64,000 nt of DNA from an uncultured delta proteobacterium (GTDB taxonomy: Bacteria > Myxococcota > UBA727 > VGSZ01), in the NCBI GenBank assembly GCA_963775425.1, contig CAVZJB010000002.1, forward strand, positions 1-64,000. The letters are read 5' to 3'. Of this stretch, positions 1 to 64,000 are shown piece by piece. Both the position numbers and the translations under genes were made by a program. The notes beneath the pieces are model-generated. The model saw only the letters and a list, made by a program, of their open reading frames with translations, was not told the DNA's origin and searched no databases. Within the stretch, counting starts at the first letter, position 1. Each line of letters opens with the position of its first letter.

Positions 1-993
1 CGCGAGGGGTTCAAGGTCGCGCGCTCAACGCTCGGCGAGTGGGTGGACGCATCGACCAACCTGCTCGGCCACATCTTCGACGCGATGTGGAAAAACGCAA
101 AGCACAACGCGTCGTACTCCATCGTCGACGCCACTGGCGTGCTCGTGCAGGCGAAGGGCGCGTGCAAACGCTGTCACTTCTACGTCGTCGTCGTGCCGAA
201 GGAGCACGTGCTCTTTCGCTTCACCGAGAAAAACGACGGGCCGACGGTCGCGACGCTGCTCGAAGGCTTCAAGGGCTTCATCCACGCTGACGCGGCGACC
301 GTGTACCACGAGCTTTATCGCCGCGAGCTCGAGCAGCTCACCGAGGTCGGCTGTTGGTGCCACACGCGGCGGAAGTTCTTCGATGCCCTGTCGTCCGACC
401 GGGAGCGCGCGCTCGTCGGCATCGGATACATCAGCCATCTCTACGACGCCCACCGCGCGACGCTTGATGAGGACGGCGTCGCCGACACGGAGAAGCGCGC
501 CAAGCTTGCTCGGCCGATCCTCGCGAAGCTGTTGTGGTGGGCGCGCCGTGAATTTCGCGCGGTCGACGACGGCACGCCAATCCACCTCGCCCTCGGCTAT
601 CTCGTGCGCCAGAGACGCGCGTTGCTTCGCTTCCTCGACGACGGGCGAATACGGCTCGACACCAACCCAGCCGAGCTCGCTCTGCGGCGCGAAGCCGTCG
701 GCAGGAAGAACTGGCTCTTCCTCGGCAGCGACGACAGCGCAAAGTGGAACACGATCACGGTTTCGCTCATTGCGAGCTGTCAGATGCACGACATCGAGCC
801 CTGGGCGTACCTGCGCGACGTGCTGACGCTGCTGCCCTCATGGCCGCAGCAGCGCGTGCTCGAGCTCGCGCCGAAGAACTGGCGCGCCACGCTCGCCACG
901 CTCGAAGTGCAGGAGCGCCTCGCCGAGCTCCGACTCATCGACCGCGCCACGCCGGTGCACCCGACCGACGCGATCGCTGCCGTCGACCTGTAG
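1..993 (+). CDS. IS66-family transposase (TnpC), 5'-truncated by window edge
   Basis: Frame open from base 1 (REGFKVARSTLGEW...). IS66 motifs include DATG, GFIHADA, GCWCHTRRKF, LDTNPAELALR, GRKNWLFLGS and SLIASC...IEPWAYLRDVL. Confidence 0.93.
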   Translation, partial: REGFKVARSTLGEWVDASTNLLGHIFDAMWKNAKHNASYSIVDATGVLVQAKGACKRCHFYVVVVPKEHVLFRFTEKNDGPTVATLLEGFKGFIHADAATVYHELYRRELEQLTEVGCWCHTRRKFFDALSSDRERALVGIGYISHLYDAHRATLDEDGVADTEKRAKLARPILAKLLWWARREFRAVDDGTPIHLALGYLVRQRRALLRFLDDGRIRLDTNPAELALRREAVGRKNWLFLGSDDSAKWNTITVSLIASCQMHDIEPWAYLRDVLTLLPSWPQQRVLELAPKNWRATLATLEVQERLAELRLIDRATPVHPTDAIAAVDL

Positions 994-1169
994 GATCTGC
1001 GTCGCGTTCGCCGACGCCGGCGGGGCCCCGCCCACCGGCCAAGTCGCGGTAGCCGCGGTGGGCGGCCCGCCGCCCCCGGGGCAGCGGCCCCGATACGCGC
1101 CCACGCCGCCCCCGCCCACGCTGGCAGTCGCCGCAGCTCGCGTCCAGACGTGGTTCGCCGGCCGCATAC
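1..1169 (+). mobile_element. IS66 element, right part, with right terminal inverted repeat at 1152-1169
   Basis: GGTTCGCCGGCCGCATAC at 1152-1169 (reverse complement GTATGCGGCCGGCGAACC) resembles IS66 GTAA/GTAT-starting termini and lies just downstream of the transposase. Confidence 0.75.
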
Positions 1170-1189
1170 GTCGGCTACGTCGACGACCC

Positions 1190-1266
1190 GTAGGGCGGGG
1201 GCTCGTCCCCCGCCTTTTCCGTCGGCGGGTGCGCGTGGGGATGCGGGGGACAAGCCCCCGCCCTAC
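1190..1266. repeat. Inverted pair of GTAG-type REP palindromes (REPIN-like)
   Basis: GTAGGGCGGGGGCTCGTCCCCCGCC (1190-1214) and inverted GCGGGGGACAAGCCCCCGCCCTAC (1243-1266). Each is a GTAG tetranucleotide followed by a GC hairpin. Confidence 0.8.
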
Positions 1267-1503
1267 GCACCGCGGTTCGCAAATCGTCACACCGGGCGCG
1301 CGTCTCGAACCCGTTGAGCCTGGGGGCAATCTCGCTCCGATCCGCTTGCCGCCGGCCGCGGATCCGATCCGGGCCGCCCTCGTGTCCCTCGTGTCCTCGT
1401 GTGCTCGTTCTGTCGGGCCCTCGACCTCTCCCGCATCTCTCGCGTCGCCCTTCCCGATCGAGAGAGCGGCGAAGCTCCGCAGAGCTCCGCCGCCGAGCGG
1501 CCA

Positions 1504-1836
1504 TCACCGGTACAGCCGCAGCATCGCGCACAGGTGATTGCAGTAGTCCTTGATGGCCGCGTGCTGCTCGGGAGCGATGACGCCGAAGTCCTCCGCGACA
1601 TCCGCGATGGCGCTCACCTCGGCGGCGCTCCCGGACGCGATCCGGAAGTAGCGCCCACGCTCCGCGAGCGACTCGTGCCGGCTCCCCTCGCAGAAGTTCA
1701 ACGTCACCGAGGCCGACGCGCGGCGAAGCTGGTCCTTCAGGTTGCTGAAGCCACGCGGCAGCCGGTTGGCGAGCGCGGCAGCCTCGCGGTTGAGCGCGCG
1801 CGAGGTGAGGTAGATGCGGGAGTGCTCGTGCTTCAT
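1504..1836 (-). CDS. Four helix bundle protein (23S rRNA IVP / TIGR02436-like)
   Basis: 110 aa with the family motifs LKDQLRRASASVTLNFCEG and RYFRIASGSAAEV; AAGGAG Shine-Dalgarno upstream. Confidence 0.88.
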   Translation of the reverse strand: MKHEHSRIYLTSRALNREAAALANRLPRGFSNLKDQLRRASASVTLNFCEGSRHESLAERGRYFRIASGSAAEVSAIADVAEDFGVIAPEQHAAIKDYCNHLCAMLRLYR

Positions 1837-1955
1837 GGCCTGGTCTCCTTGCGGATCCCCGACGTGGGGCCCTCGTCAAAAGCGCGAAGCGCTTGAGGGC
1901 CCCACGTCGGGGTTCGCGAAGACCACACGGGCCAGGCCATGAAGCGCGAGCACTC
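1820..1955. repeat. Long imperfect palindrome centred at ~1887
   Basis: Perfect 18-bp inverted repeat 1857-1874/1895-1912, 24-bp inverted repeat with one mismatch 1820-1843/1932-1955, and a central AAGCGC-GAA-GCGCTT hairpin. Confidence 0.9.
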
Positions 1956-2111
1956 TCTCGTCGAGAACCGGCCTACGAGCGACAGCATTTTCCTGAAACG
2001 GCGAGTGACCCCGAGGCCATGTTCGTCCTCCTTCTCGGCCTGCGCGCGGCGGCCACGCAGGCTCTGAAGGCCGCCGTGCACTTCTGCGCCATGCTCTACA
2101 AGTTTCGCTGA
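1939..2111 (+). pseudogene. Degenerate, internally shortened inverted copy of the four helix bundle gene
   Basis: Starts MKREHS (intact copy MKHEHS). In another frame it ends HFCAMLYKFR* (intact copy HLCAMLRLYR*). The middle is short and out of frame. Confidence 0.6.
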
Positions 2112-2315
2112 GGCTCGGCGCGCGCGGCGGGGCTCGGCCTCGCCGCGCGTCGAGGTCCGATCTCCGCCGTCCGCGATCCGCTGGCCGCCGGCCGAGCGTC
2201 CGAGTCGATGTCGCTTCAGCGCACCTCGTGTTCTTCGTTCCTCGTTCCTCGTCTCCTCAATCTCTCTCGCGTCGCCCATCACCCGTCGCTGATCCTCCGC
2301 GGGGCCGTTTGAAAG

Positions 2316-2635
2316 TCGTCACACCGGGCGCGCGTTTCGAACCCGTTCGCGTCCTCGGCTACGTCGACGACCCGTAGGGCGGGGGCTTGCCCCCGCATCG
2401 GAGTGACCCGGCGCTTCGGAAATCGTCACACCGGGCGCGCGTTTCGAACCCATTCGTCGACGTCGGCTACGTCGACGATTCTGTAGGGCGGGGGCTTGTC
2501 CCCCGCGTCGGAAAGACCCGGCGCCGTGAACGGTGCCGGTGCCCTCCGACGCGCCCCACAAGGGGGCGCCCTACGCGATGCAGCGCGTGCCGTCGTCGTT
2601 CGGAGCGCGCTTCGCAAATCGTCACACGGGACGCG
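2316..2635. repeat. Two tandem ~107-bp units containing GTAG REPs, plus an inverted REP and a partial unit
   Basis: TCGTCACACCGGGCGCGCGTTTCGAACCC at 2316 and 2423 (near-identical copy at ~1284, partial at ~2619). REPs at 2374-2396 and 2483-2506; inverted variant at 2551-2574. Confidence 0.85.
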
Positions 2636-2782
2636 GGCCCCTCACTCCCCCGCTGCGCGTCGCCGTCGGCGTCGCTCGCGTCCGGATAGTTCAGGCGTCG
2701 ACGTCGACATGCGACCCCGCCCTCGCGCGCTGCGCCCGTCGAGGCTATGGGGGAGCGCGCCTTGCCCTCGTGCGCGCGAAGA

Positions 2783-2799
2783 TCGGCACACCGGCCGCA
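2783..2799 (+). promoter_or_regulatory. Possible sigma54 (-24/-12) promoter for the Y-RNA/Ro-like operon
   Basis: TCGGCACACCGGCCGCA has GG at 2785-86, 10 nt, then GC at 2797-98 with a GGCAC core. The TT before GC is replaced by CC, so the match is imperfect. Confidence 0.3.
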
Positions 2800-2854
2800 C
2801 GTGTCGAACCGAGCACGAAGCCGGCGACGCGGTCGGGGCGCTCGGAGGAAGAAC

Positions 2855-2923
2855 ATGAAGCGCTTCTGGATCGACAACACGCTGTGGTGGTCTGTGCATG
2901 AGGGGCGGTCCGGATCCGCGTGA
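2855..2923 (+). CDS. Putative Trp-rich small/leader peptide MKRFWIDNTLWWSVHEGRSGSA
   Basis: GGAGG Shine-Dalgarno at 2844-2848 before the ATG; 22 codons, three of them Trp. Confidence 0.3.
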   Translation: MKRFWIDNTLWWSVHEGRSGSA

Positions 2924-2979
2924 ATGCCGGCGGCGCCGGCGGCGTCCATGGGGTCCACGCTGAACGGAAGGAGGACTCG

Positions 2980-3027
2980 ATGAACGCACCGACGAACACG
3001 CACCGCGAGGCCTCCGCCTGCGCGTAG
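2980..3027 (+). CDS. Putative small peptide MNAPTNTHREASACA
   Basis: Strong AAGGAGG Shine-Dalgarno 5 nt upstream of the ATG; stop lies just before the tRNA-like RNA. Confidence 0.25.
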   Translation: MNAPTNTHREASACA

Positions 3028-3053
3028 CGACGACGTCGAACCGCTTCTCAGGT

Positions 3054-3201
3054 TTCGCGCGCCCCCACACGAAAAGCATACACAGACTCCTAATCTCGAG
3101 GTCGCGGGTTCGAATCCCGCCGGCTGCTCCACATGCAGCCGTAGCTCAGCGGTAGAGCGCGGCCCCTTCGGGGGAACTTGCTTTCCGGACTTGCGCGCGA
3201 A
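3054..3201 (+). ncRNA. YrlA-like (bacterial Y RNA) circularly permuted tRNA mimic
   Basis: T-arm GCGGG-TTCGAAT-CCCGC (3104-3120) comes before a closed acceptor stem CGGCTGC/GCAGCCG (3121-3127/3135-3141, loop TCCACAT), then TA and D-arm GCTC-AGCGGTA-GAGC (3144-3158). Outer stems GAAAAGCA/TGCTTTCC and TTCGCGCGC/GCGCGCGAA close it. It lies upstream of a TROVE-like gene. Confidence 0.85.
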
Positions 3202-3231
3202 TTTCTCTTGGCCCTCCGGGGCCCCCTCTCC

Positions 3232-6171
<2,940 letters not shown>

Positions 6172-6288
6172 GTTGCCAAGCCGGCATGCCGGTGATGCCC
6201 GGGCGGTCCGGGGCGATCCGGGGCGATCGGCCGTCGCGTGCGCCGTGCCCGTGTTGCCGGCGCGGGGCCCCTGTGCGTTCCTCGGCGC

Positions 6289-7131
6289 GTGCTCCACCCG
6301 TGCGCCCTCCTCATCGCGCTCGCCGCCCAGGCGCCGGAGCCGCCGCTCGAGCCGCTGTCGGACCCGGCGCCCGATCCGCTCGCGCTGTTGAACCAGGCGG
6401 CGGACGCGCGCGCGCAAAAGGACGCCGGGCGTTGCGAAGAGCAGGCGGCGGCCGCGCTGCACACGGGTGCGCTCGACGTGGAGCAGGCGGCGCGCGCGTG
6501 GGCGTTGCGCGGGGCGTGCCTCGCGCTCGCCGGCGCCGGCGACAAGGCGCGGCGCTGCTACGCGGTGGCGCTGCGGGTGAAGCCGGACATGGCCGCGGTC
6601 GACGACGACGCCTTTCGCGCGGCCAAGCACGAGCTGCCGGCGCAGGCGTTCGCCTTCCGCGCCGCGCGGGTGCCGGAGCCGGCGGACACGGTGGAGGTCG
6701 AGATCCTCGGAGACGACCTGCGCCTCGCCGCGAACGCGGTCCTCGTGCGCGGCGGGGAGGAGCTCGCGCGCTTCCCGCTCAGCGCCGACGCCGCCAAGCA
6801 CCGCGTGACGGGCCTCGGCGCCGGGCCGCTGTCGGCGTTCCTGCTCGACAGGTACGGAAACCGCGTCGCCCACGTCGACGTGGCCACGGAGCCCGAGCAC
6901 GTGATCACGCCGCCGCCGGCGACGGCGGGCCCCGCGCCCACGGTGCTCACCACGCTCGGCGCCACCGCGCTCGGCGCCGGCCTCGTCGGCATCGTGGTGT
7001 CCGGCATCGGCGTCGCCGCGCTCGGCGACAAGGCCCTCGACGACGGCCAGCTCTGGCTCGTCGGCGTCGGCGCCTCCACCGGCCTCTTCCTGGTGGGCGC
7101 CTCGCTCGTCGTCGTCGACCAGGGCCTCTGA
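6289..7131 (+). CDS. Exported TPR-like protein with C-terminal membrane helices
   Basis: Hydrophobic N-terminus, TPR-like AWALRGACLALAG...ARRCYAVALRVKP segment, two C-terminal TM segments; start uncertain. Confidence 0.6.
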   Translation: MLHPCALLIALAAQAPEPPLEPLSDPAPDPLALLNQAADARAQKDAGRCEEQAAAALHTGALDVEQAARAWALRGACLALAGAGDKARRCYAVALRVKPDMAAVDDDAFRAAKHELPAQAFAFRAARVPEPADTVEVEILGDDLRLAANAVLVRGGEELARFPLSADAAKHRVTGLGAGPLSAFLLDRYGNRVAHVDVATEPEHVITPPPATAGPAPTVLTTLGATALGAGLVGIVVSGIGVAALGDKALDDGQLWLVGVGASTGLFLVGASLVVVDQGL

Positions 7132-7230
7132 GCCGCTCGTGCGCGCCGCTCACGCGCGCGGGTCCTCTCGACGCGGGCGCGCAGCGACCCACGGGTTCGC
7201 GCCCCGCTCGAGGCACGCGCCGCGCTCGGC

Positions 7231-7266
7231 TTGACAGGCGCCAGGATTGGTCGTACCACACGACCA
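7231..7266 (+). promoter_or_regulatory. -35 box and FadR/GntR-type operator
   Basis: TTGACA at 7231; TGGTCGTACCA and the palindrome TGGTCGT-N5-ACGACCA lie directly before the GntR start. Confidence 0.6.
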
Positions 7267-7267
7267 C

Positions 7268-8005
7268 ATGACCACCTCGATCGCACCCATCGCCCGCGCC
7301 ACCGCCGCCGAAGCGTGCACGCAAGAGCTCCGCGAGCGGATCTTGCGGGGCGCGTTCCCCGCCGGCGCCAAGCTCCCGCCCGAGCGCACGCTCGCCGCAG
7401 ACTTCGGCGTCAACCGCGTCACCGTGCGCGCGGCGCTGTCGACGCTGGCCGCCGAGAAGCTCGTCCAGATCCGCCAGGGCAGCGGCGCCGTGGTCGCCGA
7501 TTTCCTCGAGAGCGGCGGGCCCGGGCTGATCGCGCAGGTGGTCGCGCTCGCCGCCGGCGCCAAGGCCCGCGCGGCGGTCGCGGATCTCCTCGCCGTGCGC
7601 CGCGCGCTCGCGCGCATCGTCATGGAGCGCGTGGTCGACCGCATCGACGACGCCGGCCGCGGCCGCATCAAGAGCGCGGTGCAGTCCTTCGCCCGCGTCG
7701 TCGACGAGCGCCCGGCCGTGAGCGCCGTCGCCGCCGCGGACCTCGCGGTGATGCGCGCCATCGTCGCCGAGTCCGGCAGCCCCGTGCTGCAGCTCTGCCT
7801 GAACCCCGTCGCCGGCGTCCTCGCGTCGCTCCCGCAGCTCTGCGAGGCGATGTTCGCCGCGCCCGAGGCCTCGCTCGCCGGCTACCAGGCGCTGCTCGGC
7901 GCGCTCGAGCAGCCGTCGACGGCGATCGCCGGGATGATGGTCGACGTCCTCGCCGCCCACGACGAAGAGACGCTCGCGCGGCTCGAGCACTGGAGGAAGA
8001 GATGA
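7268..8005 (+). CDS. GntR/FadR family transcriptional regulator
   Basis: wHTH LRERILRGAFPAGAKLPPERTLAADFGVNRVTVRAAL with an FCD-like C-terminus. Confidence 0.93.
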   Translation: MTTSIAPIARATAAEACTQELRERILRGAFPAGAKLPPERTLAADFGVNRVTVRAALSTLAAEKLVQIRQGSGAVVADFLESGGPGLIAQVVALAAGAKARAAVADLLAVRRALARIVMERVVDRIDDAGRGRIKSAVQSFARVVDERPAVSAVAAADLAVMRAIVAESGSPVLQLCLNPVAGVLASLPQLCEAMFAAPEASLAGYQALLGALEQPSTAIAGMMVDVLAAHDEETLARLEHWRKR

Positions 8006-9171
8006 CCCGCGCGTTCGCCGTCGACGTCCCGCGGCCCCGCGCCGTGCGGCAGATGGACGTCGGCCTGCTCGTCATCGCCCTGCAGTTCATCATCCCGGCG
8101 GTCGGCTATATCGTCGACCCCGCGGGCGCCGTCGCCGTGCTCGAGAGGATCGACGCCGCCCTCGGCGCGGGGCCGCCGCCCCTCTCGCACGCCGTGGCGC
8201 TCGGCGCGCTGTCGCCCGAGGGCGCGCAGTTGTGGCACATGCTCGCCGTCGGCAACGTGATGACGCTCGGCTTCCTCTGCCTGCTCATCCGCAAGGACGT
8301 CGTGCGCTTCCTCCCCGCGCTGCCGGCCCTCGCGTTCCTCAAGGCCTTCTCGGCGCTCTACGCGCTCTGCATCGCGGGGGCGCACCGGATGCCCGCGTTC
8401 GCCGCGGTGTTCGTCCTCGACGGCGGCACCACGATCTTGATGGTCGTCCTCGCGCTGCGCGCCGCCCACGCACGCACGCGCGACCGCACGGCGCCGTGGT
8501 GGATGCGCTGGCTGCTCGTCCACCCCGAGCGCATCGAGGACACGCTCGCGCGCATCCCGGACGCGCCCACGCTCCGGCAGATCTGCGCCGGCGCCGCGCG
8601 CATGTGGCGGCGCATCCTGTTTCGCAGCGAGAGCCTCGGCACGTCGCGCGCGCCGGTGCGCCGCACGTGGCGCGCCCGCGTGCTCGCGCTCCGCGCGGTG
8701 CGCCTGCCCGTGCTGCTCCTCGAGGGCGCGGTGGCGCCGTTCAATCCCACCGGGCTCGCGTCCACGCCCGAGCGCATCACGCGCCACCTCCTCGCCGCGC
8801 ACCACGACGGCCCGCAGCTCCTGTACGACCTCGAGCTCCTCGCGCTCTTCCCCGGGGCGCTGACGCGCCTGCGCGCGCTGGCCGCCGCCGTCGTCGACGG
8901 TGTCCATCCGCGCGCGCGCTACCTGCGCGACCTCTGCGTGTTCGAGGGGTACCACGAGGAGCTGCTCGCGGCCGTCGACGACGCGCTCGCCGGCCGCGCC
9001 CCGCTCGTCGACGACCCCGACCTCACCTTCCGGGCGTTCCTCGCCTGGTGCCGCTCACAACCGAGCGGCGCGGCGCAGGTGCTCCACGCGGCGCGCGAAG
9101 GTGGCGTCGAACGTGTGGCCGGAGGCGAAGCGGACGGCGCGCGCGGCGTGCGCGCGGATCTCGTCGCGTGA
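8002..9171 (+). CDS. Membrane protein (about 4 TM) fused to an uncharacterised soluble domain
   Basis: ATGA overlap with the gntR gene; N-terminal TM helices; C-domain ...RHLLAAHHDGPQLLYDLELL...FEGYHE. Confidence 0.7.
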   Translation: MTRAFAVDVPRPRAVRQMDVGLLVIALQFIIPAVGYIVDPAGAVAVLERIDAALGAGPPPLSHAVALGALSPEGAQLWHMLAVGNVMTLGFLCLLIRKDVVRFLPALPALAFLKAFSALYALCIAGAHRMPAFAAVFVLDGGTTILMVVLALRAAHARTRDRTAPWWMRWLLVHPERIEDTLARIPDAPTLRQICAGAARMWRRILFRSESLGTSRAPVRRTWRARVLALRAVRLPVLLLEGAVAPFNPTGLASTPERITRHLLAAHHDGPQLLYDLELLALFPGALTRLRALAAAVVDGVHPRARYLRDLCVFEGYHEELLAAVDDALAGRAPLVDDPDLTFRAFLAWCRSQPSGAAQVLHAAREGGVERVAGGEADGARGVRADLVA

Positions 9172-10212
9172 TCGATCGAGGCGCGCGATGATCTCCGCCA
9201 TGGCGCGGGTGTCGCCGAGCGGCACCCCCCAGCCCACCTCGCAGCGGCGGCGCAGGCCGCGCCACGCGTCGTTGTCGAAGCCGACGATGGGGACGCCGCA
9301 CGAGAGCGTCTCGAGGTAGGTGCACGAAGGGTCCCCCTGGATGTGCGGGCAGACGAACACGTCGATGCCCTCGCGCACCTTGGCCATCAGCGCCTCGAAC
9401 GGCACCACGCCCTCGAGGCGCACCTGCTCCTCGAGGCCCGCGGCGGCGATGCGATCGCTCAGCGCCTGCTCCTGCGGGCCGCCGCCCCAGACGTGCATGA
9501 CGAAGCGGACGCCGAGGCTGCGCAGGTGGCGCGCGACCTCGACGAGGTGCAGGACGCCCTTCATCGGGATCAGGCGGCCGGAGAACGCGAGGTGCAGGAC
9601 GTCGCCTCGGCCGCGGCGCTCGACGTCGGCGGGGGACGCGAGCATCGGGGGCGTGACGCGCGTGTCGAAGTAGAGGATGGGGTCGCGGTTGAGGTGCGCC
9701 CACGCCTCGAACGTGGGCGTGCCGTTGCACTGCAGGCCGGCGGCGCCGGCGACGAGCGCGCGCACCTTGCGCTCCTGCATCGTCTCCCAGACCACGCGCT
9801 TGGCGAGCTTCCTGACGCGGGGTTCCTCGGCCACGGCGATCTGGACGCGCGTCTTGTAGTTGTACTCGGCGATGACGACGTACGGCACGCCGAGCGCGCG
9901 GCACACGCGCGCGACCGGGCCGTGGCGGTAGTCGACGCCGATGAGCACCACCGACGCGCCGCGCACCACCTCGGCGACGCCGGCCTCGCGCGGGTCCTTG
10001 ACGACCAGGGAGAAGGGCAGCTCGCTCAGCGCGTACGGCTGCTGGTCGAGGTTGGTGTCGGGGCGCGTGCGCGGCGCCATCATCGCCACCACCTCGCCGG
10101 GCCAACCCTTCTTGAGGGCCCCCATGCCGTCGACGAATTTGCGCGTGAGCTCCACGCGCCCGTCGGGGAGCTGGAGGACATCGAGAGAGAAGACACCGAT
10201 GGCGCGTCCCAC
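9055..10212 (-). CDS. Glycosyltransferase family 4 (GT-B)
   Basis: FSGRLIPMKG, WGGGPQ, DVFVCP and YLETLSCGVPIV motifs; GTG start inferred. Confidence 0.85.
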   Translation of the reverse strand: MGRAIGVFSLDVLQLPDGRVELTRKFVDGMGALKKGWPGEVVAMMAPRTRPDTNLDQQPYALSELPFSLVVKDPREAGVAEVVRGASVVLIGVDYRHGPVARVCRALGVPYVVIAEYNYKTRVQIAVAEEPRVRKLAKRVVWETMQERKVRALVAGAAGLQCNGTPTFEAWAHLNRDPILYFDTRVTPPMLASPADVERRGRGDVLHLAFSGRLIPMKGVLHLVEVARHLRSLGVRFVMHVWGGGPQEQALSDRIAAAGLEEQVRLEGVVPFEALMAKVREGIDVFVCPHIQGDPSCTYLETLSCGVPIVGFDNDAWRGLRRRCEVGWGVPLGDTRAMAEIIARLDRSRDEIRAHAARAVRFASGHTFDATFARRVEHLRRAARL

Positions 10213-10244
10213 GCCACGAGCATGGCAACTTTCCCTGCGGAAGT

Positions 10245-11546
10245 TCAGCGGGACGCGGTGGTCACGGGGATCGTCGGCACGTGCGCGACGTAGCCCGCCG
10301 GCACGGGCAACTGTCCGTCCACGACCGGCTCGGCGAGCGCGGGGTTGGCGTCGGCAAGGACGTCCTTGGGCGCGTCCACACAGGCGGCGAGCGTGGCGAA
10401 GGGCAGCGCGGTCTCCACGCGCACCGCGTGGCCCGTAAACGGCTTGACCTCGAACCGATCGTCGGCGGTGAGGCGACCGATGGCGGCGATCTGCGCGTAG
10501 TAGTTCTCGCCGTCGAAGCCGAACTCGTGCCAGTCGCCCGCGTCCGCGATCTTGCCGAGGTCGTGCGTGCGGCGCGCCTTGATGACGTGCTGCAGCCGGG
10601 ACGGGCCCGTGTTGTACGCCGTGAGCACCAGCGGCCAGTCGTGATTGAACGTCTTGGCCATCTTGGCCATGTACGTCGCCGCCGCCCACGCGGCGCGCAG
10701 CGGGTCGAGGCGCTCGTCGACGACGCCGTCCTCGACGGTGAGGAACTGGCGGCCGGTCTTGGGCATGAACTGGTAGACGCCGCCGGCGCCGGAGCGCGAC
10801 AGCGCCTCGGGCCGCCACAGCGACTCGACGATGGCGGCGCGCGCGTAGACGCGCGGGACGTCGGCGTTGGCGAAGGTGCCCTCGGCGATGCCGAGCCCGG
10901 CATCCGCGCGCGTCGTGGCGCGCTCGAGCGCGTCCTTGCGGCCCTGCACGTGATAGAGGTTCTTCCACGCCGTCCGGGCAAGGCTCCGGTTGCCGTCGAA
11001 GAGCCGCAGCGTCGCCGGCCGCGACCAATGCTTCTTCAGCCGCACGAGCACGTCATGGCGCGCCTTGGCCACGCGCTTGCTGCAGGTGTCGCGCGCGCCG
11101 TCGTCGTTGTCGGCGTCGCTCTGGAAGAGATCACGGCAGTCGATGTCGGCGTGGACGACCCACGGGCGGCGCTCGTCGACGAGCAGGTGCTGGTGGTCGC
11201 CGCGCTCGCCCCACACGGTCCGCCAGAAGGAGATGCGGCGCTCCAGGGAGCGGGGCGCCACCGGCAGCTCCGCCGTCGGCGGCGGCGGCGGCCCGACGAC
11301 GAGCCAGGGCGGGTCCACGGGCGTGAGGTGGGGACACTTCACCGCCGGCGCGTCCGCGGGGCTGTCGGCGCGCGTGTCCGCGAGCGTGGGCGCGTCGGAG
11401 GCGACGTCCGCGAGCGGCAGCTCCGCGGCGCGCGCCGGCGTCGTGCGGACGCTGAGCAAGAGCAGACCGGTCCCCGCTCCCGCTGCGGCAAGGGTGCACG
11501 CTGCGGCGAGGGCGACCACGCCCCGGTAGAGGTTCGACGACGCCAA
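10245..11546 (-). CDS. Lytic murein transglycosylase (SLT/MltD-like)
   Basis: AIVESLW, SRSGAGGVYQFMPKTG, VDERLDP and LTAYNTG motifs; N-terminal TM; start approximate. Confidence 0.88.
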   Translation of the reverse strand: MASSNLYRGVVALAAACTLAAAGAGTGLLLLSVRTTPARAAELPLADVASDAPTLADTRADSPADAPAVKCPHLTPVDPPWLVVGPPPPPTAELPVAPRSLERRISFWRTVWGERGDHQHLLVDERRPWVVHADIDCRDLFQSDADNDDGARDTCSKRVAKARHDVLVRLKKHWSRPATLRLFDGNRSLARTAWKNLYHVQGRKDALERATTRADAGLGIAEGTFANADVPRVYARAAIVESLWRPEALSRSGAGGVYQFMPKTGRQFLTVEDGVVDERLDPLRAAWAAATYMAKMAKTFNHDWPLVLTAYNTGPSRLQHVIKARRTHDLGKIADAGDWHEFGFDGENYYAQIAAIGRLTADDRFEVKPFTGHAVRVETALPFATLAACVDAPKDVLADANPALAEPVVDGQLPVPAGYVAHVPTIPVTTASR

Positions 11547-11743
11547 CGGGTCAAGCTTGCCACAGCTTTCCGCGGGGTGCGCGTTTGAATTCTCCTCAGG
11601 GTGACCGAGGGACAAAGGGCGCTCGATGTGTGCTCCGCACCGCAGGTGGACACCCGTGCCTGCGAAGGCCGCGGCGGCGAGGGCCCACAAATCCCGGTCG
11701 ATTTTTTGACGCAGCGCCTTGTGGCCCGGAAGCTGGAGCCACG

Positions 11744-13144
11744 ATGCGCCACCGTGCTCTTGCTTCGCACCGCCGTCGCCGTTCGTCGTCACCGCTGCGA
11801 CCTCCTCCCCTTGCTCTCGTACCGTTGGCGCTCGGCTTCGCCGGCGCCGTCGCGATCGATCACGCGTGCGTGGGCCCCGGCGCGCCGCGCGCCGCGTGGG
11901 TGGAGCCGGCGGCGGGCGCCTCATCACCCACCGCACCCGACGCCGGTGGGGCATCGCCCACCCGCATCCCCCGGGTGCGCGTCGGGGTCCCGGAGATCGT
12001 GCCCGCCGCTGTGCGCGCCGCTGCGACGGCTGCGCTCCCGCAAGACGGGGCCGCGCCGGCGCACAAGGGGCTCGCGTGGGCCGCCGCGCGCGTCGACGGC
12101 GACAAGATGGTCGCGCCGCTCGACGGCGCCACGGCGGTGCTCACCCGCGAGCCCGCGCTCGAGCACAAGCTGCAGCGCTTCCTCGACGACGCGAAGGCGC
12201 CCTACGCCGCCACGGTGCTGCTCGAGCCCGACACCGGCCGCGTGATCGCGGTGGCCGAGAGCTCGACGCGCGGCGACGCCGACGGCCTCGCGTTCAAGCC
12301 CATCGCGCGCGCGGCCAGCGTGTTCAAGGTCGTCACGACGGCGGCGCTCCTCGAGGCCGGCGTGTCCCCGCAGAGCAGCGTCTGCATCCACGGCGGGCGC
12401 ACGCGCATGAAGCCGGCGCTCCTCGTCGACGACCGCCGCCGCGACAACCTCTGCACCACCCTCGGGCAGGCGCTGCCGCACTCGCAGAACGTCGCGGTGG
12501 CCAAGCTCGCGCTCAAGCACCTCGAGCCGTCCGTGCTCCGCGCCGAGGCCCGGCGCTTCGGCTTCGGCGCGCCGTTGCCCCTCGACGTGCCGCTGGCGCT
12601 GCCGTCCACGCCGCAGCCGAGCCACGCGTCCATCCCCGAAGATCCCTTCGGCTTCGCCAACGCCGCCGCCGGCTTCGGCGACGTGAAGATGTCGGCGCTG
12701 CACGGCGCGTTGCTCGCCTCGGTGGTCGCCAACGGCGGCGTGCTCGTGGCGCCGCAGCTCGTCGACGACGTCGAGGGCGGCGACGCGCCGGCGTCGGCGC
12801 CGCCCCGGCGCGTGATCGGCAAGAAGGTCGCGGCGCAGCTCCAGCACATGATGCGCGACACCGTCGTGTCGGGCACGGCGCGCCGCTCGTTCACGTCGGC
12901 GCCGCGGTTGAAGGAGACGGCGGCGGGGAAGACGGGATCGCTCACCGACTACAAGACGGGCCTCGAGGCCACCTGGTTCGTCGGCTACGCCCCCGCGGAC
13001 CACCCCGAGGTCGCGGTCGCCGTCGTCGTCGTCAACACCGCGCTGTGGCACGTGCGCGCGCCGGTGGCGGCCAAGGAGGCGCTGCGCACGTACTTCGCCC
13101 TGCACCCGGCGGCCCGCTCCGCGGGCATCGTCGCGCGCCGCTGA
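11744..13144 (+). CDS. Penicillin-binding transpeptidase domain protein
   Basis: SxxK (ASVFK), SxN (SQN) and KTG motifs; WFVGYAP. Confidence 0.9.
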   Translation: MRHRALASHRRRRSSSPLRPPPLALVPLALGFAGAVAIDHACVGPGAPRAAWVEPAAGASSPTAPDAGGASPTRIPRVRVGVPEIVPAAVRAAATAALPQDGAAPAHKGLAWAAARVDGDKMVAPLDGATAVLTREPALEHKLQRFLDDAKAPYAATVLLEPDTGRVIAVAESSTRGDADGLAFKPIARAASVFKVVTTAALLEAGVSPQSSVCIHGGRTRMKPALLVDDRRRDNLCTTLGQALPHSQNVAVAKLALKHLEPSVLRAEARRFGFGAPLPLDVPLALPSTPQPSHASIPEDPFGFANAAAGFGDVKMSALHGALLASVVANGGVLVAPQLVDDVEGGDAPASAPPRRVIGKKVAAQLQHMMRDTVVSGTARRSFTSAPRLKETAAGKTGSLTDYKTGLEATWFVGYAPADHPEVAVAVVVVNTALWHVRAPVAAKEALRTYFALHPAARSAGIVARR

Positions 13145-13331
13145 AGGAGCTGAGCGGCGTCACGACATTCTCGGCGGGACGGCGTTTGTCGTTGACGACG
13201 ACGTCGTGCCCCGCCGCGAATGTCTACGCCGCGCGCCTTCGGCGCCTCTCTCGCGTCGGGGCGACGGCCGGCGCCGACGGCGACTGGAGGGAGCGGCCGC
13301 GCGTCAAATGATCTTGCGCGCGATGGGTTGG

Positions 13332-14144
13332 TCAGCCGGCGAGGTGCACGTTGTTGCGGCCGCGCGCCTTGGCCTCGTACATGGCGGCGTCGGCGCGCCG
13401 CAGGAGCTCCTCGATGTCCGCCGTCGCGCTCACGCACGAGACGCCGCCGATGCTCGCGGTGACGCCGCTTTCGCGCTCGGCTTCGGCGACGGCGGCGCGC
13501 AGGCGCTCGAGCAACACGCTCGCGCCGTCGGCGGTGGTGTCGGGGAGCAGCACGGCGAGCTCGTCACCGCCGATGCGCGCGACGACGTCACCGGTGCGGA
13601 GGCTCTTCTTGAGCACGGCGGCCACCCGCTGCAGCACCTGGTCGCCGGCGGCGTGGCCGCCCCTGTCGTTGACACGCTTGAAGTGGTCGAGGTCGATGTA
13701 CGCGACGGCGAGCGGTAGCCCGGAGCGTTGCGCGCGCGCGAGCACCACCGCGGCCTCGTCGTAGAACGCGCGCCGGTTCAATAGCGCGGTGAGCGCGTCC
13801 ACGCGGCTCAGCGCGTGCTCGCGCTCGTTGGCGGCGCGCAGCCGCGCGATGAGCACGCCGACGAAGATGAACGCGGCGCTCTGCGTGACGATGTTGGCGC
13901 CGAGCAGCCAGGGGTCGGAGTAGGTGCGGCCGGCCTCGAAGTTGGCGCCGAGCCACACCGCCGTGGCGAGCGCGCCGAAGGCGAGCCCGCCGCCGGCCCC
14001 GAGCCGCCACGCGGCGATGCTCACCGGCACGAAGTACAGCGGGAACACGCGCAGCTCCGTCCCCGTGGCGAAGTCCGCGGCGCCGATGCCGGCCGTCAGG
14101 ACGAGCGCCGCCGCGAGCGCCAGGAGGCGGGAGCGCGTGGTCAC
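13332..14144 (-). CDS. Membrane-anchored diguanylate cyclase (GGDEF domain)
   Basis: DALTALLNRR, DLDHFKRVND, RIGGDEL and ADAAMYEAK motifs; N-terminal TM helices. Confidence 0.93.
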   Translation of the reverse strand: MTTRSRLLALAAALVLTAGIGAADFATGTELRVFPLYFVPVSIAAWRLGAGGGLAFGALATAVWLGANFEAGRTYSDPWLLGANIVTQSAAFIFVGVLIARLRAANEREHALSRVDALTALLNRRAFYDEAAVVLARAQRSGLPLAVAYIDLDHFKRVNDRGGHAAGDQVLQRVAAVLKKSLRTGDVVARIGGDELAVLLPDTTADGASVLLERLRAAVAEAERESGVTASIGGVSCVSATADIEELLRRADAAMYEAKARGRNNVHLAG

Positions 14145-14150
14145 GGCCTC

Positions 14151-16151
14151 TCAGCGCTGCCAGAGCAGCTCGTCGCGCCCCTTGTCGAAGCGGATGGATT
14201 GGATGGTGCGCGCCGGGTGCTTGCCGTGGCGCCCCTCGGGCACGGGCGCGCCCACCTCGAGGAGCACCTCGGCGTTGCCGTTTTGCGCGTCGGCGCGGGA
14301 GGCGAGCAGGAGCGCGTCGTGCGCGGTGGCCGCCTGGATCTGCGCCGTGGCGACGATCCACTCGCCGCCGCTCGCGAGGATGGGGACGTCTACGGACTTG
14401 ACCACGCCGATCTTCTTCCCGTCGTGGCCGAGGGCGTCGGCGCCGAGCAGCGCGGCGGTCGCCTCCGCGGGGCGATCGACGGAGCTGCGCACCACGGCGC
14501 CGTCGTCGCGCCGGAAGATGAAGGTGCCGTCGCTGGCGGCCTCCAGGTAGCGCGCGCGCGGCGGCGCCAGGCTCCACGGCGCGCCCTTGCCGAAGCGATC
14601 GGGCGCGAGCGCGAACAGGCCGCCCGCCTTGGTGAGGAACAGCCAGCCCTCGGGGCCCTTCTCGATGAAGTTGGCGTCGAACAGCGCGCGCCCGTCGGGC
14701 ATGAGCCAGGCGTCGCCGAAGATCTGCAGCTCGCGCCCGTCGATGCCCGACGTCTCGGTGCCCGAGCGCGCGAGCTCGACGAGGCCCTTGGGCGCGTCGA
14801 GCTTCACCGCGAGGAGGCGCTGCGGGTTCAACAGCCAGGTGTCACCGCTCATGCGCGTGCCGACGTCATCGCCGCCGTCGAGATACGTCTCCGCCACCAG
14901 CACCGACGGCCCGCCGGAGCTCTTCTTGAAGGAGAACCCCTTGACCACCGTGGCGTCGGTGGCCGAGCCGGGCACCTTGTCGCCGCTCTTTCGCAACACG
15001 AGCGGCGCGCCCGCGCCCTTCGGCAGCGCCACCAGGTCCTGCGCGACCTCGCCGTTTTGGCCCGCGAGCACGCTGACGATGGCGAGGCCGCTCCCGCCGG
15101 GGCCGACGACGACGTCCTTGACGCCCTCGATCTCGAGGTCGCCGAGCTTCTGCCCCGGCTCGAGCTGCTTGACGACTTGCGCGGTGGTGCGGCCACCCTT
15201 GGCCGTCACGAGGTGCCCGCCGCCGAGCACGGCGGCGACGGTGCCGTCGTCGGCGCACTCGATGATGGTGGGGTCGCCGAGCTTGGCGGTGGCCGCGAGG
15301 TCGATGACGCGCGACGAAAACGCGCCGCCGGCGGCGACGGTGCCGACGAGGATGAGGGAGTCGCCGGTGTTCGTATGAAGCCCCGCGGCGAACGTGCGCG
15401 CGGCTCTGCCCTCCGTGCGCGGCGACAGGCCCGCCTCCGGCTTGGGCGTGGGCGGCACGGGGGCGGTGAACGCGTCGGCGACGCCGCCGTCGAGGGGCGC
15501 GGGACCTGCGTCGGCGGCGAGGGCGGGGCCGCCGTCGGCCGCCGCGGGTCCGCCGTCGGGCCCGCCGGCGCCGGGGGGGCCGCCGTCGTCGTCGAAGTCA
15601 ACGGGGCCGGCGTCGAGGATGACGCCGCCGTCGGGGCCGACGAGGACGACGCCGCCGTCGGGGCCGACCACGCGCTTGATGCCGGCCTTCTTGGCCTTGA
15701 GGACCTCGACGGGGACGGCGTGGTTGTCCTTGGCGTAGTTGTAGAGGTGATCGCTCAGCCACGGGACGCCGCCGACGATGTCGAGCACGGCCCACGAGGT
15801 GTACGCGAGGTCGGCGGTGCCGCGGGGCGAGTACTGCAGGATGGCGCCGGTGATGGCGAGCTGGGTGGCCTCGATGAGGAACAGCACGATCACGCGCCGG
15901 ATCACCGCGACGAGCCGCCGCCGCTTCAGGGCCGCCGCGGCGCGCAGAGCGAGGAAGACCGGGAAGCCGATGCCGACGATGAGGCCGACGGCGACGCCCG
16001 CGAGGGGCGGGAGGAACGACAGGAGCGCGCCCACGGCGACGGCCGTGAAGACGCCGCCGACGAGCGCGACGACGGCGGTGACGGCGGTGAGGACGAGGTT
16101 CCGCGGCTCGCGTCGCGCGGAGGGCGTGGCCGGTGCTGGGCTCTGGGACAA
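14151..16151 (-). CDS. Membrane-anchored protein with Pro/Gly/Asp linker and beta-rich extracellular domain
   Basis: TTG start with GGAG Shine-Dalgarno; about 3 TM helices, low-complexity GPDGG repeats, beta-strand-rich C-terminus. Confidence 0.65.
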   Translation of the reverse strand: MSQSPAPATPSARREPRNLVLTAVTAVVALVGGVFTAVAVGALLSFLPPLAGVAVGLIVGIGFPVFLALRAAAALKRRRLVAVIRRVIVLFLIEATQLAITGAILQYSPRGTADLAYTSWAVLDIVGGVPWLSDHLYNYAKDNHAVPVEVLKAKKAGIKRVVGPDGGVVLVGPDGGVILDAGPVDFDDDGGPPGAGGPDGGPAAADGGPALAADAGPAPLDGGVADAFTAPVPPTPKPEAGLSPRTEGRAARTFAAGLHTNTGDSLILVGTVAAGGAFSSRVIDLAATAKLGDPTIIECADDGTVAAVLGGGHLVTAKGGRTTAQVVKQLEPGQKLGDLEIEGVKDVVVGPGGSGLAIVSVLAGQNGEVAQDLVALPKGAGAPLVLRKSGDKVPGSATDATVVKGFSFKKSSGGPSVLVAETYLDGGDDVGTRMSGDTWLLNPQRLLAVKLDAPKGLVELARSGTETSGIDGRELQIFGDAWLMPDGRALFDANFIEKGPEGWLFLTKAGGLFALAPDRFGKGAPWSLAPPRARYLEAASDGTFIFRRDDGAVVRSSVDRPAEATAALLGADALGHDGKKIGVVKSVDVPILASGGEWIVATAQIQAATAHDALLLASRADAQNGNAEVLLEVGAPVPEGRHGKHPARTIQSIRFDKGRDELLWQR

Positions 16152-16267
16152 GGTCTCTCCGTCTCCTGCGCGAGGATCGCGAGAGCATACCAACGGTCCG
16201 CCGCGCCGAAGGGTTCCAACCGCCCCCGCGCCGGGGGACGCTGGCCGCGCGGGCGACGGGCGTGCGG

Positions 16268-17239
16268 TCAGCCGCCGGCGCGGCCGCGCGCGAACGCGGG
16301 GAGCAGCGAGCGCTCCGCGGCGCCCTCGCCCATCGCGGCCGGCAGCGCGCGCAGGCCGCGCATGCAGAGAGCCAGCGCGCGACGGGCGGCGTCGGCGGGC
16401 GCGAGCCCCTCGTGGACGACGAGGACGTTGGCGAGGAACGCCAGCTCGGCGGCGCGCGTGCGCGCGTGGACGGGCCCGAGGTACGCGCGCGAGACGGCGT
16501 CGTCGCCGGTGACGGCGCCAGCGTCGCACAGCCGCAGGAACGCGCGCGCGTCCGGCGGCGACACGAACCCCTGTGCCTCGCGGCGGTCGAGCCGGGCGCC
16601 GGCGGCGTCGCTCTCGAGCTGCTCGTCGGCGGTGAGGAGCGCCAACAGGCCGCCGGCGTCGTCGGCGGCGACGTCGGTGAGGGCGGCGATGCGGTGGAGG
16701 ACGCGGTCGAGATCTTCGCGGTGGTGCGCGTCGAGCTCCACCACCACCGCGAGCGCGGCGTCGGTGTGCGCGGCGCCGCGCGCGACGAGGAACCAGCCGT
16801 CGAGCTCGGTGGTGGCGCTCGACTCGAGGAGCTTGTCCACCTGCGCGCCCTCGTCGTCGTCGCCGCGCAGCGAGAGCGCGATGGTGTCGGTCTCGAACAC
16901 GAGGAAGATGCGCGACAGGCCCAGGGCGACGACGTCCTCGTTGTGCGCGTCCAGCTCGAGGAGCCGCGCCGCCGCCTTGTCCGCGCCCATCTCGAGGAGC
17001 ACCTCGAGCCACAGCCCGAAGCGGGCGGCGTCGAAGCGCTCCTCGTCGCCGGGCCGCGCGCTCTTCCACAGGTCATGATCGAGGACGCCCGCGAGCTGCG
17101 CCGGCGACATCAGCGCGGCGATCTCGCCCGCGTCCTCGAGGCCGACCTCCTCGACGACGGCCGCCAGCGCCGCCGGCTCCAGTGAGCGCAGCGCCGACGC
17201 GTCGACGGCGCGCCGCTCGATCTTCCTGTCACGCGACAT
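16268..17239 (-). CDS. DUF6178-like hypothetical protein
   Basis: EVGLEDAGEI...QLAGVLDHDLW...RFGLWLEVLLE and ELAFLANVL segments recalled from this family. Confidence 0.65.
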   Translation of the reverse strand: MSRDRKIERRAVDASALRSLEPAALAAVVEEVGLEDAGEIAALMSPAQLAGVLDHDLWKSARPGDEERFDAARFGLWLEVLLEMGADKAAARLLELDAHNEDVVALGLSRIFLVFETDTIALSLRGDDDEGAQVDKLLESSATTELDGWFLVARGAAHTDAALAVVVELDAHHREDLDRVLHRIAALTDVAADDAGGLLALLTADEQLESDAAGARLDRREAQGFVSPPDARAFLRLCDAGAVTGDDAVSRAYLGPVHARTRAAELAFLANVLVVHEGLAPADAARRALALCMRGLRALPAAMGEGAAERSLLPAFARGRAGG

Positions 17240-17295
17240 CGATCCTCCACGCCCGGCCTGCACGCGCCTGCCGGCGACGACGCCGGGGCGCCGGC

Positions 17296-19653
17296 CTAAG
17301 AGGCGAGCTCGAACAGACGCGGTGTATAGCGACCGAGCTCGAGCACCGCCTTGCCGTCCTCGATCACCAGGGGCTCGGCCGCGCCGACGCCGCCGGGCGT
17401 GTTGCCGAGCACGTCGACGAGGCGGAGCGCGTCGTCGGCGACGTCGGCGGGCACGCCCATCTTCGCGCGCAGCTCGGCCACGGGCATCTCGAGGCGCTTG
17501 TCCTCGAACGCGAGGTTCGACAGCGCCAGCAGCGGCTTTTCGCCCGGCGCCGTGCGCACCGCCGACAGCACCTCGACGTTGCCGTTTGGCACGTCCTCGA
17601 GCCCGCCCCGGCGCAGGGCCACCCGATCGCGGCGCAGCTCGTTCATGCGCTTGACCATGACGGCGCCGGGGTAGCCGTCGCGCTCGGCGGCGACGAACGC
17701 GCTCTTCGGGATGTTCCCCCGGTGGATCCAGCGCGCGTCGAAGGTGTTTTCGAAGGTGACGTCGAGGTGGGCCTCCTCCTTGAGCGCCTTGAATTGCTGC
17801 TCGTGCTTCTTGTTGGCGTAGCCCCAGTCGTTCTTCCAGCCGATCTCGTCGCCGGCGTAGATGGTGGGGTTGGTGCCCGGGAAGAACGTCGACTGCACGA
17901 AGAAGCCGTTGGCGATGCGCGCCGGATCGTTGTCGAGGAGCTCGGCGTTCCTCCCGGTGACGCTCATGCCCTTCTTGAACACGAGGCCGCCGCGGCTCCT
18001 GGCGTATTCGTCGATGTCGTCCCAGTCGTCGCGGTCGGGGACGAACCCGACGAACACCTCGTCGTGGGTGCCGAGCGGCAGCATCTCCACCGCGCCGTCG
18101 GGCGGCACCGGGTAGGTGTGGATCCTGTTCCAGTAGTCGCTGGTCTTCTGGAAGTAGAGCATGTGCTGCAGGACGCCTCTGCGGTCGAAGGCGTACATGG
18201 CGTCGGCGCCCGAGGTGGTCTCCTTGCCGCCGATCTCGGTGTCGTGGCCGAAGTAGTCGACGGCCTTGCTGGCGCCGGCGACGACCTCGGGCAGGATCAC
18301 CGCCTTCGGTGACACGCTCTTCACGAAGATCTTCATGATCTCCTGCAGCTCGAGCGTCTCGGGCAGGTCGTGGGCGGGCACGCCCTTGCGCTTCATCACG
18401 TGGCGGAGGGCGTCGAGGCGCAGCCCGAGGGTGCCCGCGTCGAGGTGGTTGCCGACGAGCTGGAGGATCCACTCCATGACGTCGGGGTTTCGCGGGTTGA
18501 TGTCGAACTGGAACTTGTTGAAGGTGCGGAAGAGCTGGTGCTCCTTGCCGTTCACCGTGACCTTGGCGAGGTGGCTGTCGGTGGTCTCCGGGAAGATCAG
18601 CAACTGCTCTTCGGGCGTGCCGTCGGGCCACTCGTATTGAATCCACTTGTCGCCGTCGCGCACCTCGGAGCCGGTGACCTCGACGCCGTCGTAGTTGACG
18701 AAGCGATCTAGCATGGACTCGTCGCCGGCGACGAGCTTCTGGTACCAGGGGTGCTCGATGGACACGTGGTTGATGACGAGGTCCCAGACCGTGTGCACGC
18801 CCTTTTGGAGCCCCGCCTTGACCATGTCCTCGTAGCCGGCGGCGCCGCCGAGGGACTCCGCGGGGGTGAACTTCGCGATGTCGTAGCCGCCGTCCCAGCC
18901 GGGCGACTCGAACACCGGGCGCAGCGAGAGCGTGTCGACGCCGAGCCACTTCAGGTAGCCGAACATGTCCTTGGTGTCTTTGAAGGTCGCCTGGTCCTTG
19001 CCCTCGGGCACGCCGAAGCTGTCGACGTACATCTCGTAGGGCGCCGCCTTCTGCAGCCAGTCGTCGGGGACCTTGTCGAGGAGCTCCTTGATCTCCGGCG
19101 ACTGCGCGGCGCGCGCGTGCTGCACCGCGTTCCAGAAGCGGACGAAGTGCTCGTCGGCGCGGCCGGGGTCGAACTGCTCGAACAGCGCGCGCACGCGCTT
19201 GACGTCGGCGGCGTTGGTGATGTCTTTGAGCGGCGCCCAGCGGGCGCGCAGCTTGGGCGAGACCGCGGCGCCGGCGTCGAAGAGGCTCTCGATGGCCTGG
19301 GCGTTGTCGGGAAACCTCCCGCCGGTGTAGAGCCGGCCGGGCTCCTCGGACGTGAGCGTCTTTCGCTTCTTGTCGACGGAGAGCACGCCGAGGCCGCCGG
19401 TGCGCACCGACGCCGACGACACGCCGCCGTGCGATCGCCCGCGCGTCCCGGGCCCGCGCGTCTTGGGGACGGCGTCGTCGCCGAAGCGACGCCACGCCTC
19501 GCCGGTGTTCGGAGCGTGGGTCTGCGCGCCGAGCCCTTCGGCTCTCTTCCCGGCGGGCTCTTCGGCCTCGACGCGCTTGTCGGTGTGTGGTGCCCGGTGG
19601 GGGTCGACCGGGCTGCGGCTGCGGCTGCGGCTGAGCGCGTCCGTCTTCCCCAT
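17296..19653 (-). CDS. GH13 alpha-amylase family enzyme (TreS/amylosucrase-like) with long N-terminal extension
   Basis: DGGYDI, DLVINHVSIEHPW and catalytic LRLDA, ILPEV, GTHDE motifs; IYAGDEIG. Confidence 0.88.
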   Translation of the reverse strand: MGKTDALSRSRSRSPVDPHRAPHTDKRVEAEEPAGKRAEGLGAQTHAPNTGEAWRRFGDDAVPKTRGPGTRGRSHGGVSSASVRTGGLGVLSVDKKRKTLTSEEPGRLYTGGRFPDNAQAIESLFDAGAAVSPKLRARWAPLKDITNAADVKRVRALFEQFDPGRADEHFVRFWNAVQHARAAQSPEIKELLDKVPDDWLQKAAPYEMYVDSFGVPEGKDQATFKDTKDMFGYLKWLGVDTLSLRPVFESPGWDGGYDIAKFTPAESLGGAAGYEDMVKAGLQKGVHTVWDLVINHVSIEHPWYQKLVAGDESMLDRFVNYDGVEVTGSEVRDGDKWIQYEWPDGTPEEQLLIFPETTDSHLAKVTVNGKEHQLFRTFNKFQFDINPRNPDVMEWILQLVGNHLDAGTLGLRLDALRHVMKRKGVPAHDLPETLELQEIMKIFVKSVSPKAVILPEVVAGASKAVDYFGHDTEIGGKETTSGADAMYAFDRRGVLQHMLYFQKTSDYWNRIHTYPVPPDGAVEMLPLGTHDEVFVGFVPDRDDWDDIDEYARSRGGLVFKKGMSVTGRNAELLDNDPARIANGFFVQSTFFPGTNPTIYAGDEIGWKNDWGYANKKHEQQFKALKEEAHLDVTFENTFDARWIHRGNIPKSAFVAAERDGYPGAVMVKRMNELRRDRVALRRGGLEDVPNGNVEVLSAVRTAPGEKPLLALSNLAFEDKRLEMPVAELRAKMGVPADVADDALRLVDVLGNTPGGVGAAEPLVIEDGKAVLELGRYTPRLFELAS

Positions 19654-19705
19654 GCCCCGACCATACCGCGGCGCCCGCGGCGATCCATCCGCCGCCGGAC
19701 CTCCG

Positions 19706-20041
19706 TCACCCGGGGAGCGACGAGAGGATCTCGACGTAGCCCTGCCTCGGGAGCGCATCGTCGCGGGCGCCTGTGGGCTCGGAGGAACCGCGCGAAGAAC
19801 GTGGTGTCGCCTCCCCGATCAGGTTGGCGAGCGCGTCGACCACGGCCCAGCCGACATCGCACAAGCGTCGGTGCGATGCGAGGATCTCCTTCTCGGTCGC
19901 GAGCGAGTCCCAGCGCTTCTCGAAGTATGTCTCTTCGACGTCGAGCTCGATGCCGAGCCCTGCGGCGCTGCGGATGGCCTCGAGGCGCTGCGCGACGTCC
20001 TCGATGACCGAGCGCTTCGGTCTCGTTCGAACGGTCTTCAT
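19706..20041 (-). CDS. Hypothetical protein
   Basis: 111-aa ORF MKTVRTRPKRS... with globular composition; no motif recognised. Confidence 0.4.
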   Translation of the reverse strand: MKTVRTRPKRSVIEDVAQRLEAIRSAAGLGIELDVEETYFEKRWDSLATEKEILASHRRLCDVGWAVVDALANLIGEATPRSSRGSSEPTGARDDALPRQGYVEILSSLPG

Positions 20042-20158
20042 GGCGACGGGATGTCGCAAGACAAAGCGCGCAACAACGGCCCGGGGACGCGCGCGACCGT
20101 GCGTCGCGGGTCTGCCGCGGCGAGGCGGGTCGCTACCTTCAAAGAAGGAGGCTGTGTC

Positions 20159-20326
20159 ATGGACGTCACCGGGAACCTGAACGAGCTCGTGGCCGTCAAC
20201 GCGGCGCGCGTCTGCGTCTGCGTGGCCGAGCACACCCCGGTCGTCCTGCGGGAGCAGCTCCTGCGCGTTCAGCTCGATCACCAGCGCTCCGCCGCCGAGC
20301 TCGCGGCGGGCGCCACAGGTTCCTGA
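20159..20326 (+). CDS. Small hypothetical protein
   Basis: AAGGAGG Shine-Dalgarno upstream of the ATG; 55 aa. Confidence 0.35.
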   Translation: MDVTGNLNELVAVNAARVCVCVAEHTPVVLREQLLRVQLDHQRSAAELAAGATGS

Positions 20327-20373
20327 CGGAAACCCTCGACACCCGGCGCACGACGACGCCGATCGGAAACCCC

Positions 20374-20952
20374 ATGAAGACATCTCACGTGCTCACGACC
20401 ACAGGGCTGTTCGCGGCCCTCGCCGCGACGGCTGCCTTCGCCCAGGAGCAAACGCCGGCGGCACCGCCGGTGCCCACCCCCGCGCCGGCGCCGGCTGCCT
20501 CGAACCCCTGGCCTGCGACCGTCACCGTCTTGCAGGTCCACAAAGGCGAAGGCGTGGAGGACAAGGGCGTGGTGCGCCGCGGCGTGCTCGCGCAGGACCT
20601 CTCGATGGTGACGTGCATGCCGGCCTCGCGCCGCGCGTTGTTCCGTGGCCACACGGTGCTCTACGCCGCCGCGCTGCCGCCGCAGGCGAAGGTCACGGTG
20701 AACGTGGCGCCGACACGCTCCAACAAGCACCTCGCCGTGTTCGCGTACACCGTGGACGACAACCGCTTCGATCTGCCGTCGTCGCGAGCAACGCCGCGCT
20801 CGTGCTCGGTGGCCGCCTGGTCGCCCAACGGCCCCGCGCGGAGCCGGATCCAGCTCGAGACGGGGGCGCGCCCCGAGAACCTCGTCGTGGGCGTGAGCGG
20901 GCCCGGCAACATGCTCGACACCGACTACACCCTCACGATCGAGGTTCGCTGA
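20374..20952 (+). CDS. Secreted hypothetical protein
   Basis: Signal peptide ending AFA-Q, Pro-rich linker, beta-sandwich-like domain. Confidence 0.7.
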   Translation: MKTSHVLTTTGLFAALAATAAFAQEQTPAAPPVPTPAPAPAASNPWPATVTVLQVHKGEGVEDKGVVRRGVLAQDLSMVTCMPASRRALFRGHTVLYAAALPPQAKVTVNVAPTRSNKHLAVFAYTVDDNRFDLPSSRATPRSCSVAAWSPNGPARSRIQLETGARPENLVVGVSGPGNMLDTDYTLTIEVR

Positions 20953-20997
20953 GCGCGAGGGGGTCGCCGGCGGCGGCGGGAGCGATGTCGACGGGGC

Positions 20998-21867
20998 CTA
21001 CTTCGAGAGCCGCTTGCGGATCGCGGCCAGCTCCCGCTTGCGTGCTGCGCTCACCTTTGGGTAGCTCATCTTGAGAGCTTCGAGAGTATCGAGGACGACC
21101 TGGGAGACGATCAGTCGAGCGTTCTTCTTGTCGTCGGCGGGGACGACGTACCAGGGCGCGCGATCGGTGCTCGTTGCGCCGAGGCACGCGCCATACACGT
21201 CCATGTAGTGGCCCCAGAACTTGCGCTCCTCGATGTCGGCGGCGCTGAATTTCCAGTTCTTCTCCGGGTCATCGATCCGGGCCAGAAAGCGCCTGCGCTG
21301 TTCCTCGCTCGACAGGTGCAGGAAGAACTTGACGATATGCGTGCCGCTTTCGTGAAGGTGCCGCTCCAGATCCACGATGGAGCGATGCCGACGGTGCCAG
21401 ATCTCTTCGTCCTCGAGCTGCGCGTCCGGGAGCGCTTCGCTGCGCAACATCTCGGGATGCACACGAACGATGAGCACCTCTTCGTAGTAGGACCGGTTGA
21501 AGATGCCGATCCTCCCGCGCTCCGGCAGCGCGCGCGTGGTGCGCCAGAGAAAGTCGTGCTCCAGCTCTTCGGCGCTCGGATGCTTGAAGCTGAACACCTG
21601 GCATCCTTGCGGGTTGACGCCGGACATCACGTGCCGGATGGCACCGTCCTTCCCCGCGGCATCCATGGCTTGAAAGATCAGCAGGATTGCGTGGCGGTTG
21701 TCGGCATAGAGGAGCTGCTGCTGCTCGCTCAGCTTCTCGACATGTTCCTCGAGGAGCCTCTTGTAGTGGGGCTTCGACTTGTAGACGGCGTCTACCTCCG
21801 TCGGCCACCTCTTGAGATTGACCTCGGTGCCTTCTGCGACACGAAAGTCGTCCGTATGGATCTTCAT
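20998..21867 (-). CDS. ppk2: Polyphosphate kinase 2 family protein
   Basis: [23 protein letters not shown] and NWKFS motifs. Confidence 0.95.
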
Positions 21868-22120
21868 CTTCGTCCTCTCGGTGGCGCCGCTGCACCGTTT
21901 GCTCGGCTCGCTTCCTCGTTCGACACGGTCCGAATCCCCGCAAGGGACGTGCCGCGCTTTCGGCGCGCACGAAGAGCAAAGCACGCCGGTGCCCGCGGAC
22001 CATAAAATGGTGACCGGCCGATGACACCGCCGCGTCGCAAGTCGCTAGGGTGCAGCCATCCGTTCACAAAGAGCGGGTCGCTTCCTGCGCCGTACTCCAT
22101 CGCCGCAGCTTCCCTCGGAG

Positions 22121-22892
22121 ATGGCCATGTACCTGGCAGCGTGCCTCCTCGTGTTTCTCGTCGGCTACCTCATCACCATCGTGACGACGAGCGTCGGCTA
22201 CCACCGCGGCCTCACCCACGGCGCGCTCACCCTGCATCCGCGGGCGCGCTCCCTCCTCATCGGCTCAGGCACGTGGCTCACGGGCATCGATCCCGCCGCG
22301 TGGGTGTGCATGCACAAGCTCCATCACCTGCACTCCGACACGCCGCAAGAATCCGCACTCCCCGGTGAACGTGGGGTTCCTCGGCATGTTCGGCGCGCAG
22401 TTGCGTGGCTACAACCGCGCGCTCGAGGGCTTGAGGAGCAACGCCGAGCCCTATGCGTCGTTGAGCTCCGGCCTCGGCCTCGCGTGGCCCAACCGGCGCG
22501 CCTTCTGGTACCTGCCGTACCTGCTCCACGTCGTCGTCGCGGTGGCGGTGGGCGCGGTGTGGGGGTGGCCCATGGGGGTCGCGCTGTTCGCGGGGCTCAT
22601 GAGCCACGTGGTGCAAGGCGGCGTCATCAACTCGCTCGGGCACGCGATCGGCAAGCGCAACTTCGAGCTCGCGGACAACTCGCGGAACAACACCTTCGCC
22701 GCCTGGGCGGTGCTCGGCGAGGGCTACCAGAACAACCACCACCGCTACCCGGCGTCGGCGCGCTTCTCGTATCGCTGGCCTGAGGTCGACCTCGGCTACG
22801 CGGTCTGCCGCGTGCTCGAGACCGTCGGCGTCGTGCGGATCGAGCGGAGCACATTGATGCCGAAGGCGGCGGCCTGCAGCCTCGACGCGTGA
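22121..22892 (+). pseudogene. Acyl-CoA/fatty acid desaturase interrupted by a +1 frameshift (or a sequencing error)
   Basis: His boxes GYHRGLTH, HKLHHLHSD and QNNHH are split across two frames. Removing one A at 22350-22351 restores SDTPQDPHSPVN. Confidence 0.85.
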
Positions 22893-23060
22893 TTCGGAAG
22901 GCCGGGCTCTCTCGTTCGCCCACATGTGACGGCGTGATCCTTGTCGGAGCGGGGCGAAACGCGCCGTACGGCGCCCGCACGACCAAGGTCCCGTGTTTTC
23001 CACTATCGTCGTCGATCGCCGACACGCTGCGGGGTCCTGCGTCGGCTCCGAGGCTCAATC

Positions 23061-25632
23061 TTGTCCCACCCACCCTTCCGCCTCGCCGCGCTTGCGATCT
23101 TCTGCGTCGTCGGCGCCGCGTGCACCTTCACGTTCCCACGGCTCGACGACGCCCCGCCCGGGAGCGTCACCGGCCGCACCGTCGACACGGACACGGTGGC
23201 GATCTCGTTTTCCCGCATCGGCCTCGACAGCACCCCGCGCATCGTGCGCGCCCTCGACGACGGCACCTTCCGTGTCCAGGGGCTCACGGCCGGCCCGTGG
23301 CTGTTTCGCATGGCCGCGGACAGGGACGGCGACGGCGTGGCCGAGCGCAGCGCCATCCGCGGCGTGCAGATCGCGACCGTGCAGGACCTCGACGGCAACA
23401 AGGTGCTGTCGGCGGTGCTCCTCGGCGACGTCACGCTCGACGGAACCGCGGTGCTCCTCGGCCGCGTCCTCGCGCCTGACGGCGTCACGCCTGCCCCCGG
23501 CGCCCGCGTCGTCGCCTTCCGGACCGGCGCCGACCTGGGCGACGACCAGGACGCGGGCGTGAGCGGCTTCGACGTGGACTTTGCCGCGGAGGACGAGACC
23601 GCCACCGACGCCAGCGGCGCCTTCCGCCTCGCCGGCATCACCAGCGGCACGGTGCGCGTGGCCGCCGTCGCCGACGACGGCGCGCTCGCCAGCGACGTCA
23701 CCGTGATCCACGTGACGGCGGGAGATCGAGATCGCCGTGAGCGACATCGTGCTCGCGCCGGGAGAGACGCGCCCCGGCCAGGTGGACGTGGCCGACCCAC
23801 CCGTCGACGGCAGCGTGGTCGTGGACGTCGTCAAGCACGGCGGCGATCGCGCGGTGGCCACCGATGTGCTGGTCCACCACGAGGTCGCCGTGGGCGCCGC
23901 CGGTGCGAGGAGCGTCGCGGGCTTCGAGGTCCCCACCACCGTGGTCGACCTCTACGTCTCCGACGTCGGCAGCGACGGCGCGCTGCGCCGGAGCGGCGCG
24001 ATGATCGGGCGGATGGTGCCGCGCGGCGCGGGGACCATCGTGTGGGGCGACGTCGAGCTCGTGGCCGGCGACCCCTGCGGCGCCCCCGCGGACCGCGACG
24101 GCGACGGCCTCGCCGCGCTCCCGGATCCTGCGAGCAGCGCCGCCGCGCGCGCGCAGTGGGAGCAGTGCGCAGGCGCGTGCGCAGGCGCCTTCGGCTTCGG
24201 CGGCGTGGAGCCCGCGTCGTGCAGCGTGGACGGCGCGAGCTTCGACTGCGACGACGACGACGACGGGCAGCCCGACGTCACAGAGCCCTTCGCCTGCGTC
24301 TCCCTCTGCAGCGGCACCGACCTCGACGGCGACGGCGTCTGCTCCGGCAGCAATCCCTTCCCCCAGTGCGCCGCCAACGACGCCGCCGCCGACGCGTGCA
24401 GCGCGGACGAGCACCCGTTCACGCCGCCGCCGTCGCTCTACGGCGCCGAAGGCGAAGGAGAAGGAGAAGGAGAAGGCGAAGGCGAAGGCGAAGGAGAAGG
24501 CGAAGGCGAGGGCGAAGGCGAAGGTGAAGGCGACGTCGGCTGGGCCGCGGGGCCCTCGCTCACCGACGCCCGCTTCGATCACAGCCTCACGATCTTCGAT
24601 CGGCCGGACCTCGGGCGGTTCGCGGTGGAGGCCGTCGGTGGCACCGGCGTCGACGTCGACGCGCAGGAGGTTCCGCTCGGCAGCATCGAGATCCTCGAGG
24701 TGCCGTCACCCACGGGCGGCGCGCCGTCGTGGGCGGCGGGGCCGTCGCTGCCGTCGGGCGACGAGCGCTCGCTTCACACGGCCACCGAAGAGATCATCGG
24801 CGGGCAGCGCGGGAGCAGCGTCCTCATCGCCGGCGGCCGGGGCCCGAGCGGCCAGGCGCTGGCGACGACGTTCACGCTCGCGGCGCTCGTGTCTACGCCG
24901 TTCCAATTCCAGCTCACCGCGGCGACGCCGTTGGCCCTCGCGCGTTTCGACCACGTCGCCGGGCTCGTCGACAGTGGCCAGAGCGTGCTGTTCGCGGGCG
25001 GCGAGAGCGGCGGCAGCCCGAGCAACAACGCCGAGATCATCGGCGGCTCCTTCACGTCCCCGGCGACGCTCCCGGGGTCGCGCACACAGCCGGCCGTCGT
25101 CGTCCTCGACGCCGCCAACGGCGTCCTCCTCGTCACCGGCGGCTTCGACGGCGGCGAGTCCGCGCCCGACGCCGTCCTCTACGACCGCGCGTCGGGCCAG
25201 TGGGTGCGCAAGTCGCCGATGGGCGTGGAACGCAACGCGCACACGGCCACCGTGCTCGCCGACGGCAGCGTCCTCGTCCTCGGTGGCCTGGACCTGTCGG
25301 GCGACGCGGTGGCTCCGGTGGAGCGCTACGACCCCGTCGGCGACGCGTGGACCACGCTCGCCGATCCGCTCACCACGCCGCGCGCCCACCACACGGCGAC
25401 CCCGTTGCCCGACGGGCGCGTCCTCGTCGTCGGTGGCGACGACGCCGGCGGCGCGCCCACCGACTCCGTGGAGATCTACGACGGCATCGCCGGCACCAGC
25501 GTCGCCGGGCCCACGCTGCCGGAGCCGCGCACGCGCCACCGAGCGCTCCTCCTGCCGGACAACACCGTGCTCGTGGTGGGCGGCACCGACGGCACCGCCC
25601 CCCTCGCGAGCACCCTCGTGTACACGCCCTGA
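23061..25632 (+). CDS. Large lipoprotein with beta-sandwich domains, Cys/Asp-rich repeats, (GE)n linker and Kelch propeller; frameshift near 23722
   Basis: Lipobox VGAAC. The first frame is sensible up to VIHVTAG and the second continues EIEIAVSDIV. DRDGDG-type motifs and Kelch repeats (HTATVLADGSVLVLGG, HTATPLPDGRVLVVGG). Confidence 0.75.
24445..24531 (+). repeat. GAAGGC/GAAGGA hexamer repeat encoding poly(Glu-Gly)
   Basis: About 14 hexamer units in frame. Confidence 0.9.
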
Positions 25633-25708
25633 TCCGCGCTCACCGCGGGAGGCGGTGCCGCGCGGCCGCCGCGGCGCGGGCGCCCCAGCGACGCGCTGGG
25701 CGCCCTCC

Positions 25709-26554
25709 CTACGAGGTCTTCTTCTTCGGGAGCCAGCCCGAAAAGCCGCGCTCGAGGACGCGGAGGCCGCGCTCGAGGATGCGCGGGCCGTGGCGGTCGA
25801 GGCTCTCGGTCATCTCGAATTGCACCCGAAGCACGGCGACGACGCCGGCGGCGAAGACGTGGGCCTCGACCCTGGCGCGGAGGTCGCCGGGCTTGACCTC
25901 CTCGAGGAGCACGTCGAGGAGCTTCTCTTCGTAGCGGGCGTACATCGCGCGCTGGTACGCGATGAGCGCGGGGCTCTCGCGCACGATCTTCTTGAAGCGC
26001 TCCATCTGCTCCTGCGTCGCCTGCTCGGCCGCGGGCACGTCGGGCTCCTCCGCGAGCAGCGCGCGGAGCTTCTCGGTGGCCGCCCCGGGCGCGCCGCGGA
26101 GCTCGAGCTGGGCGACCTTGTCGAGGATGGTCTCGCGAAGGCGGCGCTGTTGCTCGAGCCTCGCTTTGATGTGGCGGGCGCGGTGCTCGGCGCGGGCGTC
26201 CCAGGGCGGGTTCGGGTGCCCGTGGGCGCGCATGAAGCGCTCCCACTCCGCGCGGAGATCGGCGTTGCCGCCGCCGCGCAGCGCGTCGAGGACGGGGACG
26301 CCGGGCGCGCGGGTCCTCACGCGCGAGATGAGCTCGTCCTCCAAGGCGGGGTCGAGGTCGAAGAGCAGCTCCTCCTTGCAGGAGAAGTGGTTGAACACCG
26401 TCTTCTCCGAGACCTCGGCGGCCGCCGCGACCTCGGCGACGGTGACGTTGTCGAAGCCGCGCTCGGCGAAGAGCTCGAGCGCGGCGTCGGCGATGGCTTC
26501 TCGCGTGCGCAGCTTCTTGCGCTCGCGCAGCGAGTCCGGATCCAGCTTGCGCAT
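25709..26554 (-). CDS. TetR family transcriptional regulator
   Basis: LRERKKLRTREAIADAALELFAERGFDNVTVAEVAAAAEVSEKTVFNHFSCKEEL HTH. Confidence 0.93.
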   Translation of the reverse strand: MRKLDPDSLRERKKLRTREAIADAALELFAERGFDNVTVAEVAAAAEVSEKTVFNHFSCKEELLFDLDPALEDELISRVRTRAPGVPVLDALRGGGNADLRAEWERFMRAHGHPNPPWDARAEHRARHIKARLEQQRRLRETILDKVAQLELRGAPGAATEKLRALLAEEPDVPAAEQATQEQMERFKKIVRESPALIAYQRAMYARYEEKLLDVLLEEVKPGDLRARVEAHVFAAGVVAVLRVQFEMTESLDRHGPRILERGLRVLERGFSGWLPKKKTS

Positions 26555-26585
26555 TCGCTCTCCTTGACCTGCACCGACCATAAGA

Positions 26586-26599
26586 TTACAGTCGCTGAA

Positions 26600-26600
<1 letters not shown>
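26586..26600. promoter_or_regulatory. Probable TetR operator
   Basis: TTACAG-TCG-CTGAAA near-palindrome in the 45-bp divergent intergenic region. Confidence 0.5.
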
Positions 26601-30710
<4,110 letters not shown>

Positions 30711-30758
30711 GCCCGTCGCCTGCGCGCGCGACGTCGTCTCGACGGCGCGACGCCCGCC

Positions 30759-32417
30759 TCAGGGCGTCGCGCACACGTCGCTGAGCGGCGTGGCGAGCGC
30801 GGGGTTGCAGTCCCAACTGTCCGAGAACGTCGCGGCGTCAAACGACGGGTCGAGGCCCGCCCCGTCGCTCGGCACGGCGAGGTCGCTGCCGCCGATGGTG
30901 ACGCTGCCGGTGAGCTCGTTCTTCCCGGCGATGGTGGTGCCGTTGACCGCGGTCATGACCGCGCCGTCGACGGGGACGCGGAACGAGCCGAGCGACGTCG
31001 TCAGCAGCAGGTCGGCGCTCGTCCAGGTGACGTCGTTGAAGTCGGCGTTCGGCGAGGCCACAGAGCAGAAGCCGTGGGCCGCGTCAGCGAAGGTCTTCGG
31101 CGTGACGCTGCCGCTGAGCGTGCCGGCGTCGACGTGCAGCGCCTCGGGTCCGGAGGTCACGCCCACGCCGTAGCCGCCGGCGCCCGCGGGGGTCACCTCG
31201 AGGGAGATGGTCGCCGGCAGGTTGGTGACGGGCACGATGGGCGCCGTCGGGTCTCCGGTGACGATGCCGGCGATGGTCTTTTGCCCGGTGATCGTGAATG
31301 CGCCGTCGAGCACCGCCGAGTCGCCTTTGCAGTCCGCCGGCAGAGGCGTGGGTCCCGCGAACGCGAAGGCGCAGTCCGTCGCCCGGAGGGTCAGCGTGCC
31401 CGGACCGCCGGGCGCGCCGCTCACCACGGCGGCGGCGAGCACGGACGGTGACGACAGGCCGCAGCGCGTGTCCGCGTCGAGGAGGCCGGCGAGGGTGCCG
31501 AGCGTGCGCACCGTGAGGCGCGCGACGCCGTCGGCGAGCGCCGGAGTGAGGTCGACGCAGACGTAGCTCTCCGGGTCCTGCATCCCCGCGAGACAGGCGT
31601 TGCTCGCGACAAAGGAGCTCGCCGTGTACTCGGGGTCGAGCACGCCGTCGCCGGCGGCGTCGCGCGAGGCGTCGTAGACGTTGATGGTTCCCGAGATGGA
31701 GTTCTCTGCGTCGACGCTCTTGCCGTAGACCGCGTGGATGTCGCTCGTGGCGACGTCGGTCTCGAACCTGTTCGAGCCCGCGACGCGCACGTGCACCTTG
31801 TCGAGAACGACGTGGTCGAAGACGGTGTTGAGTGTCGGGACGGAGCACACCCCCGTGTCCGCCGCGCTCGCGAGGCGCGGCTTCACGACGGCGGAGACGG
31901 TGCCCGACATGAGCCCGAGCTTGTCCTTGCTGTTGGACTGCACCGCCGTGAAGCCGTTGACCCGCGCGGAGGTGATGTCGAAGGTGAGCGCGTCCGGGCT
32001 GTCGGGGATCACGGGGTTTCGTGGGTCGCCGGTGAGCGTGCCGGTGATGGTCTTGTCGGCGGTGATGGTGGCGTCGCCGAACGCCGTGGTGCTCACGCCG
32101 TTGCAGTCCGTGTAGACGACGGTGCCGGTCTCGGCCGCCCCGTGGAACCTGCAGCCCTCGACGTGCCAGGTCACGCTGCCGTGGGAGCCGACGTCGCCGT
32201 CGATGGTGGGGCTTTGGAGGACGTCGGGGCTCTCGAAGCCGCACGTCGCGTCCTGTCCGATGAAGAAGATCATCGCGCCGACGTCGCGCACGGCGAGGCG
32301 CGAGACGCCTTCGGCCACGGTGTCCGGAAACCAGCTCGGACACGCGGACAGCGCGACGAGCGAGCCGGAGAGCAGGGCGATCCGCTGGATGCGCGAGGGC
32401 TTGGTTGTGCGGGACAT
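30759..32417 (-). CDS. Lipoprotein made of two tandem ~260-aa Cys-containing beta-rich repeats
   Basis: Lipobox [14 protein letters not shown]...CGFESP matches [10 protein letters not shown]...CGLSSP; TGTLTGDP matches AGIVTGDP; DGVLDP matches GAGLDP. Confidence 0.75.
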
Positions 32418-32635
32418 GCGCGACCTCTCTTGCGCGGCGGCGATGCTGAGCGCCGCGCTCACCCGAGATCGATAACGACGACACGCGCGGCTCTGGACGC
32501 ACGCGCGCCCGATCCGCCCCGCAGCATGGCAGGCGGCTCGACCGTGCTTCCACGCGAAGCACGGACCCAAAGCGCGTATGCTCGTCCCCCGCGGATCCGC
32601 GCCTCGCGCGGGCGCGCGGACGCAAGACGGGAAGC

Positions 32636-33571
32636 ATGATGGAAGAGAAGGTCAGAGCCGTTCTGTCCGACCCGATGACCGGGAGGCTGGCGAGCGCGGC
32701 GCTCGCGCTGCTCATCGTATTCGTCGTCGCACGGCTGTTGCTTCGATCCGCCGAGCACTACGTGAAGGACAACGACGCTCGCTACCGCGCGCGAAAGGCC
32801 GTCTCGTTCTTTCGCTACGCGGCGTCCGGCGTCGCGCTCGCCCTCATCTTCACGGAGCGCTTGGCGGGGATCACGGTGGTGTTCGGCGTCGCCGGCGCCG
32901 GCGTCGCCTTTGCCCTTCAAGAGGTGATTGTCAGCATCGCCGGGTGGATGGCCATCTCGTCAGGCGGCTTCTACCAGACCGGTGATCGCGTGCAGGTCGG
33001 CGGCATCAAGGGTGACGTCATCGACATCGGCGTGTTGCGCACCACCATCATGGAGGTCGGCGAGTGGGTGAAGGCGGATCTCTACAACGGGCGCATCGTG
33101 AAGGTGGCCAACAGCTTCGTGTTCAAGGAGCCCGTGTTCAATTACTCCGCCGACTTTCCCTTCCTGTGGGATGAAATCACGGTGCCCATCCGGTACGGCT
33201 CCGACTGGAAGGCGGCGAAGGCGACGCTCGTCGGTGTCGGCGAGGAGATCTGCGGCGACTATGCGAAGCGCTCCAAGGATGCGTGGCGCGCGGCCGTCGT
33301 GAAGTATCGCCTCGAAGACGCGCCGGTGGAGCCGGAGGTCACGATGGTGGCGAACGACAACTGGCTCGAGCTCACGCTCAGGTACGTCGTCGACTACCGC
33401 AAGCGGCGCGCCGTCAAAGACCTGCTGTTCACGCGTGTCCTCGAGGAAGTCGACAGCTCGGAAGGTCGAATCCGCCTCGCGTCAACGACGTTCGAGCTCG
33501 TCAACCTCCCGCGCCTGGAGGTCGACAAGTCCGAGAGCCGGATCGCCGTGGTGCCCAGATACGTGCCGTGA
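32636..33571 (+). CDS. mscS: Small-conductance mechanosensitive channel (MscS family)
   Basis: GVAFALQE, GDRVQVGGIKGDVIDIG and FNYSADFPFLWDEI motifs. Confidence 0.92.
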   Translation: MMEEKVRAVLSDPMTGRLASAALALLIVFVVARLLLRSAEHYVKDNDARYRARKAVSFFRYAASGVALALIFTERLAGITVVFGVAGAGVAFALQEVIVSIAGWMAISSGGFYQTGDRVQVGGIKGDVIDIGVLRTTIMEVGEWVKADLYNGRIVKVANSFVFKEPVFNYSADFPFLWDEITVPIRYGSDWKAAKATLVGVGEEICGDYAKRSKDAWRAAVVKYRLEDAPVEPEVTMVANDNWLELTLRYVVDYRKRRAVKDLLFTRVLEEVDSSEGRIRLASTTFELVNLPRLEVDKSESRIAVVPRYVP

Positions 33572-33698
33572 GACGGAGCGGGGCACGGCGCGGGCCGTGA
33601 ACCCTCCCGACGCCGTCGACGAAACCGCCCCGGCACCCAAGGGCCGTGCCCCTGCGTGCTCCGAAGCGGTTTGTCGACGAGACGTCCTCGAGGAGGAC

Positions 33699-33788
33699 TG
33701 GCGGACAGCGAGGGATTCGAACCCCCGATACCCTTGCGGGTACTCCTGATTTCGAGTCAGGTGCCTTCAGCCACTCGGCCAGCTGTCC
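33699..33788 (-). tRNA. tRNA-Ser(CGA)
   Basis: 90-nt cloverleaf GGACAGC...CCTGA-CTCGAAA-TCAGG, long variable arm, GGTTCGAATCC, 3' GCCA. Confidence 0.97.
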
Positions 33789-33890
33789 ACGCCGACGTCA
33801 CCGTAACGAGGGGCGAAAACGGCGTCAACGAGGCTGTGTGGGGGCCGATCCTCGAGATCCGGGCGTCGCGACGCGTGCGGGCCGAGCGGA

Positions 33891-35261
33891 TCAGAAGCGG
33901 ACGCGCAAGCCGACCCCGACGGCGGTGGTGCCGGCGTTGTCGTGCATCCCCTGGAGGTAGAGGTCGACGTCCTTCGAGGGCCTGTAGCCGACCCCGAGCG
34001 ACGCCGCGAAGCGCCCGTCCTGCGGCCAGGAGGTGAGCCCAGCCGAGCCGCTCCACGGGCCGTTGGTCGCCGAGAGGTCGACCGTCGCCTTGTCGAGCGT
34101 GGCGCCCGCGTCGAACGTGAGCGTGGTCGCGCCCGACACCCGGGTGCCGTCGTCGAGCACGCCGCCGAGCGAGCCCGAGAGGGCGAAGCCCGACACCTGA
34201 AGGTCCGACAACGTCGGCCCCTTCCCGTCGACCTGCGCGCCCACCTCGCCGGTGAGCCCGCCGAGCTGCACCGGCGTGGTCAGGCCGACGTGCACGAGGG
34301 GGTTCGTGAAGCGCTTGTCCCAGTCGGCGCCGATCTTGGCCGTCAGCTTCCCGTCGAGGAGCTTCAGCTTCACTTCGGGCTTCACCCCGATCGCCCGCAA
34401 CACATGCGAGCCCTCGAGGTATGCGCCCGCGCCGACGCCGACGACGACGGCGCCCGCGGTCCCCCAGAACACCGCGGGCTTTTCGTGGCGAAGCTCGTCG
34501 ATGAAGCGCTTGGCGACGTCGCCGGCGATGGGGCCGAGGTCCTTCACCCGCGCCGTGGCCGGGTTCACGACGACGCCGCGGTCGGCGGCGAGCTGCGTGA
34601 CGTCGGCCGCGAGCTCCGGCCACAGCGACGCGATGGGCAGCTCCCGCACCAGGTCCCTGAGCGCGTGCTCGAGCTGCTTCTGCTCGTCCGCGCTCAGCGG
34701 TGAATTGACGTCGAGCGGGCCCTGGAGAGAGGCGAGCCCCTGCGCGTCGCGGCGCAGGACGTGGTCGACGGCGGCGTTGAAGCGGTCGAAGGCGGCGCGC
34801 GCGGCGGCGTCGGTGGCGGGGTTCGTCTTCGCCGAGATCTGCGTCATCAAGACGCTGCGGGGCGGCCCCGTGCCGTCGGGGAGCTGATCGATGACCGCGC
34901 TGTGCGGCGTGAGGTCGAGGGGCGTCCCGGCGAACGCGAGCTGGGGCGTGCTCGTGAACAGCGTGAGCGCCAGGAACGCCGTCGCCGCGCCCGTCTTCCA
35001 GCTCCGCTTGGGCTTCTGCGTCGCAGCGAGGCCCGCCAGCGCCGCGCGCGCGCCCGCCTTCCTGCCCGACAGCGCCGGTGCGACGTCGCCGACGACCTTC
35101 TTCACCGCGCGGGTGGCGCCGTCGCCGGCGACCGCCTCGCCGCTGCCCTCGTCGCTGCCCTTGTTGCCGACGACCCCGGAGCCGTCGCCGACCTTCGCGG
35201 GAGCGTCGCCGCCCCCCGAGATGCGCGCGCGCGAGCCCTTGGGAATGGAGAAGTCAGCCAC
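33891..35261 (-). CDS. Hypothetical protein with disordered N-terminus and C-terminal outer-membrane beta-strand domain
   Basis: Alternating beta-strand pattern ending VGVGLRVRF (terminal Phe); internal hydrophobic segment. Confidence 0.7.
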   Translation of the reverse strand: MADFSIPKGSRARISGGGDAPAKVGDGSGVVGNKGSDEGSGEAVAGDGATRAVKKVVGDVAPALSGRKAGARAALAGLAATQKPKRSWKTGAATAFLALTLFTSTPQLAFAGTPLDLTPHSAVIDQLPDGTGPPRSVLMTQISAKTNPATDAAARAAFDRFNAAVDHVLRRDAQGLASLQGPLDVNSPLSADEQKQLEHALRDLVRELPIASLWPELAADVTQLAADRGVVVNPATARVKDLGPIAGDVAKRFIDELRHEKPAVFWGTAGAVVVGVGAGAYLEGSHVLRAIGVKPEVKLKLLDGKLTAKIGADWDKRFTNPLVHVGLTTPVQLGGLTGEVGAQVDGKGPTLSDLQVSGFALSGSLGGVLDDGTRVSGATTLTFDAGATLDKATVDLSATNGPWSGSAGLTSWPQDGRFAASLGVGYRPSKDVDLYLQGMHDNAGTTAVGVGLRVRF

Positions 35262-35341
35262 GGAACACCTCGCGCGCGGGTTCGACGCCGCTGCCGTCCG
35301 AACGATAGCCTGCGAATCGCCGCGCAGCGAGGTGGAAGGTC

Positions 35342-35707
35342 ATGGCAGCGAAAGGCGGACAACCGGCGGGCGTGCTCGTCGTCGACGTGCGTACGCTCCT
35401 CGACGAGAGCGCCGAGGGCAAGCGCGCGGCCGCGGCGCTCGAGGCATCGTTCCACGAGCACAAGCACAAGCGCGACGCCCTCGACGAAGGCGAGGACGTC
35501 CGGCGCTTCGAGGCCGAAGCCGTCGCTACGCTCGAAGGCGAGCGCGCGCGCCTGCGCGAAGCGTTGCTCGCGCGCGCACGCGCCGTGATCGAGGAGGTGC
35601 GCCGGGAGCGAGACGCCGCCGTCGTCGTCGACCGCGCGCTCACGCTCGCAGCCGCCGACGCCGTCGACGTCACCGCCGAGGTCCTCGCTCGCCTCGACGC
35701 CGCCTGA
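35342..35707 (+). CDS. OmpH/Skp-like protein (short, no signal peptide)
   Basis: VVDVRTLLDESAEGKRA N-motif, coiled coil and DVTAEVLARLD C-motif. Confidence 0.7.
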   Translation: MAAKGGQPAGVLVVDVRTLLDESAEGKRAAAALEASFHEHKHKRDALDEGEDVRRFEAEAVATLEGERARLREALLARARAVIEEVRRERDAAVVVDRALTLAAADAVDVTAEVLARLDAA

Positions 35708-35728
35708 CCGACAAGCCGCCGGGCCGCG

Positions 35729-36230
35729 CTATGCGCGCGCGAGGGCGATGCCGAGACCGCCGACGAGGTCGGGGGCGCCGTCGACCACCTCACGCCACAG
35801 CGCGATGGCCGCCTCGCGCGCGGGCGGTCGCGCGCGGCGCGGAAGGCCTCGCGCAGCCACGTGCCGAGGGCGCCGCCGACGCCGAGGAAGCCGGCGCGCG
35901 GCCGTGGTAGTCGGCGGAGATGCGGTAGGCGATGTCGAGCATGAGGAGGAGCTCGAGGGCGCCGACGCCGAGGCCTGCGACGGAGAACAGGCCTGCAGCT
36001 TCGCTTTCGCCGCCTCCGGCAGCAGGCCCAGGAGCGGGGTGAGCGGGACGAGCGGCACCCAGACGAGGAACGCGAGGGCGGAGCGGCGCCGCTCGGAGGC
36101 GCGCTCGAGGTGCCGCGTGGCGTCACCGGCCGGCGGAACCGGCTGGGCTCGAGCCCTCCGATGGGGAAAGCCGCGGTGAACGCCGCCCCGGCAGCGGGCG
36201 GCCCGGCGGGCCTCCCCGGCCGGGCGCACC
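35729..36230 (-). pseudogene. Possible frameshifted membrane-protein gene
   Basis: Hydrophobic pieces LVWVPLVPLTPLLGLLPE, GLGVGALELLLMLDIAY and GFLGVGGALGTWL fall in different frames. Confidence 0.35.
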
Positions 36231-36298
36231 GACGGTGCGACGCCCGCACGAGACCGTCGACGCCGTCCCGAAAGCGCGCTAGGAACCCGCGTGGCTCT

Positions 36299-36388
36299 GG
36301 AGAGATGGCCGAGTGGCTGAAGGCACGCGACTGGAAATCGCGTAGGCGGGAAACCGTCTCGAGGGTTCGAATCCCTCTCTCTCCGCCA
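36299..36388 (+). tRNA. tRNA-Ser(GGA)
   Basis: 90-nt cloverleaf GGAGAGA...CGCGA-CTGGAAA-TCGCG, long variable arm, GGTTCGAATCC, 3' GCCA. Confidence 0.97.
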
Positions 36389-36493
36389 GTTCCTCGTCGA
36401 CAAAACGCCGAAACCGAAGTTGGCATGCGAGGCCGGCCGGAGACCTGGGCCCTCGGGTCCGCCGCTGTCGTGTTACGGTGCCGCGTGCGCGTG

Positions 36494-37198
36494 ATGTGGC
36501 TCCTGCTCGTCGTCGCGGCGCCGGCGTGGGCCGACGACGCGGAGCTTGCGAAGGGACTCACCGGCGTGATCGCCGGCGAGCTCGCGAAGAGCCCCGCGCT
36601 CGAGGTGCTGTCGAGCGCAGACATCCGGCGGGTCGTCGAGCTCGAGGGAGACAAGGCGGCGATGGGCTGCGCGGCGGAGTCGTGCCTCGCGGAGATCGCC
36701 AACGCGCTCGGCGCGCGCTTCGTCGTCTTCGGTGAGCTCGCGCGCATCGAGGGGACGTACGTCTTTTCGGCGACCCTCTACGACTCCGAACAGGGGCGCG
36801 CGGCGAGCCGCGTGGTGCGCCGCGCCAAGAGCGCCGCCGAGCTCCTCGACGCGGCGCCGGGCGCGACGCGCGAGCTGGTGGGTCCCGCGGTGTTCGGCCT
36901 GTCACCGGACAAGAAGCGGCGCGTGCTCGTCCTCGACATCCACCCCCCCGCGCCGCCCGCGAGCAAGCCCGCGCCCGCGCCGAGCGCCGGAGGGGTCGTG
37001 CACTTCTGGATGCTCACCCTCGGCGCCGGCGGCGCCCTCGCCGTCGCCGGCGGCGTCTACGATTATCTCGCGCCGACGAGCAACAACGAGCACTTCGACC
37101 CCGAGGACCTCATCGGCGCCGGCCTCGTCGGCGGCGGCCTCCTCCTCGGTGGCGTCGGCGTCTGGATGTGGATCGACGAGCCCTCGGAGGGCGGATGA
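36494..37198 (+). CDS. Myxobacterial-type exported protein with C-terminal TM helices
   Basis: VLSSADIRRVVELE...GC...SCLAEIANALGARFVVFG segment; two C-terminal TM segments. Confidence 0.7.
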   Translation: MWLLLVVAAPAWADDAELAKGLTGVIAGELAKSPALEVLSSADIRRVVELEGDKAAMGCAAESCLAEIANALGARFVVFGELARIEGTYVFSATLYDSEQGRAASRVVRRAKSAAELLDAAPGATRELVGPAVFGLSPDKKRRVLVLDIHPPAPPASKPAPAPSAGGVVHFWMLTLGAGGALAVAGGVYDYLAPTSNNEHFDPEDLIGAGLVGGGLLLGGVGVWMWIDEPSEGG

Positions 37199-37881
37199 GG
37201 CCGGTGCCCCTCGTCGTGACGGCGTGGCTCCTGTCGGGCTGCGGCCTGTCGAACGCGTTCTTTCACGTGCCGGACTTCCAGCAGGTGGACAACGCGACCG
37301 CGTGCCGCGCGCTGAAGGACGCCGAGGCGCAGGTGTTCGCCGACTGCAGCGGCACCGCGGTCATCCCCCCGGAGCAGCGCGGCTACGAATTCTGCCCCGA
37401 TCGCCTGAACACCCGGGATCCGCTCTGCGCGAGCTTCTTCCAGTGCCAGGCCGACACGCTGGCCTGCGTCGACGGCTTCCCCCAGCCCGGCCCCGATGCG
37501 GCGACGTGCGACGGCATCGTCGACGGCCGCTGCGACGACCCTTTCGCGGACATCAGCGTCACCGTGTCCTTCACCGCTGAGCTCGACGGTGGCCAGGACT
37601 GCGCGGCCGCCGGCGTCGTCGAGCTCACCCTCACCGCCAGCGGCGTGCCCGGCGCGAGCACCACCAGCGCCGGCGCGTGCTCCGACCCGGTGCACGAAGT
37701 CGGGATTCAGAAGACCTTCTTTCCCGGGTCGCTCCAGATCATCGGCCTCGACGGCCCCTTCGACGACTTCCCCAATTCGCGACCCCTGTTCGTGTCGGAA
37801 TCGATTGACGTGTCGCTGGACGACATCGACGCCCAGGACAAGCTCGATCTCGGGGACGTCGTCCTGCACCCGGTCCCGTAG
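37195..37881 (+). CDS. Cys-rich lipoprotein
   Basis: Lipobox LSGC; many Cys; ATGA overlap with the upstream gene. Confidence 0.7.
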   Translation: MRPVPLVVTAWLLSGCGLSNAFFHVPDFQQVDNATACRALKDAEAQVFADCSGTAVIPPEQRGYEFCPDRLNTRDPLCASFFQCQADTLACVDGFPQPGPDAATCDGIVDGRCDDPFADISVTVSFTAELDGGQDCAAAGVVELTLTASGVPGASTTSAGACSDPVHEVGIQKTFFPGSLQIIGLDGPFDDFPNSRPLFVSESIDVSLDDIDAQDKLDLGDVVLHPVP

Positions 37882-38071
37882 CGCCGCGGCGGGACGACCA
37901 CGCCGCCGCCGGCGCTGCCACGAAGGCATTCGCAAACCGACCCGGTTGCCCGCTCCTCGTGTGGGATCGCCCGCCTGAGGGTCGCGCGACACAGCGCGCT
38001 CCACCTCGAGCGCGCCGCCGAGCGCCGCCGAGCGGGTATGAAGGTTGCGGTGCCTCTTCGCGGAGGCGCAC

Positions 38072-38185
38072 GTGACGCTCGTTCCTCTCCTTCTCGATGC
38101 GGCCGTGCGCCTCTATGTCGCGTTCTGGCTCCACTGCTGGCAGGTCGCCGCCGGCGTCTACCAGTGCGTGGGAGGCCACTCGTAG
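38072..38185 (+). CDS. Candidate 37-aa small hydrophobic protein
   Basis: GGAGG Shine-Dalgarno, GTG start, MTLVPLLLDAAVRLYVAFWLHCWQVAAGVYQCVGGHS. Confidence 0.35.
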   Translation: MTLVPLLLDAAVRLYVAFWLHCWQVAAGVYQCVGGHS

Positions 38186-38326
38186 GTGCGGCGACGCGTC
38201 CGTCGCCGCGGGCGCTCGTCGACCTTCCGCGCGGCCGGACTTCGGCGCGCGCCACGGCGGCCCGCGGAGATCCGGCGTCAAATCTCTGTCGCGCAACGCA
38301 GCGTCGCTAGCCTTCATCGAAGAGCC

Positions 38327-38905
38327 ATGCCGAAGCTTGTCGACAAAGCCGCCGCCGCCGCCAGGAACGTCTCCGCCAGGAGCCGATCGTCCGGCGTCGC
38401 CGCCATCGCCGCCGCCGCCGCCGCCGCGCTGTCGTCGTGCGCGACGACGTACACGCAGGCGCATGACCTGCCGCCGCTCGAGGCCGTGCCGCAGGTGGAC
38501 CTGCAGCGCTACATGGGCACCTGGTACGAGATCGCGAGCATCCCGCAGTCGTTCCAGCGGGGCTGCACCAAGACCACAGCGACCTACTCGCTGCGCAAGG
38601 ACGGCACCGTCGACGTCGTGAACCGCTGCATCGTGGACGGCAAGGAGAAGGTGGCCCGCGGCCGCGCGCGCGTAGCGGAGTCGTCGTCCAAGCTCGAGGT
38701 GAGCTTCTTCGGCCCGTTCTGGGCGCCCTATTGGATCATCAATCTCGCCGGCGACTACAGCACCGCCGTGGTCGGCCACCCGAGCCGCGACTACCTGTGG
38801 ATCTTGAGCCGCACGCCCACGCTCGACGCGCAGACGTACGCGGGCCTCATCGCGCGTGCGCAAGCGCTCGGCTACGACACCGGGCGTCTCGTCAGAACCG
38901 AGTGA
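38327..38905 (+). CDS. blc: Bacterial lipocalin lipoprotein
   Basis: VDLQRYMGTWYEIA, KLEVSFFGPF and YLWILSRTP motifs; lipobox LSSC. Confidence 0.93.
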   Translation: MPKLVDKAAAAARNVSARSRSSGVAAIAAAAAAALSSCATTYTQAHDLPPLEAVPQVDLQRYMGTWYEIASIPQSFQRGCTKTTATYSLRKDGTVDVVNRCIVDGKEKVARGRARVAESSSKLEVSFFGPFWAPYWIINLAGDYSTAVVGHPSRDYLWILSRTPTLDAQTYAGLIARAQALGYDTGRLVRTE

Positions 38906-38919
38906 GCTAAACTGCGGGC

Positions 38920-39306
38920 ATGGCGCTCGTCGACGACATTCGGGAGCTGCGCGCACAGGTCGACGCCGAAGTGCTCGCCGCGGACGCGCTCCGCGTCCAT
39001 GCGCAGATCGCGCTGATAAACGTCGGCGGCGGCATCGCCTTCCTCGCCGTCGCCCTCGGAGGCATGCTCGGCGCGCCCGCCGTCGGCAGCGCGTGCCTCA
39101 CCGAGGAAAACGCCATCTGGCTCAAGCCCATCCTCGCCGTCGCGCTGTTCGGGTGCCCGGTGTTCGCCTTCCTCACCAGGCAGCTCGCGCGCGTCGCCGT
39201 GCGCGCGCGCCTGCGGCGCGCCGTGCGTGACGCCCGCGGTCCGGAGCTCGAGTCCGGGGTCGGCGGGTCGTCGACGTCGTCGGCCATCCCGTTCGGGCGG
39301 GAGTGA
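38920..39306 (+). CDS. Small membrane hypothetical protein
   Basis: 128 aa, two TM helices. Confidence 0.55.
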   Translation: MALVDDIRELRAQVDAEVLAADALRVHAQIALINVGGGIAFLAVALGGMLGAPAVGSACLTEENAIWLKPILAVALFGCPVFAFLTRQLARVAVRARLRRAVRDARGPELESGVGGSSTSSAIPFGRE

Positions 39307-39325
39307 GCTGCGGACGCCGCGGCGC

Positions 39326-39868
39326 TCAATTGCGCGCGCGGAGCGCCGCGCGCCGCGGCTTGTGACGCACGACCCACCACTCTCGCGCGCCCACGCCGCA
39401 GCGCACGAGCGCGTCGGCGAAGAACGTGAGCAGCGCGGCCACACCGAGCGCGTAGGCCGCGTGCGGTGTCGCGACGTCGGCGACGGTCGGCAGCAAGAGC
39501 GCCACGACCGTTCCGCCGACGCCGATGACGGCGCACAGCGCGGCGGCGAGGTGCGCGAAGAAGCGCGGCTTCTCTCGCGCCGCTGCCCGCGCGGCGGCGG
39601 CGACCAGCGCCGCAGACGCGAGGAGCAGGACGGGGCCAAGCCACAGGACGGGCTTTTGTCGAAGGCCGTCCGCCAGCAGCCCGTAACCGGTCCAGGTGAC
39701 GGGCGGGCTCGTCCCTTCGCAGCCCGTCGTCGTCACCCAGGGGAACACGAGCAACACCGCCAACGTCCCGAGGATCGACAGCCGGTGCCACCACCCCCGC
39801 AGCGACAGCGGTCGCGGCGAGCGAGGGGTGCGCAGGGGCAAGCGTGAGGCGGCGGCGGCGGAGCTCAT
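39326..39868 (-). CDS. Membrane hypothetical protein
   Basis: About 4 TM helices; FPWV...C...TGYGL pattern. Confidence 0.55.
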   Translation of the reverse strand: MSSAAAASRLPLRTPRSPRPLSLRGWWHRLSILGTLAVLLVFPWVTTTGCEGTSPPVTWTGYGLLADGLRQKPVLWLGPVLLLASAALVAAAARAAAREKPRFFAHLAAALCAVIGVGGTVVALLLPTVADVATPHAAYALGVAALLTFFADALVRCGVGAREWWVVRHKPRRAALRARN

Positions 39869-39936
39869 GTCGACGTGCGAACGGCCCCGGCGCCGAAAGG
39901 ATTCCGACGGTGTGGCGCGGGTCACCGCGCCCGCGA

Positions 39937-41160
39937 TCAGGGGCGCAGGGCGTCGCGCGCGGCCAGCACGCGAGCGCGGGCGGCGGCGGGGTCGGCCGCC
40001 ATGGCGATGAGGTGGCCCATCTTTCTGCCCGGGCGCGCCTCGCTCTTGCCGTAGAGGTGGAGCTTCACGTCGGGGAACGCGAGCGCGGCGCTCCAGCGCG
40101 GCTCGCCGCCCTGCCACAGGTCGCCGAGCAGGTTGGCCATGGCCACCGGCCGAAGCAGATCCACGTCGCCGAGGGGGAGGCCGCACACCGCGCGCAACTG
40201 CTGTTCGAACTGCGAGGTGACGCACGCGTCGAACGAGAAGTGCCCCGAGTTGTGCGGGCGCGGCGCGAGCTCGTTGACGATGAGCTTGCCGGTGTTGCTG
40301 CCGTCGTCGATCCAGAACAGCTCCACCGCTAGGACGCCGACCAGGTCGAGGCTCTTGGCAACCGACACCGCCAGGTCCACCGCCGCCTTCTTGGTGGCCT
40401 CGGGCACCGACGCCGGCACCACGGTGACGTCGAGGATGTGGTGCACGTGGTGGTTCTCCGCCACCGGGAAGGTCACCACCTCGCCCGTGCGCGCCCGCGC
40501 CACGATGACGCTCAACTCGAGCGTGAACGGCACGAACCCCTCGAGCACGCCCATGGGTTGCGCCAACGCCTCCCACGCCGCCTGGAGCGCCTGCGCCGGC
40601 AGCGCGCCGCCGGCGTCGTCGTCTCCCGGTGACGGTGACGGTGACGGTGACGCTGCCGATGAATCGATGCGCGTCTGGCCCTTGCCGTCGTAGCCGAACG
40701 TGGCGGTCTTCAGGATGCACGGCGTCTTCAGTTGCGCCACCGCGCTCTTCAGGTCGTCGACGGACTGCACCGGACGAAACGGCGCCGTCGGGAAGCCGTG
40801 CGTCTGCAGGAACGTCTTTTCTCGCAGCCGGTGGCGCGTGGTGTCGAGCACCAGCGGCGCGGGGTACACCGGCGCCACCTCCGCCACCTTCTGCAGCGTC
40901 TCGTAGGGGATGTTCTCGAACTCGAAGGTGACGACGTCGACGGCCTCGGCGAAGCGCAGCGCGGTGGCGATGTCGTCGTAGGGCGCGCTCCACTCGACGT
41001 CGGCCACCTGTCCCGTCGGGCAGTCGGGCGCGGGATCGAGCGCGTGCACGCGGTAGCCCATGCGACGCGCGGCGATGGCGAACATGCGCCCGAGCTGACC
41101 GCCGCCGAGGATGCCGATGGTCTTTCCGGGGATGATGACGTCGTCGCGGGGTCTGCTCAT
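39937..41160 (-). CDS. purK: N5-carboxyaminoimidazole ribonucleotide synthase
   Basis: [38 protein letters not shown] and LYGK...GRKMGH motifs. Confidence 0.97.
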
Positions 41161-41672
41161 GGGTCCGCCGGCTTGCTCGCGAGCGCCGCGCGCGTCTGCT
41201 TGTCGCGCCACGCGATGAGGCGCGCGCGCAGCTTGTCGTCCTCGAGCGCCAGGATGGACGCTGCGAGCAGCCCCGCGTTCTTCGCGCCGCTCTCGCCGAT
41301 GGCCAGCGTGCCGACGGGGACGCCGCCCGGCATCTGCACGATCGACAACAGCGAGTCGAGCCCAGACAGCGCACGCGACTGCACCGGCACGCCGAGCACC
41401 GGCAGGTGCGTCTTGGCCGCCACCATCCCGGGCAGGTGCGCCGCGCCGCCGGCGCCCGCGATGATCACCTTCAGCCCCCGGCCGGCGGCGGCGTCCGCGT
41501 ACTCGAACATGCGATCCGGCGTGCGGTGCGCCGACACCACCTTCATCTCGTACGCGACGCCGAGCGCGTCGAGCACCTCGGCCGCGCGCTTCATCGTCGG
41601 GCCGTCGCTGGCGCTGCCCATGATGATCCCGACCACGGGCGCGCGCGAGCGGTGAGGTCGGGCCTTGGGCAT
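41157..41672 (-). CDS. purE: N5-CAIR mutase
   Basis: [25 protein letters not shown] and [11 protein letters not shown] motifs. Confidence 0.97.
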
Positions 41673-41799
41673 GGCGCGCCATACCACACCCGCGGACCTG
41701 TCTCGACGTGTCTGTGCGCGCGCCGTCACGCCGTGCCGCGGGCGCCGCTCGCTACCATCGAAGCACGCGCGGGCCTTGGGCGCGACACGGGAGAACAAC

Positions 41800-43419
41800 A
41801 TGGCAGACACGCTGGCGCTCCGCGCGCTGCTCGAGCGTTCCTCTTTGCGGCCGGGGACCCGCGGCGAGGTCCACCTCCTCGTCGACGTCACCGCCACCGG
41901 CGCGCCCGTCGACGCCGTGCGCCCCGCGCTCTCCGTCGTCTTCGTCCTCGACGCCTCCGGCTCCATGGGCGGCGAACCGCTCGCGCAGGTCGTCGCCTCC
42001 GTGAGCATGCTCGTCGACCTGCTCGCCCCCGAGGACAAGGTCGGCGTGGTGTCGTTCTCCACCCAGGCCGCCGAGGTCTGCGCGCTCCAGCCGCTCACCC
42101 CCGAGGCCAGGAGGGTCGTCAAGAAGCGCACCGCCTCCATCCGCGCCCTCGAGGCCACCAACATCGAGGCCGGCCTCAGGAAGGCGCGCGCCATGCTCGG
42201 CGCGCGTACCCCTCACGAGCGCCAGGTGATCCTCCTGCTCTCCGACGGCGCGCCCAACGCCGGCGCCGCCACCCCCGACGCCCTCGCCCGCGTCGCCGAG
42301 GAGATGCGCGCCGACGTCAGCGTCTCCACCCTCGGCTACGGCGCCGGCCACAACGCCGACGTCCTCCACGCCGTCGCCCACGCCGGCGGCGGCCAGTACT
42401 GGTTCGTCCCCGACCCCCAGGAGGCGAGCCTCGAGTTCGCGCGCGCCCTCGGCGCCCAGGGCGACATCGTCGCCGACAACATCGAGCTCGTGCTGTCGCC
42501 CGCCGACGCCTGCGAGGTCAAAGAGCTGCTCGGCCAGCGCGTGCGCTTCGGAAAGAGCGGGCCCGTCACGGCGCTCCCCGATCTGCGCGACGGCCAAAAG
42601 CGCCTCGTCGTCGCCGCGCTCGACGTCACCGCGCCGCGCGAGCCGGGGCCGCTCGACGTCGCCACGGCCACCGTGCGCTACCGCGCCGCCGGCAGCGCCG
42701 AAAAACACGAGGTGCAGGCGCGCGTGGTCGTGGACGTCGTGGACCGCGAGCCGTCGCTCGTCGTCGAGGCGCACCACGCGGCGTTGATGGCGCGCGCCGA
42801 GATGGTGCGCGCGCAGGCGCGCGGCGCCGCGGACCGGAACAACTTCGACCAGGCCGCGGCCATCCTGCGCAAGATGATCGGCGCGCTCGAGGGGGCGCCC
42901 GGCTACGTCGCCGCCGATGGCTCCCCGCTGTCGGAGTGCGTCGAGCAGCTCGTCGACGAGGCGGTCGAGTACGAGCAGCGCCCGAGCCTCGAGCGCTACC
43001 GGGCGTTCCGCGCCACGCAGCTCGGCGTGGAGGTGTCGCAGGGCTCGGTGCACGCGCAGGACTTCAAGGGTGCGTCGCCGCGCTCCGCGGCCATCATGGC
43101 GGCGGCCACGGGCCCGGCCTTGCCCGGCGCGCTCGTGGTGCGCGACAGCGCGGGCAACGTGATCGATCGCGTGCCCGTCGCCCACGAGCTCACCGTCGGG
43201 CGCGTGCCGGGCAACGACATCGTGCTCGCGTCGGGGGGCATCTCCAAGCGACACACGCGCTTCTGCTGCCGCGACGGCAAGCTGATCGTCGTCGACCTGA
43301 AGGCCACCAACGGCACCAGCGTGAACGGCCAGCGCATCCAGGCCCCGCGCGTCCTCAACAAGGGTGACATCGTCCAGCTCGGCGGCTTCACCATCGAGCG
43401 CGTCGACGAAGATCCCTGA
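41800..43419 (+). CDS. vWA domain protein with C-terminal FHA domain
   Basis: [15 protein letters not shown] and LLSDG motifs; FHA GRVPGND...ISKRH...[12 protein letters not shown]. Confidence 0.9.
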
Positions 43420-43425
43420 GCGGCC

Positions 43426-45162
43426 TCAGCGAGGGTCGGGCAGGTCGGCGCCGCGCGTGGCCACGAACTGCGCGGCCTGCGCCTGCGCCGGCGGCATCTC
43501 GAAGAGGTCGTGCGGGTCCTGATCGGCGGGGAAGCCGTAGTCGTCGCCATGAAGCGCGACGAGCGCGTCGAGGCCGCCGTCGTCGTGCGCGCTCTCGCGC
43601 TCGGGGACGCCGAGGGCGGCGGCGAGGTCGCGCGTGGAGCCGTTGGGCACGAGCTCGTCGTCGACGTCGAGCTGCATGAGCAGGTGCGGTCGCGCGTCCT
43701 TGCGCGCGTAGGCGATGGGGTCGGCGCCCTCGAGGAGCGGCTGGAGCATGGCGGTGACGAGCGGGTAGGCGTCGTCGTAGACGGGGTCGTCGAGGCCGAT
43801 GCCGAGGAGCGGCCGGATCAGGTACTGCAGGCTGCCGCGCAGGCCGGGCGAGCGAAACACGTCGCAGAGGCCGCCGCCGGGTGCGTTGACGGCGACGACG
43901 TCGGCGTCCTCGCTGACCATGGCGAAGGTGGCGCCGAGCACGGCGCCCATGGAGTGGCCGTAGTAGGCGAGGGAGCCGTCGAGGTCGTCGCCGGGGACGC
44001 CGTCGACGTCGATGTGGCCGCGCACGGCGAGGCTCGAGAGCACGAGCTGGTCGACGACGGTCTGGCGCAGGTTGTCGCGGATGGCGCGCGGGTCGTCGAG
44101 CGTGAAGAAGCCGGTGATGTTGCCGCGCTGGCCGTGGCTGACGGCGTCGATGCCGAGGACGGCGAGGCCGCGGGCGAGAAACGGCGCGGCGTTGTCGACG
44201 ACGAAGGCGTCGCTGCCTTGAAAGCCGTGCTGGAGGATGACCGCGGGCCAGGGCGGCGGGAACGCGGCGGGGTCGGGCTCGACGAGCACGAGCTCGATCT
44301 CGTCGTCGTGCGGCGGGACGGTGCCGTCGAGGACGGCGGGATCGAAGACGCCGGTGTCGGGGTCGCGCATGTCCCTGGACGTGAAGCGGCCGACGGCGAC
44401 GACGCCGGCGCCGGCGAGGCGGGCGGCGATCTCGTCCGGGTGCTGGGTGAGCGACAGCGGGGCGGTGGCGGGCGTGAAGACGCCGTGGCGTCCGTCGCCC
44501 TCGTCGTCGAAGCGGAACGCGGGGACGACGTCGCGGAGAAGATCGCGCGCGCGCACGAGGCCGTCGACGCTGCGCGCGGTGCGGTAGGGGACGACGAGGG
44601 CGACGTGGTCGCCGGCGACGCCGAGGGCGGCGGCCGCGGCGTCCACGTCGCCGTCGAAACCGGCGGGGCGCGGGACGCGCATGCCGCCGACGAGGGAGCG
44701 CAAGACCACGAGGGCGACGCGCGCGCCCTGCGGCAGCGGCGCCGTCGGCTGCACCTCGAGGACGCCGGGGTTTGCGTGCCACGTGGCGCGCGCGCGGACG
44801 GGGGCGCCGGCGCCGTCGAGGGCGATGAACGCGAGCGCGTGCTCGTCGAGCGTCATACCGTCGAGGGGCGCGTCGAAGCGGAGCAGCACGGGCGCGAAGA
44901 CGCCCCAGCCGCCGGCGTCGTGCAGCTGCGCCGACCAACCGACCAGGAGCGTGTCGGTGGCCGTGGTGTCGATGCCCTTGGGGAGGAAGCGGCGCAGCAC
45001 GTCGGGTGTGACGACGACGCCGCGCGCGTCCTGGCTGCGCTCGTCGGGGAGCGGGTTGTCCGCCGCCGCGTCCGGGGACCACAGCGGGGCGGGCGCGTCG
45101 GGCGCGCACGCGCCGGCCAGCGCGGCGAGGGCGACGACGACGGCGACGGCGAGCGCGCGCAT
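43426..45162 (-). CDS. Lipoprotein alpha/beta-hydrolase (lipase-like) with N-terminal Ig-like region
   Basis: Lipobox LAGAC; ILQHG, IDAVSHG and nucleophile GHSMG motifs. Confidence 0.82.
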   Translation of the reverse strand: MRALAVAVVVALAALAGACAPDAPAPLWSPDAAADNPLPDERSQDARGVVVTPDVLRRFLPKGIDTTATDTLLVGWSAQLHDAGGWGVFAPVLLRFDAPLDGMTLDEHALAFIALDGAGAPVRARATWHANPGVLEVQPTAPLPQGARVALVVLRSLVGGMRVPRPAGFDGDVDAAAAALGVAGDHVALVVPYRTARSVDGLVRARDLLRDVVPAFRFDDEGDGRHGVFTPATAPLSLTQHPDEIAARLAGAGVVAVGRFTSRDMRDPDTGVFDPAVLDGTVPPHDDEIELVLVEPDPAAFPPPWPAVILQHGFQGSDAFVVDNAAPFLARGLAVLGIDAVSHGQRGNITGFFTLDDPRAIRDNLRQTVVDQLVLSSLAVRGHIDVDGVPGDDLDGSLAYYGHSMGAVLGATFAMVSEDADVVAVNAPGGGLCDVFRSPGLRGSLQYLIRPLLGIGLDDPVYDDAYPLVTAMLQPLLEGADPIAYARKDARPHLLMQLDVDDELVPNGSTRDLAAALGVPERESAHDDGGLDALVALHGDDYGFPADQDPHDLFEMPPAQAQAAQFVATRGADLPDPR

Positions 45163-45173
45163 GGGACCTCCTC

Positions 45174-45218
45174 GTTGATTCGAGAATCAACATCATTGAC
45201 TCCAGTGTCAACAATGAT
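45174..45218. promoter_or_regulatory. AT-rich tandem palindromic operator sites
   Basis: GTTGATTC-GA-GAATCAAC (perfect), followed by ATCATTGAC...GTCAACAATGAT, in the divergent intergenic region. Confidence 0.6.
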
Positions 45219-45324
45219 CCGCCGGCATCGGTCATCGGGGCGGGCGCGGGGTCAGGGCGCGCCACAGGGGAGGGGCACGCGGCGTCGTGGGTGCGCGGGG
45301 GGCGCGGGCGGTGTATGGCCGGGC

Positions 45325-46235
<911 letters not shown>

Positions 46236-46239
<4 letters not shown>

Positions 46240-48926
46240 GCGAGCGCGTGGTCCTCGTCGACGGCAGCGCGATGGTCTACCGCGCGTTCTTCGCGCTGCC
46301 GCCGCACCTTACCACCAAGGACGGCTTGCACACCAACGCGGTGTTCGGCTTCGCCACCATGTTCAAGAAGCTGTTCGCGGCCAAGCGGCCCGCGTACGGC
46401 GCCGTCGTCTTCGACCCGCCCGGCAAGACCACGCGCGACGAGAAGTACCCGCAGTACAAAGCCCAGCGCGCCCCGATGCCCGAGGAGCTCATCGAGCAGC
46501 TCGCGCTCATCGACAGGGTGGTCAAGGCCTACCACTTCCCGCACCTGCGCGTGCCCGGCCTCGAGGCCGACGACGTCATCGGCACGCTCACGCAGCAGGC
46601 GCTCGACGCGGGACACGAGGTGGTCATCGTGTCGTCGGACAAGGACTTCGCGCAGCTCATCTCCGACGATGACGGGGCGCGCGTGCGCATGCACGACACC
46701 ATCCGCGACGTCGTCTACGACGCCGAGCTCACCAAGAAGAAGTGGGGCGTGCGCCCCGATCAGATCGTCGACTACCTGGCGCTCATGGGCGACTCCTCCG
46801 ACAACATCCCCGGCGTCGCCGGCATCGGGCAGAAGGGCGCGCAGCAGCTCCTCGAGGAGCACGGCTCCCTCGACGCCATCTACGCCCGCTACGAGGCCGA
46901 CCCCGAGTCCTTCAAGGGCCGCGCGAAGAAGGCGCTCGCCGCCGGCAAGGACAGCGCGTACCTCTCGAAGGACCTCGCCACCATCGACACCCACGCCAAG
47001 CTGCCGGTCGGCCTCGTCGAGCTCGCCGTCCCCCCGCCCGACCCGGCCGAGCTCAACGAGCTGTTCAAGTCGCTCGAGTTCTACTCGCTGCTGTCGCGCG
47101 AGGAGACCGTCGCGCACAAGGCGGAGAGCGCCGTCGGCGGCGACCTCGTCGTGTGCATGACGCCCGACGAGGTGCGCGCGGCGCTCCCCGGCCTCGAAGG
47201 GACGACCGCGATCCTCCCGGTCGTCGACGGTCGCTACATCCACGGTCCGCTCGTCGGCCTCGCGCTCTCCGCGCGCCCCGGCGTCGCCGTCTACGTCCCC
47301 GTCGACGACGGCCGCCTCGCGGCGCTCTTGCCGCTGTTGCAGGACCCGAAGCACGCGAAGGTGGTTCACGACGCCAAGGCGCTGTGGGTGCTCCTGCGCC
47401 GCCGCGGCGTCGCCCTGCGCGGGGTGATCTTCGATACGCGCCTCGCGAGCTTCCTCGTCGACCCGAACAAGCTCATCGCGCGGCACCACCACCTCGACGT
47501 CGTCACCAAGGAGTACCTCCACCGCACTCTGCCCGCGCGCAAGGACCTCACCGGCGGCGGCAAGGCCGAAAAGACCCTCGCACAGGTGCAGAGCGACGAC
47601 GTCATGGTCACCGCGCGCTACGGCGCCGAGCTCGTGCACGCGGTGCTCGACCTGCACGCCCCGCTCTCGGACATCCTCAAGGACCGCGGGCAGGACGGGG
47701 TCCTGCAGGAGGTGGAGCTGCCGCTGTCGTGGGTGCTCGGGCAGATGGAGATCGACGGCATCGCCGTCGACGTCGACGAGCTCAAGAAGATCGGCGCCGA
47801 GCTGGCCGAGCGGCTCCTCGCCGCCGAGAAGAAGATCCACGCGCTCGCCGGCAAGGAGTTCAACATCGGCTCCCCCAAGCAGCTCGGCGAGATCTTGTTC
47901 GACGTCCTCAAGCTGCCCGTCATCAAGCGCACCAAGTCCGGCTACTCGACGGACGCCGAGGTGCTCGAGCGCTTGAAGAGCAAGCACGAGATCGCCGTGG
48001 AGATCCTCGAGTACCGGCGCATCGACAAGCTGATCAACACGTACACCGACGTCCTGCAGCGCGAGGTGAGCCCGCGGACGCACCGCATCCACACCACGTT
48101 CCAGCAGACGGTGGGCGTCACGGGCCGCCTCATCACCATGGACCCGGACCTGCAACGCACGCCGGTGAAGACGCAGGAGGGCCGCCGCATCCGCGAGGCG
48201 TTCGTGGCGCAGCCGTTGAAGGACGGGACCCGGACGAAGATCGTCGACGCCGACTGGAGCCAGATCGAGCTGCGGCTGCTGGCGCACTTCTCCGGCGACC
48301 CGCTGCTCGTCGACTCGTTCGCGCACGGCGCCGACGTTCACAGGCGGACGGCGTCGCAGATCTTCGGCAAGCCCGAGGAGCAGATCGACAAGCGCGAGCG
48401 CGAGGTGGGAAAGACGGTGAACTTCGCGACCATCTACGGGCAGGGGGCGCTGGCGCTGGCGCAGATGCTGGGCGTGCCCAAGCGGGAGGCGGACGCCTAC
48501 ATCGCAAGGTACTTCGAGGCGTACGCGGGTGTACGCACGTGGCTCGACGAGACCGTCGCCCTCGCCGACGAGCGCGGCTACGCGGTAACGCTGTTCGGGC
48601 GCAAGCGCATCATCCCGGAGCTGAGGAGCCGCTCGCCGATGGACCGCGGCTTCGGCGAGCGCGTCGCCGCGAACACGCCCATCCAGGGCTCGGCCGCCGA
48701 CATCTGCAAGCTGGCCATGCTCAAGATCGCCGCGCGGCTGCCGGAGGTGGCGCCGCGCTCGCGGATGATCCTCCAGGTGCACGACGAGCTCTTGTTCGAG
48801 TGCGCGGAGAACGAAGCGGACGACGTCGCCGCGCTCGCGCGCAAACAGATGGAGCACGTCGTCGACCTCAAGGTGCCGCTCACCGTCGACGTCGGCATCG
48901 GCAGGAGCTGGGGCGAGGCGCACTGA
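46236..48926 (+). CDS. polA: DNA polymerase I
   Basis: 5'-3' exonuclease (LVDGS, EADD, GDSSDNIPG) and Pol A motifs (DADWSQIELR, KTVNFATIYG, QVHDEL). Confidence 0.97.
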
Positions 48927-48927
48927 A

Positions 48928-49400
48928 AGGCTGACGAAAAACAGGGCTCGTAGCAGCACTCGGCGAAGCCGCCCACAAGGTGGCTCGCCGCGCGGAGTAC
49001 GTGGCGAGGCACGTCGGCGCGCAAGAACCGCTGCAGGTTGTGAGCGATGACGTCGTGACTCGGGCGCAGATCGCCGACGGTAAAACGGAAGGCGTCGTCG
49101 TTCGTCGTCAGCCGCGCGATCTCCCGGGCGCTCCCGATCCCTTGGCCTATCGCGTACAGCCACAGCGTCAGGAGCATCCGCGGGCTCGTCATCGGGCGCC
49201 CACCGCCAAACTGCACGGCCTTGGCGCTCGCTGTGAACCCGTCGAGGTCGAGCCCACCGAGCACACGGTCGATCAGGCGAGCCGGGTGCTCGGGGCCGAT
49301 GAGGTCGTCCACGAGGAGCGGAGAGCTCGGCGCCCCGGCGCTCAACTCGGCGCGCGTCTTTGTCGCCGAGCTCGGAGCTCCTTTCTGCTCCGCCGTGTGG
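48928..49400 (-). mobile_element. IS1182-family transposase remnant (internal deletion)
   Basis: DUF772-like DLIGPEHPARLID...GRPMTSPRMLLTLWLYA...SAREIARL joined directly to C-terminal IAHNLQR; IR-like AGGCTGACGAAAAAC at 48928. Confidence 0.7.
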
Positions 49401-49447
49401 CCGTAGCACCGTTGCGCGCCGCCCGCGCGGACGGCAATCATCGCGCG

Positions 49448-49930
49448 ATGGCGACGGTGCACCTCATCTGCGGCCCCGTAGGCGCGGGCAAGACCACGCA
49501 CGCGCGCGCGCTCGCGGTGGAGCGGCGCGCGGCGCTGTTCTCCATCGACGAGTGGATGGCGACGCTCTTTCACATGGACGCGCCGTCGCCGCCGTCGCTC
49601 GACTGGGGCCTCGAGCGGGTCGCGCGTTGCGAGCGGCAGATCTGGAACACCGCGGCGCCGCTGCTCGCGCTCGGCATCGACGTCGTCCTCGACCTCGGCT
49701 TCCTCCGCCGCGAACAGCGCGATCGCTTCCGCGCGCTGACGTCGTCGCCGGTGCGCCTCGTCCTCGTCGACGCGCCTGCCGGGGTGCGACGGGAGCGCGT
49801 GCGCGAGCGCAACCGCGGCAGCGAGACGTTCAGCGTCGAGGTCAGCGACGCCATGTTCGAGTGGGCGGAGCGCTTCTACGAGCCCCCCGAGGACGACGAG
49901 CGCGCCGCGCGCGTGACGACGACGCGCTGA
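49448..49930 (+). CDS. P-loop kinase/AAA_33 family protein
   Basis: LICGPVGAGKTT, SIDEWM and VVLDLGF motifs. Confidence 0.88.
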   Translation: MATVHLICGPVGAGKTTHARALAVERRAALFSIDEWMATLFHMDAPSPPSLDWGLERVARCERQIWNTAAPLLALGIDVVLDLGFLRREQRDRFRALTSSPVRLVLVDAPAGVRRERVRERNRGSETFSVEVSDAMFEWAERFYEPPEDDERAARVTTTR

Positions 49931-50003
49931 GGCGAGGGGCGCCGCGCCTCACCCACCCGGGAGCACACGCGCGCGCCGCGGACGCGCGGTGTAGCATCGC
50001 GAC

Positions 50004-51188
50004 GTGGCCGAGGTTTACTGCAAGCGCTGTCTGCATCACGAAGAGCTCGGCCGCCCGCTGCGCCCCAACGAGCAATGCCCCTCCTGCGGGGCCGGCGTGT
50101 ATCGCAAGCGGCCGTCGACGCCGCGGCCGGCCACGCACTTCCCCAAAGTGCTCCGCGCCATCTTCTCGCTCCGCGGCATCTTCTTCCTCGGCTTCTTCAG
50201 CTTCCTCGGCATGTTCCCCATCGGCATCAGCGCGAGCGCCGCCATCATCATGCTGTTCCTCGGCTCGCTGAAGCTCGGCATCAAGACGATGACCATGACG
50301 TCGGGGCGGATTGAATTCCCCGAGGTGTCGGCCGAGGAGCTCTTCGACTACCACGCGCTCATCCCCGCCATCGTCTTCGTGATCTTCTTCGTCTGGGCGC
50401 CGCCGCTGCTCGCCGGGTACGCCGCGTCGGGCATCTTCTCGCTCACCGGGGACGACGACGACGGCCCGTCGCTCTTCAGCAAGGGCCACACCGCGGCCAC
50501 GGCCGTCGACGGCGCCAAGGGCGCAAAGGGTGAAGAGGGCGCGGCCGCTGACGGCATGCCCCAAAAGGACCTCACCGGCGGCATGGGCGACCTGATGGGC
50601 AAAAACGGCACCGTCAACCCCACCGTCGCCGCCGCCCTCGAGCAAGCCGGGCTCCCCGCCGACACCAAGCTCGACTCCGCGTCCCTCCAGAAGATGCTCG
50701 GCGGCGCGGGGGGCGTCGGCCTCGCCGCGCCCGCGGCGCCGGTTCCGCACCGTCGCGCGCACGGGCACATCGACGCGCCGCGCGCGGTCGCCGGCGCCGC
50801 CGCGCTCTTCCTGTTTTTGTGGGCGCCGATGGCGCTGGTGCTCTACCTGCGGACGTCGTCGACGCTGGCGATGTTCTTCCTGCCCGGCGGGCTGCGCACC
50901 GTCCAGCACGATCCGAGCGGCTACCTGGCGCTCTGCTTCTTCGTCCTGCCCGTGCTCGCCCTGCGGGTAGGCGCCGACGCGCTCACCACGGCGCTGCCGT
51001 TCTTCGTCTCGCCGCCCATCCTGTTCGTGAAGGGCGCCGTCGTGCTCTTTGCGTGGGCGCTGTGCGGCCTCTACGTGCGCCAGCACGCCCGCGCCTTCGA
51101 CCTCCCCGTCGACGACGACGACTGGGTGCCGCACGGCCGCCAGGAGCCCGCCGCCGCACCCGTGGTCAAGGGGACGCTCATCCCGTAA
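50004..51188 (+). CDS. Membrane protein with N-terminal zinc-ribbon
   Basis: CKRC...CPSCG followed by multiple TM helices. Confidence 0.7.
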   Translation: MAEVYCKRCLHHEELGRPLRPNEQCPSCGAGVYRKRPSTPRPATHFPKVLRAIFSLRGIFFLGFFSFLGMFPIGISASAAIIMLFLGSLKLGIKTMTMTSGRIEFPEVSAEELFDYHALIPAIVFVIFFVWAPPLLAGYAASGIFSLTGDDDDGPSLFSKGHTAATAVDGAKGAKGEEGAAADGMPQKDLTGGMGDLMGKNGTVNPTVAAALEQAGLPADTKLDSASLQKMLGGAGGVGLAAPAAPVPHRRAHGHIDAPRAVAGAAALFLFLWAPMALVLYLRTSSTLAMFFLPGGLRTVQHDPSGYLALCFFVLPVLALRVGADALTTALPFFVSPPILFVKGAVVLFAWALCGLYVRQHARAFDLPVDDDDWVPHGRQEPAAAPVVKGTLIP

Positions 51189-51197
51189 AAGCCCGGC

Positions 51198-52085
51198 ATG
51201 CGTCTCGTGAGCTGGAACGTAAACGGCCTGCGCGCGGTGCACGGCCGCGGCGATCTCTCCTGGGCCTTCGACGGCGACGTCGACGTCTTGTGTCTGCAGG
51301 AGACCAAGATCCAACCCGACGCCGTCACCGACGAGATGCGCTCGCCGCCGGGCTGGCGCTCGTTGTGGAGCCACGGCAAGAAGAAGGGCTACTCCGGCAC
51401 CGCCGTCTACGTACGCGAGAAATTCCGCGCGGAGCCGCACCCCTTCCAGGTCGGCGGCGCCGCGCATCCGGAGCTCGACGGCGAGGGGCGCCTGGTGGCG
51501 CTCGACCTCGGCGCCTTCGTCCTGTTGAACCTCTACTTCCCCAACGGCGCCAGCAGCGATGAGCGGCTCGCGTTCAAGACCGCGTACCACGAGGCGTTCC
51601 TCGAGCGCGTCACCCGGCTCGCCGAGGAGCGCAGCGTGGTCGTGTGCGGCGACGTGAACATCGGCCACAAGGAGATCGACGTCGCGCGCCCCGAGAAGTG
51701 GGGCGCCGACAGCGGCTTCCTCCCGCAGGAGCGCGCGTGGATCGATCGCCTCCTCGCCGCGGGCTTCATCGACACCTTCCGCGCCGAGAAGGGGCCCATC
51801 CCGCGGCAGTACACCTTCTGGGAGACGCGGGTCGACGCGCGCAAGGACAACCTCGGCTGGCGCATCGACTACTTCTTCATCAGCAAGGACCTCGAGGAGA
51901 AGCAGCGCGACGCGTGGATCTGGCCGCAGATCATGGGCAGCGACCACTGCCCGGTGGGCGTGGAGCTCGACGTCGACGACGCCGCGCTGCGCGCCGACGC
52001 CGTCGAGGAGGAGCCGTCGTGGAGCGCCGCCGACGTCGTCGACGAGGAGGCCGAGGAGGACGAAGAGCCCGGATGGCGCCGGTGA
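51198..52085 (+). CDS. xth: Exodeoxyribonuclease III
   Basis: SWNVNGLRA, LQETK, GDVNIGH, GWRIDY and GSDHCP motifs. Confidence 0.96.
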   Translation: MRLVSWNVNGLRAVHGRGDLSWAFDGDVDVLCLQETKIQPDAVTDEMRSPPGWRSLWSHGKKKGYSGTAVYVREKFRAEPHPFQVGGAAHPELDGEGRLVALDLGAFVLLNLYFPNGASSDERLAFKTAYHEAFLERVTRLAEERSVVVCGDVNIGHKEIDVARPEKWGADSGFLPQERAWIDRLLAAGFIDTFRAEKGPIPRQYTFWETRVDARKDNLGWRIDYFFISKDLEEKQRDAWIWPQIMGSDHCPVGVELDVDDAALRADAVEEEPSWSAADVVDEEAEEDEEPGWRR

Positions 52086-52561
52086 GCAAACGGGAGCGCG
52101 AGCGGCGCGCGGCCGCGGGCGCCCCGGTGGCCACGACGTCGTCGAGCGGCCCGTCCTCGAGCGGCCCGTCGTCGACCGGCCCCGCGCAGGCGCAGGACGC
52201 GTCGTCGCCGTTCGCCAAGCTCGCGGCGCTGCGCGACGCGCTCCCCGCGGGCGCCGCCGAGGACGCGCCCCGCCCCGCCGTCGACGCGCGGCGCGAAGGG
52301 GACGGGGAGGGCCCGCGGCGCTTCGGGGACAAGGTCGTCGTGCGCAAGGAGAGGAAGGGCCACGGAGGCAAGACCGTCACCGTCGTCGCCGGCGTGGCGC
52401 CCGCCTTCGTCGACGCGCTGTGCGCCGAGATGAAGAAGGCGCTCGGCTGCGGCGCCCGCGTCGACGACGGCGCGGTGGTGCTCCAGGGCGACCTCGTCGA
52501 CCGCGCCGCCGCGTTCTTGGAAGACAGCGGCGCCCGGCGGGTGGTCCGCGGGTCCCGTTGA
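52082..52561 (+). CDS. SUI1/YciH translation initiation factor family protein
   Basis: SPFAKLAAL, RKERKGHGGKTVT, KKALGCG and LQGD motifs. Confidence 0.88.
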   Translation: MSKRERERRAAAGAPVATTSSSGPSSSGPSSTGPAQAQDASSPFAKLAALRDALPAGAAEDAPRPAVDARREGDGEGPRRFGDKVVVRKERKGHGGKTVTVVAGVAPAFVDALCAEMKKALGCGARVDDGAVVLQGDLVDRAAAFLEDSGARRVVRGSR

Positions 52562-52585
52562 CCGGCGCCACGCGCGCTCGCTCGA

Positions 52586-53062
52586 TCAGAGCCGGCGGAA
52601 GTCGATGGTGGCGGAGCCGTCGCGGTGGGTCTTCACGGCGGCGCGGAAGTCGTCGCCGTCGTTGACCTTGTCGGCGAGGGCGCGCGCGCAGGCGGCGGCG
52701 CTCATGCCCGCCGAGGTGTCGAGCGTGAAGATGCGGCTGTTCTTCTCGGTGAAGTTCTCTTTGCCGAAGACGTCGACGGTGGGCGCGCGGTCGATGTCGA
52801 GCGTGAAGCTCACGCCGCGCGCGACCTCGTACTTGATGTCGCCGTCGTGGTAGCGCACGAGCTCAGGGCCCTCGGTGGTGCCGCGCAGGGTGACGCTGTT
52901 CGGGCCCTTCGCGATCTGCAGGCCGGGGTCGCTGTTGCGCGGCTTGATCTCGATGGGCGTGCCCTCGGCGATGCGCGGCTGGCTCGGGTAGACGGCCCGC
53001 GGGCTCGACCACAAAGACAGGTAGGACCAGGGGTTGAACGGGTTGAAGGCGGGCGCCGGCAT
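52586..53062 (-). CDS. Hypothetical protein
   Basis: AAGGAG Shine-Dalgarno; 158 aa, MPAPAFNPFNPW..., beta-rich. Confidence 0.65.
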   Translation of the reverse strand: MPAPAFNPFNPWSYLSLWSSPRAVYPSQPRIAEGTPIEIKPRNSDPGLQIAKGPNSVTLRGTTEGPELVRYHDGDIKYEVARGVSFTLDIDRAPTVDVFGKENFTEKNSRIFTLDTSAGMSAAACARALADKVNDGDDFRAAVKTHRDGSATIDFRRL

Positions 53063-53207
53063 ATGTGCTCCTTGGTGCGACATGGGCAGTTTCGGACCTA
53101 CATCACACGAGTTGCGTAGGACGGCGTTCGGATGCGGATCGCAGTCAGCGGCGACGGCATTGACGAATCGAACATTTGATTCAATCCATGGGCCCACAGG
53201 AGGCCGT

Positions 53208-55220
53208 ATGGACGCGGTGCAGGCTTCGAGGGGGACGGTCGGCGGGGCTCGGCGCGGCTGCTTGCACACGGCGGCGGGCGGGCTCGTGCCGGCCGTGGTC
53301 GTGGCGGTCGCCGGGCTGGTGGCTTGCGCTGGGCCGGCGCCGGATCTGCCGCTCGAGCCGCGCTGCGTGGATGGGCCGCGCTGGCAGCCGGGGACGCAGG
53401 CGTTCGCGGAGCGCACCGAGGCGCTCGGCCTCATCGGCGTCGAAGGGCAGCGCGTGAGCGCCGTCGACCTCGACAACGACGGCGCCCCGGACCTCATCGT
53501 GCGCAAGGTGGGCGCGGGCCCGAACGACCCGGCGGCGGACCCCACGGCGCGGACGGCGTGGATCCTCCACAACGAGATCGCGGAGGGCCGCGGCTTCGTG
53601 GACGTGAGCGACAGCTCCGGCTTCTTCACCCCGCGAAGCGGCGGCGTCGCGGGGCGCCCCGGCGAGGTCATCGCCTTCGCCGACGTCGACAACGACGGCG
53701 ACCTCGACGCCTTCGCCGGCGTCGACACCGCCGACGGCCAGGGCTTCGGCGAGACCAGCGAGATCCTGTTGAACCGCGTCGTCGAGGAGGGCGTCTTGCG
53801 CTTCGAGCTCGCCGACGGCGGCGACGTGCGCCGCGAGGGTCAGCCCGATCTGCCCGCGAGCGCCGTGTTCGTCGACGTCGACCGCGACGGCCTGCTGGAC
53901 CTGTTCGTGCCCGAGGCGTCGTACGGCTCGAGCTCCCTCGAGTTCGTCGGCGACCGCCTCTACAAGGGCGACGGCACCGGCGTGTTCACCGACGTCATGC
54001 AGCAGGACGGCCTGGTGTCGCGCCCGTGGCAGAGCCTCGAGGACCTCAACGACGGCCTGGCGTTCACGCGTTCGTGGTCGGGCACCGCCTGCGACCTCAA
54101 CAACGACGGCGACGACGAGCTCCTTGTGGGCAGCTACGGCCGCGCCCCGAACCACCTGTGGTGGAACCACCGCGGGACCTTCGACAACGCCTCGGTGGCG
54201 TCGGGCTACGCCTACGACGGCGACCTCGGCTTCGTCGACAACCAGATGTTCGACTGCTTCTGCCAGGGCTCGCCCAACGACGCGAGCTGCGCGGACGCGC
54301 AGAGCCCGCTCATCTCGTGCGACGGCGCAGGCTGGGACCCGACCACCGACGAGCAGCCCTTCCGCCTCGGCGGCAACGACGCCGCCGCGCTGTGCGCCGA
54401 CCTCGACAACGACGGCGACATGGACGTCGTGACGACGACGATCAAGCACTGGTGGGCCGGCAGCGGCGCCGACGCGAGCGAGATCCTGGAAAACGTGAGC
54501 GACGCCGGAGGCGCGCCGACGTTCACGCGGCCCGGCCGCGACGCCACGGGCATCACCGTCGACCACCACGGCCGCGTCGACTGGGACGAGGGCATCATGA
54601 CGGGCGCCGTGTTCGACTTCGACAACGACGGCCAAAAGGACATCTACCTCGGCGGCTCCGACTATGCCGGCAACCGCGGCATGCTCTTTCACCACGACGC
54701 AGGCGGCGGCCTCCACTTCACGCCCGTCGACACCGCCGACTTCTTCGAGCACAACCGCAGCCACGGCATCGCGGTGGCGGACTTCGACGGTGACGGCGAC
54801 CTCGACGTCGTCGTGGGTCACTCGCTCGCGCGCTGCGACCCCACCGGCCCCAACAACTGCTACGCCACGGCCAACGTGCGCTACTTCGAAAACACCGTGG
54901 GCAACGCCGGCAACTTCGTGGACCTCGTCCTCGAGGGGACGCACGGGAGCAACCGCAGCGCCGTGGGCGCGCGCGTGACCGTGACGGCGGCCATCGACGG
55001 CGGCGCCGACGTCTCGCAGGTGCAGGAGGTGGGCGGCGGCTTCGGCCACTTCGGCGCCGAGAACGACCTCGCCCTCCACTTCGGCCTCGGCGACGCCTGC
55101 GAAGCCGACGTCACCGTGCGCTGGCCCGACGCCGCGCTCACCACCGAGACGTTCCACGTCGTCGCCGGCTACCGCTTCCGCCTGACCCAAGGGGCAAAAG
55201 CCCCCGACGTCGCGCGCTGA
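53208..55220 (+). CDS. CRTAC1-family FG-GAP repeat / ASPIC-UnbV lipoprotein
   Basis: Repeated DxDNDGDxD motifs; C-terminal NRSAVGARV...LHFGLG...VRWPD; AGGAGG Shine-Dalgarno. Confidence 0.9.
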   Translation: MDAVQASRGTVGGARRGCLHTAAGGLVPAVVVAVAGLVACAGPAPDLPLEPRCVDGPRWQPGTQAFAERTEALGLIGVEGQRVSAVDLDNDGAPDLIVRKVGAGPNDPAADPTARTAWILHNEIAEGRGFVDVSDSSGFFTPRSGGVAGRPGEVIAFADVDNDGDLDAFAGVDTADGQGFGETSEILLNRVVEEGVLRFELADGGDVRREGQPDLPASAVFVDVDRDGLLDLFVPEASYGSSSLEFVGDRLYKGDGTGVFTDVMQQDGLVSRPWQSLEDLNDGLAFTRSWSGTACDLNNDGDDELLVGSYGRAPNHLWWNHRGTFDNASVASGYAYDGDLGFVDNQMFDCFCQGSPNDASCADAQSPLISCDGAGWDPTTDEQPFRLGGNDAAALCADLDNDGDMDVVTTTIKHWWAGSGADASEILENVSDAGGAPTFTRPGRDATGITVDHHGRVDWDEGIMTGAVFDFDNDGQKDIYLGGSDYAGNRGMLFHHDAGGGLHFTPVDTADFFEHNRSHGIAVADFDGDGDLDVVVGHSLARCDPTGPNNCYATANVRYFENTVGNAGNFVDLVLEGTHGSNRSAVGARVTVTAAIDGGADVSQVQEVGGGFGHFGAENDLALHFGLGDACEADVTVRWPDAALTTETFHVVAGYRFRLTQGAKAPDVAR

Positions 55221-55297
55221 TCCTCGAGGCCGGGACAAGCCCCGCGCCTCCGACGCGTCGTGGATCGGGTGTCGGGCGCCCACTTGCGGGACCGCGC

Positions 55298-56296
55298 GTG
55301 GGGCAGCACCGTGGGCACGTGCACGCGCGCCTCGCTCTTTGCGCCCTCGCGGCCGCCGTGGCTTCGTCGCTGTCGGCGTGCGACGGCTGCACCGGACCCG
55401 TGAGCGCCGTCGACGACGCCGGCAGCGAGGGCGAAGGCGACTTCGGCGAAGGCGAAGGCGACGTCGGTGAAGGTGAAGGTGAAGGCGAGGTGTCCGTCGA
55501 CGGCGGCGTCGCCGACGCCGGCCCGACCGACGCCGGCGTCGACACGCGCGACGCCGGCAACGGCTTCGACCTCGGCTCCCTCCTCGACGGCGGCATCGAC
55601 GGCCTGCAGTGCCTGCCCACGTCGCTGCCGCAGCTCAGCGTCAGCGGCGCGCTCGACGCGCTCGGGCTCAACCTCTACACGGGCCACAGCGAGACGGGCG
55701 TGGTCTGCGGCATCGACCCGCGCGTCACCTGCGACGAGGGCGTCCCCTGCTGCGTGCTCTGCGGCGCCGCCGGTTGCGCCGCCCCCACCGACGGCGGCCG
55801 CGTCTCGGCCTGCCCGCCGTTCACGCAGACGTACTCGTGCGACGGCAACGAGGACTGCTCGGGCTCGGACATCTGCTGCTTCACGCTCTCGGGCACCGAG
55901 TGCCGCCCGGAGAGCGACTGCAACTTCGACGTGGGCGGGACCCTGCAGCAGTTCCTCGGCGACGGCGGCATCCGCTTGCCCGACGCCGGCGTCGTCGACG
56001 GCGGCTTCTTCGACGGCGGCTTCGTGTCCACGCCCGTCGACGGCGGCGACCCCACCGTCGACGGCGGCTTCGTCGACGACCCCGTGCCGGGACCGCCCGG
56101 CCCCGTCCCCGACGCCGGCAGCCTCGTCGACGGCCTGCAGACCACGCTCGACCAGGGCGTCCCGGTCTGCACGTCGACCCTGCGGGACTGCGACCTCCTC
56201 GGCGGCCAGGCCTGCTGTAGCTCCGACCGCCTTCCCGCCGTCGACGTCGGCTTCTGCCTGCCGGCGCTCCTCTGTCTCGGCAACCTCCTGCCGTAG
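55298..56296 (+). CDS. Cys-rich lipoprotein with (GE)n and DGG repeats
   Basis: Lipobox LSAC; GEGEG stretch; CC-containing modules (CDGNEDC...ICC). Confidence 0.75.
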   Translation: MGQHRGHVHARLALCALAAAVASSLSACDGCTGPVSAVDDAGSEGEGDFGEGEGDVGEGEGEGEVSVDGGVADAGPTDAGVDTRDAGNGFDLGSLLDGGIDGLQCLPTSLPQLSVSGALDALGLNLYTGHSETGVVCGIDPRVTCDEGVPCCVLCGAAGCAAPTDGGRVSACPPFTQTYSCDGNEDCSGSDICCFTLSGTECRPESDCNFDVGGTLQQFLGDGGIRLPDAGVVDGGFFDGGFVSTPVDGGDPTVDGGFVDDPVPGPPGPVPDAGSLVDGLQTTLDQGVPVCTSTLRDCDLLGGQACCSSDRLPAVDVGFCLPALLCLGNLLP

Positions 56297-56308
56297 GGCG
56301 AGCTCCGG

Positions 56309-59854
<3,546 letters not shown>

Positions 59855-59936
59855 CCGCGCCCATCTTAGCGACGTTTCCCCGGGTAGGCGTGCCGCGGGC
59901 ACGCCTCGCGCGGGGGACGGGACGTTATGGTCGGGC

Positions 59937-60965
59937 ATGGATCGTTCCCGCACCTCCTCGACGTTCGCCGCCCCGGACGTCGCCAACCGCTTGATCCAGG
60001 TGCGCCGCAACGTCGGCGCCAAGCTGGTGGCCCGCGCGTTCGAGCGGGCGGCGCAGCTCGGCCGAAAGGCGAAGCGCGCGCAGCCCGAGGCCCACGGCCT
60101 CGAGCTCGTGCGCGACGTCCCCTACCTCGGCAGCGGGCTGCCCGAGCACACGCTCGACGTCTACCGCCCGAAGGACGCCCCCGCCGGCCTCCCCGTCGTC
60201 TTCTACGTGCACGGCGGCGCGTTCCGCTCGTTGTCCAAGGAGACGCACTGGGTGATGGGCCTCGCCTTCGCCCGCCGCGGCATGGTCGTGGCCATGCCCA
60301 ACTACCGGCTGGCGCCGGCGCACCGCTTCCCCGCCGCGCTCGAGGACACGGCGGAGGCGCTGCGCTTCGTCGTGGAAAACGCCGCGTCGTGGGGCGGCGA
60401 TCCCGGGCGGATCATCTTCGCCGGGGAGAGCGCGGGCGCGAACCTCGCGACGTCGCTCGCGCTCTGCCTGGCCTACGAGCGCGACGAGCCGTACGCGCGC
60501 CTGGTCCGCTCGCTCGGCGTCTACCCCGAGGCGGTGCTCGCCGCGTGCGGCGTCTTCGAGGTCACCAACGCCAGGCGCTTCCCCGAGAAGTTCGCGCTCA
60601 ACTGGTTCCTCGAAGATCGCTACCTGGAGCTCGAGGAGAGCTACCCGGTCTGGCGCGACGGCGCCCCCGTCGGCCACGACCTGATGAACCCGCTCCTGCT
60701 GCTCGAGCGGGAGGCGCCGCGGCGTCCGCTGCCACCGTTCTTCCTGCCGGTCGGGGGCCTCGATCACCTCCGCGACGACCACGAGCGCATGGAGCGCGCG
60801 CTGAAGGCCCACGGCGGCGACGTCGTCTCCAAGGTGTACCCGGGAGAGATCCACGCCTTTCATGCGTTCGTGCTCACCAAGAACGCCAGGCAGTGCTGGC
60901 AGGACCACTTCTCGTTCCTGCATTCCCGGGGGGTGCCCGTGAAGCTCGACGCTCCGAGGGTCTGA
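59937..60965 (+). CDS. HSL-family esterase/lipase
   Basis: HGGAF, YRLAPAHRFP, GESAG and EIHAF motifs. Confidence 0.9.
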   Translation: MDRSRTSSTFAAPDVANRLIQVRRNVGAKLVARAFERAAQLGRKAKRAQPEAHGLELVRDVPYLGSGLPEHTLDVYRPKDAPAGLPVVFYVHGGAFRSLSKETHWVMGLAFARRGMVVAMPNYRLAPAHRFPAALEDTAEALRFVVENAASWGGDPGRIIFAGESAGANLATSLALCLAYERDEPYARLVRSLGVYPEAVLAACGVFEVTNARRFPEKFALNWFLEDRYLELEESYPVWRDGAPVGHDLMNPLLLLEREAPRRPLPPFFLPVGGLDHLRDDHERMERALKAHGGDVVSKVYPGEIHAFHAFVLTKNARQCWQDHFSFLHSRGVPVKLDAPRV

Positions 60966-62816
60966 CCCGGTGAAGCCGCGGGCGAGCCCCCGCGCGTCCT
61001 CGCCGGTGCGCCGCCCGCGCGCCGCTCGCGCGTTGCCCATCGTCGACGCCGTCGCGGCACCACCGGCAGAGGCCCCGGCGCAGCCCACGCGCCTCGACAA
61101 TCTGTGGTTCCGCGTGCGCGCGACGCGTCACAAGGTCTCGCGTCTCCTGCGCGATCGGCGCGAGGGAGTCGCCCGCTCGCCGCGGGCCGCGGCAGACGGC
61201 TTTCGTTCGGTGGCGTCGTCGTCGTCGTCGCCGCTGTGGACCCACGACGATCCGCGCGAGCGCCCGCTGGTGGCGGGCAAGATCCACAACCTGCGGCTCG
61301 CCGCGCGCCGCCTCGACGGCGCGCTCGTGAAGGCGGGCGCGGTGTGGTCGTTCTGGGCGGAGGTGGGCCCGCCGTGGGCGCTGTTCGGTTACGTCGACGG
61401 GCGCGAGCTGCGCGAGGGGTGCCTGGTGCCGTCGGTGGGCGGCGGCCTGTGTCAGCTCTCGAACGCGCTGTACGCGTGCGCGCTCGACGCGGGCCTCGAG
61501 ATCCTCGAGCGCCACGCGCACACTGCGAAGGTCGGCGGCGCCGCCGCCACCGACCGCGACGCGACGGTCTTTCATCCCTACGTCGACCTGCGCTTCCGTG
61601 CCGAGGTCGACGTCCTCGTCGAAGCGCGCCTGGTGCGCGACCGCCTCGAGGTGCGCCTGCGCACGCGACAGCCGCGCGTCCCGCCAGCGCCGCGCCGGTC
61701 TCCGGCGTCACCGCGGCGGTCGACGGCGCGGCCGCTGCTCCGCGTCGACGAGCACGCGTGCGACGCCTGCGCTCGCGCGGACTGCGAGGTCGGCGAGGAC
61801 GCGCGCGCCCGCATCCGGCCGCACCGCGCGCGCACCGCCTTCGCCGTCGACGAGCTGACGCCCGAGCTGGCGGCGTTCGTCGCGGCGCGCGCGCGCCTCA
61901 AGCACACGAGCGACGACGCGGAGGACGACGACGCGGACGTGCTCGCGCTGCCTGTGCCGGGGGCGCTCGTCGGCATGCCGCAGTACGCGTGGGACACGCG
62001 CGGCTTCGACGTCGTCGCGGCGCCGCTCGTGGCGCTCGCGCGTTCGCGGAGGATGCGCGCGCTCGCGAGCGAGGGCGCCGCCCGCGTGCGCGCGCAGCTC
62101 GACTGCGACGCCGCTCTCGCCGCCGCCTACGCGCGCTTCTTCGGCGCCTCCGTCGAGCACCTCGTGGTGGCGCACTCGCTCCTGCCGCACCTGTGGCGCA
62201 GCGGCGACCTCGCCGGCCGCACCTTCGACGCGTTCCTCACGCGCCTGCCGCTGTTCGCGCTGCAGGCGCGCCTCGACGAGGCCGCGGCGCGGTTCCCCGA
62301 CGACCCGCTGTTGCGCGCCTATCGAGCGCCGAGCGAGCTCGTCGAGGCCGAACGCGACGCCCTCGCGGCGGCGGCGAAGCTCTTCACGCCGCACCCCGAG
62401 ATCGCGCGTGTGCTTCCGCGCGCCACGCTCGTGCCGTGGTCGCCGCCGCCGCCGTCGTCGCCGGCGCGCATCGGCGGCCGGCGCATCGTGTTCCCCGGGC
62501 CCGCCGCGGCCAGGAAGGGCGCGCACGCGGTGCGGGCCGCCGCGCGCGCGCTCGGCCTGGTCGTGGTGCTCTGCGGCAGCGACCTCGAGGGCCCGTCGTT
62601 CTGGGACGGCGTCGAGGTCGAGCGCATGTCGTTTGGCCGCGCGTTTCGTCGCGCGGTGCGGGCGGTGGTGCAGCCCGCGCTCGTCGAGGATCGACCGCGG
62701 CGCTTGCTCGAAGCCGTCGCCCGCGGCGTCCCCGTGATCGCCACGCGCGCCTGCGGCGTGCCCGGCGCCGTCGAGGTCCCCTTCGGCGACGTTGCGGCCC
62801 TCATCACCGCGCTCGC

Positions 62817-63353
<537 letters not shown>

Positions 63354-63496
63354 GATCCACTTCCGAACGGCGCGCTCGCGGTGCGCGCCATGACTTCTCT
63401 CACAGTCATCGTAGTGTCGTCGTCGTTGGCCGCATCTTCGCCGTCTACGGTCGTGCGCACCGCCGCCACCGTTCGTCGTTTCGTGATGGAGGATCC

Positions 63497-64000
63497 GTGA
63501 CCGCTCCCCTGTTCTCCCCGCTTCACCTGCGCGGTCTCGCGCTCGAAAACCGCATCGTGGTCTCGCCCATGTGCCAATACGCGGCCGCCGCCGGCGTCCC
63601 CGGCGACTGGCACCTCGTGCACCTCGGAAACCTCTCGATGTCCGGCGCCGCCCTGCTCTTCGTCGAGGCCACCGCCGTCGAGCCCGAGGGCCGCATCACC
63701 CCGGGCGACACGGGCCTGTACGACGACGCGTGCGAGGCCGCGTTCGCCCGCGTCGTCGACGTCGTTCGTCGCGTCGGCACCGCGCACGTCGGCGTCCAGC
63801 TCGCGCACGCCGGCCGCAAGGCGAGCTGCGCCGTCCCCTGGGACGGCGGCCGGCAGCTCGCGCTCGAGGCAGGCGGGTGGACGCCGTTTGCGCCGTCGGC
63901 GGAGCCGTTTGTCGAGGGCGATCGCGTGGCCGAGCTCGACGCGGACGGCCGCGAGCGGATCAAGCGCGCCTTCGCCGCCGCCGCCGTTCGCGCCGCGCGC
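63497..64000 (+). CDS. NADH:flavin oxidoreductase (Old Yellow Enzyme, YqjM-like), 3'-truncated by window edge
   Basis: Own translation gives LFSPLHLRGLALENRIVVSPMCQY...EATAVEPEGRIT...GVQLAHAGRKAS; GGAGG Shine-Dalgarno. Confidence 0.93.
   Translation, partial: MTAPLFSPLHLRGLALENRIVVSPMCQYAAAAGVPGDWHLVHLGNLSMSGAALLFVEATAVEPEGRITPGDTGLYDDACEAAFARVVDVVRRVGTAHVGVQLAHAGRKASCAVPWDGGRQLALEAGGWTPFAPSAEPFVEGDRVAELDADGRERIKRAFAAAAVRAAR

Follow-up and report, generated by a model that had tools for sequence, protein, structure and literature searches.

Positions 3055 to 3200 on the plus strand of the 64-kb stretch of DNA analyzed here (the window) probably encode a Y RNA of a Ro60-type protein, a previously unannotated variant resembling YrlA. 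In the minimum-free-energy (MFE) fold, this element forms a long bulged stem that bears a circularly permuted tRNA module. It ends 958 nt before the start of a gene on the same strand whose product is Ro60-like by predicted fold. A covariance model of the family to which the element belongs scored the window copy at 104.4 bits (E = 4.3e-24; 711 kb searched).

Fold and conservation of the element

The outermost stem, P1, pairs UCGCGCGC (3055 to 3062) with GCGCGCGA (3193 to 3200) in the MFE fold and is the presumed Ro-binding stem. Its 3' strand follows a conserved GACUU, the two together spanning 3188 to 3200. Inside P1 lies a bulge and internal loop, CCC-CA-C (3063 to 3069), which is conserved as CCY-RA-C in A2, our hand-made alignment of 22 family sequences. 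Next comes P2, in which CG-AAAGCA (3070 to 3078) pairs with UGCUUU-C-CG (3179 to 3187; GCUUU in the family), as seen in the MFE fold and, for the 3' strand, in the alignment as well. P1 and P2, which close the element, were absent from the earlier note on this DNA. The linker UACAC (3079 to 3083) then runs continuously into the hairpin that begins the tRNA module; it is conserved in the family as UACAYAC and is present in 242 of 275 full copies, or cassettes.

The module is ordered as anticodon-like hairpin, variable loop, T arm, loop-closed acceptor stem, UA, and D arm, all on the plus strand. The hairpin consists of AGA (3084 to 3086), the 7-nt loop CTCCTAA with the triplet CCT (3087 to 3093), and TCT (3094 to 3096), which gives it a stem of 3 bp. 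The variable loop AGGUC (3099 to 3103) supplies C48, the partner of G15, making the 15:48 pair of the window copy G:C. It is followed by the T arm GCGGG-UUCGAAU-CCCGC (3104 to 3120), which is present in the MFE fold and is matched by the Rfam tRNA model. The acceptor stem of 7 bp and its loop (3121 to 3141) are evident in both sequence and MFE fold, with the 3' strand CGGCTGC (3121 to 3127) ahead of the loop TCCACAT (3128 to 3134) and the 5' strand GCAGCCG (3135 to 3141). The loop opens with an encoded UCCA (3128 to 3131). After TA, corresponding to U8-A9 (3142 to 3143), comes the D arm GCUC-AGCGGUA-GAGC (3144 to 3158), also evident in sequence and fold. The elbow and core nucleotides of tRNA are retained, namely, U8, A14, the 15:48 pair, G18-G19, and the T loop. 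All of the features that the earlier note had described were found where it had placed them. The MFE fold yielded every helix, P1 and P2 included, at -61.9 kcal/mol versus -51.8 ± 4.2 kcal/mol for shuffled sequences (z = -2.4), and 4 of 200 shuffles folded as well as the element.

The window copy departs from its family in several respects. Its first pair after the bulge has C in place of the family's A or G, which makes it one of 9 "other" cells among 150. P3, a 3-bp helix in the relatives, is unable to form, and the family's CCAA-GUG linker, which holds the P3 3' strand, is replaced by a CCCC-UUCG-GGGG hairpin (3163 to 3174) that is missing in the other 21 sequences of A2. Besides its 3-bp anticodon stem, the window also differs in holding a single copy detected by the family model, against a family median of four cassettes per locus. 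A candidate second, short cassette at 2719 to 2785 scored 15.1 bits and folded no better than shuffles (z = +1.09), and it was rejected as unsupported.

We searched 78 related loci and the window (79 sources) with our own covariance model at an E value of ≤0.001. The 308 matches included 275 full cassettes in 72 of the 79 sources; one locus, L016, was counted as a source without a cassette because every match there was classed as partial. By structural parse, 70 cassettes were permuted, 80 were tRNA mimics in normal order, and 54 were short, and the remaining classes, "other" (71) and "partial" (33), are heuristic. Up to nine cassettes with differing cargo modules stand in tandem at a locus. 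Nearly all full cassettes (268/275) lie upstream of the Ro-like gene and on its strand, and in the relatives the median distance from the end of the last cassette to the Ro-like start is 112 nt.

In A2, 96.1% of the cells were paired, versus 83.8% in shuffles and 31 to 48% when slid, and 21 of 39 pairs changed on both sides, which was matched by 0 of 500 shuffles. Across 150 cassettes, pairing was 94.8% versus 78.7%, and changes on both sides were seen in 33 of the 39 pairs. The outer stems are the best-conserved part of the family in these 150 cassettes. P1 (CCGCGC/GCGCGG in the family) was 99.8% paired, with changes on both sides in 4 of 6 pairs, and P2, which is helix 3 of the family, was 95.0% paired, with such changes in 5 of 7. 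The bulge between them is 3 nt long in the family (CCY) and is flanked by R-U and A-U pairs. Within the module, the T helix was 99.9% paired (5 of 5 pairs changing on both sides), the acceptor helix 99.4% (7 of 7), and the D helix 90.8% (4 of 4). Of the 70 permuted cassettes, 42 have A:U as the tertiary 15:48 pair and 15 have G:C (57/70); UA follows the acceptor stem in 43, and the D loop contains GG in 49. Taken together, all eight helices and the tertiary 15:48 pair covary. The earlier note had named covariation of the T arm, acceptor, and D arm in homologs as a check on its reading, and its presence argues against a rearranged tRNA relic.

The Ro-like protein and its neighborhood

The gene at 4158 to 5582 (plus strand) encodes a 474-aa protein. 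In its AF2 model (pLDDT 82.3, pTM 0.65), which resembles Ro60-type structures along its full length, a helical-repeat ring is followed by a vWA domain with the motif DxSxS..T..D. The top 12 Foldseek matches in the PDB were all Ro60, Rsr, or TROVE structures, aligned over 459 to 512 columns (E = 2.3e-10 to 3e-7) with a TMq of 0.61 to 0.69 in 11 of the 12 and 0.50 for the phage Ro60 dimer. Human, Xenopus, Deinococcus, and phage Ro60 are among the Foldseek matches. In 26 Ro-like sequences, D300, S304, T362, and D386 are invariant and S302 is nearly so; we take these to be the metal-binding MIDAS residues (DxSxS, T, and D) of the vWA domain. The Pfam TROVE family (PF05731) matched 0 of the 26 members at an E value of ≤1, and vWA_Ro60 fell just under its cutoff in 4 of them. 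Single-sequence searches with the 474-aa protein found nothing in the PDB and nothing useful in Pfam or NCBIfam, the one Pfam match being VWA_2 (E = 0.01). The best PDB sequence match of the alignment profile was a phage TROVE protein (E = 0.035), and PHROG 850, "RNA-binding protein," matched the Ro-like protein at an E value of 1.2e-4. Judged by predicted fold only, the 474-aa protein is a divergent Ro60-type protein.

Its closest proteins are 80%, 73%, and 71% identical, and its relatives occur at at least 576 loci in species-representative genomes. Many bacteria carry the RNA-protein system, as does one giant phage of 595 kb. Culturable carriers include Acaryochloris marina MBIC11017 and Calothrix sp. 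NIES-4101. A. marina has both the Ro-like lineage and a canonical Ro60, the Ro-like gene being separate from the Ro60 gene listed by Chen et al.

Between the RNA and the Ro-like gene lies the gene for an accessory protein of 254 aa (3397 to 4161, plus strand), which is supported by the GC3 frame plot and whose stop codon overlaps the next start (ATGA). This protein matched no Pfam, NCBIfam, PADLOC, or PHROG family and no PDB fold; in the protein atlas, it fell in unnamed clusters only, some of them phage. In 19 of 78 loci, tblastn detected homologs of it upstream of the Ro-like gene. Complex prediction for the Ro-like and 254-aa proteins gave a score of 0.40 (best of three controls, 0.00; run agreement at least 0%; partner pLDDT at least 57), which is weak support, too little for a claim of binding, in a range (≤0.60) where only 18 of 157 solved complexes passed and where both passing mismatches lay. 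Of the 157 solved complexes, 116 attained the mark itself, as did 2 of 215 mismatched pairs.

Among 92 downstream ORFs at 47 loci, we found four RNA ligases, two Tpt1/KptA proteins, and one RNase T, and EF-Ts-like genes are also among the downstream neighbors. Arrays of tRNA genes adjoin the system in L019, L008, and L070, with 10 to 22 genes directly upstream in some loci.

Relation to YrlA and other known RNAs

As the earlier note had foretold, tRNA scanning missed the element. ARAGORN made no call and Rfam gave no match at gathering score, the Rfam tRNA model aligning with the T arm alone (16 bits). In place of the native-order scanner call and 5-bp anticodon stem of a functional tRNA, the element has no such call and a 3-bp stem. 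The Rfam YrlA model (RF02553), whose gathering score is 69 bits, gave it 37.3 bits (E = 1.6e-6 when 701 nt were scanned), and neither the window nor 14 related loci had a YrlA match that reached the gathering score. That alignment put the outer stem at AAAGCA/UGCUUU, a placement that we rejected; the relatives show this to be the middle stem, and the true outer stem is 3055 to 3062 with 3193 to 3200.

According to the available text of PMC4201824, YrlA RNAs are tRNA mimics with tRNA modifications, encoded on the same strand as Ro60 and within 4 kb of it. The window element likewise lies on the same strand as, and well within 4 kb of, a gene for a protein that is Ro60-like by predicted fold. 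In both RNAs, the T arm precedes the D arm, a closed acceptor-like stem-loop separates the two, and U8-A9, the 15:48 pair, G18-G19, and the T loop have been retained. In both, a long stem is built from the 5' and 3' ends, and several Y RNAs can occur per locus, some of them short and without the tRNA module. The sequence ACUUG ahead of the 3' strand of the outer stem is also in the Rfam YrlA consensus.

The two RNAs differ in other features. The motif GNCGAA(N0-1)G near the 5' end, which the same portion of PMC4201824 reports Chen et al. to have tied to Rsr binding, is replaced in the window and its family by CCGCGC-CCY-RA-C. In YrlA, as described in the accessible part of 10.1101/312249, the two ends build the anticodon stem and the anticodon loop is absent. 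Here, in contrast, the 5' and 3' segments form no anticodon stem; there is a separate hairpin with a 5-nt variable loop, the permutation break falls between the D arm and this separate arm, and many relatives have a full anticodon arm. The partner protein also differs in lacking a Pfam TROVE match. The term "YrlA-type mimic," used in the earlier note, therefore holds in kind (a permuted RNA whose acceptor stem is closed, encoded upstream of a Ro60-fold gene and on its strand) but not by the definition of YrlA, since the score is below gathering, the GNCGAA motif is lacking, and the ends form no anticodon stem.

Yrn1 of Deinococcus radiodurans and metazoan Y RNAs share with this family a conserved stem formed by the two ends, which has a 5'-strand bulge and, after it, G/A-U and A-U pairs. 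In vertebrate Y RNAs, the pairing scheme of the GGUC-C-GA helix gives a layout comparable to that of the family's bulged stem. They differ in that the bulge is 3 nt (CCY) here versus 1 nt there and in that the module here makes up a full tRNA cloverleaf. According to Chen et al. in the text available from PMC4201824, a drawing of Yrn1 with a 5-bp "anticodon arm" is possible; in the loci that we examined, no link to PNPase was seen.

Circularly permuted tRNA genes are described from red and green algae and one archaeon (PMC3978253; 10.1101/312249). Like the window element, they have the 3' half ahead of the 5' half and an acceptor stem that is loop closed in the precursor. Unlike it, they are circularized at a bulge-helix-bulge motif to give working tRNAs, and the break point and conserved outer stem of the window element set it apart. 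No circularizing enzyme is known in bacteria according to the available part of 10.1101/312249.

Two-piece tmRNA also encodes the acceptor 3' strand with CCA ahead of the acceptor 5' strand. It differs from the window element, which has a full D arm, no tag reading frame, and no tmRNA call by ARAGORN or tmRNA match in Rfam. ARAGORN covers the two-piece form of tmRNA.

The published neighborhood of tRNA arrays is, in the text consulted, enriched in RNA-processing and translation genes, and Ro60, Y RNA, and vWA are not mentioned in the text of that paper. Our related loci resemble it in that some have arrays of tRNA genes upstream and in that RNA ligase, Tpt1, and EF-Ts-like genes are also seen. 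The window differs in lacking an array, and the cassettes are not plain tRNA genes but mimics set within a conserved stem.

Anticodon-like arms and competing readings

The earlier note had called the anticodon loop of the window vestigial, and the relatives bear this out. A 5-bp stem with a 7-nt loop occupies the anticodon-arm position in 32 of the 70 permuted cassettes; aligned with it, the window copy has a 7-column gap on the 5' side, having lost the 5' strand and kept 3 bp, below our criterion for such an arm (at least 4 of 5 bp). The signature Y-U-NNN-R was found in 21 of these 32 loops, which carry 20 different triplets. The arm is missing from the other 38 permuted cassettes and from all 54 short ones. 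In the 80 normal-order mimics, 29 different anticodons were called, and in 61 of the 80 the conserved linker itself serves as the acceptor 5' strand. Rearranged into tRNA order, 39 of 66 cassettes were called as tRNA by ARAGORN, versus 1 of 66 in native order, and the window copy was called as tRNA-Arg(CCU) of 69 nt. With the anticodon segment reversed as a control, 36 of 66 were still called; this control is uninformative on loop sequence because the reversed hairpin still pairs.

These arms could make the RNA a decoy or sensor for anticodon nucleases or further effectors that target tRNA, with the loops as bait and the Ro-like protein holding the modules or passing cleaved ones to repair enzymes. 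This reading, which extends the earlier note's functional idea to the family, we consider unlikely for the element. In its favor are the diversity of triplets in the permuted loops and of anticodon calls in the normal-order mimics, the use of the linker as acceptor strand in the latter, the ligase, Tpt1/KptA, and RNase T genes downstream, the tRNA arrays beside the system in three loci, and the occurrence of the system in the giant phage. Variable anticodon loops, RNA ligase, and Tpt1 in the family lend this idea some thematic support. It is opposed by the state of the window's own anticodon arm, which is the most decayed part of the element, and by the many cassettes that have no such arm. 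Neither RNA ligase nor Tpt1 adjoins the window locus, and PADLOC returned one weak, partial match (E = 0.0032).

It is quite improbable that the element is a cis-acting 5' leader, i.e., a part of the mRNA that regulates the 254-aa and Ro-like genes, for example, by autogenous binding, with no free RNA. The element shares its strand with the first ORF (the 254-aa gene) and precedes it by 195 nt, and the short distance between the last cassette and the Ro-like start in the relatives would fit a leader. Our consensus scan found no promoter-like or terminator-like site near the element, with the limit that its sigma-70-type consensus may not suit a genome of 72% G+C; because neither was found, the RNA could be merely the 5' part of an operon transcript. 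However, up to nine tandem cassettes with different cargo are hard to fit to one leader, and the conserved tRNA tertiary pairs point to tRNA-binding factors. Moreover, Salmonella Y RNAs also lie within an operon, rsr-yrlBA-rtcBA, and are cut out of its transcript; therefore, cotranscription is compatible with a free RNA.

Very improbable, in our judgment, is a permuted or split pre-tRNA, in which RNase P would open the acceptor loop and UCCA would become the 3' end of a working tRNA. The 7-bp acceptor stem, the encoded UCCA, and the tRNA-Arg(CCU) call after reordering would suit it. There is also a precedent in the YrlA of M. smegmatis, an RNA with a 7-bp stem that RNase P cleaves and that acquires CCA, according to the accessible part of 10.1101/312249, citing Chen 2014. 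Nevertheless, such processing would leave the D and anticodon arms unjoined at the break, and an enzyme to rejoin it is unreported in bacteria in the same available text (10.1101/312249). The anticodon stem has 3 bp, and conservation is highest in the outer stems, for which a tRNA would have no need. A CCA end made from the TCCA, as the earlier note had imagined, does not hold as a family feature, the acceptor 3' strand being followed by NCCA in just 5 of the 70 permuted copies.

Scarcely credible is a functionless rearranged tRNA relic or a tRNA-derived mobile repeat (SINE/MITE-like), which would fit the IS66 transposase fragment 2 kb upstream and some decay in the window copy but is already contradicted by the covariation of eight helices and the tertiary pair and by the linkage to the Ro-like gene in 268 of 275 copies, and the window has one copy in 64 kb.

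We favor a Y RNA of the Ro-like protein. By analogy with Ro60-Y RNA complexes, the Ro-like ring would bind the conserved bulged stem, and the tRNA-shaped module may serve as a tether or bait that draws a tRNA-recognizing factor to the Ro-like protein. That factor could be an enzyme that repairs or processes RNA, a nuclease, or else the 254-aa protein, and the setting would likely be tRNA damage or translational stress. A broader proposal, which we offer as tentative and rather doubtful as a whole, is that this is a second, deeply divergent Ro60 lineage supplied with arrayed, interchangeable cassettes, in which one conserved stem that binds protein displays tRNA mimics of two topologies (permuted and normal order) bearing many different anticodon loops. 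These mimics might act as baits or sensors for nucleases or anticodon-directed factors, coupled to repair (RNA ligase and Tpt1) and backup tRNA arrays, in translation conflicts of several bacterial phyla and giant phages, with the window holding a minimal copy.

Our literature search, made without Sim et al. 2020 (Annu Rev Microbiol) and Burroughs and Aravind 2016 (NAR), found no description of the cassette family. Both of these works may bear on its novelty.

The role and effector of the tRNA-like domain of bacterial Y RNAs have been open since YrlA was described, as stated in the available text of 10.1101/312249. The cassette family offers new handles on this domain, namely, Y RNAs with a complete anticodon arm, sister RNAs that differ visibly mainly in the anticodon, a conserved 254-aa partner, and neighboring genes for tRNA repair and translation. 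Ro60-type proteins would also be more widespread than domain annotation implies. At present, genome annotation overlooks both the identity of the Ro-like protein and about four RNA genes per locus. ARAGORN also names some of the cassette mimics as tRNAs with odd anticodons.

Anatomy of the permuted tRNA-like RNA

The earlier note described a circularly permuted tRNA-like RNA at 3054-3201, and a read-out of the sequence confirmed all of its listed parts, each on the plus strand: an anticodon-like hairpin (3084-3096; 3-bp stem AGA/TCT, 7-nt loop CTCCTAA), the variable-loop-like AGGTC (3099-3103), a canonical T arm (3104-3120), a 7-bp acceptor stem with its 3' strand first and closed by the loop TCCACAT (3121-3141), TA followed by a canonical D arm (3142-3158), and a CCCC-TTCG-GGGG hairpin (3163-3174). 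The minimum-free-energy fold of 3054-3201 recovered every one of these helices, together with two that the note had lacked, a GC-rich outer stem that pairs 3055-3062 to 3193-3200 and a middle stem that pairs 3070-3078 to 3179-3187. The energy of the fold, -61.9 kcal/mol, compares with -51.8 ± 4.2 kcal/mol among shuffles (z -2.4), of which 4 in 200 folded equally well.

The expectation that standard scanners would overlook this RNA held, as it has neither an ARAGORN call nor an Rfam match at gathering score. Across the whole window, both programs reported the same two ordinary tRNA-Ser genes, away from the element at 33699-33788 (minus) and 36299-36388 (plus), with CGA and GGA anticodons shared out between them; Rfam reported no others at gathering score. 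In a permissive Rfam scan of 2800-3500, the top family was YrlA (RF02553), the tRNA-like Y RNA of bacterial Ro60/Rsr, at 3073-3187 (37.3 bits, E 1.6e-6, far under the gathering score of 69), and the tRNA model matched the T arm alone (16 bits).

The two genes downstream

The window has a G+C content of 72%, and the codon-position G+C plot shows two same-strand genes directly downstream of the RNA, at 3397-4161 and 4158-5582, with the stop codon of the upstream gene overlapping the start codon of its neighbour as ATGA. The second encodes a 474-amino-acid protein whose one Pfam match was a weak VWA_2 hit (E 0.01) and which had no match in NCBIfam or in a PDB sequence search. Its more than 2,258 database relatives are labelled "hypothetical" or "vWA domain-containing"; identity to it is 57-80% for the 119 listed, and the named sources are for the most part cyanobacteria, joined by Acidobacteriota and Armatimonadota. 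Using 26 sequences of this family, we obtained a structure model (pLDDT 82.3) whose best 12 PDB fold matches were without exception Ro60, Rsr or TROVE entries (459-512 columns, 14-17% identity, E 2.3e-10 to 3e-7), with a TMq of 0.50 for the phage Ro60 dimer and 0.61-0.69 for the other 11. Weak sequence signals agree with these fold matches: the top PDB hit of the family profile was a phage TROVE protein (E 0.035), 4 of the 26 members matched vWA_Ro60 just below its cut-off, the family matched PHROG 850 "RNA-binding protein" (E 1.2e-4), and the vWA metal-site residues were invariant in the 26 sequences. Pfam TROVE matched none of the 26. Thus, at the level of its predicted fold, the 474-amino-acid protein is a deeply divergent relative of Ro60.

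Between the RNA and this Ro-like gene sits the gene for a 254-amino-acid protein, which has homologues at 19 of 78 related loci as well as 61 other relatives in the database, none of them named. It had no family match in four libraries, and its structure model is confident yet without a PDB fold counterpart; of its conserved motifs, one begins MREDMx and another is YVCPxTGLL. Farther upstream of the RNA lie a fragment of an IS66-family transposase truncated where the window begins (1-993) and a gene for a four-helix-bundle "23S rRNA intervening sequence" protein (1504-1836, minus), the latter separated from the RNA by about 1.2 kb (1880-3050) with no clear coding signal. Downstream of the two-gene pair, and convergent with it, is a GDT1 transporter gene. 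Among the high-GC3 open reading frames (ORFs) scanned across the window, a subset of the six frames, there was no TROVE or RtcB gene.

Conservation and classes of the RNA family

A scan of species-representative genomes for Ro-like relatives gave at least 606 pattern matches, at least 576 of them encoding a relative, and 78 related loci were kept. With the window's RNA as query, nhmmer found copies upstream of the Ro-like gene and on its strand at many loci, often more than one per locus. We aligned 22 copies by hand and drew a 39-pair structure by hand; 96.1% of cells paired, versus 83.8% in column shuffles and 31-48% with partners slid, and 21 of the 39 pairs changed on both sides, versus 12.6 ± 1.6, values reached by none of 500 shuffles. 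The covariance model built from this alignment gave 309 matches (E <= 0.01) in 711 kb, one of them inside the window at 104.4 bits. At E <= 0.001 there were 308 (116 + 93 + 99), sorted by script into 275 full-length cassettes and 33 partial matches, the latter mostly junctions inside tRNA arrays. Cassettes occurred in 72 of 79 sources (median 4 per source, maximum 9), four of the seven cassette-free sources having less than 350 nt of upstream sequence, and 268 of the 275 were upstream of, and co-oriented with, the Ro-like gene. In the best 150 matches, 94.8% of cells paired (78.7% in shuffles), 33 of 39 pairs changed on both sides and outer-stem pairing reached 99.8%, figures that lean towards the structure because that alignment was fitted to the model, a bias from which the handmade one is free. 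These results show that the RNA is structured and under selection for tRNA shape, and that it is tightly linked to the gene for the protein with the predicted Ro60 fold.

The constant part of the cassettes is an outer stem CCGCGC/GCGCGG, a 3-nt bulge CCY followed by two pairs, R-U and A-U, and a 7-bp middle stem ending AAGC/GCUU; the linker UACAYAC is found in 242 of the 275. Structural parsing yielded 70 permuted tRNA mimics (in 43 sources), 80 normal-order mimics, 54 short cassettes (<=100 nt) and 71 unclassified ones. The permuted class runs from anticodon arm through a 5-nt variable loop, T arm, closed acceptor stem and UA to D arm, and therefore the circle is cut between the D and anticodon arms. 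An anticodon-like arm (>=4/5 bp, 7-nt loop, 3-7 nt before the T arm) is present in 32 of the 70, with 21 of these loops reading pyrimidine-U-NNN-purine, and at the tertiary 15:48 pair 42 of the 70 have A:U and 15 have G:C. When the pieces were restored to tRNA order, ARAGORN called 39 of 66 cassettes as tRNAs, versus 1 of 66 in native order. Acceptor-loop inserts of 43-105 nt occur in some permuted cassettes, and one cassette has a T loop of 29 nt (L005:2539-2750, L011:1962-2173, L006:2408-2653, L042:1829-2013; L037:3166-3330, each given by related locus); evidently the loops tolerate large inserts. At L019:3487-3560, what ARAGORN calls a "tRNA-Asp(atc)" is part of a permuted cassette, comprising its conserved 5' stem strand, anticodon arm and T arm, and illustrates how elements of this kind can be mis-annotated.

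Among the normal-order mimics (for example, L013:2579-2706, L072:2438-2564, L037:2251-2375 and L005:3020-3147), the ARAGORN call starts at the linker UACAYAC in 61 of 80. The linker is then the acceptor 5' strand, pairing with GUAUGAA in examples, so that mimic and conserved stem stack directly on each other. The 80 carry 29 different anticodon calls, some of them unusual, with AUU, UUA, CUA and AAA among the 29, and their "Leu" calls span just 72-75 nt; they are likely mis-annotated as tRNA genes.

Both outer stems survive in the window's copy, as do the T and D arms, the acceptor stem and a G15:C48 pair. Unlike the family, this copy has no 5' strand of the anticodon stem (a 7-column gap relative to its relatives), leaving 3 bp, and the note's term "vestigial anticodon loop" is therefore apt. 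The 3-bp helix P3, through which the ends join in relatives, cannot form; a private UUCG hairpin takes the place of the family's 3' linker, and the first pair after the bulge has C where the family has A or G. The encoded UCCA, to which the note had drawn attention, is not a family trait, NCCA occurring in 5 of the 70 permuted copies. A GC-rich inverted repeat at 2719-2785 has the same ends (TCGCGCGC...GCGCGCGA) as the outer stem; considered as a second short cassette, it is not supported, at 15.1 bits to the family model and with folding no better than shuffles (z +1.09), and it probably either arose by chance or is a decayed short cassette.

Relation to YrlA and possible function

The element is best read as a Y RNA that belongs to a new YrlA-like variant and is partnered with an unrecognised Ro60 lineage. 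In layout, the family's constant part is similar to the bulged helix by which other Y RNAs bind Ro, and ACUUG before the 3' stem is shared with the Rfam YrlA consensus. The GNCGAA(N)G motif described by Chen et al. is missing from the family, and the cut differs: YrlA, defined in Chen et al. 2014 (PMC4201824), has no anticodon loop, its two ends build the anticodon stem (10.1101/312249), and its cut lies in the anticodon loop rather than between the D and anticodon arms. The collection of Chen et al. comprises TROVE-annotated proteins only (PMC4201824), and the divergent Ro-like lineage is outside that survey. Their table gives Acaryochloris marina MBIC11017 a canonical 531-amino-acid Ro at 2.21 Mb with YrlA (PMC4201824); the same chromosome (NC_009925.1, locus L004) has a Ro-like gene of 475 amino acids at about 0.30 Mb with its own cassettes, and therefore both lineages coexist. 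At 14 related loci, Rfam at gathering score reported tRNAs only. The full-text searches made here found no description of the family, which may have been mentioned elsewhere, and the cyanobacterial long-tRNA-array paper makes no mention of Ro60, Y RNA or vWA.

By analogy with Ro60-Y RNA biology, the Ro-like protein would bind the bulged stem that is conserved across the family, and the module shaped like a tRNA would recruit a tRNA-recognising factor. The surroundings of the family's loci suggest a setting of tRNA damage or translational stress. Pfam was run on 92 downstream ORFs from 47 loci, mostly same-strand and selected by us from 178 candidates, and found short EF-Ts-like proteins (9), DUF6847 (7), ThiF (6), which follows an unknown protein of about 275-315 amino acids, RNA ligase PF09414 (4), VWA_4 (4), AAA ATPase (3), Tpt1/KptA (2) and RNase T (1). 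Examples of the recurrent same-strand neighbours are L044:5664-7469, L050:5592-7489 and L005:7555-8151; none of the EF-Ts-like, DUF6847, ThiF, RNA ligase, VWA_4, AAA or Tpt1/KptA genes lies beside the window's copy. Arrays of 10-22 tRNA genes upstream in L019, L008 and L070 (Acidobacteriota) link the system to long tRNA arrays; the ordinary tRNA genes counted directly upstream of the cassettes and Ro-like gene number 20 at L019:822-2657, 10 at L008:92-1639 and 8 at L070:41-1250 (Rfam 53-77 bits across the three). A 595-kb uncultured phage (LR756511.1, L079) encodes a 45.6%-identical Ro-like protein at 6001-7494, with seven full-length cassettes upstream on the same strand (1841-5285). The proposal that the anticodon loop could act as bait for anticodon nucleases is kept alive by this context, at the level of the family, where RNA ligase, Tpt1/KptA, the tRNA arrays, the phage copy and the 29 anticodon calls would all suit it, but the window's copy argues least for it because the anticodon arm is its most decayed part.
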